From NCBI GenBank assembly GCA_965220965.1, contig OZ244852.1, positions 1,696,001 to 1,760,000 of the forward strand: DNA of 64,000 nucleotides, given 5' to 3'. Under the pieces are notes generated by a model. The model saw only the letters and a list, made by a program, of their open reading frames with translations, was not told the DNA's origin and did not search any database. Position numbers and translations under genes: made by a program. Origin of the DNA: Candidatus Marinacidobacterium sp. Its GTDB lineage: Bacteria > Acidobacteriota > Vicinamibacteria > Marinacidobacterales > Marinacidobacteraceae. This document shows positions 1 to 64,000 of the stretch, piece by piece (positions within the stretch are counted from its first letter, which is position 1; every line of letters starts with the position of its first letter).

Positions 1-9465: not shown

Positions 9466-9593
9466 GAGGGCGGGATCCTACGGCGGTCCGGGGACCGAGG
9501 GAGCGTCCGCCCTCAGGACCTCTCCGCCCTCCGCCGGGAGGCGAGAGCGTTCGGAGGCCCTATATTGGAGCGGCGCAGGGAGGCGCCCCACCC

Positions 9594-10082
9594 ATGACGA
9601 AGATGCTGAAAGCCGCCCTGGTTGTCGCGCTCCTCGGACTCGCGTTCGGAAGCGGATGGCTGGCGTCCGGGATCGGGGTTGGCCGGCGGGCGCCCGCCAG
9701 TTCGCTCGAAGCGCGCGAGGCGGCGTTCCTCGAGCGGATGACGAACGTCGCGCTCGACGGGAGCTTCACGGTGGCGTGGCCCGAAGCGCGCGAGGGCGAG
9801 TTCCGCGATCGCTACGAGATTTCCTCGGTCGAGAAACTGGACGGGAACCGGTGGCGGTTCAACGCCCGGGTGATCTACGGGAGCGTCGATGTCACCGCGC
9901 CGGTCGTCGTCCCGATGGAGTTCGTCGGGGACGTGCCGGTCATCGTGCTGAAGGACGCGGCGCTGCCGGGACTCGGGGACGAGTTCGGCGCGGTGGTGTC
10001 GTTCGATGGAGATCGCTACGCGGGAACCTGGGACCACGGGGAGGTGGGAGGTTTCCTCTACGGCCGCATCGAACCGCAGTAG
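9594..10082 (+). CDS. Conserved hypothetical exported/membrane-anchored beta-rich protein
   Basis: N-terminal hydrophobic segment; SD GGAGG; normal GC3-rich codon usage; YAGTWDHGEVGGFLYG C-terminus. Confidence 0.7.
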   Translation: MTKMLKAALVVALLGLAFGSGWLASGIGVGRRAPASSLEAREAAFLERMTNVALDGSFTVAWPEAREGEFRDRYEISSVEKLDGNRWRFNARVIYGSVDVTAPVVVPMEFVGDVPVIVLKDAALPGLGDEFGAVVSFDGDRYAGTWDHGEVGGFLYGRIEPQ

Positions 10083-10126
10083 CGGTCTCCGTTAGGGCTC
10101 CCCGGCCAGGAGCCGCGGGAAGCCTC

Positions 10127-10855
10127 TCAGCTCCTGGGCTTGAGCAGCGCCGCGCGGCGCGCGGTGGACTCCGGGGAGAACCAGGTCTCGAGGAAGCCCT
10201 CGCGCTTTTCGTCGCGGCTTCCGGCGGCCCGGCCGGCGTAGGGGTTCCGGAGCTCGAGCTTGGTGTGCTCGTAGGCGCCTCGGGGAAGCGCTCCGAGTTC
10301 GCCGGCGAGCGTGCGGGCGTGCGGGAGGAGCTCCTCGGGTGGGGCGAGTTCGTGGAGGAAGCCGTTTTGGACCGCTTCCTCCGGCCCGGTGAGGGCGCCC
10401 CGGAGGAGCACCCCGGAGGTGCGCGTCGCCGGAATCGCGGCGCGCAGGATCTCGAAGGCGATCGCGGGGAAGACCACCCCGAGCGACACCTCGGAGACGC
10501 CGACCCGGTAGTCGCCCTCGGCCCCCAGCCGGAAGTCGCACGCGGCGGCCAGAATGGCTCCTCCGGCGACGGCGTGGCCGTTCACCGCGGCGACCGTGGG
10601 CGTCGGAAAGAGGAACAGCCGGGCGAGGAGGTCCTCGAAGTCGCCGAGGAACCGGCTCATGCCCGGACGGTCCGACGGAAGCCCCGTCAGGTCGAGGCCC
10701 GCCGAGAAGAACTTCCCGGACCCGGTGAGCACGACCGGCGCGGCGTCCTCCTGCGCCCGGTCGAGGCCGGCGCCGAGACGGGCGACCAGTTCGGGCCCGA
10801 TGGCGTTCGCCCGGCCGGTATCGAGCGTGAGGACTGCGGCCCCGGAAGCGGTCAT
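10127..10855 (-). CDS. Enoyl-CoA hydratase/isomerase family protein
   Basis: FFSAGLDL, PTVAAVNGHAVAGGAILAAACDFR and SEVSLG crotonase motifs. Confidence 0.9.
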   Translation of the reverse strand: MTASGAAVLTLDTGRANAIGPELVARLGAGLDRAQEDAAPVVLTGSGKFFSAGLDLTGLPSDRPGMSRFLGDFEDLLARLFLFPTPTVAAVNGHAVAGGAILAAACDFRLGAEGDYRVGVSEVSLGVVFPAIAFEILRAAIPATRTSGVLLRGALTGPEEAVQNGFLHELAPPEELLPHARTLAGELGALPRGAYEHTKLELRNPYAGRAAGSRDEKREGFLETWFSPESTARRAALLKPRS

Positions 10856-10882
10856 CGAGCGTTCCGGGGCCGCGGCGTTCGA

Positions 10883-11515
10883 CTACTCGAGGCCTTCGAG
10901 CGCTTCCATCAGCGGGCCGTAGTCATCCACGATCTGGTAGTCGTAGTTGACGTACCGGAGGATGCCTTCGCGGTCCACCACGAACGTGGCGCGGGAGGCG
11001 TAGGTGGCCCCGTTGATCTCGAGCGGCTTCACGCCGTACGCGTCCACCACTTCGGTCGTGCGGTCCGAGAGCAGCACGAGCGCGGGCAGTTCGCCTTCGG
11101 CGGCCTGCGGGCGGCCGCCCTTGTCGGCCGAGAAGCTCTCCATCCAGTTCCACTGGGAGAACGGAGAGTCGACACTGATTCCGAAAACCATGGCGCCTGC
11201 ATCCAGAAACTTCTGGATGTCGTCCCTGTAGGACGAAAACTGGCGCGTTCAACCACCCGTCCAGTCGGCGACATAGAAGGCGAGCACGATGTTCTTCTCG
11301 CCGATCACGTCCTGGAGCGCGATGCTGGTCGCGCCGGGGCGTTCCCCGGCGGTGGAGGGCAGCGCGTTCGGGAAGGCGGGCGCCCGGTCTCCCACCTTGA
11401 GCGGTCCGTCCTGGGCCATCGCGTCAGGAGCGGCCGGTCCGGCGGCGAGGCCGAAGGCGAGGGCTGCGGCGACGCCGAGGAGCGACGCCTGACGCAGCAA
11501 AACGGGGAGCTTCAT
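10883..11515 (-). CDS. Peroxiredoxin (AhpC/TSA family) selenoprotein, 210 aa, in-frame UGA (Sec) at 11249-11251
   Basis: Signal peptide + LKVGDRAPAF...VLAFYVADWTGG-UGA-TRQFSSY...VFGISVDS...SRATFVVD; UGA sits at the peroxidatic Cys position; SD GGAGGT; joins track ORFs 11249..12229 (3' part) and 10883..11191 in one frame. Confidence 0.85.
11220..11236 (-). promoter_or_regulatory. Candidate bacterial SECIS hairpin
   Basis: UCGUCC-UACAG-GGACGA hairpin starting 12 nt after the UGA; second hairpin CAUCCAGA-AGUU-UCUGGAUG at 11200-11219. Confidence 0.6.
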
Positions 11516-11770
11516 GGGGGACCTCCGCGGAGAAGGACATGGGATGGGTTCGGGGAGATTGTGGCATGAAGGCGATCCGCGCTGGAGCAGCGCCGGCCGA
11601 TGACGCCCGCCAGGGCTGGCGACGCGCGCGGCGAGCCGCGATCGTCCTGATCTGGCGCGACCCCCTCGCGCCCCGCCCATCGCTCCGTCCGGGTGGTAGG
11701 CTTGATTTTCCCGAATTTCTCCCCTCCCGCCGGGGTGTGGCGGAACCGAACCGAGAGGCATGGTGGACTG

Positions 11771-12247
11771 GTGAGTCTGAGTTTTCGTTCGCGTCTGGAG
11801 GCCGAGGTGCGGGCCCTCGAAGAGGAGCTGCACCTCCACCTCCCGAAGCAGATCAAGGAGGCGCGGGAGCACGGCGACCTCTCGGAGAACGCGGAGTACG
11901 AGGCGGCGAAGGAACGGCAGGGGTACGTCGCGGTGCGGCTGACCCAGTTGAAGAAGCGGCTCGCCGACCTGTCCATGCTGAACCTCGAGAACATCCCGGC
12001 CGACCGGGTGTCGCTCGGGAGCGTGGTGAAGGTCATGGACCTGGACACCGAGGAGGAGCAGCGCTACGAACTGGTCGTGAGCGAGGAAGCCGACGCCGCG
12101 AAGGGCAAGGTCTCCACCGGCTCGCCGATCGGGCGCGCGCTGATGGGCTCGCGGGTGGGCGACGAAGTGAACGTCCGGACCCCGAAGGGGGAGCGGGAGC
12201 TTGAGGTGCTCGACCTGAAGACCATCCACGAACGGGGGGCAAAGTGA
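11771..12247 (+). CDS. greA: Transcription elongation factor GreA
   Basis: IKEAREHGDLSENAEYEAAKERQ and STGSPIGRALMG motifs; start codon uncertain. Confidence 0.92.
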   Translation: MSLSFRSRLEAEVRALEEELHLHLPKQIKEAREHGDLSENAEYEAAKERQGYVAVRLTQLKKRLADLSMLNLENIPADRVSLGSVVKVMDLDTEEEQRYELVVSEEADAAKGKVSTGSPIGRALMGSRVGDEVNVRTPKGERELEVLDLKTIHERGAK

Positions 12248-13611
12248 TCGAGCAGGCGCGGGGATCCGGCGGAGCCGCGCGCATCGGCCGAAGGGGCGTT
12301 CCCGCGGCGCTGGCGCTGCTGCTCGGCGCCGGACCGGTGACGGCGGCCGAGGTCCATCAGGTGGACGTCGTGGACATCATCCACGCGGTCTCGGCGGCGC
12401 GGGTCCTCGAGACGATCGGGGCGGCGGAGGAGGCGGAGGCCGACCTGGTCCTCGTGCGGCTGGACACCCCCGGCGGTCTCGACACCTCGATGCGCGAGAT
12501 CATCGAGGCGATCCTGAACAGCGAAGTCCCGGTCGCGGTCTACGTCGGGCCCTCGGGGTCGCGGGCGGCGTCCGCCGGCTACCTCATCACGCTGGCGGCG
12601 GACGTTTCGGGCATGGCGCCCGGCACCAACATGGGCGCGGCCACTCCGGTCTCCACCGGCGGCGAGATGCCGGAGACGCTGAGCCGGAAGGTGGAGTCCG
12701 ACGCCGCGGCCTACCTGCGCTCGATCGCCGAGCGGCGCGGACGGGACGTGGAGCTCGCCGAACAGGGCGTGACGGAGGCGCGGAGCTGGACCGCTTCGGA
12801 AGCGCTCGAGGCCGGGCTGATCGACCTGGTAGCGGATGACGCCGCGGCCTTCGTGGAGGCGCTCCACGGCCGGACGGTGCGGCGCATCGACGGGGAGGAG
12901 GTCGTGCTGGACACCGAGGGCGCGACGATCGTCCAGACCGAGATGTCGATCCGGGACCGCGCGCTCTCCGTCATCGCGAACCCGAGCCTGGCGGTCCTGC
13001 TGGGGATGGTGGGGCTGCTCGGCCTCTACCTCGAGTTCTCGAATCCGGGGCTGCTGATCCCCGGAGTCCTGGGCGTCATCGCGCTGCTGCTGGCCGGGTT
13101 CGGACTGAACCTGCTGCCGGTGAGCGCCCTAGGGATCGCGCTCCTGCTCGTCGGGATCGGGCTCCTGACGGCGGAAGCTCTCACCCCGTCCTTCGGGCTG
13201 ATGGGGCTGTCGGGCGCCGTCGCGCTCGTTCTCGGGCTACTCTTTTTCTATGAGGAGCAGTCGCTGCCGACGCCGGCGCTGGACCTGAGCGTGGGACTCG
13301 TGATCCCCACGGTCATCGTCTTCGCGGTGATCGTGTTCTTCCTCGGCCAGATGGTGGTCCGCTCCCAGCGGAATCCACCGGTCAGCGGGGTCGAGGGCAT
13401 GGTCGGGGACCTGGCCACCGCCAGCACCGATATCGCCGCCGGCGGAACCGGCAAGGTCTTCATCCAGGGCGAGTACTGGGACGCCGAGGCGACGGCCGCG
13501 ATCTCCTCGGGAGAGCGGGCGCCGGTCCTCGCGGTCGAGGGGCTCCTGCTGCGCGTGGGGCCGGCGGTCCGCCGCGGCCTTGCGCAGCCCGCTTCCGACC
13601 AGGACGAGTGA
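12244..13611 (+). CDS. nfeD: NfeD family membrane-bound ClpP-class serine protease
   Basis: LDTPGGL, RAASAG and APGTNMGAATPV motifs; TM region; C-terminal OB domain GKVFIQGEYWDA. Confidence 0.9.
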   Translation: MIEQARGSGGAARIGRRGVPAALALLLGAGPVTAAEVHQVDVVDIIHAVSAARVLETIGAAEEAEADLVLVRLDTPGGLDTSMREIIEAILNSEVPVAVYVGPSGSRAASAGYLITLAADVSGMAPGTNMGAATPVSTGGEMPETLSRKVESDAAAYLRSIAERRGRDVELAEQGVTEARSWTASEALEAGLIDLVADDAAAFVEALHGRTVRRIDGEEVVLDTEGATIVQTEMSIRDRALSVIANPSLAVLLGMVGLLGLYLEFSNPGLLIPGVLGVIALLLAGFGLNLLPVSALGIALLLVGIGLLTAEALTPSFGLMGLSGAVALVLGLLFFYEEQSLPTPALDLSVGLVIPTVIVFAVIVFFLGQMVVRSQRNPPVSGVEGMVGDLATASTDIAAGGTGKVFIQGEYWDAEATAAISSGERAPVLAVEGLLLRVGPAVRRGLAQPASDQDE

Positions 13612-13771
13612 CGGCGGAGGAGTCGCCCGGCGCGGCTCTCCCGCCAACGTTCGCCGCGCCAGGCTCCCCGGACGCGCTCCGCGGCGCTTCGGTCAGAATA
13701 TCCCTGAGGCCAGCGCCCCCGCCGGGGGCCCTGGCGCCTACCTGACTTCATCCAGAGGCGGCTAAACGCTC

Positions 13772-14548
13772 ATGTTCGGACTCCCCCTCGGCGCACTCCT
13801 CGCCATCACCTTCGGCGCGATCTTCATCCTGAACTGGATCAAGGTGCTGAACGAGTACGAGCGGGGGGTCGTGTTCCGCTTCGGCAAACTGCTCCCCACG
13901 ATCAAGGGCCCCGGCCTGATCCTCGTCTTCTCCCCGATTGATCGTCTGGTCCGGGTCAGCCTGCGGGTCGTGGCGTTCGATGTGCCGCCGCAGGACATCA
14001 TCACCCGCGACAACGTGTCGGTGAAGGTGAACGCCGTCGTGTTCTACCGGGTGGTGGAGCCGAAGAACGCCATCATCGCCGTCGAGGACTTCCGCTACGC
14101 GACCTCGCAGTTGGCGCAGACCACGCTGCGGAGCGTGCTCGGACAGGTGGAGCTGGACGACCTGCTATCCCAGCGGGACCGGCTGAACCAGCAGCTCCAG
14201 GGCATCCTGGACAAGAGCACCGACCCGTGGGGGATCAAGGTGGCTTCGGTGGAGGTCAAGCACGTCGACCTTCCGTCCGAGATGACCCGGGCGCTGGCGA
14301 AGCAGGCGGAGGCCGAGCGCGAGAAGCGCGCCAAGGTGATCCACGCCGAGGGCGAACTGCAGGCCTCGGAACAGCTTTCCCAGGCGGCGAAGGTCGTCGG
14401 GTCCCATCCGCTGGGCGCCCAGTTGCGCTACCTCCAGACGCTGACGGAGATCGCCTCCGAAAAGAACTCGACGATCATCTTCCCGTTGCCGCTGGACCTG
14501 GTGAAGCCGTTCGCCTCGCTCATGGAGAAGATGGGATCCGACCGCTGA
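13772..14548 (+). CDS. SPFH/band 7 (slipin/stomatin-like) protein
   Basis: [28 protein letters not shown] and [17 protein letters not shown]; canonical nfeD partner. Confidence 0.92.
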
Positions 14549-14588
14549 CGGGCCGGGGAGCGCGGGGGCCCCTGACCCCCGGCGATAC

Positions 14589-14605
14589 CTCAAGTATTAC
14601 TTGAG
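14589..14605. promoter_or_regulatory. AT-rich palindrome CTCAAGTA-T-TACTTGAG, candidate TF operator upstream of the SPOR gene
   Basis: Perfect 8 bp inverted repeat overlapping TTGAGC; extended -10 TGGTAGGAT at 14623-14631. Confidence 0.5.
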
Positions 14606-14671
14606 CAATTCGCCGTAAGTGGTGGTAGGATCGGGGACAGTGCGGGGATTTCCCTCGTGCTGGAGGCCGTC

Positions 14672-15364
14672 ATGAGCACCCCCCCGGATCACGACTACTA
14701 CGACATCCAGTTCAGCACCCGGCAACTGGCCCTGCTCTTCGGGCTGCTCGTGGTGATCGTCGGAGGGGTCTTTGTCGGCGGCATCGTGATCGGCCGCAAC
14801 ATGTCGTACGACGCCCGGACGGTCATCGCGGAACGCGGGGTGAACGAACCGCTGGTTCCGCCGGGCGGTCCGGCGGAGACGACTCCGGCCGCCGCGCCGA
14901 CCGGCGCTCCGGAGCAGGCGACGCAGGTGACTGCGGTGGAGGCGGCCCCCGCGCCGCAGCCGATTCCGGCGCCGGTGGAGCCCCGGATGGAGACCCCGTC
15001 CGCGGCGGAGGCCACGGCCCGGATGGCGGAAGTTCCTGGCGGGTTCGCGACGGATCAGGCGCAAGGCGAACCGCAGACCGCGCGGATCGCCGAGCCGCCG
15101 CCCTCTCCTTCACCGGCGGCCGCCTCCGCGCCCACCGGACGGTTCACGATCCAGGTGGCGGCGTTCCGGGACCGCGCCGCGGCCGAGCGGCTGCTCTCGC
15201 AGATCAACGCCATGGGCCTCGACGGCTACCTCGAGGGAACGCCCGCCGGGATCTTCCGGGTCCGCGTGGGGCGCTTCGCCACCCGGGAAGACGCCCGGGC
15301 CGTCGCCACCCGGCTCGAGGCCGAGGAACTGGCGGCGCTCGTCACGAGCCGTTCGGAAGGCTGA
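14672..15364 (+). CDS. SPOR-domain cell division protein (FtsN/DedD-like)
   Basis: N-terminal TM, Pro/Ala linker, C-terminal FTIQVAAFRDRAAAERL...FRVRVGRFATREDA; SD GGAGG. Confidence 0.85.
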   Translation: MSTPPDHDYYDIQFSTRQLALLFGLLVVIVGGVFVGGIVIGRNMSYDARTVIAERGVNEPLVPPGGPAETTPAAAPTGAPEQATQVTAVEAAPAPQPIPAPVEPRMETPSAAEATARMAEVPGGFATDQAQGEPQTARIAEPPPSPSPAAASAPTGRFTIQVAAFRDRAAAERLLSQINAMGLDGYLEGTPAGIFRVRVGRFATREDARAVATRLEAEELAALVTSRSEG

Positions 15365-15474
15365 AGGCTGACCCGCGGGACGCCTCTTTCATCGCCCCGA
15401 CCGAGGAGCCCTCGGGCTAGGATTTCGCGGTAGGGGGGAGCGGTGATCCTGTCGGGAGAAAGGCGGCCGTCGTG

Positions 15475-16570
15475 ATGCAGGAACTTCTGGAACGCTACAA
15501 CGCGCTGGCGCCGCGGGTGGCGGTGATCCGGGGGTTTCTTTGACCCGGACGGGCTCGCCAGCCAGATCGCGGAACTCGACGAGAAGCTGACCGACGCGGG
15601 GGTCTGGTCCGCCTCGGGCGACGGAGAGGCTCTCTCCCGGAAACGCGCCGAGCTGGACGGGGAACGCACCCGCGGCGCCGCGTTCGCCGAGCTGGCCGAG
15701 GAGGTCGAGACGCTCGTCGAGTGGGCGCGCGACGGGGAGGAGGTCGAAGACGACCTCGCCGAACACCTGACCCGGCTCGAGGCGGCTCTCGACGACTTCG
15801 AGCTCCGGCGGCTGTTCGGGGAAGAACACGACGCCGAGGACGCGATCGTCACGATCAATCCGGGCGCCGGCGGGACCGACGCCCAGGACTGGGCCGGGAT
15901 GCTGCTGTCCATGTACATCCGGTGGGCGCGGAGCCGGGACTTCGAGGTGCGGATCCTCGACGAACAGCCGGCGGAAGAGGCGGGGATCAAGAGCGCGACG
16001 CTCGAAGTCCGCGGCGACCACGCCTACGGCCGGCTGCGGGTGGAGTCCGGCATCCACCGGCTCGTCCGCATGTCCCCCTTCGACACCCAGCACCGCCGCC
16101 ACACCTCGTTCGCCTCGGTCGCCGCCTTCCCCGACCTCGACGACCGGATCGAAATCGAGGTGGACGAGAACGACCTGCGCATCGACACCTTCCGGGCCAG
16201 CGGCAAGGGCGGGCAGCACGTGAACGTGACCGATTCGGCGGTGCGGATCACCCACCTGCCCACCGGGATCGTGGTGTCCTGCCAGAACGAACGGTCCCAG
16301 CACCGCAACCGCGACAGCGCCATGAAGGTGCTGCGGGCGCGGCTCTACGACCGGGCGGTCCAGGAGGCGAAGGCCCGCGAGGAGGCGCAGAAGGAGAGCC
16401 TCGGGGAAAACACCTGGGGCAACCAGATCCGCTCCTATGTCTTCCAGCCCTACCGGCTGGTGAAGGACCACCGCACGAACTTCCAGATGGGCGATGTGGA
16501 CAAGGTCATGGGCGGCGATCTGGACGGCTTCATCAAGGCGGGGCTTACGCACGCCGCCCAGGGGCGGTGA
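15475..16570 (+). CDS. prfB: Peptide chain release factor 2, programmed +1 frameshift
   Basis: MQELLERYNALAPRVAVIRGFL then CTT TGA C; +1 frame continues DPDGLASQ... into SPF and GGQ motifs. Confidence 0.93.
15529..15544 (+). promoter_or_regulatory. prfB +1 frameshift site CGGGGG-TTT-CTT-TGA-C
   Basis: Matches the conserved internal SD plus CUUUGAC slippery site. Confidence 0.9.
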
Positions 16571-16607
16571 TGGGAGCGTCGCCGTCGGCTGCTAGCCTCC
16601 CCGCGCC

Positions 16608-17750
16608 GTGACGGGAGAACTCAGGCGGACGCCGCTCCACGCGCTCCATCGGGAGCTCGGGGGGCGGATGGTCCCCTTCGGCGGGTGGGAGATGCCGGTG
16701 CAGTTCGGGGGGGTCGTGGCGGAGCACCTGGCGGTCCGGCGCGAGGCTGGCCTCTTCGATGTGAGCCACATGGGGGAGTTCCGGGTGAAGGGACCCGAGG
16801 CCGTCGCCCTGCTCCAGCGGCTCACCCCCAACGACGTGGAGGCGCTGCGGGTCGGACGGGCGCACTACTCGGCGCTCACCACCGACTCGGGCGGCATCGT
16901 GGATGACCTGGTCATCTATCGCCGGGCGCTCGACGAGTTCCTGATCGTGGCGAACGCCGCGAACACCGCGAAGGACCTGGCGTGGATCCGGGAGCGCGGC
17001 GGGAGCGCCGCCGACTGCGTCACCGACATCAGCGACGAGACGGCGCTCATCGCGCTCCAGGGGCCGAAGGCCCAGACGATCCTCGAGCCGCTGACGGATA
17101 TGGATCTCGCCTCGGTCCGCTACTACCGCTTCGCCGACGGCGCGATCTGCGGCGTCCGGGGCACGGTGGCGCGGATGGGGTACACCGGCGAGGACGGGTT
17201 CGAGATCATGCTTCCGGCGGGCGAGGCCGAGGGCGTGGCCCGGCGGATCCTCGACGCCGGCGCCGCCGAGGGACTCGCGCCGGCGGGCCTCGGGGCGCGG
17301 GACACGCTCCGCCTCGAGGCCCGCATGGCCCTCCACGGCCAGGACATCGACGAGGACCACACCGTCGAGGAAGCGGACCTCGGCTGGATCGTGAAGCCGG
17401 ACAAGGGCGAGTTCATCGGAAGGGCGGCGATCCTGGCGCAGCGGGAGGCCGGCGTGTCCCGGAAGCTGGTGGGCTTCGAGATGCGCGACCGGGGAATCGC
17501 CCGCAGCGGTTACCCGGTCCGGGTGGACGGCGAGCCGTGCGGCGCGGTGACGAGCGGCGCCCACACCCCCTTCCTGAAGAAGGCGATCGGCCTGGCCTAC
17601 CTGCCGGCCGGCGCCAACGAGCCCGGAACGCGCTTCGAAGTGGAAATCCGCGGACGCCGGGTCGCGGCCGAAGTCGTCCCCACCCCGTTCTACGTCCGCC
17701 CCGGCCGACGGAAGAAGAAAAAGCGGCGCCGGGCCGCGCCCACCGCCTGA
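16608..17750 (+). CDS. gcvT: Glycine cleavage system aminomethyltransferase T
   Basis: [36 protein letters not shown] and [12 protein letters not shown]. Confidence 0.95.
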
Positions 17751-17772
17751 CTCCCCGAAAAGGACTCCACCG

Positions 17773-18174
17773 ATGTCTTCGATCCCCGAGGGTCTCTACT
17801 ACAGCAAGGAACACGAATGGCTGCGCCTCGACGGCGACGGCCTCGCCACGATCGGGATCACCGATCACGCCCAGGACGAACTGGGGGACATCGTCTACGT
17901 GGAGCTTCCCGCCGAGGGCGACGCCTTCGCCGCCAGCGACGTGATCGGGAGCGTGGAGTCGGTCAAGGCGGTGTCCGAGATCTACTCGCCAGTGTCGGGG
18001 ACGGTGGCCGGAGTGAACGAGACGCTGGAAGCGGCGCCCGAGCAGCTCAACGCGGCGCCCTACGCCGAGGGATGGCTCGTCCAGGTCCGGCTGGAGGACG
18101 AGAGCGCCGCGGTCGAGGGACTGCTGTCGCCCGCCGAATACGGGGAGTACCTGGCCGCCGAAGCGGGGGATTGA
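17773..18174 (+). CDS. gcvH: Glycine cleavage system H protein
   Basis: YSKEHEW, GITDHAQDELGDIVYVELP and ESVKAVSEIYSP (lipoyl Lys). Confidence 0.95.
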   Translation: MSSIPEGLYYSKEHEWLRLDGDGLATIGITDHAQDELGDIVYVELPAEGDAFAASDVIGSVESVKAVSEIYSPVSGTVAGVNETLEAAPEQLNAAPYAEGWLVQVRLEDESAAVEGLLSPAEYGEYLAAEAGD

Positions 18175-18238
18175 GGGCGACCGGGCGCGCCGCCCCGGCC
18201 ACCCGCAGGGGCTCAGCCGGGCTAGTATGGCCGTCGGT

Positions 18239-18610
18239 CCGAGTCGTTCAGACGGTCGCCGGCTCGATTCCGGGCGGGAGGAAAGTCCGAACTCCGCAAG
18301 GCAGTGCGCTGGGTAACCCCCAGTCCGGGTGACCGGAAGGAAAGTGCCACAGAAAACAGACCGCCTCTCCCTCCGGGGAGCGGCAAGGGTGAAAAGGTGC
18401 GGTAAGAGCGCACCGCCCGTCCAGCGATGGATGGGGCACGGTAAACCCCGTATGGAGCAAGACCAAATAGGGAAGCGTTCGAGGGCCGCCTGTCCGAGCT
18501 TCCGGGTAGGTCGCTCGACCCGGCGGGCAATCGCCGGGCTAGATGCATGACCGTCACTCCGTCCCGGGCGACCGGAGCGGAGAACAGAATTCGGCTTACG
18601 AGCGGCTCGG
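18239..18610 (+). ncRNA. rnpB: RNase P RNA (bacterial type A)
   Basis: GAGGAAAGTCCGAAC...AGTGCCACAGAAAA...GGTAAGAGCGCACC...GAGCAAGACCAAATAGG...ACAGAATTCGGCTTA; P1 CCGAGTCGTTC/GAGCGGCTCGG; compensatory P4 change. Confidence 0.95.
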
Positions 18611-19586
18611 GCCCTCGCAGGCGCGCGTCGGGAACACCCCCGCCCCGCTGACGCTCGTCACCGGCGGCGCCGGGTTCATCGGCTCGGCGCTGGTGCGGCG
18701 GCTGGCGGCCGGCGGGACGCCGGTCCGGGTCCTGGACGACTTCTCCACTGGCCGACGCGAGCGGATCGACGGGCTCCCCGGCGTGGAGATCCTCGAGGGC
18801 CGGGTGGAGGACCCGGAGGCGGTCCGGACCGCGTGTTCCGGAGTCCGCCGGGTGGTCCACCTGGCGGCGCTGGCGTCGGTCCCGAGGGCCGAGCGCGAGC
18901 CGGAGGCCGCCGCCCGGGGGAACGTTCAGGGCACGCTCAGCGTTGTTGTTGGCTCGCGAAATGCATGCGTCCAGGCGCTTGTCTACGCATCCTCCTGCTC
19001 GGTGTACGGGGATGCGGGGGACCAGCCGATCCATGAAAACGTTCCTCTCCGCCCGCAATCGGTGTACGCGGTGACGAAGCTGGCGGGAGAGCGGCACGCG
19101 CTCCTCGGCCACCGAACCGGCGGTCCTCCCGCCGTGGCTCTGCGGTTTTTCAACGTGTACGGGCCCGGCCAGCCGGCGGACTCGCCCTACTCGGGAGTGC
19201 TGGCGCGGTTCGCCGCGGCGGCGCGCGCCGGAGAGCCGGCGGAGATCCACGGCGACGGGGAGCAGACGCGCGACTTCGTCGCGGTGTCCGACGTGGTGGA
19301 GGCGATCCTGCTGGGGCTGGACGGGGCCGCCGGACCCGCCGGGGGGCAGGCGTTCAACATCGGGACCGGCGAGGCCGCGTCGGTGAACCAGGTGTGGGAG
19401 CTGGTTGCCCGGGCCTCGGGAGTCCGGTTGACCCCCCGGTGCGGGCCCGGGCGGAGCGGGGACATGCGGAGCGCGCGGGCCGACACCGGGCTGGCGCAGC
19501 GCGTCCTCGGCTTCCGGGCCCGCACCGGCCTCGCCGAGGGGATCGCCGCGCTCGTCGCGAAGGAGCCCCGGGAGGCGGCGGCGTGA
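18543..19586 (+). CDS. NAD-dependent epimerase/dehydratase (UDP-glucose 4-epimerase-like); start uncertain
   Basis: LVTGGAGFIGS, HLAA, YAVTK, LRFFNVYGP and GDGEQTRDFV; the only ATG upstream of the Rossmann motif lies inside rnpB. Confidence 0.85.
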   Translation: MHDRHSVPGDRSGEQNSAYERLGPSQARVGNTPAPLTLVTGGAGFIGSALVRRLAAGGTPVRVLDDFSTGRRERIDGLPGVEILEGRVEDPEAVRTACSGVRRVVHLAALASVPRAEREPEAAARGNVQGTLSVVVGSRNACVQALVYASSCSVYGDAGDQPIHENVPLRPQSVYAVTKLAGERHALLGHRTGGPPAVALRFFNVYGPGQPADSPYSGVLARFAAAARAGEPAEIHGDGEQTRDFVAVSDVVEAILLGLDGAAGPAGGQAFNIGTGEAASVNQVWELVARASGVRLTPRCGPGRSGDMRSARADTGLAQRVLGFRARTGLAEGIAALVAKEPREAAA

Positions 19587-20971
19587 GGCCACGGCTCCCG
19601 GTGGCGGCGGGTCAACGCCTTGGCAAACGCCTGGCGACCCTCCTGGCGAAACGCCCGGGGAAGCGCCTGACCGTCGACCCCCGCGCCGCTGGCGTGCGCC
19701 GTTCCGGGCAGGGCCTGGCCGCCCTGGTCACGATGGCCGGCGTCCTCGGCGGCGCCCTCCTGTTCGGGTTCGGGGCGCTCCGAGGCTGGAACGGACCGCT
19801 CCCCGAGCCGCCGACCGTCGCCGCAGCGCTTCTTTCGCCACCCTCCGAGGTGGGGCTCTTCCGCGTGCCGGACCGGTTCATCCGAGGCGACTCGCTGTCG
19901 CGCGTCCTGACCCGGAACGGGTTCTCGTCGCAGGAAGCCCGCGATGTCGCCCGGGCGGTCGCGCCGATCCAGGACCTGAGGGAACTCCGGACCGGCCAGA
20001 CGGTGTGGATGAAGCGCGACGCCCAGGGACGGCCCAGCGCCGTTGAGCTCCCGCTGGCGAATCTCCGGGAAGTGATCGTCGTCCGCGCCGCGGACGGCTG
20101 GACCGCCCGCGAGAACGGCGTGGAGACGGTGCTCCGGCGGGACATCGTGCGGGGGACGATCGAATACAGCCTCTACCAGAGCCTGGTGGACGCCGGGGAG
20201 CGGCCCGACCTCGCGGTCCTCATCGGCCGCGCCCTCGAGTACGACATCGACTTCCACCGGGATTCGCGGCGCGGAGACACTTTCGCGGCGATCGTGATGA
20301 AGCAGTACGGGCCGGACGGCCAGTGGCACGACTACGGGGACCTGCTGGCGGTGCGCTACGTGAACCGGGGCCGGCCGATCCACGCCGTTCGCTTCGAGTT
20401 CCCCGACGGCCGGTCGGGCTACTACGACTTCGACGGGAACTCGATCCGCCGCGCGTTCCTGATGAGCCCGCTGGAGTACGGACGGCTGACCAGCGGGTTT
20501 TCGCATCGCCGCCTCCACCCGATCCACCGGGTCTACCGGCCCCACTACGGGGTGGACTACGCGGCCCCGACGGGGACGCCGGTCATGGCGACCGCCGACG
20601 GCGTCGTGACCGACGCCGGGCCGAGGGGCCCGAACGGCAACATGGTCACGGTGCGGCACACCGGCGGCTACGAAACGAAGTACCTCCACCTGTCGCGGAT
20701 CCGGGTCACCCCCGGGCAGCGGGTGGAACAGCGGGACGTCGTCGGGCTGGTGGGCTCGACCGGGACCTCGACCGGACCGCACGTGGACTACCGGCTCTAT
20801 CGCTACGGGAGACCGCTGAACCCCCGGGCGCAGGTGCTGCCGCCGGGCCCCCCGATCCCCGAAGCGTTCGTTCCCGACTTCCTGGCGCAGCGGCAGCGGC
20901 TGCTGGCGGCGCTCGACGGCCGCCCGCGCCCGCGGCGGGAGGCTCCGGTCGCGCGCGTCGCCGAGGAGTAA
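19583..20971 (+). CDS. M23 family peptidoglycan DD-endopeptidase (MepM-like)
   Basis: TM segment, GDSLSRVL, RPHYGVDYAAPTGTPV, YLHLS and STGPHVDY motifs. Confidence 0.9.
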   Translation: MRPRLPVAAGQRLGKRLATLLAKRPGKRLTVDPRAAGVRRSGQGLAALVTMAGVLGGALLFGFGALRGWNGPLPEPPTVAAALLSPPSEVGLFRVPDRFIRGDSLSRVLTRNGFSSQEARDVARAVAPIQDLRELRTGQTVWMKRDAQGRPSAVELPLANLREVIVVRAADGWTARENGVETVLRRDIVRGTIEYSLYQSLVDAGERPDLAVLIGRALEYDIDFHRDSRRGDTFAAIVMKQYGPDGQWHDYGDLLAVRYVNRGRPIHAVRFEFPDGRSGYYDFDGNSIRRAFLMSPLEYGRLTSGFSHRRLHPIHRVYRPHYGVDYAAPTGTPVMATADGVVTDAGPRGPNGNMVTVRHTGGYETKYLHLSRIRVTPGQRVEQRDVVGLVGSTGTSTGPHVDYRLYRYGRPLNPRAQVLPPGPPIPEAFVPDFLAQRQRLLAALDGRPRPRREAPVARVAEE

Positions 20972-21048
20972 GCCGGCCCGACCGGCCGCGCTCCGGCTAA
21001 TTGTCGCGGAGCGACTCCCACGCGTCCCGCCGGGCCGCCACCACCGCC
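20857..21048. repeat. Direct repeat copy 1 (3' end of M23 gene plus orphan 3' tail of the ABC permease)
   Basis: Aligns by eye to 23082-23280 with mostly synonymous differences. Confidence 0.85.
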
Positions 21049-21097
21049 AGTTCTCCCGGTGGTCGGCGCTGCACGGGACTTCATCAACAGGTTGTTG
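21047..21097. mobile_element. Truncated MITE fragment (internal arm plus right end)
   Basis: CCAGTTCTCCCGGTGG and CGGCGCTGCACGGGACTTCATCAACAGGTTG match the element at 22219-22419 and 47471-47703. Confidence 0.65.
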
Positions 21098-21236
21098 ACG
21101 GGCCATCCGGACCGGACTGTCGAAGACTCCAGGCGCCTGCCGACGCCCCGGCGCGTCCCCCACGAGGTTCGCCCCGCCCGAACCGGCGCCCCGCCGGCGG
21201 AACAGGCCGCCCCTCCCGCGTTAGAGCGGGGAGCAG

Positions 21237-21737
21237 TCAGCCCCCGAAGCGTTCCAGGAAGTAGCGACCCGCGACGGCGAGGCCCATCCCCACCAGGCCG
21301 GTCGTGGCCGGCACCAGCCAGGCGATGAGCCGCTGCTTCCGGTCCCGCTGCTCCTTCAGGACGGTTCCGACCGCATCCATCGTCTTCAAACGGCTCTCGA
21401 TGTCGTTCAAGCGGTCCCGCAGTTCTCCGAGTTCACCCCGGATCTCCCGGTTTTCCGCCCTGAGCTCCGCGATGCTGGCGGTGAGGCGCTTCTCCATGGC
21501 CTCGCGCTGCACGCGGTTCTCCGCCTTGAGCTCTGAGTACTGCTTGCGGTTCTCCGCCTTGAGCTCGCCGATGCTGGCGGTGAGGCGCTTCTCCATGGCC
21601 TCACGCTCGCGTCGGGCCTCCTCGCGGTCCAGGCGGGCCTCCTCGCGGATCGCCTCCAGCATCCGGAACATCATCGCCATCTGGTCCTGTGGAACCGGCG
21701 GCGCCGAGGGCTTCGGTGGAGTCGGGGTGGGGGACAT
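21237..21737 (-). CDS. Coiled-coil protein with C-terminal membrane anchor (Bdr/CCDC90-like architecture), 166 aa
   Basis: REEAR heptads, ELKAENR hendecad-like repeats, C-terminal LIAWLVPATTGLVGMGLAVAG; TACACT -10 box at 21771-21776. Confidence 0.7.
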   Translation of the reverse strand: MSPTPTPPKPSAPPVPQDQMAMMFRMLEAIREEARLDREEARREREAMEKRLTASIGELKAENRKQYSELKAENRVQREAMEKRLTASIAELRAENREIRGELGELRDRLNDIESRLKTMDAVGTVLKEQRDRKQRLIAWLVPATTGLVGMGLAVAGRYFLERFGG

Positions 21738-22068
21738 GGCGGGTTCGCCGATGCTGGATCGATGTCTTCCAGTGTAGGGCCGGGCGGTCGCCCCGGCAAC
21801 CGCTTCCATGGGCTTCCCGGCAGGGGTCTGCGAATCGTTCATGCGGGTCCTCCCGGGACCCGCGATGCCCCGGATGCGTTCCGGGCGCAAGTCCCTTCAC
21901 CCGACTTCATGACGCGAGTCCGGACTGTTGACGGTCATCCCCACCGGACTGTCGAAAAGCCAGGCGCTTGCCGACGCCCCGGCGCGTCCCTCCACGAGGC
22001 TCGCCCCGCCCGAACCGGCGCCCCGCCGGCGGAACAGGCCGCCCCTCCCGCGTCGGAGCGGGGAGCGG

Positions 22069-22746
22069 TCAGCCCCCGAAGCGCTCCAGGAAGTAGCGAC
22101 CTACAACGGCGAGGCCCATCCCCACCAGGCCGGTCGCGGCAGGCACCAGCCAGGCGATGAGCCGCTGCTTCCGGTCCCGCTGCTCCTTCAGCACGGTTCC
22201 GACCGCATCCATGGTCTTAGCAGCCCGTTAACCAAGTCTCGCGGCGTTTGAGCGGCGATGGCCCCCACCGGGAGAACTGGCCCCGCCCGAACCGCGCCCC
22301 TTCGGAGCGCTCATCGTTGCGTTTCGCTCGGAATATTCCAGATATTCCTCGCTCACGCGCCTTGTCGGCCGGGCGCCTCACCGCTCTCGGCGCTACACGC
22401 GACTTGATCAACGGACTGCGAGACAGCTCGCGATGTCGTTCACGCGGTCCCGCAGCTCTCCGAGTTCACCCCGGATCTCCCGGTTCTCCGCCTTGAGTTC
22501 CGCGTACTGCGCACGGGTTTCGGCCTTGAGCTCGCCGATGCTGGCGGTGAGGCGCTTCTCCATGGCCTCACGCTCGCGTCGGGCCTCCTCGCGGTCCCGG
22601 CGGGCTTCCTCGCGGTCCAGGCGGGCCTCCTCGCGGTCCCGCCGGGCCTCCTCGCGGATCGCCTCCAGCATCCGGAACATCATCGCCATCTGGTCCTGTG
22701 GAACCGGCGGCGCCGAGGGCTTCGGTGGAGTCGGGGTGGGGGACAT
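22069..22746 (-). pseudogene. Second coiled-coil paralog interrupted by a MITE
   Basis: Removing 22219-22419 restores ...IASCL/KTMDAVGTVLKEQRDRKQRLIAW...ERFGG colinear with copy 1; the insert introduces a TGA at 22408. Confidence 0.75.
22219..22419. mobile_element. MITE-like non-autonomous element (~200 bp) with ~25 bp imperfect TIRs
   Basis: Left GCAGCCCGTTAACCAAGTCTCGCG vs right CACGCGACTTGATCAACGGACTGC; absent from the paralogous gene copy; homologous to 47471-47703. Confidence 0.75.
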
Positions 22747-23081
22747 GGCGGGTTCGCCGATGCTGGATCGATGTCTTCCAGTGTAGGGCCGGGCGGTCGC
22801 CCCGGCAACCGCTTCCATGGGCTTCCCGGCAGGGGTCTGCGAATCGTTCATGCGGGTCCTCCCGGGACCCGCGATGCCCCGGATGCGTTCCGGGCGCAAG
22901 TCCCTTCACCCGACTTCATGACGCGAGTCCGGACTGTTGACGGTCATCCCCACCGGACTGTCGAAAAGCCAGCCGCTTGCCGACGCCCCGGCGCGTCCCC
23001 CACGAGGCTCGCCCCGCCCGAACCGGCGCCCCGGGGGCGGAACAGGCCGCCCCTCCCGCGTCGGAGCGGGGAGCGGTCAGC

Positions 23082-23280
23082 CCCCGAAGCGTTCGTCCCC
23101 GACTTCCTGGCGCAACGGCAGCGGCTGCTGGCGGCGCTCGACGGCCGCCTGCGCCCGCGGCGGGAAGCTCCGGTCGCGCGCGTCGCCGAGGAGTGAGTCC
23201 GGCCCGATAGCCCGCGCTCCGCTGGCAGTCAGTCGTCCCGGAGCGACTCCCAGGCGTCCCGCCGGGCCGCCACCACCGCC
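23082..23280. repeat. Direct repeat copy 2 (orphan M23 3' tail plus functional permease 3' end)
   Basis: Encodes PEAFVPDFLAQRQRLLAALDGRLRPRREAPVARVAEE*, a copy of the M23 C-terminus. Confidence 0.85.
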
Positions 23281-24440
23281 GGGTAGATCCCGAAGACGAC
23301 GCCGACGGTGATCGAGAAGACGAAGGCTACGACGAAAGCGTAGAGCGGCGGAACGCCCACCGGCAGTTGCGGCAGGAAGGCGGGCGAGAGAAGGCGGAGC
23401 GCGGACCCGAGCCCGGCGCCGACGACGCCGCCAGCCACCGAGAGCAGGACGGACTCGATCAGGAACTGGCTCACCAGGTGGCCGTGGGCGGCGCCCACCG
23501 CCTTGCGGATCCCGATCTCGCGGCTCCGCTCGCGGACGGTCACCAGCATGACGTTCATGACCCCGATGCCGCCGGCCAGCAGGCTGATCGCGCCGAAGGC
23601 GATGCCGACCGCCACCACGCTCACCAGGACGCCCCGCACCGAGTTCAGCAGCGAGTCCATCGCCAGGATCATGAAGTCGTCCTCGGCCTGATCCGGGAGG
23701 CCGCGGGCGCGGCGAAGCGCCGAGCGGATCTGCTCCTCGGCCGTCTCCACATCGTCGAGCGATGCGGCCAGGAACGCGAAGTGGAGGGAGGCGGCCCCCT
23801 CGCCAAAGCGCTGGCGGGCGGTCGTCACCGGGATCAGGACGGCCTCGTTGGGGTCCCCCATCGCGAAGACGCCCGGCGCGCGCTCACCGAGCACGCCGAC
23901 GACCGTGAACAGGACGCCGTCCAGCAGCAGCCCCTCTCCGACCGGATCCTCCCCCCGACCCAGTTCCTCGAAGACGCGGGGACCGACCACTGCGGCGCGG
24001 GTCCGCCGCCGCACGTCCTCCTCCGTCAGGAAACGGCCCCGATCCAGATCGGCGCCGTGGACTTCGAGGTGCCAGGGACCCACGCCTGAGGCCTGGAGCC
24101 GGATCGTCTCGTCCCCCCGGCCCACTTCCGGCTGGAAGCTGAACACCGGATCGAACGCGCTGACCGCCGGGGACTCGCGGAACGCGGCCTCGCCATCGGC
24201 GAGGCTCAGGAAGCTGCGCCGCCGCACGACCTGGTCGCGGGGCGGCATCCACCGGACGGTGATCTGTCCGGCGCCGACATCTCCGAACTCGGACACCACC
24301 GACTGCGTGAGTCCGTCGGTGAGCGCGGCCACCAGCGTCACCGACGCGATCCCGATGGCGATCCCGAGCGTGCTCAGGAGCGAGCGGAGCGGGGCCCGGC
24401 GGATGGAGGAGACCCCCATCCGCAGGTTCTCGCGGATCAA
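23229..24440 (-). CDS. MacB/YknZ-like ABC transporter permease
   Basis: RSLLSTLGIAIGIASV, GGIGVMNVMLVTVRERSREIGIRKAVGA and FLIES. Confidence 0.9.
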   Translation of the reverse strand: MIRENLRMGVSSIRRAPLRSLLSTLGIAIGIASVTLVAALTDGLTQSVVSEFGDVGAGQITVRWMPPRDQVVRRRSFLSLADGEAAFRESPAVSAFDPVFSFQPEVGRGDETIRLQASGVGPWHLEVHGADLDRGRFLTEEDVRRRTRAAVVGPRVFEELGRGEDPVGEGLLLDGVLFTVVGVLGERAPGVFAMGDPNEAVLIPVTTARQRFGEGAASLHFAFLAASLDDVETAEEQIRSALRRARGLPDQAEDDFMILAMDSLLNSVRGVLVSVVAVGIAFGAISLLAGGIGVMNVMLVTVRERSREIGIRKAVGAAHGHLVSQFLIESVLLSVAGGVVGAGLGSALRLLSPAFLPQLPVGVPPLYAFVVAFVFSITVGVVFGIYPAVVAARRDAWESLRDD

Positions 24441-25735
24441 CCGGAGAGACCTGCTTCCGATACGCGGACTGGGGCGCCGTCGACCAGATTGCGCAGGATC
24501 GCGGGCGGACCGGTCACCACCCGGTCGCCGGCGTTCAGGCCGGACACGACCTCGATCTCGAGGAGGTCGGTGAGACCGGTGGTGACGCGCCGCTCGACGA
24601 CCTGGTCGACGCCGGTCTCTTCGTCCGGCTCGACCACGAAGACCACCTGCCAGCCGCCGCGGTCCTCCCCGCCGCCCTCGGAACGGCGGTCCGAGTACGA
24701 GGTGTCCGATCCGCTCGAGTCCATGGTCAGCGAGATCGTCCGGACCCGGCGCGTCCCCTCGGGGTATCGCCGGACAAGCGCCCCGATCGGGACCGCCAGA
24801 GCGTCCTGGCGGCGATCGGTCTCGATGTGGACCTCGGCGCTCATCGACGGGCGGACGGTCGGGGGCGGGTCCTCGATCCGGACCCGGGCGAAGAACTCGG
24901 CGCCGCCGGCGGGCGCGCCGAAGCCTCGGGTCTCCTCGCGCTGGCCGACCCGCTGGATCTCGATGACCTCGCCGGGCAGCTCGGCGTCCGGGAGGGCGGC
25001 GAGGGAGATCCGGACCGGCTGCCCCACCTGGACCGCCACCACATCCACCTCGGGGACATCGGCCTCCACGATCAGCGTGTCGACGGTCCCGAGCGTCATG
25101 ATCGTGGAGCCGGGCAGGTTCCGGCTGCTGGCCACGACGAGCTCGCCGACCTCCATGCTGACCGCGAGCACGACTCCGCCGATGGGGGAGCGCACGACGG
25201 TCTTGCGGAGGTCCTCCTCGGCGCGGCGCAGCGAGGAGCGGGTGCGCTCGACCGACTGCTCGGCGCGCGCGACCCCGTGCGCGGCGCGTTCGGCGCCGAC
25301 CTCGGCCTCTTCCACCCGTCGGGCGCTCACGATGCCCTCGGCGTGGAGCGCCCGGGCCCGCTCGAGCTCGCGCAGGGCGTCTTCCGCCGCCACCCGCTGG
25401 TCTTCCAGATCGGTGCGGGTGGACCGGAGCATCGCGCGCTGCTCTTCCACGATGGGGCGCTGGGTGGCGTCGTCGATGAGGGCCACGATCTGGCCCTCCT
25501 CCACCCGGTCGCCCGGGACGACCCGCACCTCGAGGAGCCGGCCCACGACCTCGGCGGAGAGGTCCACGCTCTCCTCGGGGCGCACGACGCCCGAGGCGAG
25601 CACGGTGGAGACGAAGTCGCGGGTCTCGATGGTCCGCGTCTCGACCGGCGTTCCGGGCTCGGGCGCTTCCACGCTGAGGGCGACCAGCACGCCGCCGGCG
25701 GCGAGGACGCCGGCGGCGAGGAGGAGGCGCTTCAT
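24437..25735 (-). CDS. Efflux RND/MacA-type periplasmic adaptor subunit
   Basis: ASGVVRP, GDRVEEGQ, coiled-coil hairpin, VRSPIGGVV, RPSMSA and EVVSGLNAGDRVV. Confidence 0.88.
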   Translation of the reverse strand: MKRLLLAAGVLAAGGVLVALSVEAPEPGTPVETRTIETRDFVSTVLASGVVRPEESVDLSAEVVGRLLEVRVVPGDRVEEGQIVALIDDATQRPIVEEQRAMLRSTRTDLEDQRVAAEDALRELERARALHAEGIVSARRVEEAEVGAERAAHGVARAEQSVERTRSSLRRAEEDLRKTVVRSPIGGVVLAVSMEVGELVVASSRNLPGSTIMTLGTVDTLIVEADVPEVDVVAVQVGQPVRISLAALPDAELPGEVIEIQRVGQREETRGFGAPAGGAEFFARVRIEDPPPTVRPSMSAEVHIETDRRQDALAVPIGALVRRYPEGTRRVRTISLTMDSSGSDTSYSDRRSEGGGEDRGGWQVVFVVEPDEETGVDQVVERRVTTGLTDLLEIEVVSGLNAGDRVVTGPPAILRNLVDGAPVRVSEAGLSG

Positions 25736-26523
25736 GGCGGGCCCGCAGTCACGCTGAAACTCGATGAGCTGATGAGAATCGCAGCCGCCAGCGCAATCAG
25801 CGTGACGACGACCCAAAGGGACAAGGTGACGACGAGAGCGCGGCTGCGACGAACCTCGAGGAGCAACCCGAAGCCGATCGCCGTCAGTGCGACCTCCCAC
25901 GCGAGCAGCACATCGAGCCGACCCAAAAGCGCGGCGGCGGCGCCCTCGACGCCGGGCGCCCACGAGGCGAGGCTGGTGCGAAGCAACCCGTCCGCCCGGT
26001 CGGGCGACACCGGGTAGGAGAGCCAGGCGACCACGGCGGTCAGGACCGCGCCGAGCGAAATCGCCGGCCAGCCGGCGTGGGCCACGGTCGAAAGGAGGAG
26101 CCGGTAGCTCCCCTTGACCCCCAGGATGCCGAACGCCAGCAGGAACCAGGCGGCGGCCACCAGCGGCGCGATGACCGCGCCGAGCGCGCCGAGGACCGGG
26201 GCGAAACCGCGGGTGATCCGCAGGCTGTCGCGCACTCCGCGACGCGCCGCCTCGGAAGCGGCCTCGTCCCCCGCCCCGAAGCGTTCCGCCTCCCGCGTGG
26301 CCGCCTCCACGGCGTACTCCACCGCGGCCTCGAAGTCGGTGGCGCGGGAAACCGCGAAGCCCTGGACTGCGCCCGCGAGCGCTGTCGCGGTCAGAACGAG
26401 AGCGAGGCTCGGGGAAGCGGCCAGTCCGGCGAGGGTCTCGCGGGGAGCGAAGAACATCCCGGCGAGGCGGCTCAGCGCGGAACCGCCGGAGGCTTGGCCG
26501 ACCGGGCGGTCCATCGGACTCAT
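25732..26523 (-). CDS. Yip1 family membrane protein (YknW-like)
   Basis: GMFFAPRETL N-terminal motif, about 5 TM segments, first gene of the adaptor/permease operon. Confidence 0.75.
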   Translation of the reverse strand: MSPMDRPVGQASGGSALSRLAGMFFAPRETLAGLAASPSLALVLTATALAGAVQGFAVSRATDFEAAVEYAVEAATREAERFGAGDEAASEAARRGVRDSLRITRGFAPVLGALGAVIAPLVAAAWFLLAFGILGVKGSYRLLLSTVAHAGWPAISLGAVLTAVVAWLSYPVSPDRADGLLRTSLASWAPGVEGAAAALLGRLDVLLAWEVALTAIGFGLLLEVRRSRALVVTLSLWVVVTLIALAAAILISSSSFSVTAGPP

Positions 26524-26574
26524 GGCCCGATCCTACGACACTTTCCGACTGGGGCAGAATCCCCCGCGCGCAGG

Positions 26575-28341
26575 ATGTCAGGGGGGCTCGAGCTTTCGGA
26601 TCGCGACCGGCGCCGGCTCGCCGGCGACGAAGGGGCGGCGGTCCGCCTCGCGATGCAGGTCGTCGCGCGGATGGCGAAGGTCCGGCGCGCGCCGCGCCTG
26701 CTGGACATCGAGGGCGCCCACATCGACAGCACGATCTACGTAGGGGACGCCGGGCTCGAGTTCGCGGAGCGCCTCGCCGGCCTGGGGGCGCGGGTCGCCG
26801 TCCCCTCCACCCTGAACGTCAGCGGGGTGGACGAGTTCCACTGGCGGGAGTGGGCCGTCCCCTCCGAATGGGCGGAGAAGGCGTCGCGCCAGATGCGGGC
26901 CTACGCCTCGATGGGGACGATCCCCACGTGGACGTGCGCGCCCTACCAGACCGAGCACCTGCCCCGTTTCGGACAGCAGATCGCCTGGGGCGAGTCGAAC
27001 GCGGTGGCGTTCGCCAACTCGGTGCTGGGGGCGCGGACCGAGCGCTATCCCGACCTGCTGGATGTGTGCTGCGCCGTCACCGGCCGCGTCCCCGCGGCGG
27101 GGCTCCACCTCGACGAAAACCGTCTGGCGCGGCGCGAACTGCGCCTCGCCGGCGTCCCGGAGGCGCTGGCGGGCGCCGACGACTTCTACCCGGTGCTGGG
27201 CCACCTTCTGGGACCGTGGGCCGAGGACGAACCGGCCGCCATCACCGGGCTGCCGGTGGTCCCCGACGCCGATCAGTTGAAGGCGCTGGGGGCGGCGGCG
27301 GCTTCCTCGGGGGCGGTCGCGCTGTTCCACATCCCCGGGGTGACGCCGGAGGCCCCGACCCTCGCGGACGCCTTCGGGGGGCGGCCGCCCCGCGAAGTGC
27401 GCCGGGTGGGGGTCTCCGAACTGGCCGCGGCGCGCGGCGAGCTGACGACGCGGGGCGAGGGCCCCCTCGACCTCGTGGTGCTGGGGAGCCCGCACTTCTC
27501 GTTCCAGGAGATGGAGAAGCTGGCGCAGACGCTCCGAGAGCGCGGCGGGACCGCCCGCTGTCCCTTCCTCGTGACGACGAGCCGGGCGGTCCGGGACCTT
27601 GCGGAGCGGGCGGGTCTCCTCGAGCCGCTTCGCGCCTTCGGCGGCCAGGTGACGGTGGACACCTGCATCCTCGCTACCCCGATGCTGCCGGAGGACGGGG
27701 GCCGGCGGCTCATGACGAACTCGGCGAAATACGCGTGGTACTCCCCCGGCCTGCTGGACGCGGAGGTCGCCTACGGGAGCCTCGGGGAGTGCGTGGCCTC
27801 GGCGCAGGCGGGGCGGGTCGTCCGCGAGCCGGGGCCGTGGGACGGCGTCAAGGCGGCGGTCCCGCCCGCCCGGTCCGCGGCGAAGGAAGCCTCGCCGGCC
27901 GCCGCCGCGAAACCGGCGACGAGCGTCGGGAGCGTCTCCTGCGAGGTCATCGCCGGGTCCTCAGGTGAGGGAGATGTCCTGTACTCGGCGGAGCCGCTCA
28001 GCTTCTGGGGGGGCTACGAAGCGGAGACCGGACGGGTCATCGACCAGCGCCACCCGCTCGCCGGACAGATCGCGGCCGGGAAGGCGCTCGTCCTGCCGGC
28101 GACGCGGGGATCCTCGACCACGACCGCCGTGCTCCTCGAGGCCATCCGGCGCGGGACGGCGCCCGCCGGGCTGGTGACGCGCGGCCGGGACGCCTTTCTG
28201 GCGCTCGCCTGCGTGGTGGGGACGGAGCTCTACCAGCGCTGCCCGTTCCTGGTCGCCGTGGGGGACGAGGAGTTCCGGGCGCTCGCCGGGTGGAGGGGCC
28301 TCCGCCTGGAAGGGGACCGCCTGCTGCGCCTCGACGCCTGA
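26575..28341 (+). CDS. Aconitase X (DUF521 catalytic + DUF126 swivel domain fusion), putative cis-3-hydroxy-L-proline dehydratase
   Basis: AHID, TCAPYQ, WGESNAVAFANSVLGART, GSPH and TNSAKYA, then an Ala/Pro linker and PLSFWGG...HPLAGQ...RGSST. Confidence 0.85.
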   Translation: MSGGLELSDRDRRRLAGDEGAAVRLAMQVVARMAKVRRAPRLLDIEGAHIDSTIYVGDAGLEFAERLAGLGARVAVPSTLNVSGVDEFHWREWAVPSEWAEKASRQMRAYASMGTIPTWTCAPYQTEHLPRFGQQIAWGESNAVAFANSVLGARTERYPDLLDVCCAVTGRVPAAGLHLDENRLARRELRLAGVPEALAGADDFYPVLGHLLGPWAEDEPAAITGLPVVPDADQLKALGAAAASSGAVALFHIPGVTPEAPTLADAFGGRPPREVRRVGVSELAAARGELTTRGEGPLDLVVLGSPHFSFQEMEKLAQTLRERGGTARCPFLVTTSRAVRDLAERAGLLEPLRAFGGQVTVDTCILATPMLPEDGGRRLMTNSAKYAWYSPGLLDAEVAYGSLGECVASAQAGRVVREPGPWDGVKAAVPPARSAAKEASPAAAAKPATSVGSVSCEVIAGSSGEGDVLYSAEPLSFWGGYEAETGRVIDQRHPLAGQIAAGKALVLPATRGSSTTTAVLLEAIRRGTAPAGLVTRGRDAFLALACVVGTELYQRCPFLVAVGDEEFRALAGWRGLRLEGDRLLRLDA

Positions 28342-28342
28342 G

Positions 28343-29797
28343 CTAACGATCCGTCCCGGCGCGGCGCCAGACCCAGCGGTTCACCGCGAGGCAGAGGAGG
28401 ATCAGGAGCCCGACCTGCATCAGCACCGTGCCGACGGTGAACTCGCCGAAGGGATCCCACCAGGTGGTGTTCGAGGAGATCGCGGCCTGCCACATCCACC
28501 ACAGGATGAGCGCGGTGAACTCGAGCGGGATGACCCAGGTGATCAGCCGCTCGAACCAGGGACCAACCCGCCACTCCTCTTCCGGACCCAGCAACTGCTC
28601 CTCGCGGAAGCGGCGCGCGCCTCGGCGGATCACCGTGATCGCGATGAACAGGCCGGAGACCAGAAGCGCCACCCCCCACGCCGCGTCCTGGTTGCGGAAG
28701 AAGCCGAGCGCGATCGCCGAAGGCAGCCCGAGGACGAAGCACACCGAGCCCACCAGCGGGACGGCGCGTTTCCGGGGGACGCCCAGATCCATGACCATCC
28801 GGTTCACCAGCTCGAGCTGGGTCAGCAGCGAGGACAGCGCGGCGCAGAAGAGGGTGAGGAAGAAGAGCGGCATGAGCACCGCTCCGCCCGGCATCGCGGC
28901 GAAGAGCTGCGGCAGCCAGAGGAAGGTCAGCCCCTCGTTGCTGGAGGAGAGCGCGGCGTTCGTATCGGCGGTCGAGGTGCTCAGCGCGAACACGGTGCAA
29001 AGCACCGCGATCCCGGCGAGAAGCGAGGCGAAGTTGTTCGCGACCGCGGCGGTGACGGCGGTCCTCACGAATCCCTGGCCCCGGGCGACGTACGCGCCGA
29101 GCACGGTGACCAGGCCCCACCCGGCGCCGGTGCTCCACGCGGTCTGGGTCAGCGCGGCGAGCCAGATGCGGTAGTCCGCGAGCGCCGCGAAGTCCGGGAC
29201 GAAGAGGAAGGCCAGACCTTCGGCGGCGCCGGGGAGGGTGATCGCGCGAACCGCGGCGACCAGGAGCAGGACGAAGAGCGCCGGGATGAGGATCCGGTTG
29301 GCGCGCTCCAGCCCGCCGACCACGCCCCGGTACATGACGAAGCAGCCGACGAGCAGCGCGACCCCGTGGAACAGGATCGGCTCCCGGCCGGTGGTGAAGC
29401 CCTCCCAGAACGCCTGCGCGTCCACCCCCGAGAGCTGGCCGAAGGACGAGGCGACCAGGTACTTCAGCGTCCACCCGGTCACCACCGAGTAGTAGAAGGT
29501 GATCGCGCAGGTCACCAGCCCGACGAACAGGCCCATCCAGTTGTGCCGGGGCTCGGTGGCCGCGCCGACGGCCGCCGCCGGGCCGCGGCGCGAGCTCTTG
29601 CCGAGCGCGAACTCGGCCAGCAGGAGCGGGATGCCCCACAGGAACAGGAACAGGATCCAGGGGATCAGGAACTCGCCGCCGCCGTTCTGGGCGACGATCC
29701 GGGGGAAGCGCCAGATGTTGCCGGTGCCGACCGCCATCCCGACGGTGGCGAGCAGCACGCCCCAGCTCGAGGTGAAGCGTTCCTTGGTGTGTTCCAT
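28343..29797 (-). CDS. Sodium-dependent transporter (NSS/SNF family)
   Basis: GMAVGTGNIWRFPRIVAQNGGGEFLIPW signature. Confidence 0.9.
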   Translation of the reverse strand: MEHTKERFTSSWGVLLATVGMAVGTGNIWRFPRIVAQNGGGEFLIPWILFLFLWGIPLLLAEFALGKSSRRGPAAAVGAATEPRHNWMGLFVGLVTCAITFYYSVVTGWTLKYLVASSFGQLSGVDAQAFWEGFTTGREPILFHGVALLVGCFVMYRGVVGGLERANRILIPALFVLLLVAAVRAITLPGAAEGLAFLFVPDFAALADYRIWLAALTQTAWSTGAGWGLVTVLGAYVARGQGFVRTAVTAAVANNFASLLAGIAVLCTVFALSTSTADTNAALSSSNEGLTFLWLPQLFAAMPGGAVLMPLFFLTLFCAALSSLLTQLELVNRMVMDLGVPRKRAVPLVGSVCFVLGLPSAIALGFFRNQDAAWGVALLVSGLFIAITVIRRGARRFREEQLLGPEEEWRVGPWFERLITWVIPLEFTALILWWMWQAAISSNTTWWDPFGEFTVGTVLMQVGLLILLCLAVNRWVWRRAGTDR

Positions 29798-29832
29798 TCC
29801 CGGTCTCCCCTGCCCCCTCCCGCTGAAGGTTC

Positions 29833-30816
29833 CTATTCGGCGTCCTGGAGCCGCATCGGCGTTCCGAGGCCCCGCTCCACCGCGCGCTCGTAGATGAACG
29901 CGGCGCACGCCACGTCCTCGATCGCCACCCCGACCGACTTGAAGAGCGTGATGTCCTCGTCGCTTTCGCGGCCGGGCTTCCGGCCGGCGACGATGTCGCC
30001 GAGTTCGGCGTGGATCGCGTCCTCGGCGAAGTCGCCGTCCCGGATCGCCGCCATGAGATCGCCGGCCTCGCCCAGAACCTGATCCCGGAAGTCGAGACAG
30101 ACTCTCGACCGGCGGAAGACCTCGGCCTCGACCTCGCGCTTCACCGGCGCGTTCGCGCCCACCGAATTCAGGTGGACGCCGGGCGAAAGCCATTCGGCGC
30201 GGACCACCGGGGTCTTCGTCGTGGTCGCGGCGCAGACGATGTCGAGCCCGGCGACCGCTTCCTCGGCGGTCTCCACCGCGCGGGCGTCGAGCCCCTCGGC
30301 CCGCAGCGTCGCGGCGTAACGCTCGGCCGCCTCGGGAACGACGTCGTGGATCCGGGCCGTTTCGATCTTCCGCACTTCCCGGACGGCGGCCGCCTGGTTC
30401 CGCCCCTGGAAGCCGGCCCCGATGAGCCCCAGGCTCGTGGCGTCCTTCCGGGCGAGGAACCGGGTGGCCACTCCACTGGCGGCGCCGGTGCGGGTCCCGG
30501 TGATGTGGGTTCCCGGCATGACCGCCCGGAGCGCCCCGGTCTCGGTATCGAAGTAGAGCAGGGCGAAGTAGGTCCCCTCCGGGTCGCGCTTGCCGGGCGT
30601 GCCGGTCAGGGTCTTGAGACCGAAACCGCCCATGTCGGGGATCACCGCCGCCATGATGCGGAAGTTGCCGGCCACCCCGGTGAGCGGCATGACGAGCCGG
30701 GGCGCGAGTTGCGTGCGGCCCTCGGCGTGAAGCCGGAACGAGGTCTCCAGAAGATCGACCGCGTCCCCCATCGAGAGTACGGAAGCGACCTCCCGCTCCG
30801 TGAGGATGAGCGCCAT
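29833..30816 (-). CDS. Ornithine cyclodeaminase/mu-crystallin family imine reductase (copy 1)
   Basis: ITGTRTGAASGVAT, GLIGAGFQG and ITLFKSVGVAIED. Confidence 0.88.
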   Translation of the reverse strand: MALILTEREVASVLSMGDAVDLLETSFRLHAEGRTQLAPRLVMPLTGVAGNFRIMAAVIPDMGGFGLKTLTGTPGKRDPEGTYFALLYFDTETGALRAVMPGTHITGTRTGAASGVATRFLARKDATSLGLIGAGFQGRNQAAAVREVRKIETARIHDVVPEAAERYAATLRAEGLDARAVETAEEAVAGLDIVCAATTTKTPVVRAEWLSPGVHLNSVGANAPVKREVEAEVFRRSRVCLDFRDQVLGEAGDLMAAIRDGDFAEDAIHAELGDIVAGRKPGRESDEDITLFKSVGVAIEDVACAAFIYERAVERGLGTPMRLQDAE

Positions 30817-30829
30817 AGGCCGCGCGAGT

Positions 30830-31768
30830 CTACCGGCCCTCGGGGCGGCGCGCCGCCATCCGGGTGAAGACGGCGCGGGTCACGTGACGGAGCATTTCGG
30901 GGTTCTTCCGGAGGCGGCGGAGCGAGTACGGAAGCCAGTCCGGGCCGAAGGGAACCCCGACCCGGACCGGGTGGCCGGCGTCGCGGACGATCTGGCGGAG
31001 GTCGGGCCGCACGCCGTGGAGCATCTGGAACTCGTAGTCCTCCGGCGTTTTCCCGCGCTCGTCGAGGATGCGGATCGCGTGGAAGATGAGCCACTCGTCG
31101 TGGGTCGCGATGGCGACCCGCGCCCCGCCCTCGAGCAGCTCGCGGAGGAGCTGAAGGAAGCTGTCCCGGATGATCGCGGGATCGGTCCAGGCGATGTCGT
31201 GGGGCTCCAGGTAAACGCCCTTGCACAGGCGCGCGTTGAGCCGGACAGCGCCCTGCCCGCGCAGCAGCGAGCGGACATCGGCGAGGCTCCGGCGCATCCG
31301 GGCCTGGATCACCACCCCGAATTCGGCGCTGCTGGCGCGGAGCTCGTCGTAGAGCGCGAGGGTGGCGCTGATCTGCGGACTGTCCTCCATGTCCATCCGG
31401 ACGAACGTGCGGCCCCGGCGGGCGGCGCGCTCCAGGATGCGGGCCACCTGGTCACGGCAAAAGCCCGGGTCGATCAGAAGACCGAGCTGGGTCAGCTTGA
31501 CGTGGATGTAGGCGTCGAGGTCCCGGCCGTGGATCTCGTCGAGGACTTCGAGATAGACCGAAGTCGCCGCCTCGGCCTCCGCCCGCTCCTCGACGAACTC
31601 GCCGAGCTGGCTCACCGCCACCCGGAAGCCGCGCCGGTTCAGCCGTTCGGTCTCGGCGATCAGGTCCGCGACCGTCTCGCCCGCGATGTAGGGGCCGGCG
31701 AACCGCCGGACCAGCGGCTTCGGCAGCAGCGGCAGCGAAGCGCCGATCAGCCGGTTCAGGAGAGGCAA
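30830..31768 (-). CDS. Monofunctional proline dehydrogenase
   Basis: YIAGET, VKLTQLGL, RMDMEDS, RLCKGVYLEP, IATHDE, EFQMLHGVR and YSLRRLRKNP; TTG start inferred. Confidence 0.88.
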   Translation of the reverse strand: MPLLNRLIGASLPLLPKPLVRRFAGPYIAGETVADLIAETERLNRRGFRVAVSQLGEFVEERAEAEAATSVYLEVLDEIHGRDLDAYIHVKLTQLGLLIDPGFCRDQVARILERAARRGRTFVRMDMEDSPQISATLALYDELRASSAEFGVVIQARMRRSLADVRSLLRGQGAVRLNARLCKGVYLEPHDIAWTDPAIIRDSFLQLLRELLEGGARVAIATHDEWLIFHAIRILDERGKTPEDYEFQMLHGVRPDLRQIVRDAGHPVRVGVPFGPDWLPYSLRRLRKNPEMLRHVTRAVFTRMAARRPEGR

Positions 31769-31779
31769 CGCCGTCGGTC

Positions 31780-32664
31780 TCAGAGACCGAAGTGCGCGAG
31801 GATCCGGTCGAGCGACTCGCGGGTCGCCGCGTCGAGCCCGGCGGCCGGCGCGCGGATCGCCTCCGGATGCGCCAGCGCGCCGCGCCGGTGGAGCATCTCC
31901 TTCCGGATCGCCATCCCGATCGCCTGCTGGAACTCGAACCGCATGACCGGGGCGTAGCGGTAGAAGACCTCCGCAGCGCCCTCCCGGTCGCCCGCGTCCC
32001 AGCGCGAGACGACCGCGACGAGGAGGTGCGGGTAGGCGAAGCCGGTCATCGCGCCGGTGGCGCCGGAGATGAGCTCTTCGATCAGGTAGGCGCCGCCCAG
32101 GCCGCCGAAGATGCCGATCTCGAGGTCTCCGGCGCGCTCGCGGATGCGGGCGGTCTTGTAGGGCGTGGGGGCGTCTTCCAGCTTGATCGTTCGCGCCGCG
32201 GGAATCTCGCGGCAGATCCGGACGAGGAGGTCCACTTCCATGTGGTAGCCCGAGATCGGGGGGAAGTCCTGGATGACCACCGGAATCGAGATCGTCTCCG
32301 CGATCCGGGCGAAGTGGCGGAACACCGCCTCCGAGTTGCAGCGGGGGGCGCGGGGCGGAGACACCATGACGCCGGCGGCGCCGGCCTGCTCGGCGGCGCG
32401 ACACCGCTCGAGGCAGATGTCCAGACCGGCGCCGGTGGCGCCGACGATGACCGGAACCCGGCCGTCGGTGTGGCGGAGCGAGGCGTCGAGGATCTCGTCG
32501 CGCTCCCGGTCGGTGATGCGGTCCACCTCGCTCGTGACGCCCAGCGCGGTGAAGCCCGAGACGCCGTCCTCGATGAAGCGGTCGATCACCCGGCGAAGGC
32601 TCTCCGAATCGAAGCCGCCGTCGGGAAGAAAGGGGGTGGGAAGGACGGAGTAGACGCCGCGCAT
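31780..32664 (-). CDS. DHDPS/NAL family aldolase/deaminase (not canonical DapA)
   Basis: PTPF, LGVTSE, VPVIVG and Schiff-base TIKLED; QDFP in place of YNxP. Confidence 0.85.
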   Translation of the reverse strand: MRGVYSVLPTPFLPDGGFDSESLRRVIDRFIEDGVSGFTALGVTSEVDRITDRERDEILDASLRHTDGRVPVIVGATGAGLDICLERCRAAEQAGAAGVMVSPPRAPRCNSEAVFRHFARIAETISIPVVIQDFPPISGYHMEVDLLVRICREIPAARTIKLEDAPTPYKTARIRERAGDLEIGIFGGLGGAYLIEELISGATGAMTGFAYPHLLVAVVSRWDAGDREGAAEVFYRYAPVMRFEFQQAIGMAIRKEMLHRRGALAHPEAIRAPAAGLDAATRESLDRILAHFGL

Positions 32665-32765
32665 TCCGCCAATTCTCGCACGACGGGGGGCCACGCAGAC
32701 AGCCGGGGCGGGGCCCGATGCGGGTGACATGGGCGAGCAGGCGCCGGTGGTACAACTCCGCGGCC

Positions 32766-33752
32766 ATGAGACTCCGGGTTCTGTCCGCGGCGGAGGTGCG
32801 CGAGGCGCTTCCGATGGCCGAGGCGATGCGCGCCGTGAAGGCGGCCTTTGTCGCGCTCTCGGCGGGAGAGGCGGTCATGCCGGTCCGCACGCGGGTGGAT
32901 GTCGCCGCCCGGGAGGGAATCAGCCTCTACATGCCCGCCTACCTCGAGGGGCCCCACCAGCTCGCCACCAAGATCGTCTCGATCTTCCCGCAGAACCTGA
33001 GCCGGAAGCCGCCACTGCCGACGATCAACGCGCTGGTCGTGGTCCTGGACGCCGACACCGGACTCCCGGCGGGGGTCATGGACGGCGGGTCGCTCACCGC
33101 GATCCGGACCGGCGCGGCGTCCGGCGTCGCCACCGAGCTGCTGGCCCGCGAGGATGTGAGAACCGCCGGCATGCTGGGCGCCGGAGTCCAGGCGCGCACC
33201 CAGCTCGAGGCGATGGTCACCGCTCGCCCCGGAATCGAACGGGCGTTCGTGTTCGACCCGCGCAGCGCCGCCGCCCGGTCCTTCGCCGCCGAAATGAGCG
33301 ACCGGCTGGGGATCCCGGTCGAGCCGCTGGGGAGCGCCGACGAGGTGGTGGCGGCGTCCGAAGTCATCGCCGAGGCGACGACCGCGATGACGCCGGTCTT
33401 TTCCGACTCCGCGCTCCGGGACGACGCCCATCTGAACGCGGTCGGGTCCTTCACCCCGCAGATGCAGATCGTCCCCGAGGCGACGGTGGTCCGTTCCTCG
33501 GTCGTCGTGGACCACCGGGAGTCCGCCTGGGAGGAGGCCGGCGACCTGATCCAGCCGCGCGACCGGGGGGTGATCGGCGAGGACCACGTCCTCGCGGAGA
33601 TCGGCGAGATCGCGGCCGGGGTGAAGCCGCCGCCCACCCGCGGGCCGACGCTCTTCAAGACGGTGGGGACCGCGGTCCAGGACGTGGCCGCCGGCGCCGC
33701 CGCGCTGGCGCGGGCGGAGGAGCTGAGACTGGGCTCGGTCGTGGACGTTTAG
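32766..33752 (+). CDS. Ornithine cyclodeaminase/mu-crystallin family imine reductase (copy 2)
   Basis: LYMPAY, KIVSIFPQN, LTAIRTGAASG, GAGVQA and LFKTVGTAVQD. Confidence 0.88.
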   Translation: MRLRVLSAAEVREALPMAEAMRAVKAAFVALSAGEAVMPVRTRVDVAAREGISLYMPAYLEGPHQLATKIVSIFPQNLSRKPPLPTINALVVVLDADTGLPAGVMDGGSLTAIRTGAASGVATELLAREDVRTAGMLGAGVQARTQLEAMVTARPGIERAFVFDPRSAAARSFAAEMSDRLGIPVEPLGSADEVVAASEVIAEATTAMTPVFSDSALRDDAHLNAVGSFTPQMQIVPEATVVRSSVVVDHRESAWEEAGDLIQPRDRGVIGEDHVLAEIGEIAAGVKPPPTRGPTLFKTVGTAVQDVAAGAAALARAEELRLGSVVDV

Positions 33753-34612
33753 GCGGTCCGCGGCGCCTCGACCGGGTTCTCGAGCCGGCCGATGCCGGTG
33801 ACCTCGGCGCCGACGGTGACGCCGGGCTCGAGGGGAACGGCGCCGGGCGTGCCGGTGAGCAGGATGTCCCCGGCGCGCCAGGTCATGTCCCGCGAGAAGA
33901 AGCGGACCAGCTTCCCGGGAGCGTGGGTCATGTTCCGCACCAGGTTGGCGCGCGCGGCCCGCCCGTCACGCAGCGTCGTGACGCGCACCCCGGAGAGATC
34001 GGGGGTCGGGGCGACCTCGTCGGGGGTGGCGAGGCAGGGGCCGAGGCTGAGGAACGTGTCGAAGCTCTTGGCCCGGGTGAGGAAACGGGGGTTCTCCAGC
34101 AGGAGGTCTTCGGCCGTCATGTCCACCGCCAGGGTGAAGGCGGTGACCGCGGCCCAGGCCTCGCCGTTCGACCAGTCCCTGCCGGTGCGGCCGATGACCA
34201 GCACGAGCTCCCCCTCGCCGGTGACCCGCTCGGGATCCCGGGGAAGGCGCACCGCCTCGCCGGGGCCGATGATGGAGGCCGCCGGGCGCAGGAAGCCGAC
34301 AGGCGTCGAGGTGGTGGACGCGTCCAGATCGTCGGCGTGCTCGCGGTAGTTCAGCCCGATGCACCAGATCTTGGGGGGACGGACCAGCGGCGCGAGAAGC
34401 CGGGCGTCGGACAGCCGGGGCCCCTCGTGTCGCTTCGCCTCCGACGCGGCGGCGGCGAGCGCCGGAAGGCGCCCCCGCTGGACGATCTCGTCGAGGTCCC
34501 CGGGCGCCGCCGGCGCGAGGTCGGGAGCGAGCCGGGAGACCGGGACCAGCCGCCCGTCGAGCAGGACCCCGACTTCGGGGGTCCCGCGCTCCTGGTAGCG
34601 GAAGACGCGCAT
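33749..34612 (-). CDS. Fumarylacetoacetate hydrolase family protein
   Basis: KIWCIGLNYREHA, EGELVLVIG, AKSFDTF and GDILLTGTPG. Confidence 0.9.
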   Translation of the reverse strand: MRVFRYQERGTPEVGVLLDGRLVPVSRLAPDLAPAAPGDLDEIVQRGRLPALAAAASEAKRHEGPRLSDARLLAPLVRPPKIWCIGLNYREHADDLDASTTSTPVGFLRPAASIIGPGEAVRLPRDPERVTGEGELVLVIGRTGRDWSNGEAWAAVTAFTLAVDMTAEDLLLENPRFLTRAKSFDTFLSLGPCLATPDEVAPTPDLSGVRVTTLRDGRAARANLVRNMTHAPGKLVRFFSRDMTWRAGDILLTGTPGAVPLEPGVTVGAEVTGIGRLENPVEAPRTA

Positions 34613-34646
34613 CCGGCGAGATTATCCGGACACAATATGGGGCTGG

Positions 34647-35924
34647 ATGACCCCGCTGCGACTCGACTACGGCGAGTCCGGGCTGGCCTTCCGGCCGCCC
34701 GAGGGGCTCGACGGACGGCTGGAGGTCATCCGGCCGCGGTTTCCGGCCCCGCTCGCCGACCCCGAAGGGGAGATCCGGCGCGTCCTGCGGCGCCCGCACG
34801 CCGGACCGCCGCTCGCCGAGCGCGTCGCGCCGGGCGCGCGCGTCGCCATTTCGGTCTGCGACGGCACGCGGGCCCAGCCGCGCCGACCCATGCTGCGCGC
34901 GATCCTGGAGGAGCTGCCGACGCCGCCGGAACGGGTGACGCTGCTGGTGGCCACCGGAACGCACCGCCCCAACACCCCCTCGGAGCTCGAGGCGATGTTC
35001 GGCGCGGAGCTGCTCGCGGCGTGCGAGGTGGTGAACCACGACTGCCGGGACGGGTCGCAGCTCGTGCGGCGCCCCGATACCGGGGAGGGGGTTCCCGTCT
35101 GGCTGAACCGCCGCTTCGTGGAGGCGGACGCCCGGATCACCACCGGATTCGTGGAGCCCCACTTCTTCGCCGGGTTCTCGGGCGGGCCCAAGATGGTCGC
35201 GCCCGGACTGGCCGGGATGGAGACCATCCTGTCGCTCCACGACATGGATCGCATCGGACACCCGAACGCGGTCTTCGGGATCACCCGCGGGAATCCGGTC
35301 CACGATCCGATCCGCGAGATCGCGGGGGCCGCGGACGTGGACTTCGCGCTGGATGTCCTGCTCGACGGCGACAAGCGGATCACCGGGGTGTTCGGGGGAG
35401 ATCTCCTCGCCGAACACGAGCTGGCGCAGGAGCGCTCCCGCGCCGAAGCGATGCGCGGGGTGGATCAGCCGTTCGATGTCGTCGTGACCACGAACGCCGG
35501 CTACCCGCTCGACCAGAACCTCTACCAGGCGATCAAGGGGATGTCGGCGGCGGCGCGGATCGTCCGGCCCGGGGGGACCATCCTGTGCGCGGCGGAGTGC
35601 CGCGAAGGCGTGCCCGAGGCCGGCGCCTATGCGCGGGCGCTGCTCGCCGGCCGGAACCTCGCGGAGGTCGCGGCGGCGCTCGAGGCGGCGCCAGCGCGGC
35701 GCCCGGACGACTGGCAGGTCCAGGTCCACTGCCGGATCCGGGAGCGCGCCCGGGTGGGCCTCCTCTCCTCGCTGCCGGACGAGACCGTGCGGGCGGTCCA
35801 CCTGGACCCGGTGGAGGATCTGGACCGCGCGGCCGCCGAGGCGCTCGCCCGGGCCGGGCCGGAGGCGCGGCTCGCGGCGCTACCCCACGGGCCGGTCACG
35901 ATCCCCTACCTGTCAGCCGCCTGA
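34647..35924 (+). CDS. LarA-family nickel-pincer-dependent racemase/epimerase
   Basis: DGTR, ATGTHR, GFVEPHFFAGFSGGPK and GYPLDQNLYQAIKG. Confidence 0.88.
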   Translation: MTPLRLDYGESGLAFRPPEGLDGRLEVIRPRFPAPLADPEGEIRRVLRRPHAGPPLAERVAPGARVAISVCDGTRAQPRRPMLRAILEELPTPPERVTLLVATGTHRPNTPSELEAMFGAELLAACEVVNHDCRDGSQLVRRPDTGEGVPVWLNRRFVEADARITTGFVEPHFFAGFSGGPKMVAPGLAGMETILSLHDMDRIGHPNAVFGITRGNPVHDPIREIAGAADVDFALDVLLDGDKRITGVFGGDLLAEHELAQERSRAEAMRGVDQPFDVVVTTNAGYPLDQNLYQAIKGMSAAARIVRPGGTILCAAECREGVPEAGAYARALLAGRNLAEVAAALEAAPARRPDDWQVQVHCRIRERARVGLLSSLPDETVRAVHLDPVEDLDRAAAEALARAGPEARLAALPHGPVTIPYLSAA

Positions 35925-38303
35925 TTCGTCGGGCGCCGGCTCCAGGACCAGGGTCCAGACCGCGGGGCCGGCGAGGAAGGGGCTCGGTCGCCCCTCCTCC
36001 CAGTCGACCTGGCCGGCGAGGTAGTAGGGGCTCGCGGGATGCCCCGACTGGCCGCCGGGCATGTGGAGGATCCCGCTCTCCTCCCGGCCGGGGGCGACGA
36101 CGAACCGGTTGGACGCCCCGCTCGCCCCGCGCTGGGCCCGGGGCAGATCGGCGTCCCCCGGCAGCGGCCGGGGAGCGGCGTCGAGACGGGGGGCGACGAG
36201 CCAGGCGAGCCACCCGGGAAGGCCGGCGCTCAGCGGGTGGCGCAGGTGAACGATGTTCTCGTCGCCCCAGACCCGATCGGCGAGGGGTCCGTCGACGCCC
36301 GCGGCGGCGGTCAGCACGGCCTGAACGAGCGCATCGTCCCAGTCCGAAGCGCCGCCGGGGGCGTACCAGGAGGGGCGCTCGGTCACCAGCTTTTCCAGCG
36401 GGCCGCGCCAGTGGGTGGCGACCCCGAACGAGAACCCGGGAAGGAGGTCGGCGGCCGGGGCGGTGAGCTCGCCGTAGACGGCGCGGTGGAGCGCCAGTCG
36501 CGCGTCGCGGACCAGCGGGTAGGCGGCGCTCTCGATGTGGGCGCCGCCGGTCCAGCCGGCGCCCAGAACCCGTCGCGCCTCGACCGCCCGCGGCTCGTCG
36601 CGCCCCTCGAGCGCGTCCAGAAAGTAGCGCCGCCAGCGATCCAGGCCGGGGGCCCGATCATCGAGCTGGACACCCAGCAGCGTCTCCTCGACGGCGGCCT
36701 CCACCGCCAGCAGCCGGTCGCGGATCATGAGGGCGCGCTCGCCGTGGGCGTAGGCGCCGTCCCGGCCGATCCGGTCCAGCCACTCGCCGTCCACGATGCG
36801 GTTGTTCGCCGTCCAGAGCACGCCGGAATCCGGGTCGAGGACCCGGGGGATGTCCTCCGGGGGGTGGTAGCCGTCCCAGCCGCGGGCGCCGTCGGCCCAC
36901 GACTCCGGAAGCGCGCCGAGCGTCCCGCGTCGCTTCGGAACCGGGCCGGCCACGCTCCAGACGATGCGCCCGTCGCGGTCCGCGGCGACGATGTTCTGCG
37001 GGGGCATCCCGGCGCTGTGCGCGGCCGCCAGCACATCCTGAACGGTCCGGGCGCCCACCAGGTCCAGGTACCCGGTGCGGAAACCCTCGGGATCGTGTGC
37101 GATCCAGCGGACGGCGAACGGGCGTCCCCAGCGCGTCGTCACCGGGCCCCAGATCGTCTCCCGCACTTCGTGGATCCGCGATGCGCCGCCGGCGACGAGG
37201 ATCTCCTCCTCGAGGACTTCCATGCGGCGCCAGCCCTCCGGCGCGCGGTAGCGAAGCGGGTCCGCGGGGTCGGTCTCGAGTTCGATGAGGTCCAGCCAGT
37301 CCCCCATCGTGTTCGTGAAGCCCCAGGCGACGTGGCCGTTACTCCCGGCGACGAGGGCGGGGACGCCGGGGAGCGTCAGCCCGGCGAGCCGGAGGTCGGG
37401 CAGATGGATCTCGGCGCGGTGCCAGATGTTCGGGACGCCGAGCGGCAGGTGCATGTCGGAGGCGACGAGCGGAGCCCCGCTGGCGGCGCGGGCCGGTCCG
37501 AGCACGAACGAGTTGCTGCCGAGGTTCGGCTGCGGAGCGCCGGTCGCCGGGGAAAGGCCGGCGTCCGCGGGGGCGAACGCCTCCGGTCCCGGAACCGGCG
37601 GCGTGGGAACCGGAGCGCCGAGCATCGGGGCGTCCTCTTCCGTGCCGAGGGGCTTGAGGAACGCGGCGAGGTCCGGCGACAGCGCCCTCGCGAGAGCGTC
37701 GGAGGCGGCCTCGCGGGAACCGGTCTGGTCGTTCAGGACGAAGTAGATCGCCGCCACCGCGAGGAAGGAGTCGGCGAGACGCCAGGGCGCCGGCTCCTGA
37801 CCCAGCAGCAGGTACTCGAAGGGCGGCGCCTCGAGCGCCGCGAGGCCGGCGTTCACGCCGTCCCGGTAGGCCTCGAAAAGCGCGCGGCGCGCGCCGGCGA
37901 GGTCGCCGGCCACCGCTTCGGTCCGCGCCCGCATGCGGTGGAGCCGGACCTCGGTGTCGGCTCCGAGCGCCGCCGCGCCCAGCAGCTCCGCCAGCTCGCC
38001 CGCCGGCTGGCGCCGCAGCAGGTCCATCTGGAAGAAGCGCTCCTGGGCGTGGACATACCCGAGCGTCCGGAGCCCGTCCTCGAGGGTGGCGGCGGTCAGC
38101 CGCGGAACCCCGAGGGCGTCGCGCTCCACGGTCGCCGGGCTCGCGAGGCCGGGAAGAACGGCGCTTCCTTCGAGCTGCGGCAGGCTGGCGCGCAGCCGGA
38201 GCGCGACGAAACCCGCGACGCCGGCGGCGCCGAGCCCCGCCACGACGACCAGCGCGGCGCCGGCGACGAGGACCCGGCGGCGGAGGCGGGAGCGATGGGG
38301 CAT
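35913..38303 (-). CDS. Penicillin acylase family (S45 Ntn hydrolase)
   Basis: RDALGVP, GYVHAQERFFQMDLLRR, GSNSFV (beta-chain Ser), DMHL, TANN and GGQSGHP. Confidence 0.92.
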   Translation of the reverse strand: MPHRSRLRRRVLVAGAALVVVAGLGAAGVAGFVALRLRASLPQLEGSAVLPGLASPATVERDALGVPRLTAATLEDGLRTLGYVHAQERFFQMDLLRRQPAGELAELLGAAALGADTEVRLHRMRARTEAVAGDLAGARRALFEAYRDGVNAGLAALEAPPFEYLLLGQEPAPWRLADSFLAVAAIYFVLNDQTGSREAASDALARALSPDLAAFLKPLGTEEDAPMLGAPVPTPPVPGPEAFAPADAGLSPATGAPQPNLGSNSFVLGPARAASGAPLVASDMHLPLGVPNIWHRAEIHLPDLRLAGLTLPGVPALVAGSNGHVAWGFTNTMGDWLDLIELETDPADPLRYRAPEGWRRMEVLEEEILVAGGASRIHEVRETIWGPVTTRWGRPFAVRWIAHDPEGFRTGYLDLVGARTVQDVLAAAHSAGMPPQNIVAADRDGRIVWSVAGPVPKRRGTLGALPESWADGARGWDGYHPPEDIPRVLDPDSGVLWTANNRIVDGEWLDRIGRDGAYAHGERALMIRDRLLAVEAAVEETLLGVQLDDRAPGLDRWRRYFLDALEGRDEPRAVEARRVLGAGWTGGAHIESAAYPLVRDARLALHRAVYGELTAPAADLLPGFSFGVATHWRGPLEKLVTERPSWYAPGGASDWDDALVQAVLTAAAGVDGPLADRVWGDENIVHLRHPLSAGLPGWLAWLVAPRLDAAPRPLPGDADLPRAQRGASGASNRFVVAPGREESGILHMPGGQSGHPASPYYLAGQVDWEEGRPSPFLAGPAVWTLVLEPAPDESGG

Positions 38304-38351
38304 GGGGCGGAGCGGATTCTGCCGGGTCGGTGGCTATCCTCCCGGCCGTCC

Positions 38352-39308
38352 ATGTTCGCGGCGCGCCGACCCCGGAATGCGCCGGGACGCGCCGTCTGGC
38401 TGATCGCGCTCTGGTTGGCGCCGGCGGCCTACGGCGAGGAGGCTCGGGAAGAGGGCGGGAATTCTCCCACGGAGGCGGCGAACGCGCAGACGGAGGAGGC
38501 CCCGCCGCTCGGGCCCGACTGGGCCGGCCGGGTGGACTTCAGCTTCGCCTCCTCCTCGGGCAATGCCGAGGCCCGCTCCGCGGGGATCGGCGCGCGCGCC
38601 GCCCGCGAGGTCTCCGGCTTCCGGCTCACGCTCGACGGAGCGCTGCTCCGGGCCAGCACCGGCAAGGTCGTCCGCGAGGCGGTGGGTTCGCCGGAGGACT
38701 TCGAGGTGCTGCGAAGCGTCAGCAGCCAGGTCTCGGCGGACCGGACCCACCTGCGGGCCGAGGTCTCGGAAGCGGGCGGCGCGGCGAGCGGACCGGGGAT
38801 CCACTATTTCGGCGCCGCCGGGTGGGAACGCGACGGGCCGGCCGGGCTCAAGCGGCGCATGGAGATGACGGCCGGGATGCAGGCCCGATTCGGCGAGGAG
38901 ACCGGCCTCACCTCGCCGGTCGAAATCGGAGCCGGCCTCTCGCTCACGAACCAGGTGGACGAGGTCCGGGACGCGGAGGCGGCGGCGACCTCGCTCGGGC
39001 TGCGGGTCGACTGGAAGTCCTCGGGCAGGATCGGCGACGCCGAGGCGGCGCTGGCGGCGGCCTCGACATGGAACCTGGGAACCCGCGACGACCTCCGCCT
39101 CGACGTGACCGGAAGCGTGGCGATGGCGCTGACTTCGCGACTGGCCTTCCGCTCGTCGCTCCAGGTCCTTTACGACACCCGGCCGGCGCTCGAGCGGGTC
39201 CCGCTGGCGATGACGGAGAACGGGCCGGAAACCGGGACGGTCCTCGTTCCCCGCGGACGGGTCGACGCGATCCTGCTCACCACCCTGGCATGGCGGTTCG
39301 GCGAATGA
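38352..39308 (+). CDS. DUF481-like outer-membrane beta-barrel protein
   Basis: Signal peptide; WAGRVDFSFASSSGNA; YDTRP; terminal LAWRF aromatic motif. Confidence 0.7.
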   Translation: MFAARRPRNAPGRAVWLIALWLAPAAYGEEAREEGGNSPTEAANAQTEEAPPLGPDWAGRVDFSFASSSGNAEARSAGIGARAAREVSGFRLTLDGALLRASTGKVVREAVGSPEDFEVLRSVSSQVSADRTHLRAEVSEAGGAASGPGIHYFGAAGWERDGPAGLKRRMEMTAGMQARFGEETGLTSPVEIGAGLSLTNQVDEVRDAEAAATSLGLRVDWKSSGRIGDAEAALAAASTWNLGTRDDLRLDVTGSVAMALTSRLAFRSSLQVLYDTRPALERVPLAMTENGPETGTVLVPRGRVDAILLTTLAWRFGE

Positions 39309-39372
39309 GGGACGGACTCCGGGTGTCGGGCGGCGCGTCAGCGAGCAACGGGCCGCGCCCGGGAGCCCGCGG

Positions 39373-40338
39373 GTGACGGGTCACCGGGTCGTGGTCCTCG
39401 GGCCGCAGATGGGAGACGTCTCCCTCCAGGAGGGGCTCCGGGCGCTGGACCCGCCGGCGGGACCGGTCGCCGACATCACCGTCGGCTGGCGGGAGACCGA
39501 ACCGGTGCGGCGGGAGGTCGACCGCGAGATCGAGGGGTTCGGGCGCGACCCGGCGCCGCTGCTCATAGGCGAGCGGGTGGGGCGCGTCTTCGACGCCGAC
39601 CCCGAGCTGAAGCGCGCGCATCGCGAACTCCAGGACGGACTGCTGGCGGAGGAGCGCCTCTACCGCGTCCGGCTCGGGCAGGCGGTGGAGGCCGCCCACC
39701 AGGTGGATCGGCTGTCGGTGGACGAGCGCTACCGCGACCCCTACGCGAGAGCCGCCTGGGAATCGATCCTGGCGGTGGACCGGATGCACCTCGACTACCA
39801 CGAGTCGCTCTGGCGGGAGTTCCAGGACGCTTTCCGGCCGGACGAGCGGCCGGCGCTCCGGAAAGAGAAGCAGGAGGTCGAGGCGATCCTCGCCGACGCC
39901 GCCGCGGTGGTGCTGACCGGCGGGCACGTGGCGGTGATCCGGAACCGGCTTCGGCTCCTCGGGCTCGGCGCCGCGCTGTCGCAACTCCCGGTGCTCACCT
40001 GGTCCGCCGGGGCGATGGTGTTGACGCCGCGCGTCGTCCTGTTCCACGATCGGCTCCCCTACGGATCGGTGCGGCCCGAGATCCTCGGCGAGGGGCTGGG
40101 AGTGCTGCCGGGGGTGGCCTTCTTTCCCGATGCGGGCGCGCGGTTGGACCTCGACGACCGGCTCAGCCTGCGCGAACTGGCCGGGCGGATCGCGCCGGAT
40201 CGGGCGGTGCTGATCGACCCGGAGGACCGGCTCGTGCGGGACGGCGAGCGCTGGAGCGGTTCGGCCGGGGTCCGGACGCTGACGGCGGAAGGGACGGTGG
40301 AAATCGTCGCGCAACTGGAGGGCGGGGCCGCCGGATGA
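39373..40338 (+). CDS. Class I glutamine amidotransferase-like / peptidase S51-like protein
   Basis: VLTGGHVAVIRNRL, WSAGAM nucleophile elbow and GLGVLPG. Confidence 0.65.
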   Translation: MTGHRVVVLGPQMGDVSLQEGLRALDPPAGPVADITVGWRETEPVRREVDREIEGFGRDPAPLLIGERVGRVFDADPELKRAHRELQDGLLAEERLYRVRLGQAVEAAHQVDRLSVDERYRDPYARAAWESILAVDRMHLDYHESLWREFQDAFRPDERPALRKEKQEVEAILADAAAVVLTGGHVAVIRNRLRLLGLGAALSQLPVLTWSAGAMVLTPRVVLFHDRLPYGSVRPEILGEGLGVLPGVAFFPDAGARLDLDDRLSLRELAGRIAPDRAVLIDPEDRLVRDGERWSGSAGVRTLTAEGTVEIVAQLEGGAAG

Positions 40339-41474
40339 ACCAGGCCCGGAGTCTCGCGATCCACGAACTGGAGATCGCGGGCGCCTCGCCCGAGGCGGTG
40401 GCGCAATTCGTCGAGACCCACGAGTTCCCGATCCGGGACGGGCCCCACACCACGTTCGTGTTCCGGGGCGCCGCCGATTCCGTCCTGCTGGGCCACTGGC
40501 TGTTCGGGACCGCCGCGGCGCGCGAGATGGAGCGCCTGGCGGACTCCGACCTCTGGTTCGTCACGCTGGATCTTCCTCCCGGCTCGCGCGTGGAGTACCG
40601 CTTCCAGCGGATGCGGGGGGCGCAGGCCGAGTGGATCCTGGACCCGCTGAATCCCCGGACCGTCCGGGATCCGTTCGGCGTCTGGTCGGTGTGTCACGGC
40701 GCCGGCTACCAGCGCCCCTCCTGGACGATGGAGAACCCGGCGGTGGGCGGGGGCGAGGTGCGCGAGGTGGAGATCGGGGGAGGGCCGGGACGGAGCGCCG
40801 TCCAGGTCTACACGCCGGTCGGGTTCCGGGGCTCGAGGCGGTATCCGCTGCTGGTGGTCCTCGACGGAGCGGACTACCTGCGCTACGCCAGCGCCCGCGT
40901 GGTGCTCGACAACCTGATCGACCGCCGGGACATCCCGCCGCTGATCGCGGCGTTCGTGAACCCCAGGAAACGCATCCTCGACTACACGAACAGCGCCGAG
41001 TTCGCGGCGTTCCTCGTCGAGCGGCTGGTTCCCGATCTGGGGCGCCGGTTCCCGTTGCGCGAGCGCCCCGACGACCGGGGGCTCATGGGCGCGGGCCTGG
41101 GCGCGGTGGGGGCGTTGACAACGGCCTGGCGATACCCGGACTTCTTCGGGAAGCTGTGCCTCCAGTCGGGTTCCTTCGCGTTCACCGAGGTGGGGCCCAA
41201 CACCCGCACCACGCTCCTCGATCCGGTGGTGGACTTCGTGAACTCCTACCGGCGGGCGCCGAAGCCGGTGGCCTCCCGCGTGTTCGTGAGCTGCGGCGTC
41301 TACGACCCGCTCATCTACGAGAACCGCTCGCTGACGCCCCTGCTGCGGGAGAGCGGCATGGATGTCCGGTTCGTGGAGAGCCCGGACGGCCACAACTGGG
41401 AGAACTGGCGCGACCGGCTCCGGGTCGGGCTCTCGTGGCTGTTCCCGGGCCCGATCTGGCTCTACTACCGGTGA
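40335..41474 (+). CDS. Enterochelin esterase (Fes)-like alpha/beta hydrolase with nucleophile Ser replaced by Gly
   Basis: N-terminal Ig-like domain, VYTPVG, YPLLVVLDG, GAGLG elbow and DGHNWENW. Confidence 0.8.
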   Translation: MNQARSLAIHELEIAGASPEAVAQFVETHEFPIRDGPHTTFVFRGAADSVLLGHWLFGTAAAREMERLADSDLWFVTLDLPPGSRVEYRFQRMRGAQAEWILDPLNPRTVRDPFGVWSVCHGAGYQRPSWTMENPAVGGGEVREVEIGGGPGRSAVQVYTPVGFRGSRRYPLLVVLDGADYLRYASARVVLDNLIDRRDIPPLIAAFVNPRKRILDYTNSAEFAAFLVERLVPDLGRRFPLRERPDDRGLMGAGLGAVGALTTAWRYPDFFGKLCLQSGSFAFTEVGPNTRTTLLDPVVDFVNSYRRAPKPVASRVFVSCGVYDPLIYENRSLTPLLRESGMDVRFVESPDGHNWENWRDRLRVGLSWLFPGPIWLYYR

Positions 41475-42706
41475 CGGTCACGCGCGCCGGGGCGGAGGCC
41501 CCCCACCGGCTCGACGAGGCGCTCCCCCGGCGCGGGTCGGGCTCGGTGAAGTGGGAGTACGCGGAGGGGTCGGCGGCGCGCGGTTCGTCGCTCGCGCCGG
41601 TGGACCCCGAGGCGGGCATCCTCCCGATGTGGGTCGCGGACATGGACTTTCCCTGCCCCGAGGTCGTGGTGGAGGCCATCCGCGAGCGGCTGCGCCACCC
41701 GGTCTTCGGCTACACCGCGGAGCGGCCCGGGTTCGCCGAAGCGTTCTGCGACTGGGTCGCCGGACGGCACGGGTTCCGGCCGCAGCCGGAGTGGATCACG
41801 CCGACCGAGGGGATCGTGCCCGACCTGGGGATGCTGGCGAACACCCTGGCGGAGGGAGCCGGCGTCATTCTCCATCCGCCGGTCTACCACCCCTTCTTCG
41901 GAGCGGTGCGCAACGCCGGCGCGCGCGTCGTGTCCTGTCCGCTCCGCCGGGAACGCGGTCCCGGCAACCCCTACCGGCTGGACCTGGAGCGGTTCGACCG
42001 GCTGGCGGCGGAACCGGAGAACCGGCTCACGTTCCTCTGCAATCCGCAGAACCCGGTGGGGCGGGTCTGGCGACGCGAGGAGCTCGAGGAGTTCGCCCGG
42101 ATCGCGACGCGGCGCGGGGTCTTCGTGGTGGCGGACGAGATCCACGGGGACCTGATGCTCTCCGGTCGCCGGTTCACGCCCTGGCTCAGCGTGGCCGGCG
42201 TGAACCCGAAGGGGACGATCGTGGCCTCGGCGCCGAGCAAGACCTTCAACCTGGCGGGGCTCAAGTGCTCCTGTCTGGTCACGCCCGACCCCGGCGTCCG
42301 CGAGAGAGTGCGGCGGGCGCGCGACCGCCGGGGCGCCTACGGGGTGAACCCGCTGAGCGCGGCGGCGGCGGAGGCCGCCTGGCGGGGCGGCGGCCCCTGG
42401 CTGGACGAGGTCTTGGCCTACATCGGGGACAACGCCGACCGGCTCGCCGGGTTCTTCGCCGAGCGGCCGGCGCTGGGCGTCGGGGTCACGCCCCTGGAGG
42501 GGACCTACCTGGCGTGGCTGGACTTCCGGCGCAGCGCCGCGCCGGACGACAGCCTGGAGGCGTGGCTCCTCGACCGGGCGCGGGTCCGGGTCGAGGACGG
42601 CCGGATCTTCGGGAGCGGCGGCGAGGGCTTCGCACGGCTCAACCTGGCCTGCCCCCGCCCGCTGCTGGACGAGGCGCTCGCCCGGATCGAACGCGCGCTC
42701 GGATAG
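41471..42706 (+). CDS. MalY/PatB PLP-dependent cystathionine beta-lyase/aminotransferase
   Basis: SVKW, LPMWVADMDF, LCNPQNPVGRVW, DEIHGD, APSKTFNLAG and EGTYLAWLDF. Confidence 0.9.
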   Translation: MTVTRAGAEAPHRLDEALPRRGSGSVKWEYAEGSAARGSSLAPVDPEAGILPMWVADMDFPCPEVVVEAIRERLRHPVFGYTAERPGFAEAFCDWVAGRHGFRPQPEWITPTEGIVPDLGMLANTLAEGAGVILHPPVYHPFFGAVRNAGARVVSCPLRRERGPGNPYRLDLERFDRLAAEPENRLTFLCNPQNPVGRVWRREELEEFARIATRRGVFVVADEIHGDLMLSGRRFTPWLSVAGVNPKGTIVASAPSKTFNLAGLKCSCLVTPDPGVRERVRRARDRRGAYGVNPLSAAAAEAAWRGGGPWLDEVLAYIGDNADRLAGFFAERPALGVGVTPLEGTYLAWLDFRRSAAPDDSLEAWLLDRARVRVEDGRIFGSGGEGFARLNLACPRPLLDEALARIERALG

Positions 42707-42728
42707 CCGGAGGGCCCGGCGCGCCGCG

Positions 42729-45700
42729 CTACTGGCGCGCCGCCCGTTCGCCGAGGAAGTCGTTCCAGGCGTGCGGGCGGAGCGTTCCCGAAGGATGGCT
42801 GACGAGCGCGGTGACGATGTGGCGGGCCAGTGAGGGATCGGTGATCAGGGGCACGCCGCGGTCCACCGCGCGCCGGCGGACGAGGTACCCGTCCGGGCGC
42901 CCCTCCGGGTCGTAGGCGACCGGGACGTTAACGACGAGGTCCACCTCGCCGTCATCGATCAGGTCGAGCGCGCTCTGGGCGCCCGGAGTCCCGAACCCCG
43001 GGCCCAGCGGGCGGCCTTCCTGACGGACGCGCGTGACCTCGGTGTTCTCGACGCCGTTCTCGCGGAGCACCCGGCTGGTGCCGCTGGTCGCGTAGATCTT
43101 CAGGCCCAGCTCCTCGACCATGGTCCGCGCGGTGCGGAGGAAGCGGTGCTTCCAGCGGGGCGGCCCGAGCGAGAGCAGCACTCCCCGCCGGGGCCGGCGA
43201 AACCCGGTGGACATGAGGCCGTGGAGCAGCGCCTCGTGGAACGAGCCGCCAAGACAGCCCACCTCGCCGGTGCTCGCCATTTCGACGCCGAGGAGGGGGT
43301 CCGCCCCGAGGAGCCGGGAGAAGGAGAACTGGGGCACCTTGACGCCCACATGCTCCAGCTCGTACATCGGCCGGTGGTCCATGCCGGGATCCTCGCCGAG
43401 CATGATCCGGGTCGCCGCCCGCGCGTAGTTCCGCCCGGTCACCTTCGAGACGAAGGGCAGGCTCCTGGAAGCGCGCAGGTTGCACTCGATGACCTTCACG
43501 ATGCCGTCGCGGTGCAGCATCTGGATGTTGCAGGGCCCGGTCACGCGGAGATGGCGCGCGATCTCGGTGGCGATGCGGCGGGCCTGCCCGAGGGTGGGGA
43601 TCGTCATGTCCACCGGCGGGAGAACGAGCGTGGCGTCGCCGCTGTGAACCCCGGCGTCCTCCACGTGCTCGCTGAGCGCCCACAGCACGACTTCCCCGTC
43701 GCGGGCCACCAGGTCGATCTCGATCTCGCGGGCGTCCTCCTCGAACCGGGAGATCACCACCGGATGCTCGGGCGAGATCGCCTTCGCCTTGCGGAGGATG
43801 CGGCGCAGCTCGTGCTCCTCGTGCGCCACCGACATCGCGGCGCCGCTGAGGACATAGCTGGGGCGGACCAGCACCGGGAACCCGCCGAGCGACTCCACGA
43901 TCCCGCGGGCGTCCCGGACATCGGTCACGTGGGCCCACTTCGGCTGGTCCACGCCGATCTCGTCGAGAAGCGCGGAGAACTTGTTCCGGTCCTCGGCGCG
44001 GTCGATGTCCTCGGCCGCGGTTCCCAGGATCGGAACCCCGGCGTCGTGAAGCCGCATCGCCAGCCGGTTCGGGATCTGCCCGCCCATGCTCACCACAACG
44101 CCGTCGGGCCGCTCCTTGGCGACCAGGTCGAGGACCGATTCGACGCTCACCTCGTCGAACACCAGCTTGTCGCAGATGTCGTAATCGGTGCTGACCGTCT
44201 CCGGGTTGTAGTTCAGCATCAGGGTTTCGCAGCCCAGCCCGGCCGCCGCCTGGACCGCGTTCACGCAGCACCAGTCGAACTCGACCGACGACCCGATCCG
44301 GTAGACGCCGGAGCCGATCACCAGGATCTTGCGGCGGTCGGAGTCGCGGGAGGCCGCCTCATCCCCGATCGCGTGGTACGTCGAGTAGAGGTAGTTCGTC
44401 TCGGCCGGGAATTCCGCCGCGAGGGTGTCGATGCGGGCCAGCCGGGGCGCCAGGTCCGCCTCGGCGCGGGCCTTCGTCGTGCTCCCTCGCGGCTGGCCGG
44501 TCAGGGCGTCGAGGGACTCGTCCGAGAAGCCCTGCTCCTTCGCCCGCCGCAACAGCTCCGGCGGCAGCGGCGAGCCGGTGTTCTCGACCTCCGCCTCGGT
44601 GCGCATCACATCGGCGACGCCGGCGAGGAACCAGGGATCGATCCGCGTCAACTCGTGGATCCGGTCGAGGGTCGCCTCGACGTTGTCCTCATCCACCGCG
44701 CGCCGCAGCGCGGCGGCGAGGGCGAACACTCGCCGGGGGGTGGCGTGAACCAGCTCGTCCTCGAGCGCGTCGAACCGGAACGCCCGGGACTCGAGGCCGC
44801 GGATCCCGATGTCGAGCATGCGCAGCGCCTTCTGGAGCACTTCGGGGAAGGTCCGGCCGATCGCCATGACTTCGCCCACCGACTTCATCTCGCTCCCGAT
44901 GCGGGTGTGGGCGTCCTGGAACTTGCCGAGGTCCCAGCGGGGCGCCTTCATGACCAGGTAGTCGAGCGCGGGCTCGAAGAAGGCGCTGGTGACGCCGGTG
45001 ACCCGGTTCTTCAGCTCGGGGAGCTCGAAGCCGAGCCCGAGCTTCGCCGCGACGTAGGCGAGCGGGTAGCCGGTGGCCTTGCTCGCGAGCGCCGAGGAGC
45101 GCGAGAGCCGGGCGTTCACCTCGATGACCCGGTACTCGGGGGCGTTCGGGTTCAGCGCGAACTGGACGTTGCACTCCCCGACGATCCCGAGGTGCTGGAC
45201 GACCTGGATCGAGACGGTGCGGAGAAGCTGGTACTCCTCGTCGTTCAGCGTCTGCGACGGCGCCACCACGAACGACTCGCCGGTATGGATCCCCATGGGG
45301 TCCATGTTCTCCATGTTGCAGACGGTGATGCAGGCGCCCGCCCGGTCGCGCACGACCTCGTACTCGATCTCCTTCCAGCCCCGCAGCGACTCCTCGACGA
45401 GCACCTGCGCGTCCTCGCCCCCGACGCCCCCGAAGATGTTCGTGAGCGCCCGGTCGAGTTCCTCCTGCGTCTCGACGATCGCGCTTCCCCGGCCGCCGAG
45501 CGCGAAGCCGATCCGGAGCATGAGCGGGAGGCCGATCTCCGCCGCGGCGGCAAGGGCCTCGTCCGGGCTGTGGCACGCGCGGCTCCTCGCGGTGAGCACG
45601 CCGATCTCGGCGAGCCGCGCGTTGAAGCGCCCGCGGTCCTCGCTGTCGCGGATCGAGCGGACCGGGGTTCCCAGCACCTGGATCCCCGCCTCCCCGAACC

Positions 45701-46016
45701 ACTTCTCGAGCGCCAGCCCGCAGTTCAGCGCCGTCTGGCCGCCGAACGAGAGCGCGACTCCATCCACCCCCTCGCGCTCCGCGACCTGACGGACCAGATC
45801 GGGGGTCACCGCGTTCAGGTAGAGGCGGTCGGCCATTCCCTCGCTGGTCTGGATCGTGGCGATGTTGGGGTTCACCAGAACGGTGGAGACCCCCTCCTCG
45901 CGGAACGCCTTGATGGCCTGGGAGCCGGAGTAGTCGAACTCCCCCGCCTGCCCGATCTGGAGCGCGCCGGAGCCCAGGACGAGGATCGACCGGGGGAAAT
46001 CGGCCCGGGTCTTCAA
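42729..46016 (-). CDS. carB: Carbamoyl-phosphate synthase large subunit
   Basis: GSGALQIGQAGEFDYSG, two ATP-grasp halves, MGS domain; TTG start overlapping carA stop inferred (alternative 46040). Confidence 0.95.
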   Translation of the reverse strand: MKTRADFPRSILVLGSGALQIGQAGEFDYSGSQAIKAFREEGVSTVLVNPNIATIQTSEGMADRLYLNAVTPDLVRQVAEREGVDGVALSFGGQTALNCGLALEKWFGEAGIQVLGTPVRSIRDSEDRGRFNARLAEIGVLTARSRACHSPDEALAAAAEIGLPLMLRIGFALGGRGSAIVETQEELDRALTNIFGGVGGEDAQVLVEESLRGWKEIEYEVVRDRAGACITVCNMENMDPMGIHTGESFVVAPSQTLNDEEYQLLRTVSIQVVQHLGIVGECNVQFALNPNAPEYRVIEVNARLSRSSALASKATGYPLAYVAAKLGLGFELPELKNRVTGVTSAFFEPALDYLVMKAPRWDLGKFQDAHTRIGSEMKSVGEVMAIGRTFPEVLQKALRMLDIGIRGLESRAFRFDALEDELVHATPRRVFALAAALRRAVDEDNVEATLDRIHELTRIDPWFLAGVADVMRTEAEVENTGSPLPPELLRRAKEQGFSDESLDALTGQPRGSTTKARAEADLAPRLARIDTLAAEFPAETNYLYSTYHAIGDEAASRDSDRRKILVIGSGVYRIGSSVEFDWCCVNAVQAAAGLGCETLMLNYNPETVSTDYDICDKLVFDEVSVESVLDLVAKERPDGVVVSMGGQIPNRLAMRLHDAGVPILGTAAEDIDRAEDRNKFSALLDEIGVDQPKWAHVTDVRDARGIVESLGGFPVLVRPSYVLSGAAMSVAHEEHELRRILRKAKAISPEHPVVISRFEEDAREIEIDLVARDGEVVLWALSEHVEDAGVHSGDATLVLPPVDMTIPTLGQARRIATEIARHLRVTGPCNIQMLHRDGIVKVIECNLRASRSLPFVSKVTGRNYARAATRIMLGEDPGMDHRPMYELEHVGVKVPQFSFSRLLGADPLLGVEMASTGEVGCLGGSFHEALLHGLMSTGFRRPRRGVLLSLGPPRWKHRFLRTARTMVEELGLKIYATSGTSRVLRENGVENTEVTRVRQEGRPLGPGFGTPGAQSALDLIDDGEVDLVVNVPVAYDPEGRPDGYLVRRRAVDRGVPLITDPSLARHIVTALVSHPSGTLRPHAWNDFLGERAARQ

Positions 46017-47173
46017 TCGCCGCTCCCGGGAGTCCCGCACTCGGCGAGAAAGTCGTCGAACAGCGAGGCGGTGTCCTCGGGGCCGGGGCGGGCCTCGGGA
46101 TGGAACTGGACGCTGCGGAAGGGGCGTTCGAGCGACCGGACGCCCTCGTTGGTGCCGTCGTTCAGGTTGCGGAACCAGGGCGCCCAGCCGGCGGGCAACC
46201 GATCCTCGTCCACCGCGTAGCCGTGGTTCTGGCTGGTGATGTAGCAGCGGCCGGTGAGGAGGTTCTGAACCGGCTGGTTCACGCTGCGGTGGCCGTAGGG
46301 GAGCTTGAAGGTGCGGGCCCCGGCGGCGAGGGCCAGAAGCTGGTTCCCGAGGCAGACGCCCAGAATCGGGCCGGGGAACCAGTCCATGACGCGCCGCAGC
46401 TCCCTGGCGAGGCCACCCAGGTCGGCGGGATCCCCGGGACCGTTGCCGATCAGGATCCCATCGGCCTTTCGCGCCGCCTCCTCGAGCGGATCCAGCCCCG
46501 AGACCCGGTGAACCCGGGCTCCCCGCTTCACGAGCGACCGGACGAGATTGTCCTTCGCGCCGACATCCACCAGCAGCACGCGGGGACCGTCCCCCTCGCC
46601 GTGATCTTCCGGCCGGGCGGGGACGACCTGTTCGAAGACCTCGCGGGTCATCTCCACCGAGGCGGCGTCCGACGGAGGCGCCGGAGCCGCCGGGTAGAGG
46701 AGGCCCCGCATCGTCCCCGACTCCCTGAGCCGCATCGTCAGGGCCCGGGTGTCCACTCCGGAAACCGCCGGAACGCCCTCGGAGGCGAGCCAGTCGCCGA
46801 GGCGGCGGGCGCTCGTATGGTGGCTGGGCGCGGTCTCGTGGCGCTGGACGACGAGTCCCTGGACCTGGATGCGCGCGGACTCGAAGGGGCCGGCGATGGA
46901 GCCGGGCGGTCGGGGCGCCGGGACCCCGTAGTTCCCGATCAGCGGGTACGTCAGGACGAGGATCTGACCCCGGTAGGACGGGTCGGTGAGCGCCTCCACG
47001 TAGCCGGCCATTCCGGTGTTGAAGACGACCTCTCCCGCCACCGCATGATCCGGGCGCCCGAACGAGAGACCGTCGTACTCGGCGCCGTCCTCGAGCCGGA
47101 GCCGCATGGGCCGGGGGGACGAAACGCCGGGGCCCGGATCGCCGACAGTTCGCGAATCCGGTTCCGGGCTCAA
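46013..47173 (-). CDS. carA: Carbamoyl-phosphate synthase small subunit
   Basis: GEVVFNTGMAGY, TDPSY, NGPGDP, GVCLGNQ and QFHPEA; start may be 47107. Confidence 0.95.
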   Translation of the reverse strand: MSPEPDSRTVGDPGPGVSSPRPMRLRLEDGAEYDGLSFGRPDHAVAGEVVFNTGMAGYVEALTDPSYRGQILVLTYPLIGNYGVPAPRPPGSIAGPFESARIQVQGLVVQRHETAPSHHTSARRLGDWLASEGVPAVSGVDTRALTMRLRESGTMRGLLYPAAPAPPSDAASVEMTREVFEQVVPARPEDHGEGDGPRVLLVDVGAKDNLVRSLVKRGARVHRVSGLDPLEEAARKADGILIGNGPGDPADLGGLARELRRVMDWFPGPILGVCLGNQLLALAAGARTFKLPYGHRSVNQPVQNLLTGRCYITSQNHGYAVDEDRLPAGWAPWFRNLNDGTNEGVRSLERPFRSVQFHPEARPGPEDTASLFDDFLAECGTPGSGD

Positions 47174-47187
47174 ATCGGCGCGGATCC

Positions 47188-47703
47188 TAGCAGTCCGCTG
47201 ACGAAGTCACGCGGCGTTCCAGCGGCGATGCACGCGACTTCATCAACGAACTGCTCGCAGTCCACTGGCAAAGTCACACGACCCGGTTCTCCCGGCGGGG
47301 GCTCGGGCGGCGATGGCCCCCACCGGAAGGACTGGCCCCGGCCGAGCCCGGCCCCTGCGGGGCGCTCATCGGTGCGTTTTCGCCCGGGATTTGACCGGAT
47401 TCAGAGGCCCATCGGCTGGTAGAGTTGGAGCGAATGTTCTGCGGGCGCCGACACATGCCGGGTGGGCCACCAGCCCGTTGACAAAGTCCCGCGGCCCGGT
47501 TCTCCCGGTAGGGGCTCGAGCGGCGATGGCCCCCACCGGGAGGACTGGCCCCGCCCGAACCACGCCCCTTCGGGGCGCTCATCGTTGCGTTCACTCGGCA
47601 TCCCGATGCCGGTTCTCCCGGTAGGGGCCCTCCCTCACGCGCCTTGTCGGCCGGGCGCCTCACCGCTCTCGGCGCTGCACGCGACTTCGTCAACGGACTG
47701 CTA
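47188..47703. mobile_element. Cluster of three MITE-family units: a minimal TIR-TIR unit (47188-47255), a 3'-truncated unit (47257-~47470) and a full unit (47471-47703)
   Basis: Repeated (TAG)CAGTCCGYTGACGAAGTC ends and CGACTTCRTCAACGRACTGCT reverse ends; internal GCGGCGATGGCCCCCACCGG...CGCGCCTTGTCGGCCGGGCGCCTCACCGCTCTCGGCGCT shared with 22219-22419; no transposase ORF. Confidence 0.75.
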
Positions 47704-47735
47704 TGGTGCGCGCCGGAGCGACCAGGGGGTCCGAC

Positions 47736-48851
47736 ATGAACCGATCTTCCATCATCCTGACCGCGGGCGTCCTTGTCGCCGCCTCGGCCGCGCTGGCCCA
47801 GCAGCGGCCGGTGGTCCACTTCACCGCCTCCGATGATCGCGCGTTCGCCAGCGCGCGCATCACCGTGGACGGGAGCGCCCAGGAAAGCTCCACGGTCTCG
47901 GTGACGCTGACCTCCCCCTCGGGGAGCGCCGAGACGCTCGAAATGGAGCGCGACGGAGCGCGTCACACCTGGGTCGGCCAACTCCCCGAGGCGGGGACCT
48001 GGCGCGTCGAGGCGGTTCTGGAGGGACGGGACGGACGCCAGACGAATGACGCGTCCCTGACGCTCTCGGCGGGCGAGCCGACCTGCAGCGTCTCGCTCAG
48101 CGGTCCCGAAGAGGCGACCTCCTACCTGGAGTCCCTGATCACCGTGAACGTCTGCGCCTCCGAGGCCGTCTCCGGGGACCTCGCGCGTTACGTCCGGGTC
48201 ATGCAGGACGGCGTGCAGGTGGCCGCGCTCAACGCCACCGAGCAGTGCGAGCGCTCCTTCACCCTTCCCGGAAGCGGCGCCTTCGAGGCCATCGCCGAGA
48301 TCACCGATGACCGGGGGACCACCGCGACCTGCTCGAGCAACGACGTGGATATCGAGGCGATCCACGCCGGCTACTGGCTCCTGGGAGACGTGGTCACCGG
48401 GCTCTACCGCACGACGCAGTCCACGATCGTTCCCGACGACGCGGCAGCGCCCTTCGGGGGGGCCGCGGTGGGCGTCACGATCTCGCACAATGCGGCCGCC
48501 GAGGACTACACCGCCTTCACGGCGCGCGCCGCCGCAGCCGTCGGCCTGAACGAGTGGTTCGGAACCACCTTCGACGCGATCGTCACCCGCCACAACGATG
48601 TCGGGTTCTTCGGCGCCGGGGTGGGGCTGTGGGGCCTCGGCAACTCCACCCTCCTCGACGCGGCGGTCATCGCCACCGGGGGGCTCCACGTGAACAACTA
48701 CTACTACCAGGCGGGCCAGACCCAGGTCTTCGGCGAATTGCGGCTCTTCGCCCGCCACGCCACCGACTGGTCGAACCACTACGCGGCGCTCGTCGGCATC
48801 CGGACGAACTTCCGCCCGCTGCACAAGCTCCAGGTCCGGCCGTCGAATTGA
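47736..48851 (+). CDS. Secreted protein with PKD/Ig-like domains and a probable C-terminal outer-membrane beta-barrel
   Basis: Signal peptide ...ALAQ; TDDRG-T-ATC PKD-like motif; 4 Cys; alternating hydrophobic strands ending GIRTNF. Confidence 0.65.
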   Translation: MNRSSIILTAGVLVAASAALAQQRPVVHFTASDDRAFASARITVDGSAQESSTVSVTLTSPSGSAETLEMERDGARHTWVGQLPEAGTWRVEAVLEGRDGRQTNDASLTLSAGEPTCSVSLSGPEEATSYLESLITVNVCASEAVSGDLARYVRVMQDGVQVAALNATEQCERSFTLPGSGAFEAIAEITDDRGTTATCSSNDVDIEAIHAGYWLLGDVVTGLYRTTQSTIVPDDAAAPFGGAAVGVTISHNAAAEDYTAFTARAAAAVGLNEWFGTTFDAIVTRHNDVGFFGAGVGLWGLGNSTLLDAAVIATGGLHVNNYYYQAGQTQVFGELRLFARHATDWSNHYAALVGIRTNFRPLHKLQVRPSN

Positions 48852-48877
48852 CCAGTCCGTCGAATTGACAGATTGAC
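48840..48877. repeat. Short direct repeat CCGTCGAATTGAC x2 plus a third ATTGAC
   Basis: Copies at 48840-48852 and 48857-48869; ATTGAC at 48872-48877. Confidence 0.7.
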
Positions 48878-49076
48878 CCGGACACGGCCGCTCCAGGGCG
48901 CGGGAGGGCTCTTCGCCGCCCTCATCGCGGTGCGCCTCGTGGTCGCCCTGGCCCCGGCGGATCCGCTGATCGCGGGGGTCCCTCTCGGCATCGTCCTCGA
49001 GTTCGGCGTCGTGGCCGCCGCCACCGGCGTCCTCGCGATCGCTTCGCGCGCCGCCTTCCGTGACGATGAAGGCTGA
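48873..49076 (+). CDS. Small 2-TM protein, DUF3311-like symporter accessory subunit
   Basis: DPLIAGVPLG motif between two hydrophobic helices; directly upstream of an SSS gene; TTG start uncertain. Confidence 0.55.
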   Translation: MTRTRPLQGAGGLFAALIAVRLVVALAPADPLIAGVPLGIVLEFGVVAAATGVLAIASRAAFRDDEG

Positions 49077-49127
49077 GCCCCGGGAGACTCCGGTCGCGCT
49101 CCGCGGAACCGCGGACGGTCCTCTCGC

Positions 49128-50600
49128 ATGACGCTCGCGGTCGTCGGCCTGTATCTGGCCATCGTCATCGGGGTCGGCCTCGCCGCGCGTCGTCGCGGGG
49201 ACAGCGGCGGCGCCGGCGGCGAGGGGTACTTCCTGGCCGGCCGCTCCATCGGCCCCTTCGTCCTGCTCATGACGCTGTTCGGGACGAACATGACGGCGTT
49301 TACGATCCTGGGGGCCTCCGGCGAGGGCTACCGCCAGGGGCTCCGGGTGTTCGGGCTCATGGCCACGAACTCCACCATCGTGATCCCGTTGACGTTCCTC
49401 GTCATCGGCGTTCCGCTGTGGCGGCTGGGGAAGCGGCACGGCTTCGCCACCCAGGCCGAGTTCTTCAGCGCCCGCTACGGGTCGCCGGCGCTCGGGCTGC
49501 TGATCCTGGGCTCGACGCTGCTCTGGCTGGTCCCCTACGTCCTGATCGGAGTCCAGGGCGGCGGCGCCGCGCTGGCCGCGATCGTGGGGCCGGAGTCCGG
49601 ATTCCCGACGTGGGTCGGGAGCCTCGCGATGTGCGTCGTCGTGCTCGCCTACCTGGTGGCCGGCGGCATGCGCAGCACCGCGATCGTGAACACCTTCCAG
49701 ACGTTGGTGTTCATGGTGGTCGCCGGGCTCGCGTTCGTCGTGATCACCCAGGGACTCGGCGGGTTCGCCGAGGCGGCGGCGCGGCTGAAGGCGACCTCGC
49801 CCGAGCTGTTCGAGCTGACGCGTTCGCGGAAGGACTGGATCCAGACCGCGACCTACCTGTTCGTCCCGCTCTCGACCTCCTGTTTCCCGCACATCTTCGG
49901 CCACTGGATGTCCGCCCGGAGCGCCTCCACGTTCCGGCTGTCGCTGCTGGCGTACCCGGCCTGCATCGCGCTCGTGTGGTTCCCGTGCGTCGCCCTTGGC
50001 GCGCTGGGCAGGCTCGAGGCTCCGGACGGCGCATCCGGGCCGATCATCATCCTGCTGATCCAGGAGCACGCCGGGAGCCTGCTCGCCGGCTGCCTGGCGG
50101 CGGGCGTCTTCGCCGCCATCATGTCGTCGCTCGATTCGCAGACGCTCTCGGTGGGGACGATGATGACCCGGGACGCGGCGCCGCGGCTGGGGTGGATCGC
50201 CTCCCGCGTCCGGGGACGGGAGGAGCTGGCGGGCCGGGTCTTCGTGGGCTTCTTCCTGGTCGTGGTGTTCGCCCTCAGCCTGGTCTCCAACCAGACGGTC
50301 TACAGCCTCGGGGTCTGGGCCATGTCGGGCTTCACCGCGCTGTTCCCGGTGCTGTTCGCCTCGATCTACTGGAAGCGAACCACCGCAGCCGGCGCCGCGG
50401 CCGGAGTCCTCGCCGGGATGGGGATGTGGCTCTACTTCTTCGTGTCCTCCCGCGGCGCCCCCGGCTGGACGGTCGGCGACTCGGGAGTCGAGCCGGCGGC
50501 GGCGATCGTCCTGACTTCGGCGGTGGCGCTCATCGTTGTGTCCCGGCTCACCCGGGCGCCCGATCCGGAGCGGCTCTCGCGTTTCTTCGCCGCGGGCTGA
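49128..50600 (+). CDS. Sodium:solute symporter family protein
   Basis: YFLAGRSIG, GGMRSTAIVNTFQ, FPHIF and AAIMSSLDSQ. Confidence 0.9.
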   Translation: MTLAVVGLYLAIVIGVGLAARRRGDSGGAGGEGYFLAGRSIGPFVLLMTLFGTNMTAFTILGASGEGYRQGLRVFGLMATNSTIVIPLTFLVIGVPLWRLGKRHGFATQAEFFSARYGSPALGLLILGSTLLWLVPYVLIGVQGGGAALAAIVGPESGFPTWVGSLAMCVVVLAYLVAGGMRSTAIVNTFQTLVFMVVAGLAFVVITQGLGGFAEAAARLKATSPELFELTRSRKDWIQTATYLFVPLSTSCFPHIFGHWMSARSASTFRLSLLAYPACIALVWFPCVALGALGRLEAPDGASGPIIILLIQEHAGSLLAGCLAAGVFAAIMSSLDSQTLSVGTMMTRDAAPRLGWIASRVRGREELAGRVFVGFFLVVVFALSLVSNQTVYSLGVWAMSGFTALFPVLFASIYWKRTTAAGAAAGVLAGMGMWLYFFVSSRGAPGWTVGDSGVEPAAAIVLTSAVALIVVSRLTRAPDPERLSRFFAAG

Positions 50601-50648
50601 CTCTCCCGGTTCGGTCCGGATCGCCGCCGGGCGCATAGGATTCGGCCC

Positions 50649-51704
50649 GTGAGACTGCGCCGGGCCTGTGTCGTAATGCTCCTGGCCGCCCCGGCGGCCG
50701 GACAGGAACCGCTCCCTCCCGGGGAGCGCCTCTTCCACACCTTCTCCATCGCCGCCGTCGACCGCGAGACGGGCGAAGCGGGCGTCGGGGTGACGACGCG
50801 GAATCCCTGCGTCGGCAACGGCGTTCCCTGGGTTCGCGCCGGGGTGGGCGCGGTGGCGACCCAGGCGCGCACCCGGACCCAGTACGGGAAGGAGCTGCTC
50901 GACCTGCTGGCGGCGGGGATGACGCCCGAAGAGGCGCTGGCCGCGCGGCTCGCGGCGGACGATGGCGCCCGGTTCCGCCAGATCGGCGTCGTGGGGCTCA
51001 CCGGAGGCGCCGCGCAGCACACCGGGTCCGAGGCCAGCGGCTGGGCCGGCCACCGGTCCGGCCCCGACTACGCGGCGCAGGGGAACATCCTGGTGGGACC
51101 GGAGGTCGTGGACGCAGTGGCGGAAGACTTCGAAGCGACCCGCGGTACCGGACGCTCGCTCGCGGACCGGCTGGTGTCGGCGCTCGAGGCGGGGCAGGCC
51201 GCCGGAGGCGACATGCGCCGCGGCCGACGGCAGTCGGCGGCCGTTATGGTCGCCGACCCGCGCGAGGGCGGTTCGCGCCGGGACGACCGGATCTCGACGA
51301 ACCTCCAGGTCTGCGAACACCCCACCCCCATCGCGGAACTCCGCCGGGTCCATGACGCGGTCGCGGAGAAACTGGGCTACCGGACCCTCCAGATGTTCGC
51401 GGGGCGCGATGTGCTCCAGCTCCGCGCGCTCATCGAGGAGACCGGTTGCGCCGGGAGGGACTGGGACTCGGGAATCGGCGACCGGGAAGCGGCCGGGACG
51501 CTCCGCGTCTTCGACGCCTCGCTCGCGGGGGCGGTGGACGCCTGCCGGACCCGCTACGGGCTCTCGACTCCGAACCACGGCGGTTCGCCGCCGGGGCTCG
51601 CCGATGCGGAGTTCGTCGCGACGCTGTGGGAGCGGATCGAGGGCGAGGGACGGGGGGACGCGGTCCGCGCCCGGCTGGCGCCGCTGCTGCGCATCACCCG
51701 ATGA
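50649..51704 (+). CDS. DUF1028 (Ntn-hydrolase-like) protein with C-terminal extension
   Basis: HTFSIAAVD, GVGAVATQA, AQGNIL, AGQAAGGD and QSAA. Confidence 0.88.
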   Translation: MRLRRACVVMLLAAPAAGQEPLPPGERLFHTFSIAAVDRETGEAGVGVTTRNPCVGNGVPWVRAGVGAVATQARTRTQYGKELLDLLAAGMTPEEALAARLAADDGARFRQIGVVGLTGGAAQHTGSEASGWAGHRSGPDYAAQGNILVGPEVVDAVAEDFEATRGTGRSLADRLVSALEAGQAAGGDMRRGRRQSAAVMVADPREGGSRRDDRISTNLQVCEHPTPIAELRRVHDAVAEKLGYRTLQMFAGRDVLQLRALIEETGCAGRDWDSGIGDREAAGTLRVFDASLAGAVDACRTRYGLSTPNHGGSPPGLADAEFVATLWERIEGEGRGDAVRARLAPLLRITR

Positions 51705-52807
51705 GTCCCGACGCCCAGCCCACCGCCGCCGGACGCCCGGTCCGGATCGACCTGCGGTCGGACACCGTGTCGCGCCCGACCGAGGCCATGCGGGCGGCGA
51801 TGGCCGCCGCCCCGGTAGGGGACGACGTGTACCGGGACGACCCCTCGGTGCGGCGCCTCGAGGAGCGGACCGCCGAGGTCCTCGGCAAGGAGGCGGCGGT
51901 CTTCACGCCCACCGGGACGATGAGCAACCAGATCGCGCTCCGCTGCCAGACCGAGCCCGGGGATCTGGTGCTCGCGGAGACGAATGCCCACGCCTACCTC
52001 GTGGAGTCCGGCGGACCCGCCGCGCTGTCGGGCGCCACCGTCGTGGGGCTCCCCGGACGCCGCGGAGCGTTCACCGCCGACCAGGTCCGGTCCGCGGTGC
52101 GGACGCCCCACCCGCTGGTTCCGGCGGCCTGCTACCCGGTTCCGCGCCTGGTCGCGGCCGAGAACACCCACAACGGCGCCGGGGGCGCCGTGTGGCCGCC
52201 CGGAGCGCTGCGGGAAACAGCCGAGACCGCGCGCGAACTCGGACTCGCGACCCACCTCGACGGGGCGCGGCTCTGGCACGCGACCGCCGCTACCGGGATC
52301 CTCGAGCGGGAGTGGGCCGCGCCGTTCGACACGGTGAGCGTCTGCTTCTCGAAGGCGCTGGGCGCGCCGATGGGGTCGTGCCTCGCCGGCGACCGGTCGA
52401 TCATCGAGCGCGCCCGGCGTTTCCGCCAGTTGTTCGGCGGGGGCTTCCGGCAGGCGGGGATCGTGGCGTCGGGGGCGCTCCACGCGCTCGAGAACCACCG
52501 CGAGCGGCTCCCGGAGGACCACCGGAGGGCCCGGCGGCTGGGCGAAGGCCTGGCCGAGCTTCCGGGAATCGTCGTGGATGTCGACGGGATCGAGACGAAC
52601 ATCGTGCGGTTCGGAACCGACGGGGTGAACGCCTTCCGGCTCGCGGAAGAGCTGCTGGACCGGGAAGTGGCGGTCCTTCCCGCGTCGGATTCGGCGATGC
52701 GGGTCATCCCGCACCTCCAGATCAGCGACGCCGACGTGGAGGACGCCCTCGCCGCCTTCGCCGAGTCTCTCGAGGTTCTGCTCGGAGCGAAGACCGGAGC
52801 GGCGTAG
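51701..52807 (+). CDS. ltaE: Low-specificity L-threonine aldolase
   Basis: IDLRSDTV, VGDDVY, GTMSNQ, ENTHN, HLDGARL, CFSKALGAP and GGGFRQAG. Confidence 0.92.
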   Translation: MSPDAQPTAAGRPVRIDLRSDTVSRPTEAMRAAMAAAPVGDDVYRDDPSVRRLEERTAEVLGKEAAVFTPTGTMSNQIALRCQTEPGDLVLAETNAHAYLVESGGPAALSGATVVGLPGRRGAFTADQVRSAVRTPHPLVPAACYPVPRLVAAENTHNGAGGAVWPPGALRETAETARELGLATHLDGARLWHATAATGILEREWAAPFDTVSVCFSKALGAPMGSCLAGDRSIIERARRFRQLFGGGFRQAGIVASGALHALENHRERLPEDHRRARRLGEGLAELPGIVVDVDGIETNIVRFGTDGVNAFRLAEELLDREVAVLPASDSAMRVIPHLQISDADVEDALAAFAESLEVLLGAKTGAA

Positions 52808-52837
52808 AAACCCGTCCGGGGGGGCCGGGGGCCCGGG

Positions 52838-54070
52838 TCAGGCGCCGGCCGGGCCCGCTTCCTCGCCCGCTTCCTCAAACGCCGCGCCGAGGCGCTCGAT
52901 GGCCTCGGGAATCCGGGCGAGCGGGACGTGGCTGAACGAGAGCCGCAGCGTCCGGCGGGCGAGCGGGATCCCCGGATCCGCGAAGAACGGACGGCCGGCG
53001 ACGAAGGCGACCCGGTGACGCTCGACCGCGCGCTCGAGCAGCGCCTCGGTGTCGGTATCGGTCTCGATCCAGAGGAAGAAGCCGCCATCGGGACGCACCG
53101 CCGGGCTCCCGCCGGGGAACCCGGCGAGCGCGGAGAGCATCGCGTCGCGCTTCGTCCGGTAGAGGTCGCGCGACCGGTCGACCTGGCGGTCGAGCGCCCC
53201 GGACTCGGCGTAGGCGAGCGCGAGGCGCTGGACCAGCGCTCCGGAGCACTGGTCGGAGCCGAGCTTGAGCAGCCCGAAGCGGGCCACCAGTTCGGGATCC
53301 GCGACGACCCAGCCGAGGCGGAGCCCGGGACCGAAGATCTTGGAGAAGGTGTGGACGAAGACGACGCGGTCCGGCGCCAGGGCCTTCAGCGCCGGAACGC
53401 GGGGGCCGCCGTAGCGGAGTTCGGCGTAGGCGTGGTCCTCGATCACCAGAACGTCCCGGCGTTCGCAGACCTCGAGGACCTGCTCGCGGCGGCGGGCCGT
53501 CCAGGTTCGGCCGGTGGGGTTCGAGTAGGTGGGGTTGGCGTAAAGCACCTTCGGCGCGGTCCCCTCGGCGGCGAGGCGACCGACGGCTTCATCGAGGGCC
53601 TCGGGGATCAGCCCGTCGCGATCACTCGTCACCGCGACCGGCCGGAGGCCGAGTTCCCGGGCGATGTGGAGGGTCGCCAGGTACGTGGGGTCCTCCACCA
53701 GCAGCGGGTCCCCGGGATCACAGAGCGCGTTCAGCGCGTGGCGGATCCCCTCGACCCCGCCGCTGACGACGAGCACCTCGTCGGGACGCGCCTCGACCGA
53801 CTCGAGCCGGGCGGTGCGGTCGGCGAGGAACTCGCGGAGCGCGGTGACGCCGGGGTTCGGGGAGTAGTTCAGCGCCTCCGGGGCGTGTTCGGCGAGCACC
53901 CGCGACATCGCCTCGCGGGTCGCCTCCACCTGGAACACCCCGGGGTCGGGAAGGCCGCCGGCGAGCGAGATGACCCCCGGGCGCTCGGCGAGGCGCAGGA
54001 TGCGGACGACCGCGTCCTCGCCGGCGATGCGATCGGCGGCGCGGGAGAACGCCGGACGTGATGCGCTCAT
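52838..54070 (-). CDS. PLP-dependent class I aminotransferase (LysN/Aro8-like)
   Basis: ISLAGGLPD, EDPTY, PTYSNPTG, EDHAY and TFSKIFGPGLRLGW. Confidence 0.9.
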   Translation of the reverse strand: MSASRPAFSRAADRIAGEDAVVRILRLAERPGVISLAGGLPDPGVFQVEATREAMSRVLAEHAPEALNYSPNPGVTALREFLADRTARLESVEARPDEVLVVSGGVEGIRHALNALCDPGDPLLVEDPTYLATLHIARELGLRPVAVTSDRDGLIPEALDEAVGRLAAEGTAPKVLYANPTYSNPTGRTWTARRREQVLEVCERRDVLVIEDHAYAELRYGGPRVPALKALAPDRVVFVHTFSKIFGPGLRLGWVVADPELVARFGLLKLGSDQCSGALVQRLALAYAESGALDRQVDRSRDLYRTKRDAMLSALAGFPGGSPAVRPDGGFFLWIETDTDTEALLERAVERHRVAFVAGRPFFADPGIPLARRTLRLSFSHVPLARIPEAIERLGAAFEEAGEEAGPAGA

Positions 54071-54621
54071 CGGGCCGCGCTCCGGGCCGCCATCACCAGC
54101 GCCTTGAGCGCCTCCACGGTTTCGGGGACCTCGCGATTCACCACGACGTGGTCGTAGGCCGCGGCGCGCGGGATTTCGGCGCGGGCCGTCGAGAGCCGGC
54201 GCCGGACCTCCTCGCCCGACTCGCGGCCCCGGCCGGCGAGGCGCGCCTCGAGGTCCGAAAACCCCGGCGGGGCGATGAAGATGGTGACCGCGTCAGGGAT
54301 CTCGCGCCGCAGCGCCTCGGCCCCCTGGACATCGACCTCGATGAGCAGGTCCCCGTCGTCGGCGGCGAGCGCGGCGCGGGATGTGCCGTAGCGGTATCCG
54401 TGGACCATCGCCCACTCTACGAAGGCGCCCCGGGCGATCAGCGCCCGGAACTCCTCCTCCGGGACGAAGTGGTAGTCCCGGCCGTCCTGCTCTCCCTTCC
54501 GGATGGGCCGGGTGGTGTGGGAGATCACGAACGCCAGGTCCGGAACCTCCGCGACCAGCCGCCGCAGGAGCGTCGACTTGCCGACCCCGGAGGGACCGGA
54601 GACGACGAAGAGCCGGGCCAC
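54067..54621 (-). CDS. gmk: Guanylate kinase
   Basis: SGPSGVGKST, SHTTRP, DGRDYHFV, YGTS and EVDVQGA. Confidence 0.95.
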   Translation of the reverse strand: MARLFVVSGPSGVGKSTLLRRLVAEVPDLAFVISHTTRPIRKGEQDGRDYHFVPEEEFRALIARGAFVEWAMVHGYRYGTSRAALAADDGDLLIEVDVQGAEALRREIPDAVTIFIAPPGFSDLEARLAGRGRESGEEVRRRLSTARAEIPRAAAYDHVVVNREVPETVEALKALVMAARSAAR

Positions 54622-54644
54622 CGCCGCTCAGCGAGTCGAAGAGG

Positions 54645-57600
54645 TCACGGCGAGGGAACGACCTCGAGGGCGAGGAGCGCGGTTTCGTCCTCCACCGTGA
54701 TCTGACGCCTCGGAATGCGGTCGGAAAGGTCGGGTCCCGCCGGCCCCAGGGCGACGGCGAGCGTCTCGGCCCGGAAGTGCGGTTCGCGGGCGGCGGCGAG
54801 CGCGAGGAGCGAGTCGGCGCCGCTGCCGCCGTCGAGGAACACCCGCACCCGGGCGGTGTAGGGGAGGTCCAGGTCCTTCCGGAACGACTGGACGCGGTTC
54901 AGGAGCTCGCGGTACCGCCCTTCCTCGAGCAGCTCCGGAGTGAGCCGGGTGTCGAGACTCACCGCGACACGCCCGCCCGCGCCGGTGGCGCGGCGCCCGG
55001 CGTCCTCCTTCGGCGTGCGGGTCTCGACGATCAGGTCGTCCGGATCGAGTCGGACCACGGCGCCGGAGAGCTCGAGATCGAGCCGGCCGTCATCCCGCAG
55101 CCGGTCGCGGACTTCGCGGGCGGGAAGCGCCCCGAGCGCCTGCTGGACTTCCCGCATCCGCCTGCCGAGCCTCGGGCCCAGGCGGCGGAAGTCCGGCTTC
55201 ACGACCACTTCGAGCGCGGCCTCGGGATCATCGGAGAAGCGGATCCCGCCGACGTTCAGCTCGTCGGCGAGGAGGTCGCGATGGGAGTCGAGCCGCTCCC
55301 GGAGCGCCGCGTCGGCCACCGAGACTTCGGCGGCGGCGAGCGGCTGCCGGACCCGGATCCCCTGCTCCTTGCGGAGGCGCAGCCCGAGCGACGCCACCTC
55401 GCGCACCAGCGCCATCTCCTCGTTCAGCCGGGCGTCGAGCGGGAAGACCGGCTCGGGCCAGTCGGTGAGGTGGACGCTCTCCGGCTCGGCGTCGCCGAAC
55501 GGTCGCACCACCAGATTGCGGTGGATCTCTTCCGCGAGGAAGGGCGTCAGCGGAGCGGCGAGCCGGGAAAGCCGGACGAGGGTGTCGTAGAGCGTCCGGT
55601 AAGCGTCGGCGGTCTCCACCGGGTCGTCGCCTCCCCAGAAGCGGCGGCGGCTCCGCCGCACCCACCAGTTCGAGAGCGACTCGGCGAAACCCGAGAGCGA
55701 ACGCGCCGCCTCGAAGCCGCGGAGCGACTCGAGGTGGCCGGTGATCTCGACGGTGGTCTCCTCGAGATGCGAGAGGATCCAGCGATCGAGGGGAGAGCGC
55801 GCCTCCGGCGGCCGCGCCTCGTCGTTCGAGGGGTCGAAACCGTCGATCGCGGCGTAGATCGTGAAGAACTGGTAGGTGTTCCGCAGCTTCAGGGGGAACT
55901 CGCGGGCGGCCTGGCGGACATTGGCGAGCGAGTGCCGCTTGTTCGCCCAGGGCGCCGCACCGGCGAGCAGCGACCACCGGAAGGCGTCGGCGCCGGCCTC
56001 GCGGAGCGTCTCCTCCGGCGGGGTGTAGTTCCCTCGGGACTTCGACTCCTTGCGGCCCTGGGGGTCGGTCACGTGGCCGAGCACCAGGCAGGAGCGGTAG
56101 GGGTGGGGATAGTCGGGGACCGGGATCCCGAGCCGCGAACAGGTGTCCTCGTCGAAGAGGAGCGTCGAGATCATGAGCAGCGAGTAGAACCAGCCGCGCG
56201 TCTGGTCGATCGCCTCGGTGATGTAGTCGGCCGGGAAGGTCTCGAGGAACCGCTCGCGGTTTTGGTGCGGAAAGCCCCACTCGGCGAACGGCATGGCGCC
56301 GGAGTCGAACCAGCAGTCGATGACCTCGGGGACCCGCCGGTAGGTTCCGGGCTCGCCCGGGTTCCGCCAGGTGACGTGGTCGACCCAGGGCTTGTGGACC
56401 ATCAGGTCGGGATCGAGTTCGGGGCGGCGCTCCTTTTCTTCCCGAAACGCCGCGAAGGCCTCGGGGTTCTTCGCTTCGATCTCGGCCACCGAGGCCGGCA
56501 TCTCGATCCGGCCGGTCTCGTCGTTCACCCAGACGTTCAGCGGGGTGCCCCAGAAGCGCTCGCGCGACAGCGCCCAGTCCACGTTGTTCCGCAGGAAGTC
56601 GCCGAACCGGCCCTCGCGGATGTGGTCGGGGAGCCAGTGGACGGCGTTGCTGTTCCGGAGCGCCGCGTCCTTCCGGCGCGTCGTGCGGATGAACCAGGCG
56701 GGGCGGGCGTACTGGATCAGCGCGTCCTCGTCGGCGCGCCAGCAGAAGGGGTATTCGTGGCGGAACGTCGCGTCGTGGAGGAGCCGTCCCTCCTCGCGCA
56801 GCCGGCGGATGATCCGCCCGTCGGCGTCCTTGACCCACGTCCCCTCGAGCCAGGCCGCCTCGGAGGTGAACCGCCCGTCGGGGCCGACCGCGCACGGGAG
56901 CGGGATCTCCGCCTCGTTCTCGTAGGCGGCGACCGTCGCGCGGTGGAGGTCGTGGTCCACTTCGCCGAAGGCCGGCGCCTCGTGCACCAGCCCGGTTCCC
57001 TGGTCGAGCTCCACGAACGGAGCGGCGAGCACCCGCCAGAACGCGGGGATCCGGGACCCATCCGGGAGGCGTCCCTCGAGGTCGCTCCAGGTCTTCCAGT
57101 AGTCGTCGAACGGCGGCCGGTAGCGGCGTCCCACGAGTTCCTCTCCGGCGAACCTGCGGAGGACTCTCAGGGGGCGGCCGATTTCGGCGGCGACCGCCTC
57201 GCGCCGCTCGGCGGCGACCACCAGGCGGCGCGCCGGGCCATCTTCGGGACGGTCCTCGACCTCCTCGTAGCGGGCGCCCGGGCGGACCGCGGCGTAGAGG
57301 TTCGAGGGCAGCGTCCAGGGCGTCGTGGTCCAGACGAGCAGCGAGAGCCCCGGGTCGTCCACCAGCGGCAGCGTCACGTAGACGGCGGGGTCATCGACTT
57401 CGCGGTAGCCGAGCCCGACCTCGGCGGAGGACAGCGCGGTGCCGCCCTGGGCCCACCACCAGACGACCTTCTCGCCCCGGTAGAGGAGCCCCTTGCGGTG
57501 GAGCTCGGAGAGCGCCCACCAGACGCTCTCCACGTAGGCGCGGCGGTAGGTGACGTAGGCGCCGTCGAGGTCCACCCAGTGTCCGATGCGCGAGGTCATC

Positions 57601-58004
57601 TCCTCCCAGTCGCGGATGTACCGGAAGACGCTCGCCATGCAGCGCTCGACGAAGGGCCCGACGCCGTACGCCTCGATCCCCGCGCGGCCGTGGATCCCGA
57701 GCTCCTTCTCGACCTCGACCTCGACCGGAAGGCCGTGCGTGTCCCAGCCGGCGATCCGTTCGGCGTAGCGGCCGCGCATCGTCTGGAAGCGCGGGAAGAT
57801 GTCCTTGAACACCCGGGTCAGGACATGGCCGTTGTGGGGCCGCCCGTTGGCCGTCGGAGGGCCATCGCGCCAGACCCAGGGCCTGGCGCCCTTGCGGCGC
57901 TCGACCGAGCGCTCGAAGACCCGGCGCTCGCGCCAGAAGGCGGCGATCTCGGCCTCGGCGGCCGTCACCTCGGCGACGGGGCGGGCGGGCAGGAACAGGG
58001 ACAC
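54645..58004 (-). CDS. ileS: Isoleucyl-tRNA synthetase, type 2 (eukaryote/archaea-like)
   Basis: DGPPTANGRPHNGH, GWDTHGLPVE, WTTTPWTLPSN, DWALSRERFWGTPL, EAIDQTRGWFY and KESKS; no C-terminal zinc finger. Confidence 0.93.
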   Translation of the reverse strand: MSLFLPARPVAEVTAAEAEIAAFWRERRVFERSVERRKGARPWVWRDGPPTANGRPHNGHVLTRVFKDIFPRFQTMRGRYAERIAGWDTHGLPVEVEVEKELGIHGRAGIEAYGVGPFVERCMASVFRYIRDWEEMTSRIGHWVDLDGAYVTYRRAYVESVWWALSELHRKGLLYRGEKVVWWWAQGGTALSSAEVGLGYREVDDPAVYVTLPLVDDPGLSLLVWTTTPWTLPSNLYAAVRPGARYEEVEDRPEDGPARRLVVAAERREAVAAEIGRPLRVLRRFAGEELVGRRYRPPFDDYWKTWSDLEGRLPDGSRIPAFWRVLAAPFVELDQGTGLVHEAPAFGEVDHDLHRATVAAYENEAEIPLPCAVGPDGRFTSEAAWLEGTWVKDADGRIIRRLREEGRLLHDATFRHEYPFCWRADEDALIQYARPAWFIRTTRRKDAALRNSNAVHWLPDHIREGRFGDFLRNNVDWALSRERFWGTPLNVWVNDETGRIEMPASVAEIEAKNPEAFAAFREEKERRPELDPDLMVHKPWVDHVTWRNPGEPGTYRRVPEVIDCWFDSGAMPFAEWGFPHQNRERFLETFPADYITEAIDQTRGWFYSLLMISTLLFDEDTCSRLGIPVPDYPHPYRSCLVLGHVTDPQGRKESKSRGNYTPPEETLREAGADAFRWSLLAGAAPWANKRHSLANVRQAAREFPLKLRNTYQFFTIYAAIDGFDPSNDEARPPEARSPLDRWILSHLEETTVEITGHLESLRGFEAARSLSGFAESLSNWWVRRSRRRFWGGDDPVETADAYRTLYDTLVRLSRLAAPLTPFLAEEIHRNLVVRPFGDAEPESVHLTDWPEPVFPLDARLNEEMALVREVASLGLRLRKEQGIRVRQPLAAAEVSVADAALRERLDSHRDLLADELNVGGIRFSDDPEAALEVVVKPDFRRLGPRLGRRMREVQQALGALPAREVRDRLRDDGRLDLELSGAVVRLDPDDLIVETRTPKEDAGRRATGAGGRVAVSLDTRLTPELLEEGRYRELLNRVQSFRKDLDLPYTARVRVFLDGGSGADSLLALAAAREPHFRAETLAVALGPAGPDLSDRIPRRQITVEDETALLALEVVPSP

Positions 58005-58076
58005 GGCGATCAGGCGACGACAGGCGGGAACCGCAACGGCCGGCGGGCCTCCGCAGCGACGCGCCTCGAGGGCTCG

Positions 58077-58149
58077 CGTCCCCAACGGGACTCGAACCCG
58101 TGTTTTCGCCGTGAAAGGGCGACGTCCTGGGCCACTAGACGATGGGGAC
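58077..58149 (-). tRNA. tRNA-Glu (TTC), CCA not encoded
   Basis: GTCCCCATCGTCTAGTGGCCCAGGACGTCGCCCTTTCACGGCGAAAACACGGGTTCGAGTCCCGTTGGGGACG cloverleaf. Confidence 0.95.
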
Positions 58150-58155
58150 CCGAAT

Positions 58156-58231
58156 TGGTAGGCCGTGCAGGCATCGAACCTGCGACATCTCGCTTAAAAG
58201 GCGAGCGCTCTGCCAACTGAGCTAACGGCCC
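58156..58231 (-). tRNA. tRNA-Lys (TTT), CCA encoded
   Basis: GGGCCGTTAGCTCAGTTGGCAGAGCGCTCGCCTTTTAAGCGAGATGTCGCAGGTTCGATGCCTGCACGGCCTACCA. Confidence 0.95.
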
Positions 58232-58298
58232 GAGCGAGGAGGGGAACCGGGAATGGTAGCAGTGAAAGAGCGCGCCGGCGGCCCCCTTGCAGGGGCCG

Positions 58299-59609
58299 TC
58301 AGGCCTCCTCGGTGAGCGCGGTCACCGGAGTCCTCAGGCGGGCGAAACAGGAGGCGCGTTCGGGGCCGGTTCCGGCCAGGGAGACCGGGACCTGGACGAG
58401 TTCCTCGAGCGCGTCGAGGTAGGCGCGGGCCTCCTCCGGGAGGTCTTCGAGCCGGGTCACGCCCGCGGTGGGGCGGGACCAGCCGGGGAGGGTGCGGTAC
58501 TCGGGCTGACAACGGGAGAGCGCCCCGAAAGCGCCCGGAAACTCGTCCACCGGTTCGCCGTCGAGGCGGTAGCGGACGCCGACCTTGACCTCGTCGAGGC
58601 CGTCGAGGACATCCAGCTTGGTGATCGCCAGCTCGTCCAGTCCGTTGACCCGCCGGGCGTAGCGAAGCACCACGCTGTCGAACCAGGCGCAGCGCCGGGG
58701 CCGGCCGGTGGAGGCCCCGTATTCGTTGCCCTTCTGCTGGATGTGGCGGTTCATGTCCGGCGCCATCTCGGTGGGCATCGGGCCCTCGCCGACGCGGGTC
58801 TGGTACGCCTTGGCGACGCCCAGCACCCGGCTCACCGCGCGGGGTCCGACGCCGGCGCCCACCGCGGCCCCGGCGGCGACCGCAGTCGACGAGGTCACGA
58901 AGGGGTAGGTGCCGTGGTCCAGATCGAGGAGCGTCGCCTGGGCGCCCTCGAAGAGCACGGAGTGGCCCGCTTCCAGGGCGTCATGGACGAGGAGCGAGGT
59001 GTCGGCGATCCGCGGACCCAGCCGCGCCGTCAGGCCATCCAGAAGCTCCCGCGCCGCCGCCGTCTCCTCCTGGCGCCGTTCCTCGCTCCAGCCAAGCTCA
59101 CGCCCGCGCTCGGCCATCAGATGGTCGAGACGCCCGTCGCGGTAGTCCGGGTGGCGGAGGTCCCCGATCCGCAGTCCGCGGCGGCCCGCCTTGTCCTCGT
59201 AGGCCGGTCCGATTCCGCGGCGCGTCGTTCCGATCCGGTGGCTTCCCAGCCGGGTCTCCTCTCCGGCTTCGGCGTGGCGATGGACCGGAAGGATGATGTG
59301 GGCGCGGTCCGAGACCAGCAGGTTGGCGGCCGGGTCGAGGCCCGACTCCTCGAGCAGGTCCAGCTCGTGGAAGAGCGCGACCGGATCCACGACGCAGCCG
59401 TTGCCGATGACGGCGCGGACGCCTGGATGGAGGACCGCCGAGGGAAGCAGATGGAGGACGTGGGTGCGCCCTCCCACGACCACGGTGTGGCCGGCGTTGT
59501 GCCCGCCGCCGTAACGCACCACCATGTGGAACCGGGGGGCGAGGAGGTCGACGAACTTCCCCTTCCCTTCGTCGCCCCACTGCGTCCCGACGACCGCCAG
59601 ACCGGACAT
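58299..59609 (-). CDS. purA: Adenylosuccinate synthetase
   Basis: QWGDEGKGK, GGHNAGHT, GIGPAYEDK, FEGAQ, HGTYPFVTSS and EYGASTGRPRRC. Confidence 0.96.
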   Translation of the reverse strand: MSGLAVVGTQWGDEGKGKFVDLLAPRFHMVVRYGGGHNAGHTVVVGGRTHVLHLLPSAVLHPGVRAVIGNGCVVDPVALFHELDLLEESGLDPAANLLVSDRAHIILPVHRHAEAGEETRLGSHRIGTTRRGIGPAYEDKAGRRGLRIGDLRHPDYRDGRLDHLMAERGRELGWSEERRQEETAAARELLDGLTARLGPRIADTSLLVHDALEAGHSVLFEGAQATLLDLDHGTYPFVTSSTAVAAGAAVGAGVGPRAVSRVLGVAKAYQTRVGEGPMPTEMAPDMNRHIQQKGNEYGASTGRPRRCAWFDSVVLRYARRVNGLDELAITKLDVLDGLDEVKVGVRYRLDGEPVDEFPGAFGALSRCQPEYRTLPGWSRPTAGVTRLEDLPEEARAYLDALEELVQVPVSLAGTGPERASCFARLRTPVTALTEEA

Positions 59610-59635
59610 CGGAGCCCCCCGCGGCCTGCCGGAGG

Positions 59636-60154
59636 CTATTCGCCGAGGCCGAGGAGTCTGCGGACTTCCGCTTCGAGGCGGTCCGGAGTCCGGTTGGGGT
59701 TGAACCCGAGGTGCTGGGTCCGGACGATCCCCTCGCGATCGGCGATGTAGGTCGTGGGCATGGCGAAGATCCGGAAGGCCTCGTCGGCGCGAAGCGTGGA
59801 GATGAGGTTCAGGTAGCTGACCCCGCGCTCGTCGAGGAACTCGCGGATCTCGTCCGTGGGCGGAACCTGGTCGTCCACGTGGAGACCGATCACCACCAGA
59901 CCGTCGTCGCGATAGCGGTCCTCGAGTTCCTGGAAGAACGGGAGCGAGAGCTCGCAGGGACCGCACCAGACCGCCCAGAAGTCGTAGACGACAACTTTCC
60001 CCGGAAAGCCGCGCAGGGACACTTCGTTCCCTTCCAGATCCGGGAGGGCGAGGTCGGGCGCCGGCTCCTCGAGGACGCCCCGCTGGGCGGCGGCGGGCGC
60101 CGCGAGCGCGACGGCGGCGATCAGGACGGCCGGGACGAGAGCGATCTTCATCAT
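59636..60154 (-). CDS. TlpA/ResA-like exported thiol-disulfide oxidoreductase
   Basis: Signal peptide; APDLALPDLEG; DFWAVWCGPC; MPTTYIADREG. Confidence 0.9.
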   Translation of the reverse strand: MMKIALVPAVLIAAVALAAPAAAQRGVLEEPAPDLALPDLEGNEVSLRGFPGKVVVYDFWAVWCGPCELSLPFFQELEDRYRDDGLVVIGLHVDDQVPPTDEIREFLDERGVSYLNLISTLRADEAFRIFAMPTTYIADREGIVRTQHLGFNPNRTPDRLEAEVRRLLGLGE

Positions 60155-61104
60155 TCGTGCTCCGCGAGCCAGCGCTCGCAACTGATGGCCGCCATGCAGC
60201 CGGTTCCGGCCGCGGTGACCGCCTGCCGGTAGGTCGGGTCCATCACGTCCCCGCAGGCGAAGACGCCCTCCACCGAGGTCGTGGTGGTCCCGGGCCGGAC
60301 TTCGACGTAGCCTCGGGGGTCGAGCTCGAGCCGCTCGTGGAAGATCTCGGTGTTCGGAACGTGGCCGATGGCCACGAACATCGCGCCGACCGGAAGCTCC
60401 GAGTCGGCGCCGGTCTTCCGGTTCCGCAGCCGCAATCCGGTGACGCCGTCGTCGTCGCCGAGAACCTCCTCCACGACCGAATCCCAAACGAAGCGGATCC
60501 CGGCGTGGTTCAGCGCCCGGTTCGCCATGATCCGCGAGGCGCGCAGTTCGTCGCGCCGATGGATCACGTGGACGGTGGAGGCGAACCGCGTCAGGAACAG
60601 CGCCTCCTCCATCGCGGTGTCCCCGCCGCCGACGACCGCCATCTCGCGGCCCCGGTAGAGCGCCCCGTCACAGGTGGCGCAGGCGGAAACGCCTCGGTTC
60701 AGGAAGGCCTTCTCCGAGTCGAGGCCCAGCCAGCGGGCGCGCGCCCCGGTCGCCACGATCACCGACTCCGCGGTCCACGAGTCCTCCCCGGCGTGAACGG
60801 TGAAGGGGCGGGAGGAGAAGTCCACCCCATCGGCGTCCAGGTTGTGGACCTCGGCGCCGAAGCGCTCCGCCTGCCGGCGGAACAGGTCCATGAGCTCGGG
60901 GCCGGTGACGCCCTCGGGGAAGCCGGGGTAGTTCTCCACATCGGTGGTCAGCATGAGCTGGCCCCCGGGAAGGCCGATGTCCGGCTCGAAGCCCGAGCCC
61001 GCGAGGACGACCGGCTGGAGCTCGGCGCGCGCGGCGTAGAGCGCGGCGGTGTAGCCGGCCGGTCCGCTGCCGATGATGACGACGCGACGAGAACTGTCGG
61101 ACAA
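60151..61104 (-). CDS. trxB: Thioredoxin-disulfide reductase
   Basis: IIGSGPAGYTAA, VENYPGF, SACATCDG, GGGDTAMEEA and YRQAVTAAGTGC. Confidence 0.96.
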   Translation of the reverse strand: MSDSSRRVVIIGSGPAGYTAALYAARAELQPVVLAGSGFEPDIGLPGGQLMLTTDVENYPGFPEGVTGPELMDLFRRQAERFGAEVHNLDADGVDFSSRPFTVHAGEDSWTAESVIVATGARARWLGLDSEKAFLNRGVSACATCDGALYRGREMAVVGGGDTAMEEALFLTRFASTVHVIHRRDELRASRIMANRALNHAGIRFVWDSVVEEVLGDDDGVTGLRLRNRKTGADSELPVGAMFVAIGHVPNTEIFHERLELDPRGYVEVRPGTTTTSVEGVFACGDVMDPTYRQAVTAAGTGCMAAISCERWLAEHE

Positions 61105-61241
61105 ACGCCGTGAGCGTAGCAGTAGCGAGGACCCGGAGGCCGGAAGCGACGGGGGCGCTCCGTTGACGCCCTCGGCCTCATTGGAAGCGACACACGCAAG
61201 GCCCCCTCGCTCCCGGCGCGCGGCCCGGTGGGCCGTTTCCG

Positions 61242-62114
61242 TTACGGGGGGCTGGTCAGTCGGGAGAGGGCGGCGAAGTCGTCCGGGGAGAGCGCCTCCG
61301 GACGCAGCGTGGGGGAAATCCGCAACTCCTCAAGGGCGTCCAGGACGCGGTTGGCCAGCCGGGCGGGGTCCGCGCCGGGCCAGGGCGGAAGCGCGGCCGC
61401 CGCGTTTCGCAGCGTCTTCCGGCGGTGGGTGAACAGCCCCCGGACGAGGTGGCGGAAGTGGGGCTCGTCGCCGACCCCGGGCGGGTCGGCGCGCGGCTCG
61501 AGGCGGACCACCGCCGAGACGACCCGGGGGCGCGGACGAAACGCCGCGGGGTGGATCCGGAAGGCGATCCGGACCCGCATCGCCTGCTGGACAACGACCG
61601 AGAGACCGCCGTACTCGGGAGTGTCCGGCCGGGCGGCGGCCCGTTCGGCGACTTCCGACTGAAGCGTCAGGGTGAGCGGCGTGAACGGGGCCGGACGGGC
61701 GCCGGCGCCCTCGATGAGCCGGAGCAGCAGGGGCGAGGCGGTGGAGAACGGGAGGTTTCCGCAGAGCGGAAGCGGGAGCGTCTCGCCGAGGTCCCCCGCC
61801 GCGGCCTCCAGATCCATCGTGAGGGCGTCCCCGGTGAGAAGCCGGAGGCGATCCGCCAGGCCGCGCTCCCGGGCGTGGGACCCGAGGCGATCCGCCAGCC
61901 TCGGGTCGAGCTCGATGGCGACAACGCGCGCGCCCGCCTCGAGCAGCGGGAAGGTGATCGCCCCCTTGCCGGGGCCGATTTCCACGATGGCGGCGGCCCT
62001 CTCCTCCCGCCCGGCCGGATCCGGGAGCCGGAGCGCCTCGGCGACGAAGCGCGTCGCGACCGAGCGGTCGTGCAGGAAATTCTGGCCGCGGGCGCGGGTG
62101 GGGAAAAACGCCAC
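61242..62114 (-). CDS. rsmA: 16S rRNA m6,2A1518/1519 dimethyltransferase
   Basis: GQNFL, EIGPGKG, IELD, GNLPF, QSEVAER and FRPRPRV; start may be the ATG at 62186. Confidence 0.9.
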   Translation of the reverse strand: MAFFPTRARGQNFLHDRSVATRFVAEALRLPDPAGREERAAAIVEIGPGKGAITFPLLEAGARVVAIELDPRLADRLGSHARERGLADRLRLLTGDALTMDLEAAAGDLGETLPLPLCGNLPFSTASPLLLRLIEGAGARPAPFTPLTLTLQSEVAERAAARPDTPEYGGLSVVVQQAMRVRIAFRIHPAAFRPRPRVVSAVVRLEPRADPPGVGDEPHFRHLVRGLFTHRRKTLRNAAAALPPWPGADPARLANRVLDALEELRISPTLRPEALSPDDFAALSRLTSPP

Positions 62115-62232
62115 AGGTTCCCGGGATTGTCGCCGGATCCGGGCGCCCGGGAGTTCTCCGCCCGCTGGCGGCAGTTCCGGCCCCATCCTTGCGGGACTAC
62201 TTGAGGTTTGATAGCGTAACTTCGGCTTTCTT

Positions 62233-63099
62233 ATGACTTTGACGCTCCTCGACACCGGCGCTGCGGTGGCCCTTGGCGTCCTGCAGGGACTGACCGAGTT
62301 CCTCCCGGTGTCGAGTTCCGGCCACCTCGTGCTGGGACGGGCCTGGTTGCCGGGGGACGCGCTCGCCGCCCCGGGTGTGCTGTTCGAAGTCGTCGTCCAT
62401 CTCGGGACCCTGGTCGCCGCGCTGGTGTTCCTGCGCCGCGAGGTGATCGGCATTCTGGCCTCGCTCCTTCCCGGAGGCGGCGCGGAGAAGGCCGCCGGGC
62501 GGCGGCTCGCGCTCCTCCTGATCCTGGGTTCCCTGCCCGCCGCCGCCCTCGGTCTCGGCTTCCGGGACCTGATCGTCGCCTCGTTCGATGGCATGGGCGC
62601 CGCCTCGGCCGGGCTGCTGGCCACCGGGGCGGCGCTGCTGGGTTCCCGCCGGCTTCCGGACGCCCCCGCCCCCGGTCCCCGGGAAGAGCCCGGCGTCGGC
62701 GCCGTCCCGCCGGCGCCCCGGAGGGTCGTGGACGCGCTCATCGTGGGAGCGGCGCAGGCGGTGGCGATCCTGCCCGGGGTGTCCCGATCGGGGTTCACGA
62801 TCCTCGCGGGGCGGCTTCGGGGACTCTCGCCGGCCGCGGCGGCGCGATTCAGCTTTCTCCTCTCGGCGCCGGTCATCGCCGGCGCCGCGCTGGTCGAGGG
62901 GAGCGCCTTCCTGCAGGTCGGAGGCGCGCCGCCGGTCGTCGCCTGGGAGCTCGCCGCCGGCTTCGCGGCGGCGCTCGTCTCCGGCCTGCTGGCGCTCAAG
63001 TGGGTCTTCGGGTGGCTCGAAGCGCGGCGCTTCCACCAGTTCGGCTGGTATTGCCTGCTGGTCGGCGGCTGCGGCGCGGGCTGGGTGGCGGCCTCGTGA
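62233..63099 (+). CDS. uppP: Undecaprenyl-diphosphatase
   Basis: QGLTEFLPVSSSGHL, PGVSRSG and AARFSFLLS. Confidence 0.93.
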   Translation: MTLTLLDTGAAVALGVLQGLTEFLPVSSSGHLVLGRAWLPGDALAAPGVLFEVVVHLGTLVAALVFLRREVIGILASLLPGGGAEKAAGRRLALLLILGSLPAAALGLGFRDLIVASFDGMGAASAGLLATGAALLGSRRLPDAPAPGPREEPGVGAVPPAPRRVVDALIVGAAQAVAILPGVSRSGFTILAGRLRGLSPAAAARFSFLLSAPVIAGAALVEGSAFLQVGGAPPVVAWELAAGFAAALVSGLLALKWVFGWLEARRFHQFGWYCLLVGGCGAGWVAAS

Positions 63100-64000
63100 T
63101 GAAACGGGTGGCCGAGGCCCTGGGACGCGTCCTCTCCTCGGCGTTCTGGCGCCGCGAGTCGGGGGCGGTCCTGCTGCTGGCCGCCGGGGTCGCGGTGACG
63201 GCGGCGCTGGTGTCGCACTCGCCGGCCGATCCGGTCCCGGTGCTGACCGCCGGAAGGCCGGGACCGACGCTGAACTGGCTGGGGCCGGCCGGAGCGCTCC
63301 TCTCCAGCGTCATCCTCGAGACCGCCGGGCTGGTGGGCGTCGTCCTGCCCGTGCTGCTCATCCTGGCGGGGGTCCGGCGGCTCCGGCCGCCGCCGCCGGA
63401 TCAGGATCCGCCCGGGGTCCGGCCGCTGATCGCCGCCAGCCTGATGGTGAGCGGCGCCGGCCTGCTGGCGCTTCTCCAGCAGGTCCTGGGAGCGTCGGGG
63501 TTCGCCTGGGGCGGCGTCGCGGGGGCCCTGCTGGCCTCGGGACTGACGGCCGTCCTGAACCCGCTGGGCGCCGGGGTCGTCCTCGTGGCGCTGGCGGCGG
63601 TGGGATGGTTCGCGCTCCGGCCGTGGAGCGCGGGCGCCGAGAAGGAGACTTCGGACAGCGCGTGGGCCCGGCTGCGGGCTGGGCTCCGCGCCCGGTTCCT
63701 CGGCAAGACCCGCAGGCGGGAACGCCAGCGGACCGAGCGGCGGTTCGTGGCCCGGATCCAGCGGCGCCGCCGGACGACCGCGGGGACGACCCCCGCGCCG
63801 CGGCCGGTACCGCGCCCGCCGCGCGGCGGAGACCTGTTCGCGGAGGCGCCGGCGGCGACGCCGCCGAAGCGCCGTTCCGCCGCCAGGGCTCCCGCCCGCG
63901 GACCCTCGCGCTGGAAGCTGCCGTCGGTCCAGTTGCTGACCGGCCGCGCCAACCAGCCGGGGCCATCGCGGCGGGTCCTGGAGGAGCGGAAGCGGGCGCT
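63099..64000 (+). CDS. ftsK: DNA translocase FtsK, N-terminal 4TM domain and linker (3' truncated by window edge)
   Basis: Open frame from ATG 63099 (absent from the track because there is no stop): ALVSHSPADP...NWLGPAGA, GGVAG, WKLPSVQLL. Confidence 0.8.
   Translation, partial: MKRVAEALGRVLSSAFWRRESGAVLLLAAGVAVTAALVSHSPADPVPVLTAGRPGPTLNWLGPAGALLSSVILETAGLVGVVLPVLLILAGVRRLRPPPPDQDPPGVRPLIAASLMVSGAGLLALLQQVLGASGFAWGGVAGALLASGLTAVLNPLGAGVVLVALAAVGWFALRPWSAGAEKETSDSAWARLRAGLRARFLGKTRRRERQRTERRFVARIQRRRRTTAGTTPAPRPVPRPPRGGDLFAEAPAATPPKRRSAARAPARGPSRWKLPSVQLLTGRANQPGPSRRVLEERKRA

Follow-up and report, generated by a model that had tools for sequence, protein, structure and literature searches.

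Does an in-frame TGA within a peroxiredoxin-like (Prx-like) reading frame of an uncultured acidobacterium end the gene, or does it encode selenocysteine (Sec, U) at the active site? The window, meaning the whole analysed stretch of 64,000 nucleotides from a Candidatus Marinacidobacterium genome, contains such a frame, and an earlier note, made from the sequence alone, had read it as an exported selenoprotein peroxiredoxin. Retranslation with TGA read as U agrees with a single frame across the UGA and with the peptides quoted from it (FYVADWTGG-U-TRQFSSYRDD, GISVDS and SRATFVVD), and it places the gene on the minus strand, which had not been given. The product (window 11515..10883, minus strand, TGA read as U) starts with MKLPVLLRQASLLGVAAALAFGLAAG...AMA/QDG; the TGA at codon 89 (11251-11249) is the sole in-frame stop within the 210-codon frame, and Cys is absent from all 210 residues. 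We regard it as highly probable that this one gene specifies an extracytoplasmic 1-Sec peroxiredoxin, made as a precursor of 210 residues. The coordinates of the features are collected in Table 1.

Table 1. Features of the putative Sec-peroxiredoxin (Sec-Prx) locus and of candidate partner genes, in window coordinates.
Feature	Position	Strand	Details
Sec-peroxiredoxin CDS, complete	10883..11515	-	Translation with TGA=U; product 210 aa
Start codon ATG	11515-11513	-	
UGA/Sec codon 89 (proposed U89)	11251-11249	-	Peroxidatic position of T86-G-G-U89
TAG stop codon	10885-10883	-	
Shine-Dalgarno-like GGAGG	11522..11526	-	6 nt before ATG; read from sequence
Signal-peptide-like presequence, residues 1-34	11414..11515	-	By inspection
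Val82 codon, at the Pro place of PxxxTxxC	11270..11272	-	Alignment A2
Arg175 codon, conserved Prx active-site arginine	10991..10993	-	Invariant column in alignment A2 (33 sequences)
Hairpin 1	11220..11236	-	7-bp stem (11236-11230 with 11226-11220), loop ACA, -8.4 kcal/mol
Hairpin 2	11200..11219	-	8-bp stem (11219-11212 with 11207-11200), loop AGUU, -10.4 kcal/mol
Enoyl-CoA hydratase/isomerase-family gene	10127..10855	-	Pfam ECH_1 111 bits; 27 nt downstream of Prx
Exported TlpA/ResA-like thioredoxin-fold protein (WCGPC), candidate reductant	59636..60157	-	Overlaps trxB end
trxB, thioredoxin-reductase-like flavoprotein (CATC motif)	60151..61104	-	Pfam Pyr_redox_2 174 bits

The Pfam AhpC-TSA profile (PF00578) matches residues 41-189 with 86 bits, against a gathering cut-off of 26, over profile positions 1-124 of 124, and the match covers both sides of the UGA. 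Sequence searches against the PDB returned Bcp/PrxQ-type structures, where U89 falls on the peroxidatic Cys (C_P) of 2ywn and on the matching column of 3hjp and 3drn, in agreement with the peroxidatic slot to which the UGA had been assigned. AF2 modelling predicted one Prx domain (pLDDT 84.9, pTM 0.79), with pLDDT above 90 across residues 40-210, except for a dip to 79 at 131-140, and below 50 for residues 1-33 of the presequence; U89 is located within helix 87-98 of the model, in the first turn of the helix alpha2 position. All top matches of a Foldseek search with this model are peroxiredoxins, the best being Bcp4 (3hjp; E 2.9e-15, TMt 0.82), Bcp1 (3drn; TMt 0.86) and the 1-Cys enzyme AhpE (1xxu; TMt 0.82). 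In an alignment of 33 sequences (A2; 23 clade members and 10 distant homologs), the column of Arg175 is invariant and that of T86, which occupies the Thr/Ser site three residues ahead of the catalytic Cys/Sec, nearly so, whereas the Pro of PxxxTxxC, present in 10/10 distant homologs, is replaced by Val82 in 23/23 clade members; V occupies this column in all 30 orthologous sequences of a further alignment listing as well. Both the replacement of the Pro by Val and the retention of the catalytic Arg had been noticed in the single sequence. Because this universal Pro is Val in the whole clade, the substrate or the kinetics may differ from those of an ordinary peroxiredoxin. The clade also carries inserts of its own: one of about 16 residues separates helix 118-132 from strand 146-150, and another, PSTAGExPG, is N-terminal. 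Comparison with the curated equivalogs gave 40.4 bits against a cut-off of 270 for PrxU (NF040737), which we take to be from Eubacterium acidaminophilum, 17.9 bits against 298 for Prx-SUH (NF045827) and 47.3 bits against 140 for thiol peroxidase Bcp (PRK09437), and thus membership in none of the three. Judging from these comparisons, the protein appears to be BCP-like and not assignable to the BCP/PrxQ subfamily, since it scores below the Bcp cut-off and its mature part has no Cys, although its best PDB and fold matches are of the Bcp type; in many BCP/PrxQ members a resolving Cys follows C_P at a distance of five residues.

Orthologs with 58-87% identity were found in 34/61 genomes (the window's own and 33/60 relatives), all of them Vicinamibacteria MAGs of the window's order; each of the 34 has one TGA, in the same column, and a mature part free of Cys, which bears out the earlier statement that the protein has neither a Cys nor a resolving residue. 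Among the distant homologs, the column of U89 holds Cys in nine and TGA in two, so that UGA and Cys do alternate at the position where the earlier note had proposed to look for such alternation. A search of 400 other Acidobacteriota genomes found no match at E 1e-40 or better, which limits the distribution of the gene among the genomes searched. Contigs from two runs, each of a different study, are identical to bases 10800-11600 of the window (801 bases); one of the two is possibly the window's own source, and the assemblies from both runs show TGA, not TGC or TGT, at 11249-11251; this match and the TGA in the same column of 33 other genomes led us to reject a sequencing error. Seven comparisons gave dN/dS values of 0.08-0.53 for the part before the UGA and 0.14-0.39 for the part after it; all are less than 1, and both parts are coding and under purifying selection. 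The 17 codons that follow U, which contain both hairpins described below, have a mean synonymous entropy of 0.22 bits and a dS of 0.10-0.38; the rest averages 0.83 bits, and the lowest-entropy 17-codon stretch of the entire gene begins at the U column. The databases contain this peroxiredoxin as 104 short fragments, gene callers yielding N- and C-terminal pieces, as had been foreseen for standard pipelines; in the databases searched, neither a full-length relative nor a Cys counterpart turned up above 40% identity.

The genome possesses the machinery for Sec insertion, a point chosen beforehand as a test of the Sec reading: selA (492 bits against a curated cut-off of 268), selB (326 against 242) and selD (252 against 125) score above their cut-offs, tRNA-SeC(tca), i.e., tRNA-Sec(UCA), is encoded, and no further tRNA with a UCA anticodon was found among the tRNAs of the genome. 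TGA is at the same time an ordinary stop codon and the commonest one, ending 2344 of the 3382 open frames of at least 400 codons; as the only UCA-anticodon tRNA is tRNA-Sec, genome-wide reassignment of UGA was rejected. Since no molybdopterin oxidoreductase or FdhA was found in the genome, and at least three redox selenoproteins were, the Sec trait evidently owes its retention to something other than formate dehydrogenase. The two other selenoprotein genes of the genome have a hairpin 12-14 nt after the UGA.

A hairpin starting 12 nt after the UGA had been described for the present gene too; it was recovered at 11236-11220 with a stem of 7 bp (hairpin 1), and a second, 8-bp hairpin directly abuts it (hairpin 2), with a distance of 37 nt from the UGA to the loop. 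Across 23 distinct sequences, 345/345 cells of both hairpins are paired: 161/161 in the seven pairs of hairpin 1, where the changes are solely from U-A to U-G, and 184/184 in the eight pairs of hairpin 2, with a single A-U to G-U change, in four sequences. Compensatory double changes were found in 0/15 pairs in these sequences, and covariation gives no proof of structure; a shuffle control on the pairing was uninformative because the columns hardly vary. What supports the hairpins is conservation, together with three changes, each on one side of a pair and compatible with pairing; the very conserved peptide TxQFSSYxDDIQKFLD could account for part of this conservation. The published bSECIS model, according to the available part of its description, has a loop of 3-9 nt with a G among its first two nucleotides, a stem of 4-16 bp, 16-37 nt from the UGA to the loop and an MFE of -7.5 or lower (PMC13188914). 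Hairpin 2 fits these rules, applied by hand, with the spacing at the upper limit; hairpin 1 fails one of them, as G is missing from the first two nucleotides of its loop. SelB may bind hairpin 1, which is positioned like those of the genome's other selenoprotein genes and has no loop G, or hairpin 2, which presents a G-U loop, yet at the 37-nt limit. An Rfam search gave only two matches, both at chance level (E >4), and no bacterial SECIS family. The two-hairpin element offers a simple test case for bacterial SECIS spacing rules.

Could the TGA be a genuine stop, so that the locus would be either a pseudogene or, as in the public calls, a pair of short genes of 88 aa and about 102 aa? Gene callers give exactly these fragments, and TGA is the stop that this genome uses most, but one Prx domain spans the TGA, 34/34 orthologs, with identities as low as 58%, keep the codon and dN/dS is less than 1 before and after it, the synonymous sites just past it are frozen, and the catalytic position and Arg175 are never both contained in one fragment; we consider this reading extremely improbable. 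Decoding of UGA-89 without Sec, by near-cognate Trp or Cys read-through or by SelB-independent local recoding, is very improbable as well. Selenium in the product is deduced from sequence, and hairpin 1 departs from the published bSECIS model in its loop, which leaves some room for such decoding; it is opposed by the full selA/selB/selD/tRNA-Sec set, kept in a genome without molybdopterin oxidoreductase or FdhA, by tRNA-Sec being the sole tRNA with a UCA anticodon, and by the alternation with Cys in homologs, which resembles that of known selenoproteins. With Trp at the catalytic position the enzyme would be dead, which is at odds with the purifying selection on the gene.

A further reading accepts the selenoprotein and questions its function: the Prx fold would serve not mainly for peroxide scavenging but as a selenol oxidoreductase or a sensor acting on other envelope substrates, with protein sulfenic acids, only lipid hydroperoxides or peroxynitrite as candidates. 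The Val in place of the motif Pro in all clade members, the clade-specific inserts (about 16 residues and the PSTAGExPG segment) and the curated Prx equivalog cut-offs, every one of which lies far above the scores obtained, are compatible with this idea. Conservation of the Prx catalytic triad positions (Thr86, U89 and Arg175) and the nearest folds, which are peroxiredoxins without exception, argue against it, and we judge it unlikely.

The preferred reading, an extracytoplasmic 1-Sec peroxiredoxin, includes export, which had been proposed in the earlier note. By inspection, the presequence has K2 and R8, a hydrophobic core ASLLGVAAALAFGLAAG and A-M-A ahead of Q35, and 34/34 orthologs have, as judged by eye, a signal-peptide-like N-terminus of the basic, hydrophobic, small-x-small/(Q or E) type, diverging in sequence; GGAGG or GGAGGT is found at the matching place upstream in most orthologs. 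The presequence may instead be an uncleaved membrane anchor, the signal peptide having been judged by eye. As a working mechanism, the two abutting hairpins (11236-11200) would recruit SelB with Sec-tRNA(Sec), and UGA-89 would thereby be decoded as selenocysteine instead of a stop; the presequence would take the protein through the inner membrane and would probably be cleaved off after A-M-A34. In the mature enzyme, the U89 selenolate, predicted in the first turn of helix 87-98 beside T86 and R175, would attack peroxide and be converted to a selenenic acid. 1-Cys peroxiredoxins depend on a reductant from outside that acts directly on their oxidised catalytic residue; here, too, an external thiol would be required to reduce oxidised U89, with no internal resolving step, because the mature protein has no Cys.

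The most likely reductant would be an exported thioredoxin-fold protein fed by the CcdA/DsbD-type membrane transporter, for which the genome has a single gene (DsbD_TM/CcdA); several exported thioredoxin-fold genes are present. One candidate, an exported TlpA encoded together with trxB at 59.6-61.1 kb, had been put forward earlier, and a TlpA-like gene overlapping trxB is indeed located there (59636-60157 and 60151-61104, both on the minus strand); Pfam matches of its product are Redoxin (66.9 bits), AhpC-TSA (62.1 bits) and Thioredoxin (30.3 bits). Another is an exported UxxC Sec-redoxin, a second exported Sec protein, separate from Sec-Prx and encoded at 1193730-1194323 of contig C1 of the genome; a third is a redoxin whose gene, at 2229547 of the same contig, neighbours CcdA. 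The TlpA-like protein occurs in 51/61 genomes searched, the UxxC Sec-redoxin in 47/61 and Sec-Prx in 34/61, and nearly all Sec-Prx holders have both. Because both candidates are more widespread than Sec-Prx, their co-occurrence with it does not discriminate between the reductants, and neither supports nor refutes recycling by TlpA. As for the immediate neighbourhood, the enoyl-CoA hydratase gene lies downstream of Prx in 24/24 related loci, no terminator-like site was found between the two genes, and they are probably co-transcribed; scans of 10000-11800 found no promoter-like sites and one terminator-like site, on the opposite strand and at chance level. Synteny with enoyl-CoA hydratase, GreA and NfeD is conserved, and no functional link is drawn from it, since the compared loci are from close relatives.

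The main value of these results is a correction of annotation, as an order-level clade of an active-site selenoprotein is public only as N- and C-terminal fragments; because the gene is known only in this form, these uncultured Acidobacteria are credited with too small a selenoproteome and too small an oxidative-stress repertoire. The usual rationale for Sec over Cys is resistance to irreversible over-oxidation, and a natural 1-Sec peroxiredoxin without any Cys or Cys counterpart, putatively placed in an oxidising envelope, suits a test of selenium versus sulfur; it would also permit testing which envelope reductant acts on the selenenic acid. A broader scenario, tentative and to our mind possible but on the unlikely side, is that the order keeps the Sec machinery without formate dehydrogenase mainly for extracytoplasmic selenium peroxide defence. 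The exported peroxidase would be obligately Sec, Cys-free and Pro-less (VxxxTxxU) and would be recycled by the TlpA-like protein or the exported UxxC Sec-redoxin via CcdA electrons; its UGA would be recoded by the two-hairpin element, where a structured spacer hairpin would present the distal G-U loop to SelB.

The enzyme type itself is already known: in the available parts of the sources, TxxU Sec-peroxiredoxins are a selenoprotein family catalogued since 2005 (PMC1088965; PMC13188914), while public gene calls show the Acidobacteria branch described here solely in two pieces. With the Sec-Prx family of bacterial genome and marine metagenome surveys (PF00578/COG1225, TxxU), the window's protein shares the fold and the Pfam family, the existence of homologs with Cys at the peroxidatic position and, as far as the available text of PMC13188914 describes it, the UGA at the peroxidatic T-x-x-U and a SECIS within the ORF, immediately 3' of the UGA. 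Putative export, Val for the motif Pro and the lack of a Cys counterpart appear to be traits of its own. The motif given in the accessible portion of that source is PxxxTxxU, whereas this clade has VxxxTxxU; the same portion of this 2026 review contains neither 'signal peptide' nor 'periplasm', in contrast to the putative export signal found here. Further differences from the published Sec-Prx are the complete lack of Cys in the mature part and an RNA element that consists of two abutting hairpins. PrxU (NF040737) and Prx-SUH (NF045827), curated Sec-Prx equivalogs, are likewise selenocysteine peroxiredoxins, but the window's protein belongs to neither of them, its scores being far below the cut-offs.

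Two 1-Cys peroxiredoxins, AhpE of M. tuberculosis and Bcp4 of S. solfataricus, are among the closest structures and resemble the present protein in having a single redox-active residue; they are, however, cytoplasmic Cys enzymes that keep the Pro, and their identity to it is 28-30%. PprX of Caulobacter crescentus is described, in the available part of PMC3322552, as an exported peroxiredoxin of the BCP/PrxQ type, for which TlpA serves as reductant and ScsB, in turn, as the reductant of TlpA. According to the same part of that text, PprX has Cys, an intact PxxxTxxC and a resolving Cys, whereas the present protein would have Sec, has no resolving residue and has lost the Pro; the candidate transporter here is a single CcdA/DsbD_TM match. 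What the protein would share with PprX, as portrayed there, is a BCP/PrxQ-like Prx domain behind an N-terminal signal sequence (here judged by eye), in a genome that encodes both an exported TlpA-like thioredoxin and a DsbD-family transporter.

Read on the minus strand, positions 10883–11515 of the window form a single frame of 210 codons, provided that the sole internal TGA, codon 89 (U89), is read through; GGAGG stands 6 nt upstream of the ATG, and translation of the plus strand gave no meaningful reading. The product of this putative exported selenocysteine peroxiredoxin gene (Sec-Prx) contains no Cys. The earlier note had described one frame with a single internal UGA and a Cys-free product, giving no strand, and the minus strand bears this out. 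In the ORF listing with translation table 11, the region falls apart into a 5′ piece that stops at the TGA and a piece of 102 aa that begins with Met110.

Features of the Sec-Prx locus, candidate reductant genes and further TGA-containing redox genes of the genome (G000, own genome; C1, its first contig; L numbers, extracted loci)
Feature	Position	Strand	Basis or details
Sec-Prx frame	window, ATG 11515-11513, TGA 11251-11249 (codon 89), TAG 10885-10883	-	translation with TGA read through
Hairpin H1	window 11236-11220, starts 12 nt after UGA	-	7 bp, loop ACA/ACC/AUC/AUA, -8.4 kcal/mol, UGA to loop 19 nt
Hairpin H2	window 11219-11200, abuts H1	-	8 bp, loop AGUU, -10.4 kcal/mol, UGA to loop 37 nt
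trxB-like gene and exported WCGPC TlpA/ResA-like gene	window 59636-61104	-	trxB overlaps TlpA-like start by 7 nt
Second exported selenoprotein, 198-aa redoxin	G000:C1:1193730-1194323, outside window; L086:1423-2016	-	Pfam AhpC-TSA, 98 bits
AhpD/CMD-like gene, in-frame TGA in C-H-Y-U	G000:C1:1905943-1906338, outside window; L095/L096	-	sequence motif and hairpin

The Pfam search assigned the Sec-Prx product to AhpC-TSA as one domain across the TGA (residues 41–189, 86 bits, cut-off 26), with Redoxin as the second match (56 bits). The best PDB sequence matches are the archaeal Bcp/PrxQ proteins 3hjp, 2ywn and 3drn, and U aligns with the peroxidatic Cys column of the PDB matches (e.g., ...AFTQVCTKEM... 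of 2ywn). AlphaFold2 modelling, using an alignment of 33 sequences (23 clade members and 10 distant homologs), predicted a structure with a mean pLDDT of 84.9 and a pTM of 0.79, where residues 1–33 have a pLDDT below 50 and U89 lies within helix 87–98. A Foldseek search against the PDB with this model revealed peroxiredoxins only, with Bcp4 3hjp at the top (E 2.9e-15, TMt 0.82), and Bcp1 3drn (TMt 0.86, rmsd 2.2) and the 1-Cys AhpE 1xxu (TMt 0.82) next. C/U89 and R175 are invariant in the alignment and T86 is almost invariant; the Pro column of the PxxxTxxC motif holds Val in 23/23 clade members and Pro in 10/10 distant homologs. The product reached none of the curated NCBIfam equivalogs PrxU (40.4 vs. 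270), Prx-SUH (17.9 vs. 298) and Bcp PRK09437 (47.3 vs. 140).

A six-frame search of the own genome and 60 relatives found a Sec-Prx ortholog in 34 of the 61 genomes (58–87% identity, E 1e-65 or better); by family, these are 26/27 in the own family, where the sole miss is a genome 66% complete, 4/8 and 3/19 in the order's two further families, and 0/6 in other families of the class. The 61-genome tallies, here and for the UxxC Sec-redoxin and TlpA-like proteins below, include one genome marked unpublished (G036), which enters no other result. Sec-Prx was not found outside the order among 400 sampled other genomes of the phylum (no match at E 1e-40 or better). Named public records with orthologs (24 loci) comprise only MAGs, under the titles Acidobacteria, Acidobacteriota, Vicinamibacteria, Vicinamibacteraceae or Candidatus Marinacidobacterium. 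One TGA was reported for each of the 34 orthologs, and extraction placed it in one column in all of them, in the context ...KNIVLAFYVADWTG[G/T]-TGA-T[R/L/T]QFSSY... The mature part is free of Cys throughout, the few Cys in three sequences belonging to over-extended start guesses, and every N-terminus is basic and hydrophobic with a small-x-small pattern in a strongly divergent stretch; judged from these features, the orthologs carry a putative, signal-peptide-like export signal. Sec/Cys alternation at one column is typical of selenoproteins, and it is present here, where the earlier note had proposed to look for it: among distant homologs (28–38% identity), nine have Cys at the U89 column, several as classic PrxQ ...PGCTxEAC..., and two have TGA (...FPKAFT[G/A]G-TGA-T...). 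Two distant homologs from other families of the class, L048 and L051, have the PxxxTxxU motif intact (FPKAFT-G/A-G-U).

A sequencing artefact at codon 89 is ruled out for practical purposes, because two runs, from two studies, have contigs that span 10800–11600 unbroken and without a single difference (word depths 122 and 4.1), matching the TGA of the window, and 33 independent assemblies carry the TGA as well; one of the two runs may itself have supplied the window, and contigs drop rare variants. There is also no sign of genome-wide UGA reassignment, since long open frames in the own genome end in TGA more often than in any other stop codon (2344 of 3382 with at least 400 codons). This genome (3.25 Mb, two contigs, 94% complete, 71.5% G+C), in which the window occupies C1:1696001-1760000, has the machinery for which a search had been proposed: selA (492 bits, cut-off 268), selB (326 bits, cut-off 242), selD (252 bits, cut-off 125) and one tRNA-SeC with anticodon UCA, the only UCA tRNA found by ARAGORN. 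Both halves of the gene are protein-coding, as dN/dS is low on either side of the UGA (0.08–0.53 upstream and 0.14–0.39 downstream; Nei-Gojobori, window gene vs. 7 orthologs). The domain across the UGA, the Sec machinery, the conserved TGA and the Cys/UGA alternation support the interpretation as a Sec-peroxiredoxin, putatively exported, and 11515..10883 (-) is very probably a real selenoprotein gene.

The mean synonymous-codon entropy is 0.22 bits in the 17 codons after U vs. 0.83 over the other 132 usable codons, the window starting at the U column being the lowest of all 17-codon windows, and dS there is 0.10–0.38 vs. 0.4–2.2 in the flanks. The region after the UGA folds into two abutting hairpins, and H1 starts at the distance indicated in the earlier note. 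In 23 distinct sequences, every one of the 345 H1 and H2 cells holds a standard pair; variation is confined to one side of three pairs, always with pairing kept (U-A to U-G twice, A-U to G-U once), and no pair shows a double change, so covariation gives no proof of the hairpins. The published bacterial SECIS model describes a loop of 3–9 nt, a stem of 4–16 bp, 16–37 nt from UGA to loop and an MFE no higher than -7.5 kcal/mol, and it expects a G within the first two loop bases, usually with G or U as the next base (PMC13188914). H2 satisfies all of these rules, with its spacing at the limit, and H1 misses the loop-G rule only. The hairpins of the other two selenoprotein genes of the genome, 12–14 nt after the UGA, resemble H1 in position and H2 in loop type. 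Perhaps H2 is the SelB-binding hairpin and H1 would serve as a structured spacer. The distant Sec-Prx homologs L048 and L051 each have a single long hairpin after the UGA, in one case with a CGUU loop at 27 nt and in the other with an ACA loop at 28 nt, and therefore the recoding element differs among Sec-Prx branches within one class.

The two further TGA-containing redox genes of the own genome encode an exported redoxin and an AhpD/CMD-like protein. The former combines a signal-peptide-like N-terminus with a UxxC site (GGW-U-PFC), and 14 nt after the UGA stands a hairpin whose loop is GGC; the protein belongs to the known ‘Prx-like thiol:disulfide oxidoreductase’ type; its orthologs have one TGA in 46 of the 47 matching genomes (61 searched). 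The latter, with a hairpin starting 12 nt after the UGA (loop GGUCU, classic G-G-U type), is probably the third selenoprotein. FdhA is the usual bacterial selenoprotein; the molybdopterin oxidoreductase domain (PF00384) had no match in the own genome, where 94% completeness leaves absence not proven, and therefore the Sec machinery apparently does not serve FdhA. Thioredoxin-fold and AhpD-like redox proteins seem to be the sole reason for which the Sec trait persists. In larger genomes of the order (relatives G029–G054), many additional AhpC/redoxin-like matches contain exactly one in-frame TGA, with a maximum of nine matches in one 9-Mb genome, and the whole order appears rich in thioredoxin-fold selenoproteins.

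An enoyl-CoA hydratase-family (ECH) gene follows Sec-Prx 27 nt downstream on the same strand, and greA and nfeD are divergent upstream; the order is kept in related loci (ECH 24/24, GreA 23/24, NfeD 22/24), all close kin, and no functional link is drawn from it. At window 9594-10082 (+) lies an ORF of 162 aa that matches no Pfam family and whose N-terminus is hydrophobic; used as a query, it was found only in the two closest related loci (~75% identity). The trxB-like gene and the exported TlpA/ResA-like gene, whose product the earlier note proposed as a possible recycling partner, are present and probably form one operon; it is unusual for the genes of a cytoplasmic reductase and an exported thioredoxin-fold protein to be coupled in this way. 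A single DsbD_TM/CcdA gene is also present in the own genome, next to another redoxin gene. Co-occurrence singles out no partner, because the TlpA-like protein (51/61 genomes) and the exported UxxC Sec-redoxin (47/61) are both wider than Sec-Prx. Elsewhere in the genome, the second contig, C2, carries a tight array of nine tRNA genes within 1 kb (271965-272943; Lys, Arg, Ser, Ser, Arg, Ser, Ser, Ala, Tyr) and unusually long 91-nt tRNA calls at 119664-119754 (Pro-CGG) and 142035-142125 (Trp-CCA); a mobile element, a phage or mis-binning of the contig would be possible explanations.

Among 5.8 billion protein clusters, the best full-length relative (115–368 aa) is ~155 aa long with 40% identity, and such relatives are cytoplasmic-size proteins named ‘peroxiredoxin’ or ‘redoxin domain-containing protein’ (31 matches at E 1e-10 or better). 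Proteins of 30–114 aa gave 104 matches with 54–100% identity, each covering ~23–49% of the query; C-terminal pieces of ~97 aa that carry the Pfam domains are numerous among them, as are N-terminal pieces of ~84–95 aa with no Pfam domain. Some pairs share one Mb-sized contig (e.g., 98 aa and 101 aa on a contig of 2,908,270 bases). Few of the fragments are named, as ‘peroxiredoxin’ or ‘hypothetical protein’, and none of the named fragments bears a selenoprotein label. A close Cys counterpart of the clade is thus lacking, and its members are stored in these clusters solely as fragments, the splitting by pipelines that had been foreseen.

Searches of open-access text turned up neither an exported Sec-Prx nor this clade, and ‘signal peptide’, ‘periplasm’ and ‘Acidobacteri’ do not occur in the 2026 review, which refers to a ‘highly conserved PxxxTxxU motif’ of Sec-peroxiredoxin (PMC13188914). 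In the Sargasso Sea set, Sec-peroxiredoxin (COG1225/PF00578, TxxU) numbered 43 genes, which made it second in abundance among the known selenoprotein families (PMC1088965), and a 2006 genome survey counted 12 genes of this family, as well as 3 selenoprotein families with 4 selenoproteins in Acidobacteria (PMC1794560). Exported selenoproteins as such are already known, e.g., a multiheme cytochrome c (bioRxiv 10.1101/2025.11.18.688581) and the substrate-binding SaoB, whose report also describes database truncation of selenoproteins (bioRxiv 10.1101/2022.07.06.499078). For envelope recycling the best precedent by analogy is Caulobacter PprX, an exported BCP/PrxQ peroxiredoxin reduced by TlpA, which is reduced by ScsB (PMC3322552); a similar relay is plausible for Sec-Prx. 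The kind of protein is therefore already known, and the traits of its own are the lack of a detected Cys counterpart, the putative export signal, VxxxTxxU in a protein with no Cys at all, and the putative two-hairpin recoding element.
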